Shown: positions 1-64,000 of the stretch, one piece after another
Layout: each line of letters starts with the position of its first letter
Position numbering within the stretch: the first letter of the stretch is position 1
Assembly (NCBI GenBank): GCA_904063045.1
Contig: CAJFCJ010000003.1
Location: 2,466,504 to 2,530,503, forward strand
Source: Dimorphilus gyrociliatus
Taxonomy: Eukaryota; Animalia; Annelida
Reading direction: 5' to 3'
Length of the DNA stretch: 64,000 nt
Notes under the pieces: model-generated
Seen by the model: only the letters and a program-made list of their open reading frames with translations
Database searches by the model: none
What the model was told of the DNA's origin: nothing
Program-made: the position numbers and the translations under genes

Positions 1-24
1 TGCGATATTCTAATAGTTGGTACT

Positions 25-32
25 ACTTCCGG
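25..32. promoter_or_regulatory. ETS/GABP-type motif ACTTCCGG upstream of centlein
   Basis: Exact ACTTCCGG (reverse complement CCGGAAGT) about 380 bp upstream of the centlein ATG; function is inferred. Confidence 0.35.
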
Positions 33-403
33 TTTACGAAGCTCGTAAGAAAAAGATTATGATTTTTTTGTATAGTATTTATAGAGATAACTAATAATTT
101 ACAGAACAAAAAAAAATACGAAGTTAATTCTTATTTCAAATAATTTTATACGAAAATGCGCTATAAACATAGCAGCCGATACCCGTTTGAAATTTTATAA
201 CAATAGTTTTATAATCATAGTTTTAACAATAACGGCGAATTTGGATATTTTATAATTATATATTACTTAATTATATAGTTACGTTTGTTTTTTCGGAAAG
301 TTATGAAGAATTCTGGCAATTTGTGTAAATATTCAAGTCTGAACTTGTAAACAAAATTGATTATACAAAATTCTTTATTCCAAAATAGGAAAATAACATC
401 AAG

Positions 404-3400
404 ATGAACTTTAATAAATGCCAAAGTTGTGTCAATAACGGTTAGTATGTATAGATTCATTACAGAACAGATTTAAGATATTATATTCAAATTATAGAAG
501 CTGAACTGACAAAGCTACACAGAGAGAGGCAAGTGGCTCTCGAGGAATTATCGCAATGCAAAGTAATACTTTTCTAATGTAGCATTTTTTAAAGTTTTCT
601 CCTAATAATATAATAACTAATAGGCTGATAAGGAGTTTGTTTGGTCATTATGGAAGAGATTACAAATAGCCAATCCGGATATCACTCAGGCTATTAATCT
701 CGTTATTCAAAGGTATTGTTGTATTTGTTGACTTTTTCTGTCCTCTCTAATACAATAAAAAATTTTTGTAGGGAAAAAGAAAAAGGTGAAGAAAAAGATA
801 AAAAGATTCTTCAAATCTTGCAAAATAAAGATGAACAGATATCTTCCTTAAAAAATAATCTGAACGCATATTCTATAGAGTTAAATGAGACAACATCTAT
901 GTAAGAGATATATTTAACAATGAAAAAATGAAATATATAATTTTATTACCAACTGAATTACAGAAAGCAAACCCTTCAGAATAAAATCCTCACTCTTTCG
1001 CAAGAGACAGAAGCTTTAAAGTTTAGGTTACAAGAATTTGAAGAACAAAACAGTTTAAAACGTGTTGAAGAGTTGAACAGAATTAATTGTAATCTAACAG
1101 AAGAAATAAATAATTTACAAAGTCTTGTAAAATCTCAAAGTGAAGAATTAGTGACTTTGGAAAATGAAAATAAAGAGCTAAAGAAAAGTTTAGATGAACT
1201 TGATCCGAAATTAAAACGCTTTGAAAGTTCTTATGAACAATTTGAAATTAAGGTATACATGTTTTATTGATACGAGATAAGTCTAAATTTGCTAAATTGC
1301 AACTTGAAAGGACAAAGAAAATGTTGAAAGTTTGATAACTTTAAAGGAAGAGGTGCTTCGTTTACGAGCCGAAATTAATAATAAAGCCATAGAGTTGGAA
1401 TCTTGCAGGTTTTTTTTAATCTTCGCTTTAAATCGAAAACTTATTGCTTTCTATCCGCTAGAGAAGAGCTTAAAGAATTATGGAATACGCATACCCAAAC
1501 CACAGATCATGCCTCACAGCAATCTAATTTGATAAAAAAATTACAAAATTTACAAAAGGATACAGAATCAGGTTATTTCTGTAAATTTTCATTATCTTTC
1601 ATGTGTGATATGTAATTTTACTTTTTAACAATCAGTTATTAATAAACAAGAAGATGCTTATTCTCAAGAAACAAATTCTTGGCAGCAGGTAAAAGAAACC
1701 TAAATTGAAATTAAATTGTTTCATTCTCCTCTCCTTTTTTTTAGATGTATAATGAGTTAGACAATCGGTATAGACTCCTAATGCAATCAGAAAGTGATGC
1801 ACAGAAAGAACTTAGAAGATTAAAGTCAACATTGTCTGAAAAGGATTTCAATCTCTCCTCGTTACATAAGCAAATAAAAAATTTATGTTCAATAGTAAAC
1901 TACGATAATTTTGCTGAAAATAATGATGAAGAAGTAGGTATTTGTACGGATGATTTAGAGTTGCAAGTTAAGCTATTAGAGGAAAAACTAAAAGAAAAGA
2001 ACAGACTAGAAAGTGAAGATGACACTGAATTTCCCAGGGCGAATAGTGCTATTTTAGAAAAGCGAATAAAATGTTTAGAAGAAAAATTAACTAATACTGA
2101 GGATATGCTTTCAATCAAGGTAAAAATATTTACGCTTTCTAAATATTATGTTAAAATAATTGTCCATTTGTGGTAAAGAGAGAAGAATTGGAAGAATTAC
2201 GACAAGCTCACGATAGAAGAAAGGAAAGACTGAAATCAATTAATTCACAATATAAACTTAGTAAAAAGCAGTTGAAAACCTATGAGCAATATGAAAAAGA
2301 TATGTAAGAATAAAATTGTTGTCATATATAAATCCAGTTTGTTCATTATCTTTTAAACTAAAGGAAGGAACAAAAAAATTCTTTCAAAGCCCTTTCAAGA
2401 CCATCAGCAGCTTCCTTAAGAAAAGAAAATACAAAAGAAGTTTGGAATGAACTTGGTATCTTAAGAAAAGAGAATAAAAATCTAATAATGGAGAGGTAGT
2501 TATTTTTTCTAGAGTCTAATCAGAATTTATTATTTATACCTTTAACTTTGAAGAATGAATTTACAAGAAAAATTGGATGACTATAAAGTTAGAGGCGCTC
2601 AAGATGCTGCCGCTTTACATGAACTGAGAGTTTGTTTACAACAAGAAAAAGAAGGTATGTTACATTTTTTGATTTCAATTATTTTTTCATGATTGGATTT
2701 ATGTTCCCATTAGAATTAAAATTTCAAATACAACAAGCAAGATTAGAGGTTGAGAATAGAGGTCCACCGCCATATTTAATAAAACGAATTAAAGATTTAG
2801 AAGAAGAAAGTAGGTCTATAAAATTACAATTGGACGAGCAGCAAGTCGAAGTAGAGCAACTTCGAGAAGAGAGAAATTTCTTAATAGAGCAATCTAGGTT
2901 TAAAATTATTTTTATTTCTCTTTATTTGGAAAAGGGTGCGGTTTTTTTTTTTCATTGCTGAAAATTTGCTTTTTTTTTAAAGAATTCACAAAAAAGAAAT
3001 AAATAAAGCCAAGCAAGAAATAGCTGAGAAGCATATCGAATTTATCAACGTTAAAAAGGATCTTACTGTTGCCCAGAGAACTATTAAAAAATTGAATAGA
3101 AGACGAGCTATGCTCTCATCAAGCAGAAATAGCATTCACAAGGTTACTATCGTATAACAAATTCTCCTTGTAATATTTAATGGACAAAGCTGTTATCGTT
3201 CTTGTTTCTTGTTTTTACCAAAATAGAAGCAGCCATTAGCGGCACTGTCCCGAATATTGGATGATCAACCTACAGAGGACGAATGGATCGATGAATATAT
3301 TGAAGAACAAAGACCAATTAGAAAAGAAATAAATCAAAAACCTTTAAAGAACAAGGTATATTCTTAAATTTTAACCTATATGGAAGAAAAGCTAGGTCAA

Positions 3401-5193
3401 AAGTGCTGAAGTCGAATGTGTCTTTTAGAGAAGTGAAGATGATTTTATGAAAGATAAACCAATAAAAGAGAAACAGTATAGATCAAGAGCCACTTCACCG
3501 GTAACTGTCCACGAGCAACGGAGTGACTCCAAAGTACAAAAACAACAAACGATTGCTTTAAAACAAAGAATTTCCGCTCTAAATAAACAGGTTTTTTCAG
3601 TTATTTTTTTTCCAAAATTGAATTACATTGACATCAAATGTATTTTTAGGTTTCTTTACTAAAGCAAAGTAGATCCGCTGTACAAAAATCTGAAAGAGAC
3701 TTACGAAAACAATGTGAAGCCTTAAAATATGATTTATCTTTGACAAATCAGAGGTTAAACTCTTCCAAAAATGCTGTTGATCGACTGCAATGCGATCTTG
3801 ATAGATTAAGGGCTGATAAAGAAACCCTGGTGCTAAAACTAGAAGAGAGAGAGGGATCTGTAGATGAATCTGTCAATACTGAAGATATGGTATAACAATT
3901 TCATTATACTTAAGTCTAATAGACCTTTCTACAAATTTTACTATTCAGATAACAAAATCAGAAGCTGAATGGGCAATGCAGTCAGCGAGGCTTAGAGCAG
4001 CTAATGCAGATATAACACGTCAAAGTTGTCAAATCAGAAAACTAAAGCAGGAATTATCGGACCAAAGTGAACGCAGTATAGCTGCAAATGAAAAGTAATT
4101 AAGAGTTTGGTTATACATTTCAAATATATATATATATGTATGTTTTTTTCCATTCATTTTCAGAAACAATCGATTAGAAAGGGATTTAATTTCTAAGAGA
4201 AAGCTTCTCGAAGAGTTTAGAAATAAATTGAACAAAGCTGAACTACAGCAAGAATCTAGAGCACGAAATTCTGCCGAGACAGAAGCAAAAATAGAATCAC
4301 TTACAGAGCTTTCTTCCCGTCAAAAGGTTCAAATTGAATCTCTCAAGCAAAGCTTGAATGCAGCAAACAAAATACGATACGAGGCCGAAGATAAACTCAA
4401 CAAAGTAACGAACGAACTGGATAAAAAGGTGTATTTGCATTTTCTTCTTTAACTTAACATTAATAATGCTTCTGTTCAATACTCTTAGAACCGTCAATTA
4501 AGTGATGCTCGGAAGTCGAAAAATGAATTACAGACGGTTGTTAAAGATGTAGAAAATGCTGCGGAATCTCACATGAAAGATTTGGCTTCGCAAAGCGAAT
4601 CAGCTCTATCAAATGCTCATCGCCACTTAAAAACTACAGAGAATCGTTTGGCTCAGTACCAACAGTTTATTAAAACTTTTTCGAATGAACTATTGGTTTC
4701 TTTATACGAAAATAGGACTGCATTGAGGAGGAAAGAAGAAGATGAGCTTAAAAAGTCAAGAAAGGAAGACGATGGCGATGAAGCGCTGGATAAAGCTAAA
4801 AAAACAGCTGCAGGTATTTTAAATCTTAGTCATTCGGACCTGGAAGAAATTCTTACTGGAAATAGTGATATTGAGAGTAAAGAAAGTAGCCTCTGCTTTG
4901 TAAGTATTCGATTATTAGCATAGAGGTTGAAATACTTGTACGGTTACATAAGAAATATTTTAACTAGGATTCTGACCCAAAATTACACGAAGAAATGCGT
5001 AAAGATCAAAGATGGATGAGAAAAGTACGAAAGTTACTTCGTGAAAAGGTAATTTTCATTAATATTAATAAAATAAATTGTTGAATAGCTGATTTTTCTA
5101 ATTTATTACGTTTTCTAGGAATTCGCTTTTACTCTAACTCAAGCTTTCATGGAAAAAGTCTCTGAAAAATGTCACTTAACCGCTCTATTGTAA
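404..5193 (+). CDS. CNTLN: Centlein (centrosomal coiled-coil protein), about 20 exons
   Basis: Manual splicing through GT-AG introns of about 50-90 nt keeps one open frame from MNFNKCQSCVNNEAEL to KCHLTALL*. It contains ADKEFVWSLWKRLQIANPDITQAINLVIQREKEKGEEKDKKILQILQNKD, matching the conserved centlein N-terminal block. An acceptor at 388 suggests a further upstream exon, so the start may move. Confidence 0.9.
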
Positions 5194-6116
5194 CTAAATT
5201 AACTTGAAATACTAAACTAGATTATTTCTGCAATTAGCTGTATTTATGTTTTTTGTTTATAACATTTGCAAAAGGATGTCTTACTTTCTTTTTTTAATAA
5301 GAAAAGTAACGTTTATTAAATGGGAAAATTCATTCTATATTTCAAGTCATTATGTAAGTAAAACTCTATAAAATTCATGATTTTTATAAAGGGCTGGTTG
5401 TTTTGTATAGTTCTATGGATTTAGTTTACAATATTCACCATAGAACAAATATAACAAAACAATTTCTGATATAGATTATACAGCATGAGGTAATATTGCT
5501 GTGCTAATCTTTAACATTCATTTTAAACAGTTTACAGTCTTGTTAAGTTATACAATAGATAAAGTTTATTACCAATTCTTTCCATTTACCAGCATTGTAG
5601 ATATTGTATTATTTACATTAAAATTGATAAAAAAGGTATTACAACTTATTAGAGCTGTCTTTCTTCATGTTTTTGCCGCGTTGCACTTCAATTGTTGATT
5701 AGATCAATTTACATATTGCGTTCATACCGAATGAGAAGCAATTTACTATGCCTAATAAATTTCAGTTTGACTTAATTTAGATGAATTTGTAATTTTATCA
5801 ACAGATATCTGAATCGATCTCGATACATTCTAGCATAGGCTGATGTCGAAGCCGTATTGTTCTTTTTCTGATAAACAGTATTGGACTGAGCAATTTATTG
5901 ATGCGATAAAAAACAAGAATTATTCTTATGTTATATTATTTATAGAACAATAGATAAACCGAAGATCCCTTTGACATTAAACATTATGAGAAAACAAAGT
6001 TTTTCAATATAATCTACATAATTCTAATCAATTTTGTATAAAATTTTATTTTTAACGAATCAATAAGGGCTATGAAAGTTTAAAGTCTTTGAAATACATT
6101 GTTAATGTATTGAACG

Positions 6117-6130
6117 ATTGCTTGGGGAAC
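6117..6130 (-). promoter_or_regulatory. RFX X-box-like site upstream of the TEX49-like gene
   Basis: Minus strand reads GTTCCCCAAGCAAT, near the X-box consensus GTTNCC-N(0-3)-RGYAAC, about 245 bp before the ATG. Confidence 0.35.
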
Positions 6131-6373
6131 TGCCGCAGCTAAATAAAAAAAAATTGAAAATAGACTTACTTTTAGGCTTTAAAAAAATTAAATATTTCTT
6201 TTGATAATAATTAAATTACAGCTATAAGTTAATCATTTGAAAAAAGCCTAAATAGTATCAGATTACCCGCCTATAAACAAACATGGCGTATCTCCCAGAC
6301 AACGACACAAACTTCCGTTAGCATATTCAAAAACATCTTGAAGGAGTTAGAAAGAGTAAAGTAGCTGGAAATA

Positions 6374-7373
6374 ATGGCTTTTTTCGGTGTTAATCACTTA
6401 GGATATCAAGATCACATCCAAGAGCATGTACGACTTCCGGATGTACATAGTCCCCAGTATGTATTTAGATCGGGAAAGTATAGAGACCCTGAATATAAAA
6501 TGCCGCCCATTGTCGATCGAAACGAACTACCTCAACCTTCTTTGATTCCTCGAAATCAAACATCTGGATACGGTGCAGGACCAATGGGAAGTTATAAAGA
6601 ATTAATGAGACTACGACATAAACATGTCCGAGTGCCGCAAGGTAGACTCATAAGAACTTATTTAGCCTAATTCAAACTGTATCTATATATATATATATGC
6701 ATTAAATATCGATTAAAGAAAATCTTTGTTTTCAAAAATCGACTTTTTTCACCTGTATATAACCCCACCTGGCTCTAAAGCTTAACTTTAATCAGTAAAA
6801 ATAACTTTCTGTTTTTTTTCTCAATATTTAAAAACTATAGAACCAATTGATGTCTATCGTCGACCATGCGTTAATTCCCATTGGACAGCTGAATTTAGAA
6901 AGGATGAACCTTTACAAGAAAGAGAAGCTTGGACAAAAACGGCCAGATTTGTCCATAAAAACAGTGAAATGACAAAGTAAGTAATATCTAAAAAGTTGTT
7001 AAATACTCTTAATCTTTAATCTTTAATCTTTGTAAACAAACTTATAAAATAATTGAATAATTTGTATAGATATTTTTTATAAAAAAAAGTCCTATAGGAA
7101 AAATATAGTAAAAAAAATTGAAAAGAAAAAGTAGTGAGTAAATAGTTTAATAGGCCAAGGACCGTTTTTTCAAACCCAAACGGATATTTTATTGAATAAA
7201 GTCCATTATATTGAACGGGCTATTTTTAGATTATTCGAATTTTATGTCTAAAAATTAGATGATTCGAATTTTTTTGTTTAATGATGATAGTCTATCTCTT
7301 ATATTAATTTTTTTTTTAATTCAGATTTGTGGATGAAATGGCAATGACAAACAGATTATTTAGTATGTTCTAA
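6374..7373 (+). CDS. TEX49: TEX49/SPMIP11-like microtubule inner protein, 3 exons (6374-6641, 6841-6976, 7325-7373)
   Basis: Starts MAFFGVNHLGYQ and ends FVHKNSEMTKFVDEMAMTNRLFSMF*, paralleling the vertebrate TEX49 termini (MAFFNLYLLGYQ ... [20 protein letters not shown], recalled from memory). Splice phases are consistent. Confidence 0.7.
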
Positions 7374-8007
7374 AAAAGGACTACGTCAGGCAGATTGTTT
7401 TCAAACCACCAATTGACATTTCCCTGCTACGTTTATTACTATTACAGGTCATATAGGACTTTGTTTTTATTACATAAGGCTTTTTAGCACGTGTAGTGCT
7501 TATAGGCCTAACAACAACGATTTCAAATTTTTTTAATTGCGTATATGTGCCAATTTATTAGAAAATACAGAGAAATTAAAACATCATTCAAAAATGAAAA
7601 TATTTAAAAATATTAGATAATATAATATCAATTAAAAACATTGTAAGGCTAAATAATTTAAAGATACATGAGACAAGTGCTGCCATCTTGTCAACATGCA
7701 CTGAAGCAAAAGTGGTCAGCTGATTTATTTCACTATAAATAGCCTATAAACATGGATATAAGTTAGTCTAAAACCTCCGACAACACGACACAACTAAATC
7801 AACCTCCGATTTGGAAGGAGCAATCAAACCTTTCTCTATATCGTCAGGACCAACATTGTAGGTAATTGATTATTCCAATCAATTATTATTTGTACTTGTT
7901 GAACGATATAAAGAAACTGATTAATCCTGTTCCTATATTTAGTATCATAAACATATTATCTTATTTTCGTATGTCATTATATTCTTCATAAACAGTCATA
8001 TAGAAAA

Positions 8008-10742
8008 ATGGCACCATCCTCTTCGAAACAAGACCCTCCATTAATCGCTAAATTAGCTAGCGCTGGTCTAGCAGCATGTGTGGCTGATGGAATGACGTTT
8101 CCTTTGGATTTTGCTAAAGTTCAATTACAGGTATTTTAAGGTTTTATGTGTGAAGTGTACCACCAATTGAATGCTTCTCGAATGATCTCTGTCTCACGCT
8201 TTTCAGTGTGTTCTAAACATTTTACTTCAGGTTGAAAGACCTCGAAGAAGAAAGAAGGCCAAGGCCATCTATAGAAAAACAACTTGTTTATGTCTTGTTT
8301 GTCGCACTTTTTCGAAGCATTCAATTACCTTTATCAATAAACAGCCCCTGTCTTGCAATTTATCAAGAACTATTTGCCTATTTGGATGAATAGTTTTAAA
8401 GCAAATGAACCTATGAGCTGTCACAGTTAATTCTATTGAAAATAATTTTATTTTTCTCTAACGTTTTCAGAAAAATAAGAAGGCCAAGATGAAGATTTGG
8501 GGAGGGAGGGCTGGGTTTTCAGGTGCTTGCTGACAGAGCGAAATGGGAATTAAAAGGTGTTTTCTTAAAAAAAATCACAAACTAACAATAGGCAATCTGT
8601 ATTTTCAACTCAATATTTATAAACAGATGGAGTGAATGTTTTAATAGGACTTTTTGTAATAGATTGTAATAGATTGCTGTTCCTTTTCAAGCAGTAGCAA
8701 AAAAAATGATAAAATATTTGAACTCTTTGAAAGGATTGATAGGTGTTTATTTGACCACGCTATATGTAAAATCATCTTATACTATATATTATCAGATTGA
8801 CAGAAAAATAGAAACGATAAGAAAAGGAATTGTTATCGTGACTATAAAATGTAATTTCGCTTATCAGTATATTTTTTTTACTTAACTAAAAGATATACAA
8901 AGATGAGAAGAAGAGAAAAACAAGAATATTTATCAATATATACTGTATATTCAATAACAGGCATACAGTTACATTCAATGAAAAAACTATTGTGTTTGTT
9001 TTTAAGCACTAAAAGCAAGTCGGTCAGGTGTTTCTTATCCTTTTGCCCTTTCTTGCTCCATAATCTTAATATAAAACCTTAATTACTTACGATTATGAAA
9101 TTTAAGACTTTTACTATTTGTCCGAACAGAAAACTGTGTTCCTTCCAGCAATTAATCTATTTATAATTAATTAGAACTTTGAAGATTTTTATAAGCCTTA
9201 TTGCTCAACCATATAAAAACAATCACACCATCTGTTTCTTTTTATGAATATCACAGAATTGCCTGATTTCATTTTAAATATTTCACTAATTAAAGGCGAT
9301 TGTCTCGGATAGATGATCGTTTTATATAAGATGTAAAAAGCTAACCATCCTGCTATATGTCGGATCTTAGATCCAAGGTGAAAAGAGTGCTACAAAACTA
9401 TACTCTGGGATGTTCGACTGTCTGACCAAAATATTTCGAAGCGGAGGTGTCCGTGCCATCTACAAGGGGTTGGTACCTGGTTTACAAAGACAAATGTGCT
9501 TCGCATCCGTCCGAATCGGCCTCTACGATCAGGTGAAGGGCAGCTATACGAAATTTTTTATGGGAAAGCAAAATCCTTCAGGAGAAAATTTTGGCATACG
9601 GATATTAGCAGGAATTACAACAGGAGGAATGGCTGTGTTATTCGCTCAACCAACTGACGTAGTTAAAGTTCGAATGCAGGCGCAAAAGGAAGGATTTGTT
9701 AGGTAATTAGAATTGATTTTTAAAATCGGTTAAATTAATTAATTATTCTTTAAAATGTTATGCTGGAGTTTTAATTCTACTTGTATTTCTATTTAAATTA
9801 ATGTCCATTGGACAATTGCCAACAATTCCAACGATTTATATTTTTAATATAAGCTTGCAACACGTGCTACATGTATGTTGTATATAGCTACCACTCCTTC
9901 AATATTACAATATTGATCAATATATTTGTATTTTGCATATGTATGTATAATTTAAAATTTATTGACCTTTATACTTGATGAACAGACTATGTGTCATACC
10001 TTAGAGCAAAGACGCTAGTGTTTATCAGACGCTGATCAATAACTAGAGAAAGAATGTAGATTTATACTGATACTTATCTTTATATAATAGTATATTCAAT
10101 TACGAATACTGTCATAAAATCTTAATAATTTGCCTTTATTTGTTAAATAGATATAAAGGATGTGTCGAAGCTTATGTTAAAATTGCTAGAACAGAAGGTA
10201 TAAGAGGGTTATGGAAGGGTACCCTACCAAATATGACACGGAATGCTGTTGTTAACGCTAGTGAATTAGTCACTTATGATTATATTAAAACTTCCATTCT
10301 CAAACATCAAATTCTCAAGGACGGTGTTCCTTGTCACTTTTTATCAGCGTTTGGAGCTGGATTTATCACAACAATATTCGCAAGTCCAATAGATGTTGTT
10401 AAAACAAGATTTATGAATTCGCCTCCAGGAGAATATAAAGGTGTTGTTAACTGTGCTACCTCAATGTTTCGCAATGAAGGGTTTTTTGCCTTTTACAAAG
10501 GGTTAGTATGATAAGTAATACTTTTTACACAACAGATAGGTTAAGATACTATTTCGTCATATATTCTTTATGATTGATAAGAATTGCATAATTAATTCTT
10601 TTCTTTTTTCATTGTGAACAGCTTTTGGCCGTCTTTCACAAGACTTGGATCTTGGAATATAGTAATGTTCGTAACATATGAACAATTTAAGAAGTTGTTT
10701 ATAATCAGAAAAAGCTCTAAAGACCCTAAAGAAATTCAATGA
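8008..10742 (+). CDS. UCP2: Mitochondrial uncoupling protein, UCP2/UCP3-like (SLC25), exons 8008-8130, 9371-9702, 10151-10501, 10622-10742
   Basis: Three carrier signatures ([27 protein letters not shown]), [17 protein letters not shown] and [17 protein letters not shown], typical of the UCP1-3 clade. A probable 5'UTR intron lies at about 7862-7995. Confidence 0.9.
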
Positions 10743-11765
10743 ATTTTAATAACATTATGATTTGTAACTGAAACTTGAATTTAACTATGTGTGAATTATC
10801 CAAGCTGTGAAAGTTAATTACGGTGTTGAATTTTCTTCCACTTCCGTGTGTGAATAGTGTTGAAATTACAGTATTCATAGTCTTCTTCCTTTTCAAAACA
10901 CATTGCATTTACATACGTGAATATTCGTTATTTCTTTCTCGCATATATTATGTATATATATTTTGTAAATGAATTATTTTAAATAAAAACAAATTGATAA
11001 CATCTACCACCATTAGTTAGTGTTATTTTCAATTAATTATCTTTCACTTTTGGTATAGATATATACATGTAAACGGTATTACAATGTTGTTTAAAAGTTA
11101 TGTTTCACATAAAAACATAAAAATTTCCAACACGGAAAACCATTCTTAAAATGAATGGATTATCTGAGTCATCTGTGTTTTCAAAACTTTACTCAAATGA
11201 TAATGAGTTTATCTCACAATGAAATACATATATTATTATTAATATATTGAATATGTTTCGAGTATTCAAATAAAATATTATTGAACTCAATATGCAAATG
11301 AGCTTTGAGATGAAGATATTCTCAAGATACCGCCATAAAAAACTCTTTTAGTTTATTTCAAATCATTAACTTTCTTTAAGTTAATCTGACTATTACATCA
11401 AAGAACAATTCTTTGAAATTTTTCTTGGGGTGTTGAGCCTGAAGCTCCGCCCACCTATCTAATGGGAAATAACTGTATCATACGGAAGGTTGACATAGCT
11501 AATTGTTTTTTTCAAAAGAATTTTGATTGAATAAGCATTGATCGAAGCCCTCTAATCTTATAAACAACCTTATTCCAAAAAAGCAAACGGTTAACCACAA
11601 TTAATTAATAAATGACATAAGAAAATACATTTATTCATAGATTTATGAAAGAAATGAGTATTAATGAATATTTTTTAATTCAAACGTAAAACTAAGCATT
11701 GTATCAATTTTATAAACTGAATTATTTAGTCCAAATTTCTGTAAAATCAATTATTGGGCTTGTAT

Positions 11766-11773
11766 CGCCATCT
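11766..11773 (-). promoter_or_regulatory. CTCF-like core (AGATGGCG on minus strand)
   Basis: CGCCATCT between the UCP 3' end and the GPCR cluster. Confidence 0.45.
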
Positions 11774-12990
11774 GTTGTTTATATAAATGTTCTTTTTTCA
11801 TTAGCCTTGTAATTAGGTCTATCATGATTTTACTAATGTAATTTAGTTACTTATAAAATATAATAAGTTATTGTGTTATTTACACCGGCAAAAATGAAAG
11901 GAGATGAAAAATAGATAGGGTTAACTCTCAAAGCTATATTCAAAATTATATACTAGTTTAATTATCTTTATTAAAAATATATAATATTAGTATAATAATT
12001 TAACTACCAGATAGTCCAATGTGAAAGAAAAATTCACGATTAAAGATGATATCATAATGGTACTTCTAGGAAGCCAAAGAAAATAAATGGCGGATGAGAA
12101 ACTTTATTATATGTAATAAACTAATTGTCTATTTGTATCATCACATCATTTGTCTCATGGAGGAAAGGACTGTAAAATGTAGATGTTTATATAATATGCT
12201 AAAAATTTGTATCTAAATATTTTCCATGATATTTACTTGTCTATTGTTGTTTGTTGAAAAAAAGGAATAAAAGTAAATATAGCACAGTACTAGAAGTTAA
12301 TAGTCAAAACGCTGCTGAGTATATAAGAACTTCTTGCTCTTTCAAATTTAAATCAAATCAAAATACATAAATCGAATGCTCAAATAAACAAGTTAAACTA
12401 ATCTATTAAGTAGCATGAAGGATTTGATTGGTTTGTTATAGATAATGAATTTATATAAGAGGTAGAGATATCGTATGAACTAATAATTGACTACCTACTA
12501 GATGTTACATACCATTAATACTGAGGTTAAAGGTTTCAGGTATTGATATGTATAATTAAACTTAAGAAATAATTGCTGTGTTCATAGAAACGGTTTCAAT
12601 GTTTATACTTATATTATAATGATATACTAAACTAGTGTCAAGCAGAAATAACTTCCTTCTACCAACTTACTTAATTAAAAGATCTTTTGTTTAATCGGAA
12701 CAAGAAAAATATGAAAACGAAAGAAATACAGCATTAATTTACTCGATAGTTTTGTAGTCTGTTTGAAAAAGAAAGAATAATGTTATTTAAATATTTCTTC
12801 CTGTATTATACTCATTTTTAGTCTCATTATAGTTTCAATGAAAGGGGGAAAACTTCAAGGTAAAACTTCTACATCTAATGTTAATGATGAAAAATATGTT
12901 TATTAATATATGTAGATACATGATACATACATGCATATGTAATATATAAAAGTATACAGTCATTTTATCTGTGCTACAGAGTTAAGAGTA

Positions 12991-14109
12991 ATGTTTAACT
13001 TAAATATGTCTGTAATAAACGGAACAACAGATCAGCCACTACCTGTGTTTCTAAGAACATCGATAATTTTACTTATAAGTTTATTAATTGTCTGTGGAAA
13101 TGTCTTAGGAATAAGTGTTTTATATCTGACTAAACAAATGCCTTATATACCAAGAATCTGCTTAATAAATATGGGTATGGCTGATTTTTCTGCAGGACTA
13201 TTATCATGTTTACCAGCTACTGCTGCCAGTGTTCTAAATGAATGGCCCTATGGCAAAATTTGGTGCCAAATATCTGGAATAATACATTCAGTCAGTTTAA
13301 CAAATTCCATGTACACAATTGTTCTTGTCTCAGTTGATCGATACTTTGCTATTGTCCATTCCATTAGGTAAGTTTAATTTGAATGACAATTACTGTATAT
13401 TTTCTAGATTTAATATTAATTAATAATGAATTGAATTCAACTTTTTTACAGATATCGTCAAATTGTTACAGTTAAAAGAGTTAAAGCTATGATTATTCTT
13501 ATGTGGACTGTTTCAGCTTTTACTTACTCTCTCCCGATATTATTCTCCAATGGATACGAATACTATATATATCATAAGCCTGCATTCATGTGCAACATTC
13601 AAATTCGTTATTTGTGGTTTTGCCTCTTAACTATACCTTATATACCAGGGTTATGTATTAGCCTTATGATTTTTACAACAGTCAATATTATTAGAAAGTT
13701 AAGAAAAGACATGAAGTTATGCGAAGATTCTGCTCAAAATAGGGCAATTTTAAAGAAGAATATGAAAGCTGCAAAATTAATATTCACTACAGCTTTTATG
13801 TTTGCTATAGGTTTTATTCCTATAACATTAACAGTCTTCATTGATTTATTTTCAAGAAACCCTCCAGTTCGTCCCTATATCGTTGACTTTATCATTATAT
13901 GGGCATTAAATTCAAACAGCTTCATCAATGTGATTGTATTTATATTTATATATTCGTCATTTCGGAGGAATTTTGTTCTTCTACTCTTAAGGATTGTTAA
14001 GTGTCACATAAAATGTAAAGAGCCTAAAATGGAAAAATTCCAACAACGAGAAGATCTATTCTCTGATAGGCCACCTTGTGATCGAAAGTATAATACTATT
14101 TTAATATAA
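12991..14109 (+). CDS. Class A orphan GPCR, paralog A (GPR21/GPR52-like), exons 12991-13367 and 13452-14109
   Basis: Seven hydrophobic segments, WPYGKIWCQISG, DRYFAIVH, TM7 NSFINVIVF. Phase-2 intron right after the DRY region; probable 5'UTR intron 12860-12979. Confidence 0.88.
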
Positions 14110-14441
14110 ATAATTTTATTAATAAGAGTCATTATTGTAAATATAAACGTTACGAAAACACAAAATTATAAAAGTTCTTTACGTCTCCTTTATCATTTAC
14201 TATTAGTGCTCCATGTAAAAGATGGTAGTGTCAATGTTGATGTTTTCTTCAATTCTTCTCTAAACTATATGTTTACTTTGTTAAGACTAAGTTAATGAAC
14301 TTTCGAAACAGTATCTAAGACAATTTCCACTGGTAGATGATAGTCAATCTATATTTATATGTATCCTCTTTCATTTGTCATTGTTATGCAGTTAACATTA
14401 CTAAATTTTTATTGAAAACTATATTTGAATGTTCATTAAAG

Positions 14442-15557
14442 CTATTTAATATTCTGTGAATTTAATTCGGATTCTATTGTTTCAGAAAATCTTGAAGGAT
14501 TCTCTCTTTCTTTCAGTTTATCTTTCAATTTTTCTCTTGCGCAAATCTTGCAAGTGAAAAACCTGATTAACATATTCTTTGCATTCTTTCTGAAAGATGA
14601 ATAGACACAAACAAAAATAATAACATTCACGAAACTGTTAACATTTGCAGACCACATACATAAAAAATCCAAAATTGGCGGATGCTTTATTGACTTATTT
14701 GAAATAAAATCGACAAAAGTAACTATTATAAATGGTCCAAAAGCCATTGCAAACGCATTTGCGGAGATGACTATAACCTTTACCGCTTTCATATTTTTCA
14801 CTAGTCTAGATTTTCTTTCCTCCAAGTCTTCAGTTAACGCTTTATCTTCTTTTAATTTTCTTATTATTTTTAATGTAGTATAAGTCATAACTGTACAACT
14901 TAGAATAGGCATATAAGGTGCAGTTAACAAAAGGAACCATAGATAGCGAATTCGACAACCACATAGATAACTGGTTGGTTGATATAAGTAATACTGGTAA
15001 TCAGATTCAAGAAAAATAGGAAATGTGAATGATATAATTGGTACAAACCACATCCCAATAATGGCTAGTTTTAATTTTCGTAATGTAACTATCTGCCGAT
15101 ATCTATATTTTTTTAAATAAATTAAATAATACAGTACGCTATATAATTAATAAACTTACTTGAGTGAGTGAACAATAGCAAAGTATCTATCTAATGATAC
15201 TAGAGCTACAGTATACATTGAATTTGTCAGACTTGTAGAGTGAATAACACCAGAAATTTGACACCAAATAGTTCCATAAGGCCATTCTCCAGTAATGGTG
15301 GGTATAACTGAAGGTGCTACGGTAAATACACCGCAAGTCAAATCTGCAATACCCATATTAATCAAACATATTCTTGGTATATATGGAATCTGTTGTGTAA
15401 TTCTTAAAACGTTGATTCCAAGTATGTTGCTAAATATTATAAGAAAGCTTATAGATATTGTAAAAGGAATTCTAATATAAAAAGGCAAAGGATGTAAAAT
15501 TGGTTTCAAGTCTTGTTCTATCGTAAAATTGACGATAGACGAGAAATTTGCTTGCAT
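14442..15557 (-). CDS. Class A orphan GPCR, paralog B, exons 15557-15160 and 15102-14442
   Basis: Start MQANFSSIVNF (ATG in ataATG context), WPYGTIWCQISG, DRYFAIVHSLK|YRQIVT, TM7 NSFVNVIIF. A 57-nt intron sits at the same position as in paralogs A and C. Confidence 0.88.
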
Positions 15558-15911
15558 TATGATTAATCGTATCGTGTTACAGGTTTCGTTTCTAATTTTA
15601 ATTACGCCAAATATATACTGTATATATACTGTATATATATGGTATACGTGCACTCTAGGTGTCGCTCATTAACCAAACTAGTTTCACTATTGAAGTAACA
15701 ATATTCTCTAAATAGCTTTTAAAGTATTCTAATTTATTAACAAAATAGCGTTTCTTTATTCCACATTTAACAAGATATAGTATAACGTAATTATGCAAAT
15801 AAAAGAATCATATATTATAATTCACGACTTATAACTTACCAAATAGCATAGTATTAAGTTTAAACTTGAAGCTTCTTCTGGGTTATCCGTATTTTATGCT
15901 AAAAATATACT

Positions 15912-16892
15912 TTAAGTCCAAGTTAAGAGATCTGGCTTTAGGAAACCAGCCATCCCAATTCTGGTTGCTGTAACAGTACCGTCGGGGTTAATATGAATAA
16001 GAGTTATACTAGCGTGAGGTAGCATTAGCCGCATCCAAGCCCTTGTATTTAGCTGAAGAACCCTGAAAATAAAGTATGCATAATATAAAAACATTGTATA
16101 AATATTTTTTCCAACTTACTTTAAAAGAAAATATCTAATTATGTTGCCATGGGCAACGAGAATATAAAAATTACGATCTTCTCCTATATCTGCTCTGTGC
16201 ATATACTTTTTAAAAGCGGATTCAAATCTTGGTATATGTTTTTCATAGACCTATAATTGTTTAAAACACTTCTCAAGTATAAATGATAAGTAGTTAATCA
16301 CGTAACCTCAGATGAAAAATTCCAATTTCCTTGAGTAGGACTAGGTTTGTCTGGTAACCCCTCTTTCAACAAGTCATCATCTAATTAAAATGAAGAAATA
16401 AAGAGTCATACTGAATATTTAAAACTAATGAATGAACCGTAAAAAGGTATTTTAGGTAAGTATTGGTGAATAATTTGGGCAGTTTCTTGAGCTCTTATAG
16501 ATGATGAAGAATAAATAGCCTTGAATTTCATTCTCATCTGCTTTAAATATTTTCCAGCACCTTCTGCTTGCTCCCTGCCCATTTTTGTCAGTCTACCGCT
16601 CTGTCTATTGTAATGACCATGTCTTACAAATACAAATGACTTAACATTTCGAACTTTTGCTTCTCCTTTGGAAAGTATGCCTTTACTGTTTAAAAAATAA
16701 AATAGTATGGTATATAACATTATACATTAGGTTCTATCTCTACCTATCCCAATTGAAGTTCCACACAATCTTATCACTTTGATTTTCAGTGTTTTCATAT
16801 GAATCCTTGTATAAAAAAATGACGATAATCACAATTAATACAGCTATCCAAAATCCTAATTTATTAAAGATACTATATTTGAGAACCGGCAT
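15912..16892 (-). CDS. PGAM5: PGAM5-like histidine phosphatase, 5 exons (16892-16744, 16685-16438, 16380-16307, 16250-16120, 16062-15912)
   Basis: N-terminal TM (LGFWIAVLIVIIVIFLY), WNFNWD motif (cf. WDxNWD), catalytic RHG (FVRHGHY), SSSIRAQETA, DLLKEG, AHGNIIRYF and C-terminal GMAGFLKPD. All splice phases are consistent and there are no stops. Confidence 0.9.
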
Positions 16893-17790
16893 AATTTGAA
16901 AGTTACAGCTCGTATTTAATATTTTTTTATTAATTCTATTGAACGTGTAATTTAGTATTGAAATCTATTCAAGATCATTCAGGCAAATCATATTCAATTG
17001 CAGTGCCCTCTATTTAAAAGTATTTTATTTTATAAATTATCAATATTTTCCATGTTATTTTAATTCAAAAATAAAAAAATTTAAATAAAATTGTAGATTT
17101 TGGTCCTTAGTTATGGTAATTATATATAATTATGACAACTTTGGCAACTAAATAATAAACCTTAGGTGTAAAGTCTAAAATATCTTGTTAAAAAGAGGTG
17201 TGTTCCTTTAATTTTATGCTAAACTTAAATTAAAGTAACTTAATGCTTTAAAGAACTCATCAAAAACAATATAAGAAATATTTAATTAAAAATTCATAAT
17301 GAATAAATTAAAATTTTAACATCTTTCTATTTTTTAAGAGAAAAATTTCAAATATTTAATTGAATTTTTTTATTATAAATGAATAATTAATAAAAAATGC
17401 ATAAATTAGGTCATTTTTTCTTTTAACTAATGTAGATTTTTAGCAACTTTAATACAATAGATAGAACAGCAACAAATATACTTTAATGTTTTTAATATTA
17501 TTCACGTTTTCAATGTTCAATTAACTATAACTACTAAAAAAAAGGAACTATAGACAGTACTCAAAAAGCTAATCAGGGCTTATTAAGATGTAAATGATAG
17601 TTCAAATTAAAATGCAATTGTTCTATTTGCATATATATAGAAGTTTTTAGTAAAAAAAATTTCCATCTCTAGGAAACTTATACGTCAACTGTTATTTGCC
17701 TTCCAATAAATGAAAATTTTTTAAAAGTACTTCAATTGAAGATTTCAAAAGAGTTTATCTAAAGTTCTTGTTCAAAAGTATATCCTAATC

Positions 17791-18877
17791 ATGTCGAAAT
17801 TGAATTTAACTAATTCAACAATAGTTGAAGATGACTTCGAACATCCTCTCTCAGTCATACCAAGAACAGCTCTTATTGGAACCATTGGAATTCTTACTGT
17901 TTTTTCTAATTCTCTTGGTATTAGCGTTTTAAGAATCACAACCGAAATTCCTTATATTCCAAGAATTTGTCTTATTAATCTCGGAGTAGCCGACTTATTG
18001 GTCGGTATAATTGCTTGTCTACCATCATTAGCGCCTAGTATTCTTGATAAATGGCCATATGGAGATATTTGGTGCCAAATTTCGGGTATCAGTCATGGTG
18101 TCAGTATAACCGTATCGATATGGAGTATTCTGTTAGTATCAATAGATAGATATTTCGCCATTGTCCACGCCTTAAGGTATAATAAGCATTTTACGATAAG
18201 AAATTATAATTAAAAGTTATAATAATTATAGATATCGTCAAATTGTTACAATCAAAAGAATTAAAATAATATTAGCTTGTATGTGGACGGTTGGGACATT
18301 GTCTTATTCACTACCATTACCTTTTGCCCATAAATTCCTATATTATAGATATATCAGAGAGGAATATATGTGCAGTATTCATTTTGACTTTCTCTGGTTT
18401 TGTATTTTTACGGCGGTTTATATGCCTATATTTAGCAATACTGGCATTTTTATAACAACTTTTCGATCGGTAATGAAATTAAGACAAACAAAGAAGCTTG
18501 GTGGAGAATCATCGGTTCATGGAGCAAGCTTAAAAAAGAATATGAAAGCCGTCAAGATGTTGGTAATAACGGCAATCACCTTTTTCATGTTTTGGTGTCC
18601 TTATATTTTTAATGTTTTTATAAATAAATTTTCACCAAATCCTCCAAGTTTGCCACCAATAGTTCCATTTATTATGGTTTGGTTGGCAAATTCAAATAGT
18701 TTTGTTAATGTCATCATCTATCTTATCCTATATCCTCACTTTAGAAAGAATGCACTTATCGTTCTTATTAGTTTTTCAAAAGGTCGTTGTTGTATTAAAA
18801 AGTCAGATAAGAAGGAAATACTGAACAACATATCGAGTAAAGTCTCTGGACCCCAAACATCCGAGTCTATGAATTGA
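17791..18877 (+). CDS. Class A orphan GPCR, paralog C, exons 17791-18176 and 18232-18877
   Basis: WPYGDIWCQISG, DRYFAIVHALR|YRQIVT, FWCP in TM6, NSFVNVIIY in TM7; 55-nt intron at the shared position. Confidence 0.88.
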
Positions 18878-19266
18878 TTCAATTAAATATTACAGCAATT
18901 ATATAATATATAAGAATTTTCACATTTATTCACAATCTTCACTACTTTTTTCATTGTAAAGTTCAATTGAACGGAACTTGAAATCTGAGAATAAATTTAA
19001 AAACCATTTGCGATATTTCGTTCATAATTTATTACTAATAATGGATATTTAACCTTTTGGAGATTGGTAACTCATCACATAAACCTAAATATGTTCTCTA
19101 TATAATGTTTATGAAACGAATAAGATCGGATGAAAGTTGTTGATATCCTTATAAATTATGAAGAAGTGAACATTTGAATGTGGTTACCTAATTCTCTTTC
19201 TATCAGATTATAAAGAGAAAAAAGTAGCATTTTTACAATAGTATATTAATAAATTATTCATTTTTG

Positions 19267-19483
19267 TTATCGTTTCATTACTGTAATCATTAACACAGGC
19301 ACAAATTAGATTGCATATCTTTACTAATATTCTCTTCTATTCCAAAAACTTACTATCATTTGTAATATACTCCTTTAATAGCTCAACTAAGTCGGTTGCA
19401 GCTTCAGCTGGACATTTCAGATAGGGAAAGCCGCTTTTGTATAGGTTTCCGATCATTTGCAAATATACACAATGTGAGGTCAT
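19267..19483 (-). CDS. Orphan exon-like mini ORF (small gene or pseudogene fragment)
   Basis: MTSHCVYLQMIGNLYKSGFPYLKCPAEAATDLVELLKEYITND is followed by a perfect GTAAGT donor (19353) and a 73-nt intron to an acceptor at 19281, then ends IMKR*. No family recognised. Confidence 0.3.
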
Positions 19484-19699
19484 CTGATTAACTCATATGC
19501 CTTAAATATTGTCACAGGTCTTCTTATAAGACATTTTGGCTTTTAGGTAGCATTTGAATGTTTCATTTAAATCCTCTAATCGTACACACGATTAGAGCGA
19601 CAAATTTAATACGGACAATTACATAATATTTATGTATTTTTAATCAAGTATTTCTAATCAAATACCAGCTTTAGTGAATTATAACAAGTCCACTAATTC

Positions 19700-20190
19700 C
19701 ACTAATCGGCAGACTAATAGGTCTGGGAATAGATGAAAATATGATTCTACATTCCGTGTCAATTTAGAACTGACTAGAAGAAATACAACTTGAAAATTAT
19801 CCAAATGAAAGTTTTGCTACTACTTTGTAACCTTCTTTATTTTGATTGATCACTACTATTGAACTTTGTAGAACTATTTTTCTTGCATCCACTTTGTCTC
19901 CATCTAGTGGTTGCCATCAAACCTCTTTAGCATCCTAAACAGCAAAGGGTATTGATGTGTTTATAAACAGACCTTTCATTAGAATTTATATCAAAATATA
20001 GAAGGGATAAAGAGCAAAGGTATCTTTATAGATTGTCTACAAATAGATAAAAACTGCAAGATTAGCTTGCTAAAAGTTGAACATTCTATTTATGTTGCAG
20101 AAAACTCTAGACCTAGCATAATTAGATGTGTATTCCTAGAAAATCCAGGAATTTATTAGAATATCCAGTCATCAAGTAGAAAACCATTAT
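19700..20190 (+). repeat. Diverged direct duplication, copy 1 (partner about 21390-21860)
   Basis: Collinear shared blocks with copy 2, e.g. TAATCGGC, ATAGATG, TACATTCCGT, AATGAAA, CTCCATCTRGYGGTT and TGTATTCCTAGAA. Boundaries approximate. Confidence 0.7.
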
Positions 20191-20864
20191 CCCTGTTCCA
20201 TTATCTTTTGAAATTTACACAATTAAAAAATTGTTTCTTTTGACTTTGTAAATTTCTCTTCTAAATAATCAAAGTGATCCTCTAAAGATTCTCTTTATAC
20301 TTCTTTTTTGAAAACTTTTCTAATATTTTGTATCTGCTTTGGATTTGTAACTTTTCCATTGACTTTATATATTGTTCTTAAAATACTTTTTTTTGTAAAA
20401 TAGTATTTTGCTTAGCTTAAGAAAAGTATAACATTTACGCCATTTGGAACTTGATTGGGATTATGTTGTATTTATCCACATCATCCTCGTAATAGTTAGT
20501 TGAAAGAAACTAAAAACTACTGCGAGTTGGTATCATAGTTGCAAGAGTTTTGATAATTTTCTAGTCACTGAAATCGGCTCAATTAGGCTATAATAGGTTT
20601 AGAAAACCTATATTATTCCTATAATGGAATTAGTTATTTAGTTTTCTCTTTCCACCGTTGTTTTATGTTTGTTTGTTAATTAATTTCAGAGGAAGAGATA
20701 CAAGCCTTTCGCTTCTTGGATCGTTATATCCTTTGTCACCTCCTTTTATAAAATTATCTCTAAAAGAGAAATAGAGATTAACGCTGCAGTAGAAAGGATG
20801 TTCCAAAGAAAGAATCCTTTTATTAAACATATGTATAATATTTAAAAGTGTTTTGTTTCCTATT

Positions 20865-21085
20865 TCAATTTTTAAGGAGTAAAATGTAAGTGAAAGTGAA
20901 AAATACTATCAAAAACATCTTGATAATAAATTTAAAAGGTGAATAAATAAGTGAAAAAATTACAACATTTACAAAACTATTAAATTTCCAAGCCAATTCA
21001 ATATAAAGGTCAACTATAGGAAGATAATTTATTGATTTTCTTTCAACAGATGAAGTCAATATAAAAGTTAGGGTGGAATCTGCTT
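20865..21085 (-). pseudogene. GPCR pseudogene remnant (ECL3/TM7/helix 8), closest to paralog B
   Basis: KSINYLPIVDLYIELAWKFNSFVNVVIFSLIYSPFKFIIKMFLIVFFT aligns with paralog B KSIKHPPILDFLCMWSANVNSFVNVIIFVCVYSSFRKNAKNMLIRFFT. In-frame TAA TAA lie upstream, and no TM1-5 was found. Confidence 0.75.
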
Positions 21086-21389
21086 ATTATTCTTATAATG
21101 TAATAATTTAAAGTAGATTATTATACTGTATATTATTAAAAAATTAACACTAAAAATTAGCTTGCTCTCTCTCTCTCTCTCCCCTCATATAAAAAAAAAA
21201 CACATTAAAATTATATGTTTAAATAGAAATTGGTCATTTCAAGAAACGTATTATTTAAGATATATGTCGATCTAGCTTTTCTTTAGATAATAGACCATGT
21301 AATTTATGATGTTCATAATGAATATTCATATATTTCAAAAATATATTTATCATAGAACCCCTTTCTAATCGAGTTCAAGGAAATATATT

Positions 21390-21860
21390 ACCAATAATCG
21401 GCGAACCGATAGATTCAGAAATAGATGTAAATGATTTTACATTCCGTCGAATCAACTTTAAGCCGAGTATAAGAAATATAGATTAGAAATTATTCAAAAT
21501 GAAAATTTGCTGCTTCTACTTTAAGAAACTTTCTATTTTTTACGCTTATTGACAAATTTTCCGTTAATAAACATTATCTCCATCTGGCGGTTTCCGTAAA
21601 ATCTATTTGCCTTGCATAGTGAAGCGATGCATACTATATATAATAGATATAGAAAGACGTAGTTACAAGTATACTAAACTATAACAAGGGAAAAAAGGGC
21701 GAAAAGTATTTATAAATAGAAAAATATGAAAGAATGACTTGATACAAACTTCAATTTATGTAGAATAATTTGACTTGATGTGATTATAAATGTATTCCTA
21801 GAATTGATTAATAGAATTCCAGAAGTTTACTAGAAAACCTACTTAATAAGTAAACTCAAT
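21390..21860 (+). repeat. Diverged direct duplication, copy 2 (partner about 19700-20190)
   Basis: See copy 1; carries CCATCTGGCGG at 21580-21590 where copy 1 has CCATCTAGTGG at 19900-19910. Confidence 0.7.
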
Positions 21861-22522
21861 TCCAAGTAGAATTGTCTATTTAGAATTGAAATTTACTTGA
21901 TGAAAGACTTACTGGTTTTAATTGAAAAGTGTAGTTTTCATGTATAAATTGAGAGAATTTCTAAGCTTATAAAAGTTAAAAAATATTAATAGCTAAATCT
22001 AAAAGTATAAAATAAATAGAATTTATAGAAAGGTGTAGAAGAGATACTTCGAAACGATAAAGCACTTTCATCATTTGTCAAATTCAGTTAGCATATAACA
22101 ATTATATACAGAGCAATTTATATTTTCGTTTATATCATACTTATAATAAAGAGATATGAAGTAAATTACTTGTATATTATTTATTGAATATTTGCTATCA
22201 TTAACTTTATTTTACTGATGATTAATTTAATTTATAAGACATATTTTATTTTTTATTTGTATGATGCAACAAAAAATTCTCTTAATCTTTTTATTAAACT
22301 TAATGTTCATGTATAAAGCTGAAAAATAAAAAAATAGATGTTATTGCTAAATTAAAATCGCCTTCTCTTCATAAATTAAATTGAAAAAATATGAAAACTA
22401 TGAACAAGTTTATAGAATGTATTATTAAAGTTTAATTTTACAGCACGTATTTTATTAATTCGAGTTTCCATAGAAAAAGAAAAATCCGAACGCCTCTTCT
22501 TTATTGCTTTGAAAATTGCAGA

Positions 22523-25500
22523 TCAGATCCTCTCTTCGTCGACCGGTTGAGGCACGTTCAACTGTTCCCTATAGTAGGGTACCAGGAATATAATGAGGGC
22601 CGACAAATTCATGAATATAAACACGAGAATGAAGAATAATCTGTCCATAACATGCGCCAATTCTTTCCATTCTTGGCAATTTTCCGATCTCTTTTTTTCC
22701 TTCTGGAAAACTGGAAATATAGCGTCTCTCATCGAAGAGTATTTACCGGGTTGGCCATTTTCCCTTGTAGAAGATGCTTGGTTAGCTTGCATAGCCGATT
22801 CTTCTTGTAAAATCGGCCTTAATAAACTCATGTCAGTTGCTATTTGGCCTAAACCGTGTCGGACGTTAGTTTTGTTTTCCAATTCATCAACAGCATGCAA
22901 GCGATCAGCTAATGACTTTGGCCGTCTAGCAGATACACACAGTAGCTTAGACAAATAATTCAAAACAATAATCCGAACCCATTTAGGTATCTTCCTTTCA
23001 GAATCCCGGTGGTGAAGGTTGAGCACTAGGACGGTTAGGCAAACAGATACCGTACCAAAGGCCATTGTACAGGTGAGATAAATGACTAATTTTTTTTTCA
23101 GATAAAAAGTAAACGAAAGTAAAAGAAATTATTAAATTTGTGAAATTTTGAATAAATCGATAGAAAAAAGAGAATACTTTTATGAACAAAAAAGAGAAGA
23201 AAATTAATAATTTCCTGTCTTTCCTTAAGGGCATTTTTTTTTAAAAAAAAAATTAAACTATAAAACGTATAACCTCGGGTCATTGGTAAAAGTTATCTTA
23301 TTTCACCAACATCTTTTATCTTAACCATCTAGATTTTGTTAAGTAAATTTTGTTGTACTCTACTAACAGTCCCTTTTAACCTAGTATAAACAAAGATTTT
23401 TCTAAGGATTATATAAGATAAAAGGCTAAGTAGACAAACAGTTCGTTATCATCAGTTTGTTATGATAAATTATTTCTTCTTTCTAAATAATATTTTTCTT
23501 TTCTTAGTCTTTAAATAGAATTTTACTAGAAAATGGACAAATTAGGAGACTTTTTTCTGTCCTTATACAGGGTCAAATAACGCATTGAAGAGATTATCAA
23601 AGTCATTTGGATATTTCCTACTTACCAATAATAGGAATATGTAGGGAAGTCCTCGGAACGTTCTCAGCAACCATTAGAAGAAAAACCGTAAACGCTAATA
23701 ATACCGAAATTCCCAGACTTATTTTTTCGCCAGCGTCAGGAGGTAGACAGAAAACAATCATAACCAGAACGCTGAGCAACGAACAGGGTAGGACTATATT
23801 CATAATGTAAAAAGCATGCCTTCTCCTTAAATATAAAGTAAATTGAACGTATGGATATCTCGTATCTGGACAGCAGGGTAGAATTGTTTCTAACCATTCA
23901 ACCGAGGTTCCAATGACCTAATTAGCAGTTTTGAGCAATGTAGAGCCTATGAAGAAAAATAGATTTAATGCAAACCTGCCACTCTCCATTCATTCGGAAG
24001 TTATGCGTTGGTATAGTACCCGTAGCATTAGTTAAATTCATACGAGCACTATAATATGCCCAAGCTCCAATTTGAATAGGGCACAATTGTTCATCGAATG
24101 GAAAATATCTTATATCTATGTCACAAGTTGTCGTAAATATTCCTCCAGGCTCCCAGTGAACTTTTCCATTGTAACTTAACCGAACCCTTATCTGTTTGAA
24201 ATCCGGTGCTAGTTCATCCGCTCTGTTTTTAGTATAAATATTTTTCATTAGGCCTTTTCAATTTTGTATAGCATTTTTTTCTTTTAAAAACACCAAACCA
24301 TCTAATTTTTACATTCATTATTTATAGTAGTATAATCTATTGACTGAATTAACTAAATGATAAAATAAACGATATCTTTTCTTAACTAAAAGCTGACTTA
24401 ATAGCGAAAATAGCTTTATCTAATTCATCAAAAGATAAAAAGTTCTGCTTAATTTACTAAGCTTCCTTGTATATTTAATATAATACAGTTACTGTAAGAA
24501 GATTTATACATTCCATCTAATAGGAACCGTCAGATGGCGTGATGAAAAATAAACTACTCTACTTTTTTCAAACTATATGGAATGGGGGTCATAATTTTTG
24601 TAGTGCAGAATGATTAAGAAGGTATCAAGTTATATAAGATAAAGGAAACAGTTAAGCATTCTTTCGCCATTGAAATCTAAATGACGTAACGGATGAATAA
24701 TGAAATTGTAAAGGGATATCTCAATGAAAATAATAACAAAGGATGCTAATTGCTTAGAAAGCAAACAGGAAGAAGTTGGGAAATGTTAATTAATTTGGAA
24801 AAGGAAAATAGAGGATATACATTTTTTAGCAATTACAAAAAAGAAGATAGTATAAAGTATATAAATAGAATTTTAAAAAATCAAAACCAATCAATCATTG
24901 ATAAATGTAACTCTCAATTTAAACGGAAAAGGAAATAAAATTAGATATTGTTAAGATTTTTAGGGTAAGAAACTTAAAAATTGAAGAGGTTCTGTAATCA
25001 GTTTTTTTCAATGAAACTGTTATTTGCATTCATGGGAGCCAGCTAGCAGAATGTATATTTTTCAGTCTATCAAACATTTCTTTTCTCTGATATTTAGATA
25101 GTAAAAAAAAAAGTGATATTATCTACTCCTATATAAAGTAGTTTATCAATTATTTTTGATATTTAGGTAGCAATGCGCGTATATTACGATGCATTCAAGA
25201 AGTATACATAAAATTCTTCATTAAATTGTAGCATGAGCTTAATCAATTTCTTGTCAAATGGGCTTTAGTTTGACAAATGAAATTATAAAAAATTTCCATT
25301 TAGAGTAAAGAAGGTATAAATATATAATTGTTAATTCTTTAATTATCTACCCATTCATTAAAGCAAGTTCTGGTAGCCAGATCCTTTCTGGGCGTATTAC
25401 AACGTCTGTCAAGTTGTCGTACTTTTCAGGGTTCCACGTCAACCTCTCGTCGAACCATTCCTGTAATATTTTTTGTATATAATGAAATCTTCTTCTCTTA

Positions 25501-28500
25501 AATTATTAATAAATTTTCCCTAAACAATTTCCCTCATTCTTTACAACTTTTCCTCTCTTTCTGTCTCCGTCTCTTTATTCCCTTTCCTCAACCTCCTACT
25601 ACTCTCCCGTCACTTTTAAACTCTCTTATATCTCATTTTTATATATAGTGTATGTATACTCGGTCCCGAAAGACTTCTTTTCATTATTTTTACCTTTTTA
25701 TAGATAATTTTTTTTATTTCGATCGTCTTCCATTTTTTTCGATTAGTAAAGTGATATCGTTAATTATTTGCGTTCAACGATATTCTATACATTTGTAAAT
25801 TTTTTTGCCCAAAAATATGGACGCTTTCTCAATTTTCCGCACGACTAGCCTGCTTCGGTCGTCATTCTTCGTTACGTTTAACAATTGCCTATATTCTTAT
25901 TTTCTCTATATTATATTTGTGCAGTATTAATAGGTTCGTATGGGAAGTTATTGCTTTATTTGATGTACAAATATAACATATTTGAGAGGTAAACTGTATA
26001 TACTTTTAACCGGGTCTCAGTGTTGGGTTAAACCTTTACTAGGGTGGTAATGTTAATTTGTTTTTCATACTAATTTAAGATTCAACTCATATAAACCGAT
26101 TAGCAGCTATTTACTTTAATATATACTGTTCTGAGGATGAAATAATATTTGCATTTAAGATATGATATGTAATATTTAAATTATCATTTCTTAATGAATA
26201 TGGATGCATTCTAGATGTGGAATGTTATTAGTCCTATACTATGCCAACTCTTGCAAAAGTAAAAACGTCTGTTAATTAAATATGGCCTAAATAGAAGACT
26301 ATTTTATGAAAAACAACTAATTTTCTATTATTAAAAGTACTAAAATGTATATTATTTTATTATTGAGTCTAGTGATTTTTCAACATAAAAACGCTGTGAC
26401 CAAATAAGCTTACTTTGCAGTATAAATTTATGAAGCACTCTACGCTTGCTGATTTAGAAATTTATAGGTTTTTCTCTTTTCTATGATTTGCGGGCCACAA
26501 GTCTTAATCATAAAAAGCTAGGAATACTTGTCCTATATATATGTAATATTTATAATTATATAAAGAAATTTATTTTTTTTATATCTAATCCCCTATCTAT
26601 ATGGTTTATTTTCTATCCTTGACCCAGTCAATTTAATGAGAAAGCCTCCTACGAGGGTAATATATTTTTGGATTGTAGATAAGTTTGGAAAGATAGAGGT
26701 CAATGGCTGAATTTATTAAAACTAATGCATTTAAAATTTTACAACTTTTACCCAATACTATAAAGTTATTTTTAGTAGAAAGTCTGAGACTTTCAACGAA
26801 GATATAGCATAGTAAAAGTTTTATTAACTTTTCTCTTCTATCTGGTAAACTTGTTTTGACAAACAATTAAGCGTCTATTAGAATTTTCTAATTAAACAAT
26901 CGCTAAAGAATGTTTTTAGATTAAACTCGTCAATTGTTACATGTCTTAAGTAAGCTGTAATTGAAGAAAAATCACTAGTTATTCCCCAAACAATTTTGTA
27001 TCTTTATTATTTATCCAACTCCTGGCTTCCCAATCGTATCATGAAAAAGCGCGAAAGAAGCTGCACGCTAAAGGTAAGTCTTGTAAAATGTAAAAAAAAA
27101 TATAAAAAAGAGCAAAGCGTTAGTATGAAAAAGAAATTGATCTACACCACGCTAATTTTGTTGCTTTATCGCAAAAGTTGGAGAATCAGAAAGTTATGAC
27201 AGCTAGTTGAGAAATATCAATCCTCCTTTGGTAAGTGAATTCCCATCGGACACTTAAAATTCGCATTTACCTCCCACTCGAGAAGAGGAAAAATTGAAAA
27301 AGCCGAAAAAAGCACTTACCGTAATCACTAAGCCAGTAGTAGTTAGTACTTGCGACCTTTCGTCCTGTTGTATACACAAGGAAATCAGAACAAGTTATTG
27401 TAAACAGCTAAAAAAAGTAGGCTTAGTACAGGATGGAAAAAGAGATAGGGTTTTATAAGATAGAGTAAACAAAGGAAGAAAATAACCTTTTTTTTTTTGT
27501 TTTAAAAAAAAAAGTAGTCATTGAAATATTTTAAGTGTAAAATATTTTGGTTGAATAAATAAGGAAAATAGGAGACTTAGAACTCTTATTTTACGCTTTT
27601 TGCCTTATCGAATGCCACCAGGAAAAGGTGGCTTTTGAATTATTTAAAGAATCGAAGAAGTCAAGCCGGCGTTAGTTGATCTGTAACGGATTTGGATGCA
27701 GTGAAGCGTATAAACTAATGGATCCCCGTTCGACGATACGCTTCTAAATTGCGGTAGCAACTTTTACTTTCCCTCCCCTGGTCTTTTATTTTCTCTCTCT
27801 TCTCTCTTTCCTATCTCTCAACGATTTCTCAATATTCAAATTGCTTTTACTTTATCAATCTTTCTCTCTTTCGATAATCCTAAATTCTTTTTTAAGCGTT
27901 CTTTTTATTGAACCGTCTCGTTTCTGTCTAGAAGAAATGGACGATACGTTGTACGCTAAGTGCAAAAGAAGAGTGAACAAGAGAGAGAACGAAGAAATCC
28001 GAGATTACACTGCACAAAAACTAAGAGCTGGTGTATGTTCAGTATATCTGCATTGACTATTCTGTCATCGAGCTGACATTTTGAAATATATGTTTGCAGA
28101 ATACACCTCGAATTGCAGGCCACCACTTGGCCTAATAGGTTTTTCTCTCTTAGATCTAGGATTTGATAAATACTTGTCAACGGCGTTATAAATTGCAAAC
28201 GGTTGTAGTTTGTAGTTTATAGTATTCCTATTGTAAACTATATTCACGTAAATGACAAACTATCAAATGAGAAGGAAAGATATCATTTTCTTTGCATTGT
28301 ACCATTGTTGGAAACTTTTTAGGGAACATGGTTATAAAAATGAAAAGTATAAAGCCGTTGAACTGTAAAAAAGAGAGTGTTTAAATATGTAAATGAATTT
28401 TATGAAGTATCTTTGATGAGAGAGAATTTTATCATCTGTTTCCATTTTTACGTTGTAGACAAAATCTGACATTTCCAAAAGGTTTACATAAAATATTATA

Positions 28501-29921
28501 TGCATCTAAATTATATTATAGAATTTAGTCAATATTTGTTGAAATTGTTCTATAAAAGAGACATTTTTCACAATCCTTTTGAAAGGACTTTTGAGAATTA
28601 GGGATTCGCTTCCCAAATAATTCTATATAGCCCCTATTTTATTCCTAGTTCCCTACTCAAATCGTTTTTTCCTACCCTCTTAACTATAAATCATACTGCG
28701 ATTAAATTTATTGTTGGTAGGCTTAGTTCTTATACCGTGACTTTTTTAATTAGATAGTAATTAATATTTATTTAAATTATTATCTTTAGTCTGAGAGTAA
28801 CTTTATAAGTTAAAGAAAAGAAGGAAAAAAATAGATAACGAAATATTTCAACCAATCTGTAATATTTCGTTATCGACGCGAAACAGACACGTTGTTTGTC
28901 CGTCGGCGATTTTTGCAGCTGTTTTGATCCAAAAAGTTATAAAAGAATATAATATAGTTATTATTGCTTTCTTTTTTTTACGTACATACGTGTAAGTAAA
29001 TACTTATTATAAATAGTGTAAAAATATCCGCTATTTCCGTTTTCAATCCTATTTCTTTCATTTAACGATTTATGAAATGATAATTACATAACCTTTAATT
29101 TAGTCACGTAACTCAAATACTTGACGCTTCGGCGATTCCTTCTTAAAATCTTACAAAGTCGATTTAGTAAAGTCCATGACGTGAGTAAGAAATAAAATAC
29201 AATTGTTGTTGACCATGACCCTTTAGGATGACAATCCTACTTTTTCTCCTAAATACGAGGATGACCATATAGAATATAAAATGAAAAAGAAATATTTCCT
29301 TCCAGTAGTATAACTTGGATAACGAGTGTTAGTTTTGCCTTATCACGTCCTCATTCGTTGAGTTTGTATATATTAGCTAATCAGATTAGACGATTTACAA
29401 GCTTTTCGTAGCGCGATTTCGTCGTTATCTAATTCGTCTTCATTAAAATATCATGTGACTGCTATTCTCCATCTCTTTCTCCCTACCCTCTATAACCTTT
29501 CTCGTCTATTCTTCATTTTCTTTTTTTCCCTTTCTTTTCTATATTTCCCTCTCCTTTCTCACTTTCATTATTTTTCCGTTTTGAGAGAGAAAGTGATATC
29601 TCTCTCCCCCATATCTACTAGTCTTGAATAACAAACATTAAAGATATTTCTCCAACGAGTATAAAATAATGAAAAATATAAAAAAAAAACAGAAAAAAAA
29701 GCCGCAGGAAGAGAAATTTATAAACAAAAACGTGTTCAATCAATAAAATTACGATTTCTGTTTTAAATAACTAACATATAGAAAATAAAAACTGCGTACA
29801 AGATATTAAAAAAAAAAGAATATCCCACTTTTTTGCGGTTAATTAACAGTATTTTTTACGATTCATTCTAGAACTGTAATTAGTAAACAAAAACTTTGTA
29901 TGACAGACAATGCGGATCATA

Positions 29922-29970
<49 letters not shown>

Positions 29971-32248
29971 ATATATCATATATATTCTTTCTTTTCTTCA
30001 GATGTTTTTATGTATAAACCTACCTATATAAACTAATTTTCTCTCTTAACAATGTTAAATAAATGCTTCTTTTATGTTATTTAGGAAGAAAAAGCGAGAA
30101 AAGGGGAAAAGCATTTTTTTCATTGTGTTAATATAGAGTAGAAAAGAGGAGGGTAAAATATACCCTTCAGTCTTTTCTCTTGCTCTCTCTTTCTTTCACC
30201 CCGGTTCCTAGAAATGATGTTAGCCCGCTGAATATGATATATCAGGACTTGTGATTGTAATAATCACGACGAAAATATAATGTATTTGTGACTGACCTAG
30301 GATAAATGAGAATGAAGAAGATATAGTAGGAAGCGAATTGGATGCGGATAAAAAAGTATTTAGGCTTTTGTTTCACTAAGTTATAATTTATATTGTTGAT
30401 GTCATATGAATGTTAATAGAAGGTTTTTAATAGTTTGTCATATAAACATAAGAACATCATTATACATATATCTACTGACTTTTTGATTATGACGTCATAA
30501 ATCAGAAGAGGCCGCTATCGAATTAAATACACAGCTTCTAGCGAAGAAAGTATATTTTATTCGATCATAACATAATATTATATATTATAGCTCTCATTGT
30601 ACAAACTACTCAAAGCATTGTACAGTATATTTCTATTATTAAAGGGCTATATGGGAAATAAATATCTTGAAATTCATACTCGTTTTGAGATATTGGCTTT
30701 TTAATAAACCTAATTAGGGTTTTTTAAATAAAAGGCCTTTGAATATTAATTATCAGTCGCAATTACTTAAGAAAATCCTCTTTATATGGTCCACTTCCCT
30801 TAAGGAATAGAATTTATCAGAGGCATGACCCTTTGTCTGACCTCTTTATCAGTAGCAAACGTATTTTGGATATATCGCCAAATGACTTTTCTGATACTTT
30901 TCTCCATTACCAGGATATAAATTTAACACTTTGAAGAGAAAAATAAAAGAAAATGACTGTCTTTTATAAATAGATTGCATTAAACGTTTTCTCCGATATA
31001 TATTCTTGCACCTAACGACCTATTTTGGGATCAGGGCGTCACTAATCTCCTTATAACTGCAATATGAGCTTCTTATCAGACAAAATAATCAGGGAAGCCG
31101 AATAATCTTTATGCTTGGAGGTATTTCTAATATCAAAAACTTTAATAATTAATCTAAAATTACTCAAATATTATATAATAAGTTAAATAATGAACTTTTA
31201 TATTCCGTCTACTGTAAACTTTATTTTCATTTTCGATTAGATATAAACGATCTTGAATCGAAAGAGAGACGGTAAACTAAAGTAGAGGAAAACGTCGTAA
31301 AAATAGGAATGAACTGATTGAGGTCGATTAGAAACACTTCGTTAAAATACATCCCGCTATAAAAGCTTGTCTATTTTCAAAGCAGTATCCAATCCGTTTA
31401 ACGACTGGCAGATTTAAAAGAAAAACTGTAAAAGATCAACAAAGTTTTGTTTACCCTGCAAAAACGCTTTTCAGATCGATAGGCCTAAAGTTAGGAAGTT
31501 GAGGGCGTATATGAGTTTTGCGTAAGAATAAAAATTGTGGGTGGAAGTACACGGAAAAGGAAAACGAGTGGACAATAGGAAAAGAAAACATATCAAGGAA
31601 AGAAAATAATAAATATGTGTCAGAATATTTTTTCTCTCGAAGAAAAGATAAAACAGGCACAAATAGTGGGAGAGATAAAAAAAAGAGAAAAAAATGGAGG
31701 AGAGAGAGAGAGAGAAAAGGAATTGTAAGAGAGAAGGGGTATTTTCTAATTAAATTCCATCTGTCGTGAATAAATTTTGGAAAAGCCTTTGGGCAAAAAC
31801 AAATTATTATTTGAACAAGTTAGATAGGAGAGGGGGCGAGAAAGAAACATTTTTTCTCGCGCTCAAATAATAATTTTCGAACCCCGTCATAAATAAATAT
31901 GTTGAGACGAGTATAGGCGATCATGCATAAAATTATAGGGCGTGAGCGGCGTCTAGACTTTATTTGGTATAGGGTTCGATTGAGTAGTTAGAAAAGAAAA
32001 AAGAGGCGAAATTGAAAGAATTCATTTAAGGAAATAAATAAACTAATGATAATTTCAAAGTTAAGCTGAGTAACTTACTAATCCTTGAATTCGAAGTAGT
32101 AGAAATTCTATGGTGACTTTTACAGTATTATTAACGTCCTTAACGCCTCTTGCGTCTATATCGTAGTCGACGAGTAGATAATTCAATAATCGCTGTTCAA
32201 CGGATATTCTACTATTCTTTTTATATTTCTGGCATCTGTCCTTCTTGC
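22523..32248 (-). CDS. Cys-loop ligand-gated ion channel, nAChR alpha-type subunit (divergent); signal-peptide exon not resolved. Exons 32248-32079, 27364-27320, 25460-25351, 24222-23976, 23917-23626, 23085-22523
   Basis: Cys-loop CDIDIRYFPFDEQLC, loop C vicinal CC (ILPCCPDTRYP), cation-type GEKISLG before TM2, four TMs, and 45-nt and 110-nt exons typical of nAChR genes. All phases join in frame. Confidence 0.92.
24532..24539 (+). promoter_or_regulatory. CTCF-like core AGATGGCG, intronic in the nAChR gene
   Basis: CCGTCAGATGGCGT. Confidence 0.4.
29925..29966. repeat. (TA)n microsatellite
   Basis: About 21 TA units in an nAChR intron. Confidence 0.95.
30487..30500. promoter_or_regulatory. 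CRE palindrome (TTATGACGTCATAA)
   Basis: Perfect 14-bp palindrome around TGACGTCA in an nAChR intron; enhancer role is inferred. Confidence 0.45.
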
Positions 32249-33090
32249 CTATAAAGAAATTACAATTTTTTGTTACATAATTACAGAATAAATACACAAT
32301 TATATTACGTAATAAACTGGAAAAAAGTGATAAACTAAAGTTACTATAAATCAGTTGACCTCCTCCCACTATACAACCCTCCCTTTTCACTTTCCTGCCT
32401 TTTCCTTAGTTAATAGGAAAGGAAAACGTTGTCGGTCAGAGTAACTGTGACAGATTGAACCGTTTAACGATATTCCGTTACCAATATATATAATACGGAA
32501 AATAAGGTATAAAACATCTATGATTCTACGAATATTTGTTAAATCGGTTTATCAAAAGTATATATATATATATATAAACCCATAATTTATATCTTAGGAT
32601 ATATATATATATAAGTATTCTGTATATATCCGCACCTTACATTTCAGCAAAAAACTACGTTGATATTCGTCTTAAATTGCACAGCTTTGCTTGCTTTTAC
32701 TAATAACAGCATTTTGTTATTACCGCTGTTCGAGAAAATAGGTCCTATCCCTCTATTTACTATACAGAGCGTCACCAAATAAAAGATCCAGGTAGTAAAT
32801 AAATGTAAATAAATTAGATCAAGTTAACTTTCTATGCTGATCCAAATAATGAGCCCTACATGACTAAAAAGCTAAAAGTAAGGAAAATATATTTCTCTCT
32901 GGAGCGGACGTTTGAAGAAAATATGAAAAAGAATGAAATAAGGGAAGATTAGAGGGAAACGAAAGGGATAAGGAGAATTTTTTAGGGAGCATGTGTTATA
33001 ATGGTAAAAATAGTTTTGCTGATTGGCGAGCGACGATCTGTAAAATTTTTTCCAGTCTCGTACATTGGAACGTCGTCGTTATATACGTAC

Positions 33091-33174
33091 CTTCTTTAAA
33101 TAATCTAGAATTCGCCCCCTCTCTGAAAGTTTTTCTGTTCTTTAGCTGTTTTCCGGTTGAAAATTTCTGGGTGA
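33091..33174 (-). CDS. Candidate 84-nt phase 1-1 nAChR N-terminal exon
   Basis: Flanked by ttttgcag and gtacgt. It is stop-free only in the frame that joins the 32248 exon (TQKFSTGKQLKNRKTFREGANSRLFKE-GKKDRC). Confidence 0.4.
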
Positions 33175-36100
33175 CTGCAAAATAATAAGCGGTTTATTTG
33201 TGCGTAAACAATATGATTGTCTATCAAAGGTCAGCCAGCTCGATTTACTTTTTACTTATTATCTAAAAAAATCTATATCAATTGTGGTTTCTATTGGAAT
33301 TTATTATTACTTAATCATGTACAATCACGTGATATTTCTTCCAACGAAACTACCATTCCTAAGAATATAGCTAATAAATAAAAATTGACATAATATACTT
33401 TTTATTCCTTTGACAAATATTTCCCATTTGGTGTTTTTTCTTCTTGTTTTTCAACAAACATATTTATTATTAATTATTTCCTATTTAGTTATGAATCCTC
33501 ATTAATCCCTCTTGTTGCGTAATCAAAAAAGTAATTTTAAATATTGCAACAAGCCAAATAATTGTACAAATGTCGCTTTAACAAATACAAAAAAAATATA
33601 GTTTGCTGTTATTATAATCGTTTTTTTTTCCTCCCAAAAATTTAATCGCTATTGTAGACTATCGAGAGAATTGTCTTAATCCTATAAGTGTGTGTATTAG
33701 TATTTATGAACAGTTTTTTACAATACATGTACTATATCTTTTATTTAAGTGTCTTTGAATGGCTTTTTAGATAAAAAACAAAGAGCATCTGCATTAAATC
33801 ACTAAAATAAAACAAGCCATCTAAATTGACGTTCAGATGGCAAACAAAATGTAAAAAGAAAACAGATTCTTCTGGGACAGTTGAAAGAAGGATAGAAGAG
33901 CTGTTTGGGATAGTGGTTGTGTTTCGTTTAATTCTTAATTAATATCTTTTGATGGCATTATTCATATCTTTTCTAAGAAGATACTAAACCGAAAAAGCTG
34001 TCGCAACTACAACCACTTTACGAATAAAGTTGCTTAATTCATTTGTCAATTGATGAAGATAACTTTATTAAAATTAATAATTATTTACTGTAATAAAAAT
34101 ATGTAAAGTAGTTTTAAGCTGTAATTCATAATAGCGGAATAAAAACCATGGCATCTCCCTTAAGCGGAAGAATGATTTTTCATATGATAAATTAAGGTAG
34201 TTTGAACTATAATTTAGGAAACATTAGCGTGAAGTAACCTTTAACAATTGCCTGTAAAACAATGAAATCTAAATTCTAATAATATTGAATTTGTTATTAA
34301 TAGAATATAATAGAACTTATTTCATACCAGAACTCTTTCCACAATCAGCTGTCAGCCATATAATTTCCCCTAATGTGCATACCAACAGCAACTTATTTAT
34401 CCTCATTTTCCAGTTTGTAGCATACTGTAGTTACACAAACTTTTTCTTCTTTCTTCTCTCCAGACTTTCTTTTTTACTCACAGAAAAACTTAATTTTGTT
34501 GTTTTGTTCGTTTAGAAAAGTAGAAATATTTTTATTTTGTTTACTTTCAAATTAAACAAACAAAAAAAAAACAATTGTAAAAAGTGGGCACGTTAAATAT
34601 CCGAAAGTGGCGGATAATCCGTCTAGCGTCCTGATTCTGCCATACTGAGACAGTCTACAGCAAAGTGCTGTCTGAATTTAGGCCCGCCAATCGAAAGTGG
34701 CGCTTCGGGTTGTACTTTTTTTCACCCTCTTTGATATAAATGTGTAAAAAAAAGGGAGAGGGAGAGAGAAATTTGCTTCCAATTGTAGCAATTTGAATAG
34801 TAATAATAGATTTTAAATTTAGTTAAATATAATATATATGGCAATGAGAACTGTATATATAAATGTATAAATATAGTACATAAATATACTGTAGACAAAT
34901 ATATATATATATAAATCGTATATGACATATCGTTCATACATTCATAGATAATTAATATACTGTTCATTGTATACTCTAATATAAATTAATTAAATTGGAT
35001 TGTTTGCATTTTTGAAATACCTTATTAATTAGGAAAAATGAAGAGTTATGTTTATTTATTCCTTTATTTATTATAAATAATGCATATAAAGCAATAAATC
35101 TGACTAAAAAATAAATCTGTTGATAGCCATTGCACGGTTCAAGAGTTAACATTTGACCTAAGCAAAATCGAATGCCGTCTCTTTTCTTGTAATATTAGGA
35201 TTTATCTGTATGAAATGTTTACTTTTTTGCATAGATTTGGAATCTAGTCGTTCTATTAAAGATGTCCTATATGCAATTCGATAAGATCTTACCATATACG
35301 TCGATCTACAGTTTGTCATGGTTGTTTGCCAGACGTGTTCTTCTTTATAAATACGGAGTGACGCCCGTAAATGACGACGTTTATCGACATTTTCAACGCT
35401 TAATTGCGCCAATAAAGACTCTTTAAAGGAAATATTAACGATGAGGATTGAGGGGTATTTTGGAAACAGATTTAGAAATGAACTTTTTAAGTGTCAATTA
35501 CTTTTTCCAGATTATTAGTCGCTAAAACCTTTAAATTTCTCTAGGCGTTCTTCATTTTGCTGTAGGTAAGTTAAATATTAACTGAAACCGTTAAGAAAAA
35601 AGTATAGGATTTATAATCAGATAAGCGATTTATCGTTAAAGGGTACTCGAACGAAAAATTGAGTGATATTACAAACTACACACTCTTGAAATACTGATTT
35701 ATCATGTATACAAACAATAAAGTGCGTGTAAACGACTTCATAGATATTTGTATATAGGCCTTTGATGACCATATGTCAGTTTGTAGTGTAGTAAAATATA
35801 AGAGGTAATCTATAAATGGAAAATATTCGTAGCAAGTCTCTTTAGCTTATTATCTTGTCTGGTACGTACCCAGATTTGTGCTGAGGAAGATAAATATTCT
35901 AGAAGATACGGTGCTGACATCTTTTTTTTCTTTTATAGTTTCGTGATCATATTCCTAATTAAAAATACTTTCACACTAATATCTCTTCAATTCTGTTAGG
36001 CTAACGCGCTTAATCGTTATAAACGACAGTCGATGCGATTAACTTGCTGATGGTATGCGTCACTTTTATCATTAAATAATTTATATATTGGTTTTTTAAA

Positions 36101-36707
36101 GTTTAAGAAGAAAACTTATAAAGTATAAAATATGGATAATCGATACTTGACAACCCTTTTTGCTCTGCTTTCTCGTCACTTATACATTAAAAATCCACCG
36201 GGTATTAATTGAATTTCAAGTATTGCTATATGAATAAACAACTACGTATATATAAACTACTTTTGACAAATTTCTCTTGTTTATTAAATAGAACATTAAC
36301 AAACAATAGGCCTTAACCTTTCCAATAAAACTATGATATCATTCAAGGTTAGTCGAAGGTTAAAAGTCATCGTTTGAAGACGGTAAAGACATTAGTTTTC
36401 CTTTAAGATTCCAGTTCACTCATTCCCCTTTTTCATCTCTCTCCTTCGAGGGATGTTACATCTGCTCAATGTCAATCCGGATTCCCAGAATTTTGTAAAA
36501 CAAGCTTGACAGCGAACGATGCTTTTTTAGATAGCAGTATGTCAATTTGTAGCCTAATTTCTTCCGAAAAGAGGACGAGTCTGGGAGCGTTTCAGTTAAA
36601 ATTGAAAGGGAGGAGATTAAAAATATGAAACGAAAATTCAATCTGTATTCCATATAGACCTCTTAGAAATTAAATTATCCTTTATTCAACTAACTATCAG
36701 AAATAAG

Positions 36708-36708
<1 letters not shown>

Positions 36709-36750
<42 letters not shown>
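36709..36750. repeat. (TA)n microsatellite
   Basis: About 21 TA units. Confidence 0.95.
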
Positions 36751-36754
<4 letters not shown>

Positions 36755-37532
36755 TGTATGAGGTAAAAATAGGAAAAAAGCGCCTGGGTGTGGTTTTCAT
36801 GGATTTTTTAAACAACCCGATGCTGGATACGGCTAAGTCATCTTTTTCCGGTGGAACTATAAAACTGTCGAAAATCTCTCAAGAAAATGTCGACAACGCA
36901 GTCATTGTATACTATCTAATCAAATTTACGACCGCCATTAACTGCTTCGGACGTTGATCTTTTTGCGGCCGCCGATAATCACCTTTTTTTTTCATCCATC
37001 AATCAGTAAGCAACAGGAAAGTAGATTGTCTTATTTATCCGTTATCTATCATCATAACAACGAGCTATACTGCAAAAATACTTCAACCTACCCCTTTTTC
37101 CCTATTTCTCCCTTTTTATTACCTATTCTGTCTAATTTTATTCCGTTATATTCCGTTCTTTCAAGATTTTAAAGCTTTAAAAAAACTCTCATCTTCTTTC
37201 AAATTCTCTTTTTGCATATCAACTCTTTGCTCATAGCAAATATTGTGATATTCAATACCATTGATTGTGACCTAATTATTAGCAGATGCTCGAATATACT
37301 TTTCACTGTATTTGCCTCCTCTGCGTCACGTTCTTAAGACTAGTGTCCTCTATTTGTCATATCTATTTTATTCATCTCCTTAACTTTTCTCTTATTTTGT
37401 AGTAAAGAAACAAATTTAAATTTGTAAAATTTCTTAGGTCTGAAACTTCTTACTTTAATAATATTTACGTTGGGCCGATTATCCAAATTCCTTTACCCCG
37501 CAAGTATTTCAGTCAGTTGGGGACACTACTAG

Positions 37533-37540
37533 CGCCATCT
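37533..37540 (-). promoter_or_regulatory. CTCF-like core
   Basis: TAGCGCCATCTG (reverse complement CAGATGGCGCTA) upstream of the nAChR locus. Confidence 0.5.
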
Positions 37541-38870
37541 GAAAAAAATTGTCATTAAAGCGAACCAATTTGTAAAAAAAGAAACTAACATCAAGATCTA
37601 AATATTATTCCAACCTAATCTTTTAAGAACAAATCGACAAATGAATCATTCCCAAAGGAGTCTTCTAAATTATCAGACCGCCGACAGTCTTTCAAACTCT
37701 TATGCAATGACAAAAAAAGCTATTTTAGAATCAACACCTGTCCTAATTACTGCCTCGAGTCAAATTATCCGATTAAGGTGATTTTTCCATCTGGCCAGGT
37801 CATCAACAAAAGAAAAGACTTTATTGCACCCTTTGGGCAAGTAAAAAGAACATTACAACTTGGTAACTTGAGGTTTAAGATAATTCGTTTTTTTTCTTTT
37901 TAAATTATAAAAATTTAAGATAAGTAGGGAATTTTTCATATCACTATATACTGTATATACTGCATATATTAACTTTACTTTTATTAGTAGAACCAATTAA
38001 CAAACGAATTGAATCTTGTAATAAAAAGTTAGTATATCCCATAATTGTTATTTGATGCCTCATCTTACGATATACAACTATCTGTAGTTGATAATAATAT
38101 CTTTTTTTTTGCAGACTACTCTTCCAGCGTTGGAAAATCATGAATAATTAACGTCTTACGTAATGTTTACATTTTAAATTATTACTATTATAAATGAGTG
38201 AAAGATAACTTTATAACCATCTTTCTTTTGCCAAGAAATAGCTATATTTAATTGAGAACTTGTTAGGGATAATAACTAAGTTTTTACACAGTTTATTCTG
38301 CATAACTGCGACTTATAGTTCTAAGGCGGTTAGAGTTTTGGTCATTACATAGGTTTAATTTCATCTTATATCTCTGGGGGGAAAGGAAATTAAACTCATT
38401 AATTGAATGGTATTCTCATTCGACCCGAAACTCGAAATTTCCTTTCTCTTTCAACCCAGTTGATTCCGATTATTTATCCCATTTTCCTTTCCCTAATTTT
38501 CTACTGCTGTGCTCATTGTCTAAACGTATTCAATTTAACTAGGGAATATTATGTATTTAGCTGGTTCTACGACCATTATTTTAAAAAAAATGTTGTGTTT
38601 TCCGTTCAATAAAACTTTAATTACAGCTTTCTTTTTTTATCTAAACAAGTTCAGAAGAATCTTTGTAGATAATATAAATTTATGGTTTATAGCAAATATC
38701 ATAAATCTAAGCTTTTTCTGCTTTATAATTTCACATATATAGCATTAAAATACTAACAAAAACGTCAGTTTAATACAAATGAAGAAGAAAAAATAATAAT
38801 TTTTATAATACTAAAAACATATTGACTGTGAAAACTTTAGTTCTCCTTTTTTTGACGGAAGTTCATCTAG

Positions 38871-38878
38871 CGCCATCT
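38871..38878 (-). promoter_or_regulatory. CTCF-like core in the Flattop promoter
   Basis: TAGCGCCATCTACAGG, 116 bp upstream of the CFAP126 ATG. Confidence 0.55.
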
Positions 38879-38901
38879 ACAGGATTGTACTAGAACGAAT
38901 C

Positions 38902-38914
38902 GTATCCTAGCAAC
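38902..38914 (+). promoter_or_regulatory. RFX X-box in the Flattop promoter
   Basis: GTATCCTAGCAAC fits GTNNCC-N-RGYAAC and lies 73 bp upstream of the ATG of a ciliary gene. Confidence 0.6.
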
Positions 38915-38986
38915 TTAGCATTGTATGTATATCAAGCGGCTGAAATTCGTTCAAATAAACGATTTTTAAGCTAGTAAACAAAAAGG

Positions 38987-40269
38987 ATGTCACGTAGTTT
39001 TAGTGCCAACCAGGTAAATTAATAGAGAAATTCATGTTTACTTAAAATACTTTCAGCAGTTCATTCTTTCCTCGAATTTTCATTGGTAAAGAATGCCCAT
39101 TTATACTGCATATAATAATTTAGCCGCTCGACAAACAAATAGGGATGTCTATTTTGATGTGAGTACTTCTAATTACTTCTTTTCTTATTGTTTTTCAGTA
39201 TCAAAGCGCTTTTGAGCCGAAAAAATTAAGGAATTGGGAAATACCATCTGAATTCCAACAGGTTTAATCCTCTATATTCAAACCCATAGATAACAGACAA
39301 AACTTTTCAAAAATTGTTTATTTTGCGCCTAGAGTAATAATTGTCCCTTTTACTTGCCTAAAGTTCTAATCCCTATTTTATGACAGATTAATTAATACAC
39401 TGGTGCCAGAAAACTATAGGTGGCGTTATTTAAATTATCTGAATGTTATCATGGGAAAATTGTACATTTATTTGGCTTTATAATTAATTAATCAATTCTA
39501 TTAAATAAATAAACAGAGACCGAGATGTTTGGATGGTTCAACTAGGATCATAGCGGACGATCGTGGTCGTATAAGGGATGGCGGAAAAAAGTCAAATGAA
39601 AATCCGTGGGGTAATTTTGTGGGTAATTGGGATATGCCTTCAAAACTTCCAGGCCCTAAAAATTGGATTAGACAAGCGGAATACGCCGGGCCAAGTGGTA
39701 AAATTGGAACAGCAAGATCACGTCATGCATTAGACATTTTGGATAAAAGTGCGGAATACACCGAATACCACATTAAAGGAGTGGCTAAAAATGAAAGTCG
39801 ACTTTCTTATAAGGTAAACCTACTAATTTGATTTATACTTATGAATATTTAAACAATTTTTTATAAGATATATTTAAATTAACAGAATCATCGCACCAGT
39901 GGAAGAAAACAATTGACTGATAGAGAAACTGAACTTAAACAGAAAATGCACGAAGTAGCTACTAACACTTCGCCAGTACCATCTAAAGTTGTAACCCCCA
40001 CGAAACAAGTTTCCCCAGTTGAGCTAACTGCAGCTTCTCCTGCTCAAAGCTTAACAAAGGCAATCTCTCCTGCTGGTTCAAAGAAGAGTGTAGCTTCACC
40101 GTTGGGCTCGGCCAGAGTCGCTGTTACCCCCTCCGGCAGGCCAATTGCTCCCACTCCGAATAAAGAACCAAGAGTAAAGATCAATGAAGATGCTAAAATG
40201 GAAGAAGAGAAAATTCCTTCTCCACCACTCTCACCAGCCACTCGGGCTTCTGTCTGTCGTAATCTTTAA
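38987..40269 (+). CDS. CFAP126: Flattop / CFAP126, exons 38987-39013, 39199-39261, 39517-39813, 39886-40269
   Basis: MSRSFSANQ|YQSAFEPKKLRNW ... GSTRIIADDRGRI ... NPWGNFVGNWDMP matches the Flattop signature (SANQYEKAF, TQIIANDRGHL, NPWGSFMGTWQMP). All introns are phase 0. Confidence 0.88.
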
Positions 40270-40584
40270 GAATAATCTGTTATATCATATCAATTCGCAT
40301 TTTCTCTTAGAAATACACTATAATAATACCCTTTTAACAATAAATATAAAGCAAACGTTACTTTTTACCTTCTTTGGGGAATATGCATGCTAAGAAACAA
40401 ATTAATCAATTCCGTTGAGAATAATCGTCTTCACGTGATAACGTTTCCAGCTAACTTTAATAGCATTTCTGATATAAAGTGAAATATTACCAACGAAATC
40501 GATAAAGGAAACGTCCAATTACATTCGTTTGGCAGTTGTATATGTACAAAAAAATTTTAATCAAACGCCCCTACGACTCATCTC

Positions 40585-42811
40585 ATGGGAGTTATAAATT
40601 TTTATGCCTCCTATGTTAAGTTAATCAATCAACCTATCGATTGTGAGTAGAACAAAACAAGGAAGGAGGAGAGCAGCAGAAGAACAAGCTTTTAAATATT
40701 TTTCAGATAATAATTACCTAAATAGATTGACAATGTTACATAGAGAACAGTCTGTAGCTAGTCGATCATCCGTGGATAGCTATTGTCCGCCATCGTTGGA
40801 TGTTGTACATAGAACAATAGTTGTAACAGCTACGCAAGCATCAATGGATGTTAAAACTTTTCGAGTAACCTCACCAAAATTATCGGAGAAAACCAATTTT
40901 CATAAGCTACAATCTATAGCTTCCGATCTATTGAGAAGTTGGGGAATTAAGGAGTCAGATGTTCGCGGCTTCAAAGAATTCCGCAAATTATTGAATGAGA
41001 AATATGTAAAAGATTCGGTGAGGAGGACAAATGAATTTTTACAATTGGAAAATGTTTGCGAAAGAGCCAGAATGTTCGATAATCTAGTTAGTAAGGTTAA
41101 AGAAAAGATCGAAATTGCTGGCAGAAGTGATATCAAAAAATACTGTCTAAGTTTAATACGAGAGGCTGACGCTTATAATATTAAGCTTGCTAGGTAAGTG
41201 ATAGACTTAAAAAATTCATTATCATAAAAATTACTACCCAACTACATTTCCTGGTATTCTAAAGTACACATCTTTATGTTTATTTGAATATCTATGCTTT
41301 TAGTGCCTGTCTTTACTTACACTAACTTTGATTAATTACATCTCCAAAAATAGGCCTATGGGTCTTTAAATATATTAAGTGTACTTACTGTTTAATAACC
41401 AGGGAATATGACGAAAGAATATTTATTTACAAGCGTAAAATTGATGAAAGATTGGATAAGATGGACGAAGTGTGGGCAGAATATGAAGATTTAAAGAGTC
41501 CTTTTGTTTTTAGTTATGTAGGCTGTGGAAATTTAACGTGGAAGTTAATGGATGAATTTTGTACAATTGCTTCTGATGTCAGTGAAATGATTAGGAAATG
41601 GATATACGAAGACAAGACTTATACAACAAAATTATGGGATGAAATTGTTCAAACAAATGGTCAAAAAAACAAACTTCTTGAATTAATTAAAAGAAATAAG
41701 AGAAAAATGGAAGATTTTGCAAAAGTTGTCAAGAAAAATGATGATTCTTTTAAAAAACTAAATAAATCTTTAAAAATTTCAAAGAAACAATACGATACTG
41801 AAAAAAATAAATTCGATAGTCTGGTTGAAGATCTTCATCATTTACAAGAGTTAACTAAACTTGAGGAAGGACAATTAAAAGGTTTTATTTATGATTATAT
41901 ATGTAGATACTGTATGTACAAGGGTAAGGTTCAAGCATGCGTTTCCATTAATTATAATGGTAAATTTTACATTTTATAAAACCATTTTTAAGCAAAGATA
42001 TAGCCAATCGTATCTTCCAAAATACGAATAGTTTTATTCAATTTTCATCAGTCGATCGTTTGAATTGACAATACAAAATCAATACATTTCTGAAGAGGTC
42101 CTAAGGAAAGGCATACTACTTATCAATTGATCTGTTTGTGTATAGAACAAAAAGCTGAAACGATTAGCTTTTGCTATAGCTGTGATGAGCAAAAATTATG
42201 AAATGTTTTGGATATGCGTTCACCTATTAGGATAGTTTAGTATCAGGCAAACTATGTCCAGGGAAACGTTCCTTACTCTTACTAATTTATATATTTGCTT
42301 GTTTGTTATAAATCTTTAATATAGACTTTTTTCATAGTTCACGAGAATATTGTCAATACAAGAAACTTTAACTCTCCTACTTTGTTGGATATTTTATGGG
42401 CGAAAATTGATCATTGCAGAGAAACGATAGAGCATTTAAATGATCAGACAAAAAGAATAGAAAATACTCTTAATAAAAGTAGAGAAAATTTAGAAGAGGT
42501 TCAAAAGAAGTTGGAAAACGCTAAACAAAAGATGAGCGAAGAAGTAAAGGATACGAAAGGAAATAACCTGAAGGTTGGGGATATCGAAAAAACCATTAAA
42601 CATCTCGAGGAAGAAGTAGAAATAAAAGAGAAGAAATTGCTAGCTCTAAAAAAGCTGAGGAATATGAAATTATCCCCAAAAATGATTAAAATACTCCATT
42701 ACAGTCGAAATGACAATTTATTCTTTTCTTATTCAGGTAAGATACTATAATAAACAGTAATCATTTCCAATTTCCCTTCTGCTATCTATATTCCTTTGTC
42801 TGTCTATCGGT

Positions 42812-42848
<37 letters not shown>

Positions 42849-42895
42849 ATTTTCTATTTTAAAAAACAGATTTAAACGACGAGATGCTTACCTAA
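40585..42895 (+). CDS. Uncharacterised coiled-coil protein, exons 40585-40642, 40704-41193, 41403-41881, 42338-42736, 42870-42895
   Basis: GT-AG introns join ORF-track fragments in frame. Exon 1 ends at a GTGAGT donor. The C-terminal half is heptad-rich (EVQKKLENAKQKMSEE...). First and last exons are less certain. Confidence 0.7.
42815..42845. repeat. (TC)n microsatellite in an intron
   Basis: About 15 TC units; similar tracts at about 21166, 55066 and 63502. Confidence 0.9.
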
Positions 42896-44526
42896 AATAA
42901 TAATAGAGAAAAGAAGATACTACAATCGACTTGAATCGATTAAAGCCAAGGATTTATATTTCATGAGAAATATTTGAAAATCAATTGCTCTCAAGATGAA
43001 ATATTACTGATACTCAATAAAAAGGATATTTGCAAGTTTGATTACTTAATTTTGATACTTATTTTCTTTTATCACTGGCATAAAAATTCCTTTAATATTA
43101 ATAAAGTTTTAATTAGATTTAACTTATTTACCCTTACATTTATTAACAGCATATGTTAAATTTTTATATCATCTTTTTTAAATGATGATAGATGTCGCTA
43201 CTTGTTAAAAAAAAGCTAACAGAGAAAATTAGTAATTTTCGTGGTATTTTATATATATATACTGTATGTTATAAATAGTTGTTGCATAATGATGTACTAG
43301 ATAACATTCAAAGTGCAAAAGTACATATTTTGAAGAAAGATTGTAATTTATAAGAAACATAACCTTTCCTCTCAACAAGAGAAAGTTGGAGACAAGCAAT
43401 TTGGTGGATATATCCCAAGGCCAGACACAATTCGGAATATAAATCCAAAAGACGATTTGATTATATAAACAACTAAACAATCATTATAAATTCTATCTCT
43501 ATTCAATCCTTAATTTAATTATTGAATATAAAGAGAAAAGAAATGAAAGATACCATCTGATAATCATTTCTTATTAGGCATATCAATTAAAATATTGTAA
43601 TAAAATGAAAGCCTATAAAAACAAAGTCGGCAAAAGAAGAAAATCGATTTTTGAGATTCCAAGCAAAATTATTATCGAAAAGAAAAAAATAAGTGATTTT
43701 TTTTCTCTCTTCCTGTCTTTTCTTATCTTAAGAAAAAACTATAATCGAAATCAGAATTTTCTCAGTTATATGTAGTTTTTATATGTATTTGTAAACAAAA
43801 TGCTCTCTTTTCTTTCCCTTTTTCTCTTTCTTTTGTTTTCTACCTCATTTCATTTCCATCGTTTTCTCATGCAATTTTTGTCAGGCTTTCAATACATTTT
43901 CTCTTTATGAAATTAAACAAAAAATTGAGAGAAGAGCACGAACAGAAAACAACAGAGCAATAATATTTTACAATACAATGTTAGTTTATTTACTATAATT
44001 TTCAATTATCATCTTTATATTTCTTTATTATAGCAAAGTTAATTAACAGTTTTCTGTATACTTTTCTGTCGCATAAATATATACGTGTACGATACTCTGT
44101 TTCCCCTTCTCTCTCCCTCTCTCACTCTCTCCACTCTCTAAGAAATTTTAAATAGAAATGTTAAAAAGAAATATGATTTAGACTTAAAAATCATCTATTT
44201 TCTTTAATAATTACATTCTATTTTGAGCAGTAAGAGTATTTTCTCAAATATTAGCATCATTTTTTGTTTCTAAAAAAAGAAAGTCAAAAGAGGTCATCAC
44301 TTTTTTTTATATCAATGGAAAAGTAGATGGAAAATCCTATACTAAAGAATAAATACGGTTGAGAAGTAAAAAAAACCCAAAAGATATGAATAATAATCTT
44401 ATTTATTCAAAAATCACATTATCTTGTATAAAAAAAAATCAAACAAATAGATATTACCACATTTATAGATGTAAATATGTATATATTGTATTTATAGTTG
44501 GTTTTAATACATTTTTAATGGTTAAT

Positions 44527-44534
44527 AGATGGCG
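44527..44534 (+). promoter_or_regulatory. CTCF-like core
   Basis: ATAGATGGCGTT between the convergent coiled-coil and LRR-Ig genes. Confidence 0.4.
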
Positions 44535-45259
44535 TTGTTTGAAATAGGACGTTCCCCGAGTGAATTTCTTTTAGTTTATATTTTTTACAGATTTTTTTTT
44601 GCGATATAAGATCAACAATAAAAACGATCCAATTACAATATTAAGCTTTGAAAAATAGAGTTACAATGTTCTCAGGTCCCAGACTTGATAAAAAATGCAT
44701 GAATTATCTTGTTATCTTATAATAAATTGTTTTTTTTGTCTGTTTTAATAGAGAATATTTTCTATTAAAGAGAAATGGAAGAACAGTTTGGAAAAAAATT
44801 TTGTAATAGAAAAGAAAGCAAGGAGGAAGGAGTATGATTAATATTTCTCTCTTTTTTTTTGTAAGCATTATCATCGTGATCGTCGTCGTTGTTATTATTG
44901 TTGCTGTTGTTTTTCTTATTACTGTTCAATTTGTATTTCCACGTAAACCGAAAAATTTCTCTTTCTTAAATGTTGAAATTTTCTCTCCATCTACAGTAAT
45001 TTGCCAATAAATTGAATGGCTCTATCAAGTGGACTTAAGAACGTTACACATGATCGGGGGCAATCCTTTATCTGACGCACTGAACATTATAGAAGCGTTA
45101 TATTTTTATCCGTCAATCCTTTATTATTCTCAGAACGTCACCTTTTTCTCTCTTTTTTCCCTCTTATTTTTCTTTTCCTCCTATTGTACCATTCTTCCTT
45201 CTTTTTATTCATTCGTATTCATTCTCTATTTTCTTTTCCACAATCAACATTGTTGACTG

Positions 45260-46648
45260 TTAGACAGCAGTACCAACCGCCTCCTCTTCCGTCCAATTAT
45301 TTTTCAATAGGTCGGGAGTCGAATTTGGTGTCTCAGCATGCTTATGTGTAATAGAATCGATTTGTTGGAGGGGGGATGCGGTTGCATCCTCTTCACATTT
45401 TGACCCAGCAGATTCGGCTCCCTGATTTTGAATTCTATAGACGCCGCTTAAGCGTCGCCTTTTAATAATTCTCAACATTAAAATACTTATTATACTACAT
45501 AAAATCACAAGAAGAAAGCAGGTTAAACTGGCACTTAAAGCCCTTAATTTCTTTTTTTCCCAATTAGACTCGGCACGCATTGAACTGGACCCAGACAAAG
45601 ATATTGTCACTTCCGACCGACCAGCTGAATTCAAGGATACACACTTGTATAAACCAATATCTTTTTCAGTCATATTAATAATTTTTAGGCTGCTGTTATA
45701 ATGAAAAATATCTAACGCTTTTTTGAAAGTTCTCCAAAAGGTTATTCTGTTCCTTTTGGAAGGTGTCACCCGTAAATTCTTCTTATACCATGTTACTTCC
45801 GGTTGCGGATCACCAGTTGATAAGCAATTCAAGGTTGCATTGACGGAGACGTACGAAGTATATCTGATGATAGTTGGAGCGCAAGCAAAATTAGTGGAAT
45901 TTAATTCCGTCCACCTAACACCTTTTAATAATTCTGGATTTTGGCACCTTGGAATTCTATTACCAAAAGTCCAACTAATTTTCAGCTTGTTATTCGTCAA
46001 AAATTGCAGAAGCCATCTCAATTTGCAGTCACATATCCATTTATTATGGTGTAATCTGAACACTGTTAACGATTTCGGTAGAATTGTAGTCGATATCAGA
46101 CCTTTAAGTTCATTACCAATAACATTTAATTCTGTGAGACTTTTCAAATTCTTAAGAGAGTTTGGCTGAATGAAGCGGATATGACAGTGGGATATATCTA
46201 GTTTCAGTAAACGGGCCAAATTTTTAAAACTGAATTCATCAATTCTATTAATATAATTATAACTTAAAATAATTTCTCGGAGTTTAGGCGTATACTCTAA
46301 AGCTGTCGTTGGTATACTTTCCAAGCGATTTCGGCTTAAATCCAATATTTGAAGATTCTCAACTGGAAAAAATAGTCTATACGGTATAGATTTGAGCTGG
46401 TTTTTCTTCAAATAGATTTCTTGCAGTTGAAAGTAACGGACGAATGATACGGAGGAGATAGAAGTTAGATGATTTGATTCACATCGGAGAACTTTAATTT
46501 GTGAATCAAGATCGGTCGGAATTTCATTAAGATTCAAATTATTACAACGAGCGCTTAATTGATTATTTACTGTATATATTTCACAACTGTGAGATAAAAC
46601 TTTTATCATAAAGCTTGAAAGAAGAAGAAGAAGAATTGTTGATTTCAT
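45260..46648 (-). CDS. Kekkon-like LRR-Ig single-pass membrane protein (intronless CDS)
   Basis: Signal peptide, LRRNT, about 6-7 LRRs, LRRCT (NKWICDCKLRWL...PRCQNP...FACAP), one Ig (ATLNCLSTGDPQPEVTW...DIGLYKC), TM, cytoplasmic PDLL and a C-terminal GTAV PDZ-ligand-like end. Confidence 0.85.
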   Translation of the reverse strand: MKSTILLLLLSSFMIKVLSHSCEIYTVNNQLSARCNNLNLNEIPTDLDSQIKVLRCESNHLTSISSVSFVRYFQLQEIYLKKNQLKSIPYRLFFPVENLQILDLSRNRLESIPTTALEYTPKLREIILSYNYINRIDEFSFKNLARLLKLDISHCHIRFIQPNSLKNLKSLTELNVIGNELKGLISTTILPKSLTVFRLHHNKWICDCKLRWLLQFLTNNKLKISWTFGNRIPRCQNPELLKGVRWTELNSTNFACAPTIIRYTSYVSVNATLNCLSTGDPQPEVTWYKKNLRVTPSKRNRITFWRTFKKALDIFHYNSSLKIINMTEKDIGLYKCVSLNSAGRSEVTISLSGSSSMRAESNWEKKKLRALSASLTCFLLVILCSIISILMLRIIKRRRLSGVYRIQNQGAESAGSKCEEDATASPLQQIDSITHKHAETPNSTPDLLKNNWTEEEAVGTAV

Positions 46649-49600
46649 GATTTCATAATTGATTAACTTCTGAGTGTTTATCCATACTGATCGATTTATC
46701 CTTCTATGACCAATAGATCGTTTTTAAGAAACCTAAAGAAAAATAAGTGAACGTTAATTTAAGCGTTTAAGTAAAAGCGGAACTAATGGTATATCTAGAA
46801 CTTGATGAACCCCTGTTGTGCTATTATATCTCTCTTCTCCCTTAGATTTATTTTATTGGTAACTTCTAAAACACATGTATATTTATTTCACACATTGCTG
46901 TAGCGTATTCTACTTTGTTGCTGTTAATAAATGTCAGAATACGAGGAGAGATCAAGTAATTACACGAGCTAATATCTTTGTAAATAGAAAACGTTAAGGC
47001 TGTTTTGTTGAAATAAAACGAAAGTCGGAATAAAAGAATGTAAAATTCAATTATCGAAATCTATTAAAAATTCCACTCGTTTCAATCAATAAAACACTAG
47101 CCCCTAATTATCTTTATTTCTTCTATTATAATTTTCTTTCTCTTGTCCTTCCCATTCCTTTTCTTTTTTTTCTTTCTTCCTCTGTTTTCCTCTTTTACAA
47201 GAAATTTCTGTTTCATGTTTCTTCTTTGCCTCTCTTGTGAACCGTAAATCATTTCTATTCATTTCTTAAAGTTTCATTATTGAAACTTTCGTTTCAAATA
47301 GTACGCAACTAAAAATTAAAGAAATTGGTCTCTGATTGACAAACGAGCTCCGTAATTAACTAATAGGCCTATGCTAATGGCTGTTTGTCCTTTTACGGCA
47401 AGATAAAAAGAGAAACGTCAATATTAAAGAGTATGTTAAGATTTTAAATTCAACTTATTTCTCTTCATTTTAACCTTTGTCCAATATCCTGCCCTTGTTT
47501 TTATTTATACTTTGATAGATTAACTTAAACCCAAGATACAATATATCAATATTGTTTCTAGACCAAATGATTAAAAAGCTAATTTACACTACTTCTAAGA
47601 ACCCATTATCATATCTGGTTATTTAGCATGACTTACATCATAAGTTATCTAGAAGGATATCGGGAAATAATTACTAGTATAATTAGGTAATTTGGAACTC
47701 GGAAAATACCGACCTGTCGAAACGAGCTTTTACGCGTATAATTAAATGGTAATTCTGCTAGAGGATCTTTTTGACAAACGACCGTCTTCGAGGAGAGACG
47801 CTTTAGACGCTGATACTGTACAGTTTATTAAAACACGACGTGAAAATCGAAGTCTGCTTGATTGATAGGTGCAACGTTTTTCGTATGGAAATTGAAAAAA
47901 ATTGCAGTGTTACTTCCAATGAATGATTTTACTGAATCAACCAACAGCTTCCGTTCTTAATTTTTTCATTATATAAAAAAAATCAACCTTTTTGCATCTC
48001 CAAAAAAAAAAGAAACATACAAAAATCAACATAAAAATAAATGCAAAATCAATTAACGGCTTTTCATATTTCACTCTCTCAATGATTTCCAAGTTTTCTT
48101 CACCTTATCATCATTAATATTAATAAATTAGCTAATTATATCGATAAATAAATAAATTAACCATTACTTGTAAATAATTCAATTGTTTTTACCATTTATA
48201 TCACAAAACATAAAAAGAACCATAATTTAAAGCTTAATAATTATGTAACTTCCGCTTACTCTGGGACATTTTTAACGTTCAATAAAAAATCATTAATTTT
48301 TATAATAAAAAAAAAAGAAAGCAGACTAAATATAGATTTAACTAAAAACAAAAAAAGGACTTATAATATTTTCTTACAATTGGAATATGCTTAAAAACTT
48401 AAAAATTTCTATGTCTATAATTACATTAGATATTTTTAAATCTTTCATCTAAATTTAGAATTAACCTCAATTGTAGAGATTTATGTCTTACTTCTTTCTT
48501 ATTTCTCCTATTCAGTGTTATATTTGTACTGCAATGATACCTAAGTTTAAAGCTATTTATCTGCACTTAAATAAAACTAAATAGGGTACAGAGATCTGTC
48601 AAATAACAGTTATACTTTCTATTTTGTTTATGCTTTCTATCAAATAGTAATACTAACAGAAAGACCTTAATTCCTTAATAAGAAATATAATATGAAAAGA
48701 GAAAAAGAAGATAACATTGGGGATTAAGAGATGGAAAAATGAAGAAAAGAAATATCTGCTCTTCATTTATCTAATTGCAGAAGAGTGTAATTACTGGTGC
48801 TGATTATAAATGAGTTTATGACGGAAAAATCGTTATAAAACCGATCGTATTGATTTATGTTTAAAAAAAGGGAAGGAGAGAAAACGGAAGAAAAGGAAAG
48901 AGAAAGAAAGATAGAGAGGGAGGAGATAGCGAGACAAACAGAATGAATGAAAGAGAAAAAAAATCACGCTTTACCTGAACATCTCTTAACTATTTTAATA
49001 GTTTAATTAGATTTAGTCGAGTAGGGATTGCATTCAAAATTTAAAAAAAGAAAATTACCATCCTTTTCCCCTACTATAGAGATTAGTCACGCTACCGTGT
49101 TGTCTTTATGAAATAATGCATTTTTTTGTTATTGTTTACTAATAATCAATAGTTTGTTAGGCAAAGTGTAAATAACGTTTACTATTTACTTTATAGTATT
49201 ATCTATATTTAGGAAATATTGAGTTGGTTTTGCTATCCGAAAAAAATTCGTTAATAGTAAATTCTCGTCTCGTCGCAACGCTTCATCAAAAGCTCACTTT
49301 TCGCTTTATACCATTGCTAGTCATTAATAATTGCTCAAGCTTGACCGTCCTGACTCAACAAAAGCATTTTGACAACTACTGACAAATTACATACGGAAAA
49401 AATAAACCAGTTTTGACATAATATCATTTCATTGAATGACTTTACACCTTTCGTTCGTTCCCTTCCTCTGCCGTTAACGCCTTCTTACCCTTTTTCCATC
49501 TTTCTTCCTCCCTACCCCCTCTCTCATTCTCTTGCCCTCTCTTACTCTTGCTCTTTCTTATTCTCACTCTCTTTATCTTTAATTGCCAGAGAACGAATTA

Positions 49601-50934
49601 TTGCCTTAAATAAAAATAAAATGTGGAAAATGTAGCACTGGTCTCTGGGTTATGTTTCAAGTGCACACATACAGAAGAAAATAACGAAGAATGCTCTTTT
49701 CTACTATGATACGCTCTTGTATATGTACCAAAATATACTTATTTTACCTAATGTTTTCTGGTTTATTTAGAAATAGCCGATGATTGAATTCTTTGACAAA
49801 CCACTGACAAACAATGAGAAAATCAATCAGAGCAAGAGCAAATATCTTATGGGTTTTACAGAGTGATCATAACGATTTACAATTTTTCTTCCTCATTATA
49901 CCTTAAATTGACATTCAAACAGATTTATAATTGGCTTATTATATTGATAAATCTATTTTTCTTTATTTGACCAAATGATAATAAACTGCACAGAAAAGAA
50001 AAGAAATAGATATAGAAAAAGTTACTGAATTCTTTTAGCCGCGTCGTAGCTAATAATAGAAGATTGCAATTGACTGCACTTTCTGACAAACTATATAGTG
50101 ACAAACAGTGGAAAAACTTCAAGTGATGCAATAACAATTTCTTTTCTCCTTCGCTACCATTTCCCTTCGATTGCGTTAATGCATACGTGGCGAATGTGAT
50201 CTTTGAGTAAAGCAAATTCTCTTACAAAAACTAACCGACAAACAAACATTGACTTTAAACAGCCGTTGGATACGAAAGGAATTTCCTTTCTTCCTTCCTT
50301 CTGCGAACTTCAAGGGAGAATACCACCTACACAAGTAATTAATATAAATTCGTAAAACTCGTCAGAAGTTCTGTAGTCCTTGCTCCCCCATAACATTTCG
50401 ATATTTGATTTTTTGTAGGAAGAGCTATCATTCCTCCTATCGTTCGTTTAAAGATACTATGTGAAAAAGAACCATTAAAGAAGAATAAAAAGAGCAGGAG
50501 AATGGAAGGTAGAGAGAGAGCGTGTAAGAAAGCGAAAGAAAGAGAGATGTACTAGTTTATTTCATCCTTCAGTCCATCATAAACGCCTAGTCATTAATTA
50601 TTAGTAAAGCCTACCAATAACTCGACCCCTGACAAACCACTTAAATACTGTTTTTTTTACAATCTCTATCCTACTTTGTAATATTAATCGACAAGTTTTC
50701 GTTCTTATATTATCAAAACTTTTTCCTCTTTAAGTAACGGTTAAAGGAGGGAGGAAAGCGTCGAAGCGTTAAATTTTAACAAGATTGATAGCTGTTGAGA
50801 AATTTTAATTTCAAAACCCATTCACTTAACTGTTATTATCCTCTGTAGATGATTTTATTTGCTTTGTAATAATCGTTTAATTCCGAAAAGAAAGCTGGTC
50901 AATAAAGTCTAAAAAAAAAAGAAAATAAACTTAC

Positions 50935-51100
50935 GTCTTTCAGAAGAGATTTGTATAGGACTTGGCTACTTGCTCAACTCAGATAAGAAAGATAAATTCG
51001 GTGACGCCCGTGACGACGTTGATTAAAGTGACGCTAACAGATGTTAGTGGCGCCTCTATCGTGATTTCTGCCGCGGCTTTTACCCTTTTTGTTTATTCGA
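50935..51100 (-). other. Putative non-coding 5' exon of the LRR-Ig gene
   Basis: Strong donor GAC|GTAAGT at 50934, a second donor CAG|GTAAAG near 48974, and an acceptor ttatttttctttag at 46733 just upstream of the CDS. All frames are closed before the donor. The 5' limit is unknown. Confidence 0.45.
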
Positions 51101-54100
51101 TTTAGAAACGGCGTTACTGGCGTTACTTTTCGCCCATCTAAAATACGTTAGGCGTCGCCGTAGAAACGCTACTCGCTAATAACGCCATTAAGAGTAAGAT
51201 TGTAAAAGAATATCGACATTGTAAACAAAGAGACGACTTCGAAACGAAGTCTAATAGAGTCTCAAGAGACGACAGTAGGCAAGTTCGGCTTGAAAACGCC
51301 TTAAGTGACTAATACAAAACAATTAAAAGCGTCTCTCCACTTCCGTTCTATAAAAAATCAATCCGTTTGATCGCGGCGTCACCTCCATTTGCTTGTTTAG
51401 TCCATTACGAAACGTATTTGTCATTCTCATTTATGATTTACCAGTAGAAGTCTAACATATTTTCCAGTTTTCCTAGGCCTAGACGAAAGGAAGGAGTCTG
51501 CGAAATGAAGAGAAAGTCAGGCGTCTAATCGGCTTTCCGCTAATACCGAACACATTGAAACGACGTTACCCGTCGCTTTTTCAGAAGCGATTACGTAATT
51601 TACGTGTAGACTGTATAAAACAAAGAGATTCTTTTCCCAAGACAGTGGACTTTTTGACTAAAGACTAATCTTATAAACGGGCCTCTCCCTGTCGGTGAAG
51701 TGTCGATCGGAGAGTAGGCCTTAAAATTCTTGCTGATTTATTGTCTCCCCTACGATATAGGATCAGTGAAATTTTCATGAAAAAAACCTGGTTTCACCAT
51801 GAGACGAGTCAATACTTTAAGAGCTAAAGACAGTCGCAAAAGTCCGTTTGGGTAGATGAGGGACCTCTCTCCCCGGATAACGAAAATGGAGAGGAACGCA
51901 AAGAAAGGCGCTGTAACGAAAAACCGTCTTGATTAGACTTTCTCCTTAATCCCTACTTTTCAAAAGTACGCGAACTTTGCAGCAGAGAGGATTTCTTATT
52001 ATTTAACATTTATAGAAAAATAAACTACTAACGATAAAGACATTTGTAAACTAGATCCTAAACATTATAAAGCATTTTCATATTATTCAAAATTATTCAA
52101 ATTACATCATTTAACTGAACGTAATGAAAATATCTTGTTAATTCTCTTTTATTTGTATAAGTAATTTTTTTAATCTTGAAGACTTTACGCTATCAATAGC
52201 TCTAAGCATAGAATATTCATCTCCGTTCAGGAATAGTACGTACAGTAAACAATGCCTCTATGTAAAGAAGGTTTTACATTTTCTCTTTTACATTCACTTT
52301 TTTTTATCCGTCTTGTTCTCGAAATGAACCTTATTTTTTCTTAAGAACCTTTGATTACCTTTGTTTAGATTATAAATTAGAACGTTATTATTATTATCAT
52401 TTAATTTATGAATAAATATAAATAACTCATAACAAATGCTTTTTTTCTAAATTATTTTCCCTTAGTAATTTATCAGTCAAAGATGTGCCAAAATGTATTA
52501 CTTTAGTAAAAAACGTATGTTTATACGTAAATGATGAGGTAATTTAGTTTCTAATCAACTATTTAGCTATTAACTTCTAAGCAACTCGTCGTTCATTAAT
52601 TGTTTTTTAATCAATAAAAAATAAATATAAGAATTCGAAAAATAGAATTATAAGGGAAAAAATCCGAGGAAGCTAGAGAGAAAGGAAGGAAGAAAGACAG
52701 AGAGAGAGAGAAAAGGAAAAAACATAATTTCTGACACAATTTTTCTTTCTATTCTAGTCTTAACATTTATTTGTTGCAAATTTTACACTAACACATCATC
52801 TTCAAAGACTTCAAAAGCTATCATATTGCTATTATTAAGCATTCTGACCATTGCAATAATTTTTTAATCTTTCTCTTCCCTTTCTCGCTTTCTATTATTC
52901 ATTTAATTTTTTCTAGGTTATCTTATTGTCTATTATTATATTTTTCTTAACAGTTTCCATATTCTCTTTTGTCTTAGTGCTAATTTATGAATGAACAGAA
53001 TTAGATAGTTTGATAAAGAAACAAACTACTATTCTTCCATTAAAGCTATCATGATTTATATATACTTAGTTAAAATTTTACCTAGTTAAACTTTCGTCTT
53101 GCTCTCATCGCTAGAGATCCGTTGATTAGAAAATAAATGAAGGGTTTCACGCTGGAAAATTCTCCTTAAGAGGGGTTGGGGGAGCAAAAAAACGAAATGG
53201 GATAATTATGCGCTAAGAGAGGCGTTGAAGACAGCCTCGTCCGTTGAAATTCTCACGGGGAAGCTCTTCTTTCTGATACGTTATCTTTCTTTTGACCAGG
53301 TTTTCTCACCCTCTAAAAACTTTCACTTAAGAGAAAACTGTAAATTAGAAAATCGAAAGAAAAAAAAACATAATCTAAATATAGATTTTCTTCCTTAGAA
53401 AAGAAAAACCTTATCGTTGATAATTTTTTTCAAATAAGATTCTAATTAAGTTTCTTCTATTAAGTTAATATTCTTGTTGAACTTTCCTTGTCTATTCTAA
53501 ATCATAAATTACTTTATTATAAACATAAAAAGGAGAAGAAGAAGAAGAAGAGGATAAAACAAAGAAGAAACAAACAAATAATATTATAATCAGCATACAC
53601 TTTGTATGTTAAAACAAATAATTTATAATTATTATCGCAAAGTAATTAATTCTTTAATTAATATATATAGTTAGTTTAATAATAAACAACTATATATATA
53701 TATATATATAAATATAGGCCAAACTTTTTACTTCAGTAACTCAATAATGATTTTATTAAATCCAAGAATATTAGCCTTTTCCCTTCTATTTTAGTAAAAA
53801 ATTATTGATATTTTGTATCAATTATAAAAAACCATATGCTTGTAGATATACATTGTATATATACAATATATTGGAGTCAATTGAGGAAACTAGCTTTAGT
53901 AGATTAATTGGATTGAAAAAAGAAGAGTGAAATTGATGCGTGACTGGTAAATAATTACTTTTTTTTGTCATTTTGAGCTGTTATTTTTTTATTGAATTAC
54001 ATTTAGTTTTCTATTGGATTTTTTTCCATATATGAGCAGCCTTCCGTTTCCGATACGTTCGATTGCAGTAGATAGTCTCAGTGTAGATTTTACTATTTGT

Positions 54101-55169
54101 TTCTCTGAATAAATTATGAAGTATCCTCTTCCCGGAACTTTCATATTCTTTGTCATTTCTATCTCTCGTGTGTACCTTTAAACTAAATTTAAAATTATTA
54201 CAGTTAAATAGTTTTTATTACAAAAAAGTCCAATACATTATCTTTATACATTAAAATAGAATTTTCATATTTTTTCAGAGAGAAGACATTTCAATAAAGA
54301 ATATGAATATTCGGTGCAGAATACCTCTACATATACATGAAAAATATTAAGAAAGGTAATGATTTATCTGCTGGAAAAGAAAACATTTATATTGGCGAAA
54401 ATTATTAAGAATTCATAAACTCAGCTAATTATTAGTTCGCTATAGGCGTATTGCAGATTTTTTCTTCTTCTTCTTCACTTCTTTTTTTATACTTTCTGTA
54501 CACATACGACGCTAATGAATTTATTGTTTGGATATGTTGAAACTGTCGTCAAAATGTTACTTTAGTCATTATCTTGAAGAACGTTAATGTTACTATTATC
54601 ACCTGCCATTCATTTTCAACTAGTTTAGTCTTTGGTTAACGATTGTCCTTAAATAGATAATTTAAAAATTTTTCACATTACTTATATAAATTTCATTAAA
54701 TACGGTTCACTGCAAGTACTATATTTAACATTAAAGCTATTATCTTCTATAAGAAAAAGTTCTCTTTAACTACACTACTATTATAAAAATATATATTTTC
54801 GATTTGTTTTTGATTATTTTTATAACTTTATACTATATATATCATAAAGTAATCTAATATAATATGTAATAGCTGAAACGTAAATTATTTAATAAACCGA
54901 AAATAATATTTTATGCTTTGTATAGCCCAAGTTTAATATATTTACCTAAAAACCTAATGTCAGTTTTTTTGGGAAGGGGTTTTTCGGAAATTACCCCTAT
55001 AAACATCGATTTCTTAATATTGTCCTAAATTTTAGACATAAGGAGTTAGAAGAAATCAAGCACTTTCTCTCTCTCTCTCTCTCTCTCTGATGTATATAAA
55101 ATATTAGAATGCACTATATTAAATACTACACCATACATTGGAAAAACAAAATAGAATATATTACACTGA

Positions 55170-55177
55170 AGATGGCG
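55170..55177 (+). promoter_or_regulatory. CTCF/YY1-like core AAGATGGCGCC
   Basis: Lies between the divergently transcribed LRR-Ig and RGS genes. Confidence 0.5.
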
Positions 55178-55654
55178 CCAATGAGGGTTAAATAATATTT
55201 ATCCGTCAATTTTTCGAATGAGTGAATGAAAGCGATAAAAGGTCGTTAATTGAACAAAAAACAACGTAAACATGTTTACAAAAATAAGTACGAAAATAAA
55301 ACATAAAGAAATGACAGATAGGGTGAAAAAAAGTATACAATACAATAATTAACTTAGAAATACATCAGAGTTAAATGATTGTTTTAACAACACTTAATAT
55401 AAAAAGAATAATAATCAAGCTTGCTTCTATCAACATTCACTTCTTTAGTTTTCCATCAACCAAACAAAGTAAGTAAATTAGTTAATTCTTAAAAAGATCT
55501 TTAAAGTGAGATGAAAGCTTGATTTTTTTTTCAAACATTTTGTTTTACAAGACTAAAACCTTTAAAGGGTGAAAGTTTCTTTAACGTCTCTTTTTTTACC
55601 CCCCCTACCCTATTTCCCCTCCCCCCTTACCTACGACTATCTTTACCACTTATC

Positions 55655-55662
55655 TGACGTCA
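55655..55662. promoter_or_regulatory. CRE (TGACGTCA) upstream of RGS first exon A
   Basis: Exact CRE palindrome about 460 bp upstream of the ATG at 56115. Confidence 0.4.
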
Positions 55663-56114
55663 TTCGAATAAGAAACTTCTACTAAAAACTTTCTCACCGG
55701 CGGCCAGATTTTTCTCCATAATTTATTTATTTGAATTTTATTTGTTTATACAAACTTTTTGTGGCTAATAGTTTTTTTGTTGAAAGGATAAGAGAATAAG
55801 TATTTTTTCTTCTTTTTTGTTAATTTACCATTCGATCTCATTATTTCTCTATATTGAATAACAACCTCTGAAAGAACACGTATTGGATATCAAAAAAGAA
55901 AAAACGAAGAAGAAAAGGGCCTATAAGGGCCTATCAATTATTCCCCTAGCAGTTGTTTCCAAAGCTCTGATAGAGAATATATTTAGTTGTGTTTTTTTTG
56001 TACTATTTCATTCTTACTCTCACTCTACCCGTCTCTCTCTCTCTCTTTCTCTCTCACTTCCTCTTTGTCAAGTTTTATCTCAACAATTCAAAAATATATT
56101 TTGTGATTAGAAGA

Positions 56115-59100
56115 ATGGATGATTTACATCCAAAATTGAAATTTAGGACTACACCTGACTCTTCGTCTCCTGTCTCTTTATTAACAACGAAGAATAGACG
56201 AAGCTTGGATAACCTTCTCACTAACCTTTTAACTCCGAAAAGGGTGAAGAAAGTTCGTGATAATAAACCGAAAGTTTTACACTTTGAAACGGTAAATGGA
56301 TACACAAAGAATTTTAAGCTGAAATTTATAAAATATTTGTTTCTCGCCCCCTTCAAGCCTGAAAGACCGCTACGAAGAGGAAGATCATTAAGATTAAAAT
56401 TCAGACGAAATACCGTTCTTCATTTTAACGAGGTATGTTATTTCATCATTTATCTTGTCGTCCAAAAAGGAGAAATGTTTGTTACGTAATGATTGGTACT
56501 ATTATCCATTCCTTTCGTTTTTTTTCTAATCTATAATGAAAGTAAAAATCATCGGAAATATTACGTAATTAACGATGGGAATAAACGACAATGACTATTT
56601 TATATCCTTTTAGTATTTCACTGTTTTATATATGAATGTGATTATTCCTTTAAACAAACAAAAAAGCAACAAAACAACATAAATGTCCTATTTTCCTTCT
56701 CAATCGGGAGAGAAAGAAAAACAAAAAAAGCATACTAAAAAGTAAGAGGTGTAAATAAATTTGGTTCAAGAATAGATAATAATTATTATACTAAAAAATA
56801 ACTATAATAAAAAAGAGTAAAAGACGCATTGAAAGTAATAAATAATAAACTGGAAGGCCTATCTCTTTTTATTTCTTTAATAATAGAAACTAAATTGAGC
56901 AGGATAAAATCATTGTTATATTTAAAAAACGATTATATAAACATAAATCGTCCTCCTATAAATAGGACAGGAAAAAGTTAAACGACCTCTTCTTTTCCTT
57001 TGTTCATTTAAAAAATTTTACTCTTATACTTTGATGTAGGCTTATCCTTAAATTTCATACATTGTTTTATTTATGTTATCAGGTACTGTAATACTTTTGA
57101 AGTTTTTTTTCCTACATATATATATATATATACTATATATACTAAATTTATCTGGAACAATTTTCTCTCTTTCTCTCTCTCGGCTACTTATGTATCTTGC
57201 TTTTTATCTTCCTACTTTTCATTTCTTCTCTTACAACTTTAAAAAAGTCGTTTAATTAATGAGCATGGTGCAAAAGTCACTAAAAATAGAAAAAAAAACA
57301 CTAGACAACGTCTAACGCCTTAGGTGTGACCTCGCTAAAACTAATTAGATGGCTATTTTCCTTTAATCATTAGTCTGTTTTCATATTTAACTTTCTCTTC
57401 TTCGTATTTTGTACCTACTAAAATGTTTCAATCATTACTTATAAGGAAATCAATAATGAATCTCTGTTTAGGCTCCATCAAATAAATGTTATCTACTAAA
57501 CGGTCTTAATAGTTTAATAAAAAAACGATTCTTTAAAAGGAAAAAAAAAGAAACCAACATTATAAATCAGCACTAGATGGCGTGACGATTTATTTTATTT
57601 TAACTTCAAAATTACATATCTATTGTTTACTTAGTCTATTCATATATTATTTAAACGACTTCCTGACCTAAAAACGTTTAGTACGAATTCAAAGGTGATT
57701 CTAAATTATTTTAAACAATTTAGTTTTTTGTGTGTGTTTAACGGGAATGGGAAAACGTAAAAATAAGATAAAAAGAAAGAGATGAAAAGTTGAAAGCATT
57801 ACGTTAATGAAAGAGATAAATCAGCTATTCTATAAATGTTACTTAATAAAGTAAAATTAAAAATAAAGACCATTTCAACATTATGTATTTCTGTTTATAT
57901 GCTAGAGGTGATTTCAATACGAGCGTCATAGTAGACAGATGTTATATGGCACGTGACCAAATTGTGGTATGCTCTACCGTTAAGATTTAAATTCCTATGC
58001 ACGTCTCCTATCGTTCTGCTAGCAAAGGATAGAATCATTAAATACGGATATTAACCCACTAACTTGAAATATAAATCAGCTACAGGCTTAGCTTATTTAA
58101 TAAAGAGAAAAAAGAAAGATAAACTTAATCCTCTATTCTCCATAATATCGAAGATAAGGGAGTAAAGGGCAGGTGTTCTGGAGAATTGAACACGCACCTG
58201 TATTTAAAAGGACTGAACAGGTGCTTGGCATCTTTCAGTTAGAAAACTAGTCAGTCTCCGTTCAAATTTCAAAGTTGGATATTCTGCTTACTTTCTCTTG
58301 ACTATATTTGTATTTTAAGTTGATTAATTAGAAAAAAAACGGATAGCCTGGCTTTAATACCCCAGCTGATTACTTCGTTATGCCTCTTATCGCCTCTACC
58401 AATAAACGTTGACTTGCTGGCTGAAAGATTGTTAAAAATGAGCGTTGTAGATTGGTTTAGTTTAACCATAAGGAGACCAAAGCATAAACAAGAATGGCTG
58501 ACTGATTTACACCGTTTACCAAATTTTATATCGCATAAAGATGACTTTTCAAAATCATTAAAGATAGATCGATTAAAACACAAATCACAAAAAGTAAGTT
58601 GTCAATTGTTTACTATGTTTTTATTTATAATTTATTAAGTAACATTCATCATTTAAGCATATGTTTTAAATAAAAAACTAGGTCAATGAATTAAGGCTAT
58701 CAATCTTTGAAAAAAAAGTTTTAGTTTTGCAGTATCGATTAAATACTATCATAAAATCTATATTAATATTCTCGTATTCATTTTGAACCAAATAAACTGT
58801 TGGAAATAAAACGTGTTTCAACACTGTTTATTTATTATACACAGTATATACAACATGCATATATGTGTGTATATATACATATCGTTTTTATGAAATCAGT
58901 TATTGGTTTGACGTACTTCTAAACCGGAAACTTTAACATAAACAACGAATAATTAAGCTGACTATCATCTGTTTTGATTATTTCACTGATTGTTGATTTA
59001 TTTAATTATACCTATTTCACTAACTACAAATATTTAATATATTAAAAAGTCCACATTTTTTATCTTATATGTTTTCCACTGCTTTCTTTTTCTCCCCCCC

Positions 59101-62100
59101 CCACCCCCCGCCTCCTCCAACCTAAAGCCTTTCATTAATATTCATTAATTTAGCGAATGAAAATAACAGACAATCGACTATTTTAATTGGTTAGAACCGA
59201 TTTTTCGTAATTACTTTTAATTGTAGAAAATATATGACTAATTCAATAAGATCATTTGCGAAACAAGTCCTAAATACAAACTTGTATGACATTTATTTAT
59301 TCTCTTGGCAATAGGCCTATAGAGAAATTGTAATCTACCTCCCATAAAAGAATTTTCTCTATCTTTCTATTTATAGTAATATTGGATTAAAAATTAACAA
59401 TTAGACCTATAAATAATGCGTTTTTGTAAATACGTTAATTAATCAGTTGGTTCAATTTTGGCCGTTTTGAGATATTTACAGCGCTGTTGTATGAGAAATG
59501 ATACAGACAGTAAGCAGATAAAAGGAAAGAGATAGTAGAACAGAGTAATAGAAGAGAGAGAGAGAGAGATGGAAAAGAAAGGTGAAATTTTTTTACTGCA
59601 GTAGGCGATCGACAGTATTTATTCTATTTCTATATCGCTGTCGATTATTCTATTTTATACGCTTGCATAAACCGTTCTAGGCTATTTTTTCCGTACGTTT
59701 TATAGTCTACTACCAGTTTCTCTTCCATCTCTCCTCAATGAAATTTGTTCTTGGATATTCACAAAAATTACAGTTGAATACTAGAATTTATCAGAAATAA
59801 TTTTATTTATTAATTTGGTAAGCAGCACCGTGTTTGGCCACTGTTGTAGGCCTAAAATGAGATAAGACAATGTTATAGCAATTGGTCTAGAGATAGAAGG
59901 TATAAAAATCGTCCATAATATGACAAGCGGTTGGATAAACGAATTGAAAAAATCGAATAGCCTAGCCTGCCTAATGGTTGTAAGTTACTTAACTTTCCTT
60001 TGTATATATATGATTATTTACTAGGTTATTAATTAATTTGATGGCCTGCGTTGTTCCATTGTCAAATAACGTTTAACCTTGGCAGAATACATTACATATA
60101 TACATATATGAATTATATTTAAATATGTATATTGTATTATATGTACAGCATCATTAAGAGTTATTTATATGTACTGGGTAAGGTATTCTTACGTTTATCA
60201 TATACGATATCAAGTATCAATTCTGTTGTGATAATTACGAATTTGAAGAAATATCTTGTTTACGTGTTTTGAGAAACAAATGATTATCAATTTTCTCTCT
60301 GACAAATTATTCATTTTCAGTCTGTGCTAACCCCCGAAGAAGAGGTAAAAACTGTCAGGCTGGCGCATACTCAGAATCAGGCTGATAATAGGGGTAAGCT
60401 AAGAAGTCCGCTTCATCGTAAACCGAGTATTGGAAGGATTGCTGGATGGGCTGTTAGTTTTGATAGACTGTTAGAGGATGTAGAAGGATTGAATACTTTT
60501 ACGGTAAGCCTTTTATTGTTTAGTGCGTAATAATTACATTCCATTGTTTCTTTTCAGAAATTCCTTGAGAAGGAATATAGTGATGAGAATATTATCTTTT
60601 GGAAAAGATGCCAGGAATATAATCAATTGTCTGATCCTAATCAGGTTTGTTTTTTGTTTTTCACAAATTGAAAATAATCTTAAACGGCTTCATATTGCAG
60701 AGAAAACTACTAGCAGAAGAAATATTCGATAACCATTTAGCTTCGGGCGCTTCCCTTATGGTTAATATTGATTGCGTGGCCAAGAAGATTACAGAGGATG
60801 GTATGAAAGGAGAAGAATTGTCTCCCAACCTATTCCGTTCAGCCCAAAAGCAAATTTACTGCCTAATGAAGCAAGATAGTTATCCAAGATTCCTAAAATC
60901 AGAAATGTATAGAAAAAGCGTTGTAAAAGATATGGAAGATAGGAAACTTGAGAAAAAAGATTTAGAAACACTAAAAAATAGGGGAGAATCTCCAGCAAGT
61001 CGAAAAAGAACATTATTGCCATGGACTAAAAGTAAATGATATAGTTTTAATTCATTTAAAATAGTATAATGGCTATTTTTATAAAAACTAAATTTAATTA
61101 TTCTATTTTATTGTATTTTTTTTACTTTTGTTTTGTTTATTTTTATTTATTTATTCAATTTTTTATCTTTTCTTCTCTATTTATATTTAGCTAGAAGATC
61201 AGAATTCAAATTGGATAAAATAGAAATATCCGATCCTAGGAATCCTAAACCTTTAAGTGTTCCTACAACACCTGTAGATGGTCCTGGAATGGCTCTTGAT
61301 AATTTAGAAAAGAATTATTTTAGGCTTAGAATTGGCCAGCAGACCACCGTTCGGGAAACAGATAAAGACGTCAGTTTGTACAAGGTCGTCTGCAATTATT
61401 GCCAAAGGCAAGGATCTGATCATCAGATGTCGGCGTTCGAAGCTTTCGAAGTTGGAGTCGATGTGGTAAGTTGCAACACCCCCTAGCGGTGTATATCATT
61501 CTAGACAAATTTTAGTGTTACTCCTCCTACTTTTGTCTATATCTCATTAAAATCGATAATCATTTTTTTAAGTACTTTTTAATATTAACTTGAAAAGAAA
61601 TAAAAATTATATATAAAATGATTATATACTAAACATATTGTATCTAATATTTTAGAACATTTAATACCTTACTATGGCCATTGCTAATGCACATATATTA
61701 TTTTCTACTTAAAAGAATATTTATGTTTTTCTCTCTTTGTCCTCTTTTTTTTAGCCCTTAAATCCAAACGATCCATGTCGGAATTTTACATCAAAAGAGA
61801 TTAAAATAGAAGAAAGAGTTACATTTTCTATTTATCTCATGGATGGTAGAGCCTATGGTGTTAGGGGTAAAATGGAGAAATCAATCCGGGATTTTCTTAA
61901 GCCTATCTTACCTAAATTTAAACTAAAACTTACGGACTTGTTAATTCATACAATCAATGCAACGCCCCATCAACTAATCGATCATGATAAACCTTTATCG
62001 GTTTTAAATCGTAAAAAGGTTCTGCTAAGGACTACCCAAGAGTTTTCTGGTTTGTATTTATTAAACTTAAGAAACGTAATTTCATAGGCCTAACAAAAAC

Positions 62101-62945
62101 TACTCTTATTCATCCTAGATTTTAAAATACCTACTTGTCATGATATGGAAGTGGAAATAGTTTTAAAAGAATTAAGAAGTGGAGAACTAGATAAGGCGCC
62201 AGAGTTTGATGAATTTGGTGTCCTCATTCTAAGAGAAACAACGGTATTTTACATATTTTATTAGCAAACATATGTAGCATATAGTATATACAGTATAAGC
62301 GCTCTACTATGTAATATTTATATAAAAAACAACCGAAATATTATTAATTGGCTATAAAATTTTTTAGTAAATATCTATTAAGTATAATTGTATGATTGGT
62401 TCTTTTAGGTCAAACCCAGCCTTTGTATTCTTATTTTCTCCTTTATTTATTAACAGATTATCAGACGAATATCTAGTAAGAAACATCCAGAACGGCGGAA
62501 TTCTATAGGTGGTTCTAATGTTGATGGAGAGAAGAATAGTTTCAACAAATTCTCAAGTTCTGTTCGGAATGTTTTTACTTCGAAGAGTAGAAAATCTTCC
62601 AAACCACCTGTAGCGCCCCCTAAAAAAATAACGGCGGACTGTTCGTTTTTCGAAACTCTAACTACTGCCCAAAGTAATACGTACGATGATCAGAGAGGGC
62701 CAATAAAATGCGATACTATGACCATACCAGATTTCTTGTTACATTCTACACCTTTAAAGAAAACCGGGTCCGAAACTTTCTTAGCAGATACTACGAATGA
62801 ATTTTCCACACCAATAACTGATGGGTTACCTAAATTCAGTTGCGATTCTGGAATCTCTTTCGATATTCGCAGCTTTTCCAGATCGATTTCCGGTAATACG
62901 GGAGCATTGACTCTTGAGGATTTGGATAACACGTTAAAAGATTAA
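56115..62945 (+). CDS. RGS12/RGS14 (loco)-type regulator of G-protein signalling: RGS domain, tandem RBDs, GoLoco motif
   Basis: GRIAGWAVSFDRLLED...KFLEKEYSDENIIFW...MKQDSYPRFLKSEMY (RGS), two RBD-like segments, and FFETLTTAQSNTYDDQRG (GoLoco DQR triad). Exons join in frame from 60321 onward. No PDZ/PTB exons were seen. Confidence 0.88.
57571..57582 (+). promoter_or_regulatory. CTCF consensus-like CACTAGATGGCG
   Basis: Best match in the window to the CCACTAGATGGCGC-type motif; lies between the two candidate RGS first exons. Confidence 0.6.
58170..58223. promoter_or_regulatory. Three CAGGTG/CACCTG E-boxes flanking a TATA-like TATTTAAA (internal RGS promoter)
   Basis: CAGGTG at 58170, CACCTG at 58195, TATTTAAA at 58201, CAGGTG at 58218; about 215 bp upstream of the ATG at 58438. 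Confidence 0.5.
58438..58593 (+). CDS. Candidate alternative first coding exon (B) of the RGS gene
   Basis: aaaATG AGC GTT...CAA AAA|GTAAGT gives 52 codons, phase 0, joining the common exon at 60321 in frame. Confidence 0.6.
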
Positions 62946-63496
62946 AAAAAATGACTTTTCTCATGCAATTTGTTCTTTTCTTTCCTTCTTATGTGCTTTA
63001 ATCTTATATTGTAATAAGCATAAATTTGTGAATATTCTATGTAATATCTTTTTCAAATGCTTCTTCAATATGTAGATATCACTACTAAGAAAAAAAAAGA
63101 TACGATTTAAATTAAGAATTTCAATTGTGCAATATATTCCTTTCTATTAAAGACTATTAAAAGAAAAGACCTTATTACTATTGTTGAACAAAAATAGTAA
63201 ACCTATACAATAATTAAGTACCTAACGTATATTGTACTTGATACTTGATTATTAATTGTATTAATATACGTATACTGCAGATATTTTCTTATGTATACAG
63301 TAATTCATTTCTTTACAAAGAAATAACGTTTTTGTTTCATGAAAGAGCCATTTTTAGGATTTATGAATGATACTAAAAATAAAATCTGTCTTCCCAGTGC
63401 CGTATTAATATTTTTTTCTCTTTTTAATCTAATTAGAATAAAGTTCTTTAAATAATAAGATATTTTTAAGAATTGTCTTTCCATTTTACGACCTTT

Positions 63497-63532
<36 letters not shown>

Positions 63533-63755
63533 TTTCTCTCTCTTTCTTTCTCTCCTGGTTCCTACACGAAATTTTCTTATTAGCATATCATAAAAAAAAC
63601 AATTTGTCTAATTCTCCTTTGTCATATCGTTATAATTACGTAATTGCGTCTTTTTTTTGCTTATTTGATTTATTTTTCGCAATAAATTTCATTATCGGTT
63701 GTATAAATAAGGTTTTCTTTGTCGAAGTTTGTTTCTTTCGTTTATTGTCAGGTGT

Positions 63756-63763
63756 CGCCATCT
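63756..63763 (-). promoter_or_regulatory. CTCF-like core upstream of the next gene
   Basis: GTCGCCATCTATAG, 150 bp before the ATG at 63906. Confidence 0.5.
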
Positions 63764-63905
63764 ATAGTAGATCTTGTAACTTAATAATTAATATATTTGT
63801 AAAGCATTTTATAAACAGCGATATTTATGTAAATATATTCAAAAAATATATTTAAATGAAATTATAAATATTTATTATCGATTGAATGACAAAAATTAAG
63901 CTTTT

Positions 63906-64000
63906 ATGGATTATGTTTATGATACATCTGGTGATGATTTTAACATTAAATCGTCAAATACCTCCCTTTCTCACGAAGAATTAGCTCGGCCTATATTCTT
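63906..64000 (+). CDS. 5' end of a further gene, truncated by the window edge
   Basis: MDYVYDTSGDDFNIKSSNTSLSHEELARPIF is open to the edge; too short to identify. Confidence 0.4.
   Translation, partial: MDYVYDTSGDDFNIKSSNTSLSHEELARPIF

Follow-up and report, generated by a model that had tools for sequence, protein, structure and literature searches.

The window, a stretch of 64,000 nucleotides from the small marine annelid Dimorphilus gyrociliatus, carries on its minus strand a seven-exon gene for a Cys-loop receptor that keeps only two of the five residues of the nicotinic aromatic cage (principal face: Y93, W149, Y190 and Y198; complementary face: W55). The same two-of-five pattern is common to a whole annelid clade, and the altered pocket, as judged from sequence comparison, is ancestral and conserved, not a one-gene oddity. 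The explanation that we favour, tentatively and as something a little short of probable, is that the gene belongs to an annelid-specific family of cation-selective Cys-loop subunits with a working non-canonical ligand site, at which acetylcholine (ACh) would not be the agonist at normal potency.

Gene structure and transcription

The features of the gene, in window coordinates, are the following.

34328 to 34406, minus strand: candidate exon 1 (tentative), an ATG and a signal-peptide-like stretch, MRINKLLLVCTLGEIIWLTADCGKSS, plus 1 nt
32079 to 32248, minus strand: exon 2, N-terminal helix and beta1 (with SVEQRLLNYLLVDYDIDARGV and IEFLLLRIQGL)
27320 to 27364, minus strand: exon 3 (45 nt), DERSQVLTTTGLVIT, loop D, with the L55 codon at 27329-27331; both junctions in the spliced contig
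25351 to 25460, minus strand: exon 4 (110 nt), EWFDERLTWNP to RIWLPELALMN, loop A, with E89 and the M93 codon at 25356-25358
23976 to 24222, minus strand: exon 5, loop E, Cys-loop and loop B; both joints in the spliced contig
23918 to 23975, minus strand: E5/E6 intron (58 nt), GT..AG ends, skipped in the mismatch-free contig
23626 to 23917, minus strand: exon 6, loop C, M1, GEK and M2 (to E20' at 23663-23665)
22523 to 23085, minus strand: exon 7, running from M3 through a cytoplasmic loop of some 100 aa and the MA-M4 motif (EWKELAHVMDRLFF...) to the stop codon at 22523-22525
22459 to 22522, minus strand: 3' UTR of at least this extent, covered without mismatch by contig record 1 of run X2 (22459-23086)

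Every junction from E2 to E7 was present in one spliced contig from a public sequencing run, with 0 mismatches. Its joints lie at 23085/23626, 23917/23976, 24222/25351 and 25460/27320, and its loose end, ..EFLLLRIQGL, links E2 to E3 and supports the exon 2 donor (TTA/gtaagt) at 32079; the contig extends approximately 411 nt upstream of E2. The read comparison spanned window positions 22450-28449, and word depth was 108-293 in exons compared to 3-17 in introns. The gene is thus transcribed and spliced as modelled from E2 to E7. Coral metatranscriptome runs X6-X8 were rejected as evidence of expression: their contig is unspliced, approximately 90% identical and different in intron lengths, and therefore comes from a related species.

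The upstream end of the gene is predicted. The sequence-only reading had placed the gene at 22523-32248, and its stop end at 22523 stands; its start does not, since 32248 is the predicted acceptor of exon 2 (tttatag/GC, from sequence alone) and the gene start lies further upstream. A strict scan upstream of E2 gave no candidate for exon 1, and a looser scan gave the single one listed above, which is the sole minus-strand exon from 32249 to 40000 that starts with ATG, is hydrophobic and of phase 1, and has a usable GT donor (TG/GTATGA). If this exon is counted, the predicted protein has 501 residues.

Comparison with protein databases showed that the public locus DgyrCDS2509 (P0161) is the window gene, identical to E5-E7, in a model that is without exons 1-4 and hence without loops D and A. 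The public model was truncated by mistake in annotation, beginning at a spurious ATG at 24248, inside an intron, and the corrected gene model gives back approximately 115 N-terminal residues. Only the shortened form was found in the protein databases, where the full-length protein is absent.

The exons show the domain order typical of the Cys-loop superfamily, with PF02931 in exon 4 (E=2.4e-9) and exon 5 (E=2.8e-18), and PF02932 in exon 6 (E=9e-21, positions 1-59) and exon 7 (positions 59-233 of 233), the last being the same as the C-terminal part of P0161. Matches in the PDB were a weak one to Alpo4 for exon 2 (its only one), Torpedo delta and human beta2 alignments for exon 4, alpha2/alpha4 for exon 5 (E=1e-14), and alpha7 for exon 6, the M1-M2 exon, for which alpha7 is the closest receptor (E=1.2e-23, with alignment). 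The 45-nt exon 3 and 110-nt exon 4 presumably represent the classical nAChR exon pattern of CHRNA genes.

Residues of the pocket and the pore

Residues are numbered in the Torpedo scheme, the MAFFT alignment being numbered on fish alpha1. Residue equivalence agreed in four independent alignments, in which the window gene reads L55, M93, W149, L190, C192-C193 and Y198. The sequence-only reading had claimed that three of the five cage aromatics were replaced (L55, M93 and L190) and had allowed that a corrected alignment might restore them; in these alignments, as in the spliced contig, the aromatics stayed lost. Loop D (TTTGLVIT/EW) straddles the E3/E4 junction, and exon 3 aligned gap-free with the canonical DEKNQVLTTNVWL in the MAFFT alignment. 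Loop A (WLPELALMN) was mapped on Torpedo delta and beta2 and loop B (GAWAY, W149 at 24060-24062) on alpha2/alpha4, while the human alpha7 alignment set erfYeCC against etiLpCC in loop C. The latter reads ILPCCPDTRY (23855-23884), with L190 at 23879-23881, the vicinal cysteines at 23870-23875 and Y198 at 23855-23857; the cysteine pair, the mark of alpha-type subunits, aligns with the CC of alpha7 and alpha1. Position 55 belongs to the complementary face, where muscle alpha1 carries R, and two of the three losses therefore fall on the alpha-type principal face.

The changes extend beyond the cage. Loop E reads HWEPGG, with H117 at 24156-24158 and E119 at 24150-24152; the side chains at 55, 117 and 119 are taken as pocket-facing by homology with the alpha4beta2 and alpha7 structures. 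Compared to canonical nicotinic receptors, the changed residues are L55, E89, M/I93, H117, E119 and L190, and those kept in the pocket of the clade are W149 (Y in one subgroup), Y151 and Y198.

The channel parts, judged by their motifs, are intact (Cys-loop, M1-M4, a GEK/9'L/20'E pore and the MA-M4 motif), which bears out the earlier proposal of an intact cation channel; the retention of W149, Y198, the vicinal cysteines, the Cys-loop and GEK was likewise confirmed, at the expected window positions on the minus strand. The Cys-loop, CDIDIRYFPFDEQLC at 24081-24125, has its two cysteines 13 residues apart around an FPFD core and aligns with those of alpha2, alpha4 and alpha1. GEK lies at 23723-23731, and the pore, PPDAGEKISLGISVLLAFTVFLLMVAE, matches alpha7 column for column, with a -1' Glu (in GEK), no -2' Pro insertion, a 9' Leu and a 20' Glu. 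A GEK-type pore confers cation selectivity, as established by mutagenesis.

The annelid clade and its conservation

An exhaustive protein-database search with exon 6 returned as best matches mostly exon fragments of approximately 150 aa from metagenomes, together with one full-length relative, P0012, which was then used as full-length query. The top tiers of the profile search contained annelids only. In the phylogeny, a check that the sequence-only reading had proposed, the window gene fell in a well-supported clade of 11 annelid sequences, monophyletic at 100/99, within which it grouped with Helobdella_94890 and Paralvinella at 97/95, giving it a 1:1 orthologue in each of a leech and an alvinellid. 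The clade spans Owenia through leeches and comprises four subclades of at least two species each, to which Owenia is sister. Dimorphilus holds all four paralog groups in its 78-Mb genome, three of the paralogs on a different chromosome from the window gene. Canonical alpha subunits (W55, Y93, W149, Y190) are also encoded in this genome, and the window gene should therefore be unneeded for ordinary cholinergic signalling. No description of this clade turned up in literature searches, and the clade and its diagnostic pocket residues are, on the basis of the sequences compared, newly defined here.

Leu occupied position 190 in 35 of the 38 clade sequences, E89, Y151, Y198, H117 and E119 were invariant, and HWEPGG was present in loop E throughout. 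Positions 93, 149 and 190 varied less than the median of the ligand-binding domain, conservation of the pocket residues being just moderately above background in a domain that is well conserved overall. The vicinal cysteines are missing in Helobdella_70180, P0155 and the Dimorphilus C7:2261xxx gene, and the tip of loop C thus appears dispensable in parts of the clade. Against the related-species orthologue in the coral-sample contigs, 37 differences were synonymous and 3 non-synonymous, and the loop C codons showed synonymous changes only. The window gene is under strong purifying selection and would therefore encode a functional subunit, with a pocket that cannot act as a canonical ACh site. 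Since the pocket signature is common to the whole clade, it was fixed near the base of the annelids and then kept by purifying selection.

Known receptors and the probable function

The top-scoring named relatives after the annelid clade were of the alpha7 and alpha9-alpha10-like type (including invertebrate 'alpha-10-like' and ACR-16-like receptors), and the clade appears to be derived from alpha7/alpha10-like nicotinic receptors. The window gene has in common with alpha7-like subunits the vicinal cysteine pair, the 13-residue Cys-loop with FPFD and a GEKISLGI..VLL..TVF..L..AE pore, but differs in four substitutions (Y93 to M, Y190 to L, W55 to L and D89 to E), in a loop E that reads HWEPGG where canonical subunits are hydrophobic, and in belonging to a separate clade. 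Annelid nAChR-like orphan receptors are already known (PMC4801368, PMC10338036); Alpo1, Alpo2 and Alpo4 of Alvinella pompejana are likewise orphans without a known agonist, and Alpo4 (structures 8bx5 and others) was one of the solved structures that matched the ligand-binding domain of the orthologue better than most (119 bits). Alpo4 keeps the aromatic cage (F103, W159, Y199, Y205, W65) and is without the vicinal cysteines (PMC10338036), the window gene being the reverse, with the cysteines retained and the cage mostly lost. Moreover, Alpo4 has been described as phylogenetically isolated, whereas the window gene sits in a well-populated, conserved family.

Cephalopod chemotactile receptors (CRs; CRT1, CRB1) are nAChR-derived cation channels with no ACh response and a more hydrophobic, non-canonical pocket (PMC10338036, PMC11526382), and those of octopus form lineage-specific expansions in which the pocket residues are under diversifying selection (PMC11526382). 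Unlike this cephalopod-specific expansion, the family of the window gene is old, small (four paralogs) and frozen in its pocket, and the window gene retains the vicinal cysteines, W149 and Y198. Membership of the CRs was rejected, indirectly, on the annelid-only clade (from a tree without CR sequences) and on the absence of CRT1 (8eis, 9e6b) from the best 60 solved structures related to the ligand-binding domain of the orthologue, among which alpha1, alpha4 and alpha7 reached 125-131 bits. The nematode DEG-3/DES-2 and ACR-23 receptors resemble the window gene as alpha-type cation-channel subunits, and are gated by a ligand other than ACh (choline, betaine). Against E4 and E6, however, DES-2 (22qs) and ACR-23 (8zfk) scored far lower than vertebrate alpha subunits, and both were absent from the same best 60; membership of this group was rejected on these structural-match ranks, again indirectly as neither sequence was in the tree, and nothing in the sequences compared points to a common origin beyond membership of the nAChR family. 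The earlier claim that the gene evolved independently of both groups agrees with the annelid-only clade and, indirectly, with the best-60 ranks.

That the gene is the best candidate for a novel system in the window was overstated. Incomplete principal sites are common in lophotrochozoans: the full site is kept in 13 of 33 oyster alpha subunits, and annelids have 52-129 nAChR genes (Jiao 2019, PMC6896357). The expansion described by Jiao et al. is the same phenomenon, CC-bearing alpha-type subunits with incomplete principal sites; it was treated there in numbers and diversity, chiefly of molluscs, with the annelid clade and its pocket signature undefined.

In the explanation favoured here, the subunits would most likely meet each other at interfaces, as homomers or heteromers of the four paralogs, because the principal (loops A and C) and complementary (loops D and E) faces were altered jointly and then conserved. 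Such interfaces would form a functioning non-canonical ligand site, and opening would give a cation current, as predicted from the pore motif. The agonist would be small, cationic or amine-like and endogenous, a type suggested by Y198, the Trp of loop B and the Glu that is invariant in loop E across the clade, with acetylcholine not acting at normal potency. A bolder form of this proposal, possible although we consider it rather unlikely, is that the four-paralog family are cation channels gated by an endogenous, non-ACh, transmitter-like molecule that binds through Y198, the Trp of loop B and the His and Glu of loop E; if true, they would be an annelid-specific fast-signalling receptor class no younger than the Owenia split.

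The residue pattern fits a conserved endogenous function, either at a ligand site of non-canonical type or in an accessory role. The second of these, to which we give a minor but real share of probability, would place the subunit in a non-binding position of heteropentamers with canonical ACh-binding subunits, its own pocket unused, where it would tune conductance, desensitisation or trafficking like vertebrate alpha5 or beta3. Principal and complementary ACh contacts are indeed both lost, the genome also has canonical alpha and beta subunits, and some family members are without vicinal cysteines. When expressed alone, other nAChR-like orphans from annelids yielded no current with any of the compounds tested, and heteromeric assemblies were proposed by the authors (PMC4801368); those receptors may require partner subunits. 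An unused pocket should drift, however, and the clade-wide hold on L190, M/I93, L55, Y198, H117 and E119 argues, weakly, against this role, as do the retention in a compact genome of all four paralog groups with one pocket signature and the alpha7/alpha10-like type of the nearest relatives. Subunits of that type tend toward homomers.

The retained W149 and Y198 allow for weak ACh or choline binding, and a weakened cholinergic site, responding through the loop-B Trp and Y198 to high (synaptic, millimolar) ACh, choline or betaine-like quaternary amines, would suit the conservation of W149, Y151, Y198 and C192-C193 in the orthogroup of the window gene and the ACh-gated alpha1, alpha4 and alpha7 as best solved relatives overall. 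We consider it improbable with three cage positions aliphatic, the conserved loop-A Asp replaced by Glu, and His and Glu in place of hydrophobic residues on the complementary face; in muscle and alpha7 receptors, ACh potency falls by orders of magnitude when Y93 or Y190 is substituted. Still harder to accept is the chemosensory receptor suggested by the sequence-only reading, for environmental and possibly hydrophobic cues and arisen independently of those of octopus. Although the aromatic-to-aliphatic swaps make the pocket more hydrophobic and the cephalopod CRs provide a precedent (PMC10338036, PMC11526382), the pattern does not fit a fast-evolving chemosensor: the pocket is frozen across annelids where CR pocket sites diversify (PMC11526382), orthology is deep and 1:1 as far as leech and alvinellid, there are four old paralogs only with no lineage-specific bloom, and synonymous changes far exceed non-synonymous ones. 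Decay of the gene copy, to which the loss of canonical binding residues and the truncated public model might point, is barely credible; every exon is open, a transcript-like contig shows them correctly spliced, the truncation lies in the annotation, and the 37 to 3 substitution pattern together with the orthologues across annelids effectively refutes a pseudogene.

The window gene is thus an orphan receptor well worth testing, though no new kind of system, and the result would be an ordinary one if the subunit proved merely accessory. Lophotrochozoans carry from dozens to hundreds of nicotinic-like genes whose function is unknown; very few of these have been matched to a ligand, and most, evolving fast and being specific to one species, are poor targets. 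The annelid family is small, old and kept in a 78-Mb genome with its pocket signature fixed, and one ligand would therefore apply across annelids, among which Dimorphilus, Platynereis, Capitella and leeches are systems suited to localisation and knock-down.

Gene structure, transcript and public gene model

The window, with roughly 30% G+C, is eukaryotic, and stop-to-stop translation of its minus strand gave six coding blocks with consensus splice sites between 22523 and 32248.

Coding blocks of the window gene (E2 to E7)
32248-32079, minus strand: E2, 170 nt, N-terminal helix and beta1
27364-27320, minus strand: E3, 45 nt, loop D
25460-25351, minus strand: E4, 110 nt, loop A
24222-23976, minus strand: E5, 247 nt, loop E, Cys-loop and loop B
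23917-23626, minus strand: E6, 292 nt, loop C, M1 and M2
23085-22523, minus strand: E7, 563 nt, M3, cytoplasmic loop, M4 and stop

Pfam placed the ligand-binding domain (PF02931) on E4 and E5 and the membrane domain (PF02932), covered over its entire profile, on E6 and E7. The 45-nt E3 has the classical nAChR exon size. Introns reach 1.1-4.7 kb, which is long for this compact genome, while the E5/E6 intron measures just 58 nt; the 4.7-kb E2/E3 intron holds a (TA)n microsatellite (29900-30010).

Transcription was assessed by aligning public runs to positions 22450-28449. A 1274-nt contig in sequencing run X2 matched the window gene with no mismatches and joined 23085/23626, 23917/23976 (the 58-nt intron), 24222/25351 and 25460/27320, all as minus-strand GT..AG introns. 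Past 27364, the loose end of the contig, read as reverse complement, corresponds to the final ten codons of E2 (..EFLLLRIQGL), and the junctions from E2/E3 through E6/E7 are thereby confirmed. Word depth in X2 was 108-293 over exons compared to 3-17 over introns. The library type of this run is unrecorded, but since a spliced contig and thin intron cover match the pattern of RNA-seq, the data are most simply read as expression of the gene.

The E2 acceptor at 32248 is predicted from sequence only. No in-frame ATG was found 5' of it, and a first exon must therefore exist. The sole candidate E1 within 32249-40000 lies at 34406-34328 on the minus strand. Its ATG has A at -3, it encodes a stretch resembling a signal peptide, and its donor (TG/GTATGA) is in phase 1; with this exon, the protein would be 501 residues long. 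A short upstream ORF (ATG CTA CAA ACT GGA AAA TGA; 34418-34438, minus strand) overlaps the start codon of the candidate by one base.

The public model DgyrCDS2509 (P0161, 375 aa) is identical to the window gene over E5, E6 and E7. It lacks exons 1-4 (approximately 115 residues, loops D and A included) because its start is a spurious intronic ATG at 24248 (MKNIYTKNR...; 23922-24248, minus strand), before E5. Any published classification based on DgyrCDS2509 consequently used a truncated protein. Our searches with the window gene were run exon by exon, with P0161 and orthologues serving in place of the full protein.

A pocket altered on both faces

Residues are numbered as in Torpedo. In the HMMER alignment of E6, Leu replaces the first Tyr of loop C (erfYeCC in human alpha7, etiLpCC in the window gene), while the second Tyr is retained. 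Loop A in E4 reads IWLPELALMN, compared to IWIPDIVLQN in Torpedo delta and IWLPDVVLYN in human beta2, and Y93 is therefore Met and the conserved Asp is Glu. The loop B Trp is kept in E5 (GAWAY against GSWTY), and E3 aligns without gaps, with Leu at position 55, a complementary-face site that is Arg in muscle alpha1 itself. The sequence-only reading, which described an alpha-type nAChR subunit without three of five aromatic-box residues, was thus correct on L55, M93 and L190 as well as on the retained W149 and Y198. The alignment further revealed two complementary-face differences absent from that reading: loop E is HWEPGG, placing His and Glu at the positions of beta2 F119 and L121, which presumably line the pocket as in alpha4beta2 structures. 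The pocket is accordingly altered on both faces. The pore (PPDAGEKISLGISVLLAFTVFLLMVAE) matches alpha7 column for column.

Among solved structures, the ligand-binding domain of the orthologue was nearest to alpha1, alpha4 and alpha7 (125-131 bits), followed by Alpo4 (119 bits); DES-2, ACR-23 and CRT1 were absent from its top 60 solved relatives.

An annelid family and its conservation

Full-length relatives came from annelids only: Helobdella (2), Capitella (2), Paralvinella, Owenia (2) and two unnamed transcripts or contigs. In a maximum-likelihood tree (IQ-TREE, LG+C20, 30 rows; rooted on a fish 5-HT3-like half-protein), where the window gene was represented by P0161:11-375, the 11 annelid sequences were monophyletic (100/99). 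The window gene grouped with Helobdella_94890 and Paralvinella_1607g11 (97/95), three other subclades each contained at least two species, and Owenia was sister to the remaining members. The sister group of the clade (93/86) comprised mollusc, brachiopod and bryozoan 'alpha-10/alpha-2-like' proteins that retain W55 and an aromatic residue at 190. When the clade profile was searched against a collection of 5.8 billion proteins, the two top tiers (534-717 and 468-489 bits) were all annelid, and the best non-annelid matches were Rotaria (406 bits) and Mytilus (398 bits), with vertebrate alpha7 at about 330; as the search scores word-sharing candidates only, 'annelid-specific' holds at that sensitivity. 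The results show that the pocket change is ancestral to an annelid family with four paralog groups.

Three Dimorphilus paralogs on contig C7 are 63-77% identical to the window gene in E5 and E6.

Paralogs on contig C7
about 2.2579 and 2.2614 Mb (2257905-2258607 and 2261355-2261891): tandem pair, loci L013 and L002
about 3.325 Mb: DgyrCDS6450

All three carry an L55-type loop D, and loop A is PEL..[MI]NG wherever its exon was recovered. In the second tandem paralog (2261355-2261891), the vicinal cysteines are gone (..ILDISSGKGYAHV) and Tyr replaces the loop B Trp (GAYSY). The genome, with at least 169 exon-level ligand-binding-domain matches, also encodes canonical subunits with W55, Y93, W149 and Y190.

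Two positions ahead of the vicinal cysteines, 35 of 38 distinct clade proteins and fragments that show loops B and C have Leu, and two (Owenia) have Phe. E89, Y151, Y198, H117 and E119 are invariant in the 10 full-length members, and variation at positions 93 (M/I), 149 (W/Y) and 190 (L/I/F) is below the median of the domain. Position 55 has two exceptions, both in public Capitella models with a loop D exon that looks mis-spliced, and these exceptions appear false. In these models (P0162, CAPTEDRAFT_123138, and P0159, CAPTEDRAFT_104243), loop D reads VGISRLVASSFSILV and TTTAGYLQ instead of DERSQVLTTTGL.I.

Unspliced coral-metatranscriptome contigs (runs X6 and X7; window 23621-25462) share about 90% identity with the window gene in E4-E6. 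Their introns measure 94 nt against 58 nt and 1188 nt against approximately 1,100 nt in the window, and they represent an orthologue from a related species. Their source suggests a related dinophilid worm living in the coral-tank or reef samples. Of 40 listed differences from the window gene, 37 are synonymous and three non-synonymous, and the loop C codons show synonymous changes only. The window gene encodes a conserved, working subunit whose cation-type channel is intact.

Possible roles, and a sister group with an unusual pore

Because the two faces were altered in concert and have not moved since, subunits of this family probably meet each other and build a genuine non-canonical site. Its ligand may be a small cationic molecule, as hinted by the Trp and Tyr that are kept and by the Glu that does not vary. 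A non-canonical endogenous ligand site is the reading we tentatively prefer, at somewhat short of even chances. An accessory role is less probable, but stays alive because the vicinal cysteines have been lost sporadically in some family members. That the subunit is a weak receptor for ACh or choline seems rather improbable.

The environmental chemosensor put forward in the sequence-only reading, possibly of independent origin, is distinctly unlikely; the observation from which it started, an intact cation-type channel with a remodelled pocket, is confirmed, and the interpretation in that reading is supported in part. In octopus chemotactile receptors, diversifying selection acts on the sites of the pocket (PMC11526382). 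A dead gene can be practically dismissed for a conserved, working subunit. Annelids carry 52-129 nAChR genes, and in oyster the principal site is kept in just 13 of 33 alpha-type subunits (PMC6896357). Alpo1, Alpo2 and Alpo4 responded to no compound tested (PMC4801368), and Alpo4 is still an orphan (PMC10338036). A set of 649 lophotrochozoan nAChRs, Dimorphilus included, has been grouped into 25 families without functional assignment (PMC10338036), and no description of the clade was found in the literature searched. The window gene is one of the divergent nicotinic-like orphan subunits of lophotrochozoans, now better defined; usefully, its gene model has been corrected, and an orphan family that is small, old and tractable has been delimited.

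A sister annelid group was found at C2:917894-918424 (L010/L016), C11:1168578-1172324 (L015/L011) and C6:3716958-3717531 (L017) of the same genome (G000), and also in Ridgeia, Lamellibrachia and Capitella_181469. It has L55 and a PEF..ING loop A in common with the clade, and keeps F/Y at 190. In its pore, GEK is replaced by a two-residue-shorter G/S/Q-QK with loss of the -1' Glu, and an Arg lies within M2 (..LLSFRIFLLNVAD); the ion selectivity of this group may differ.
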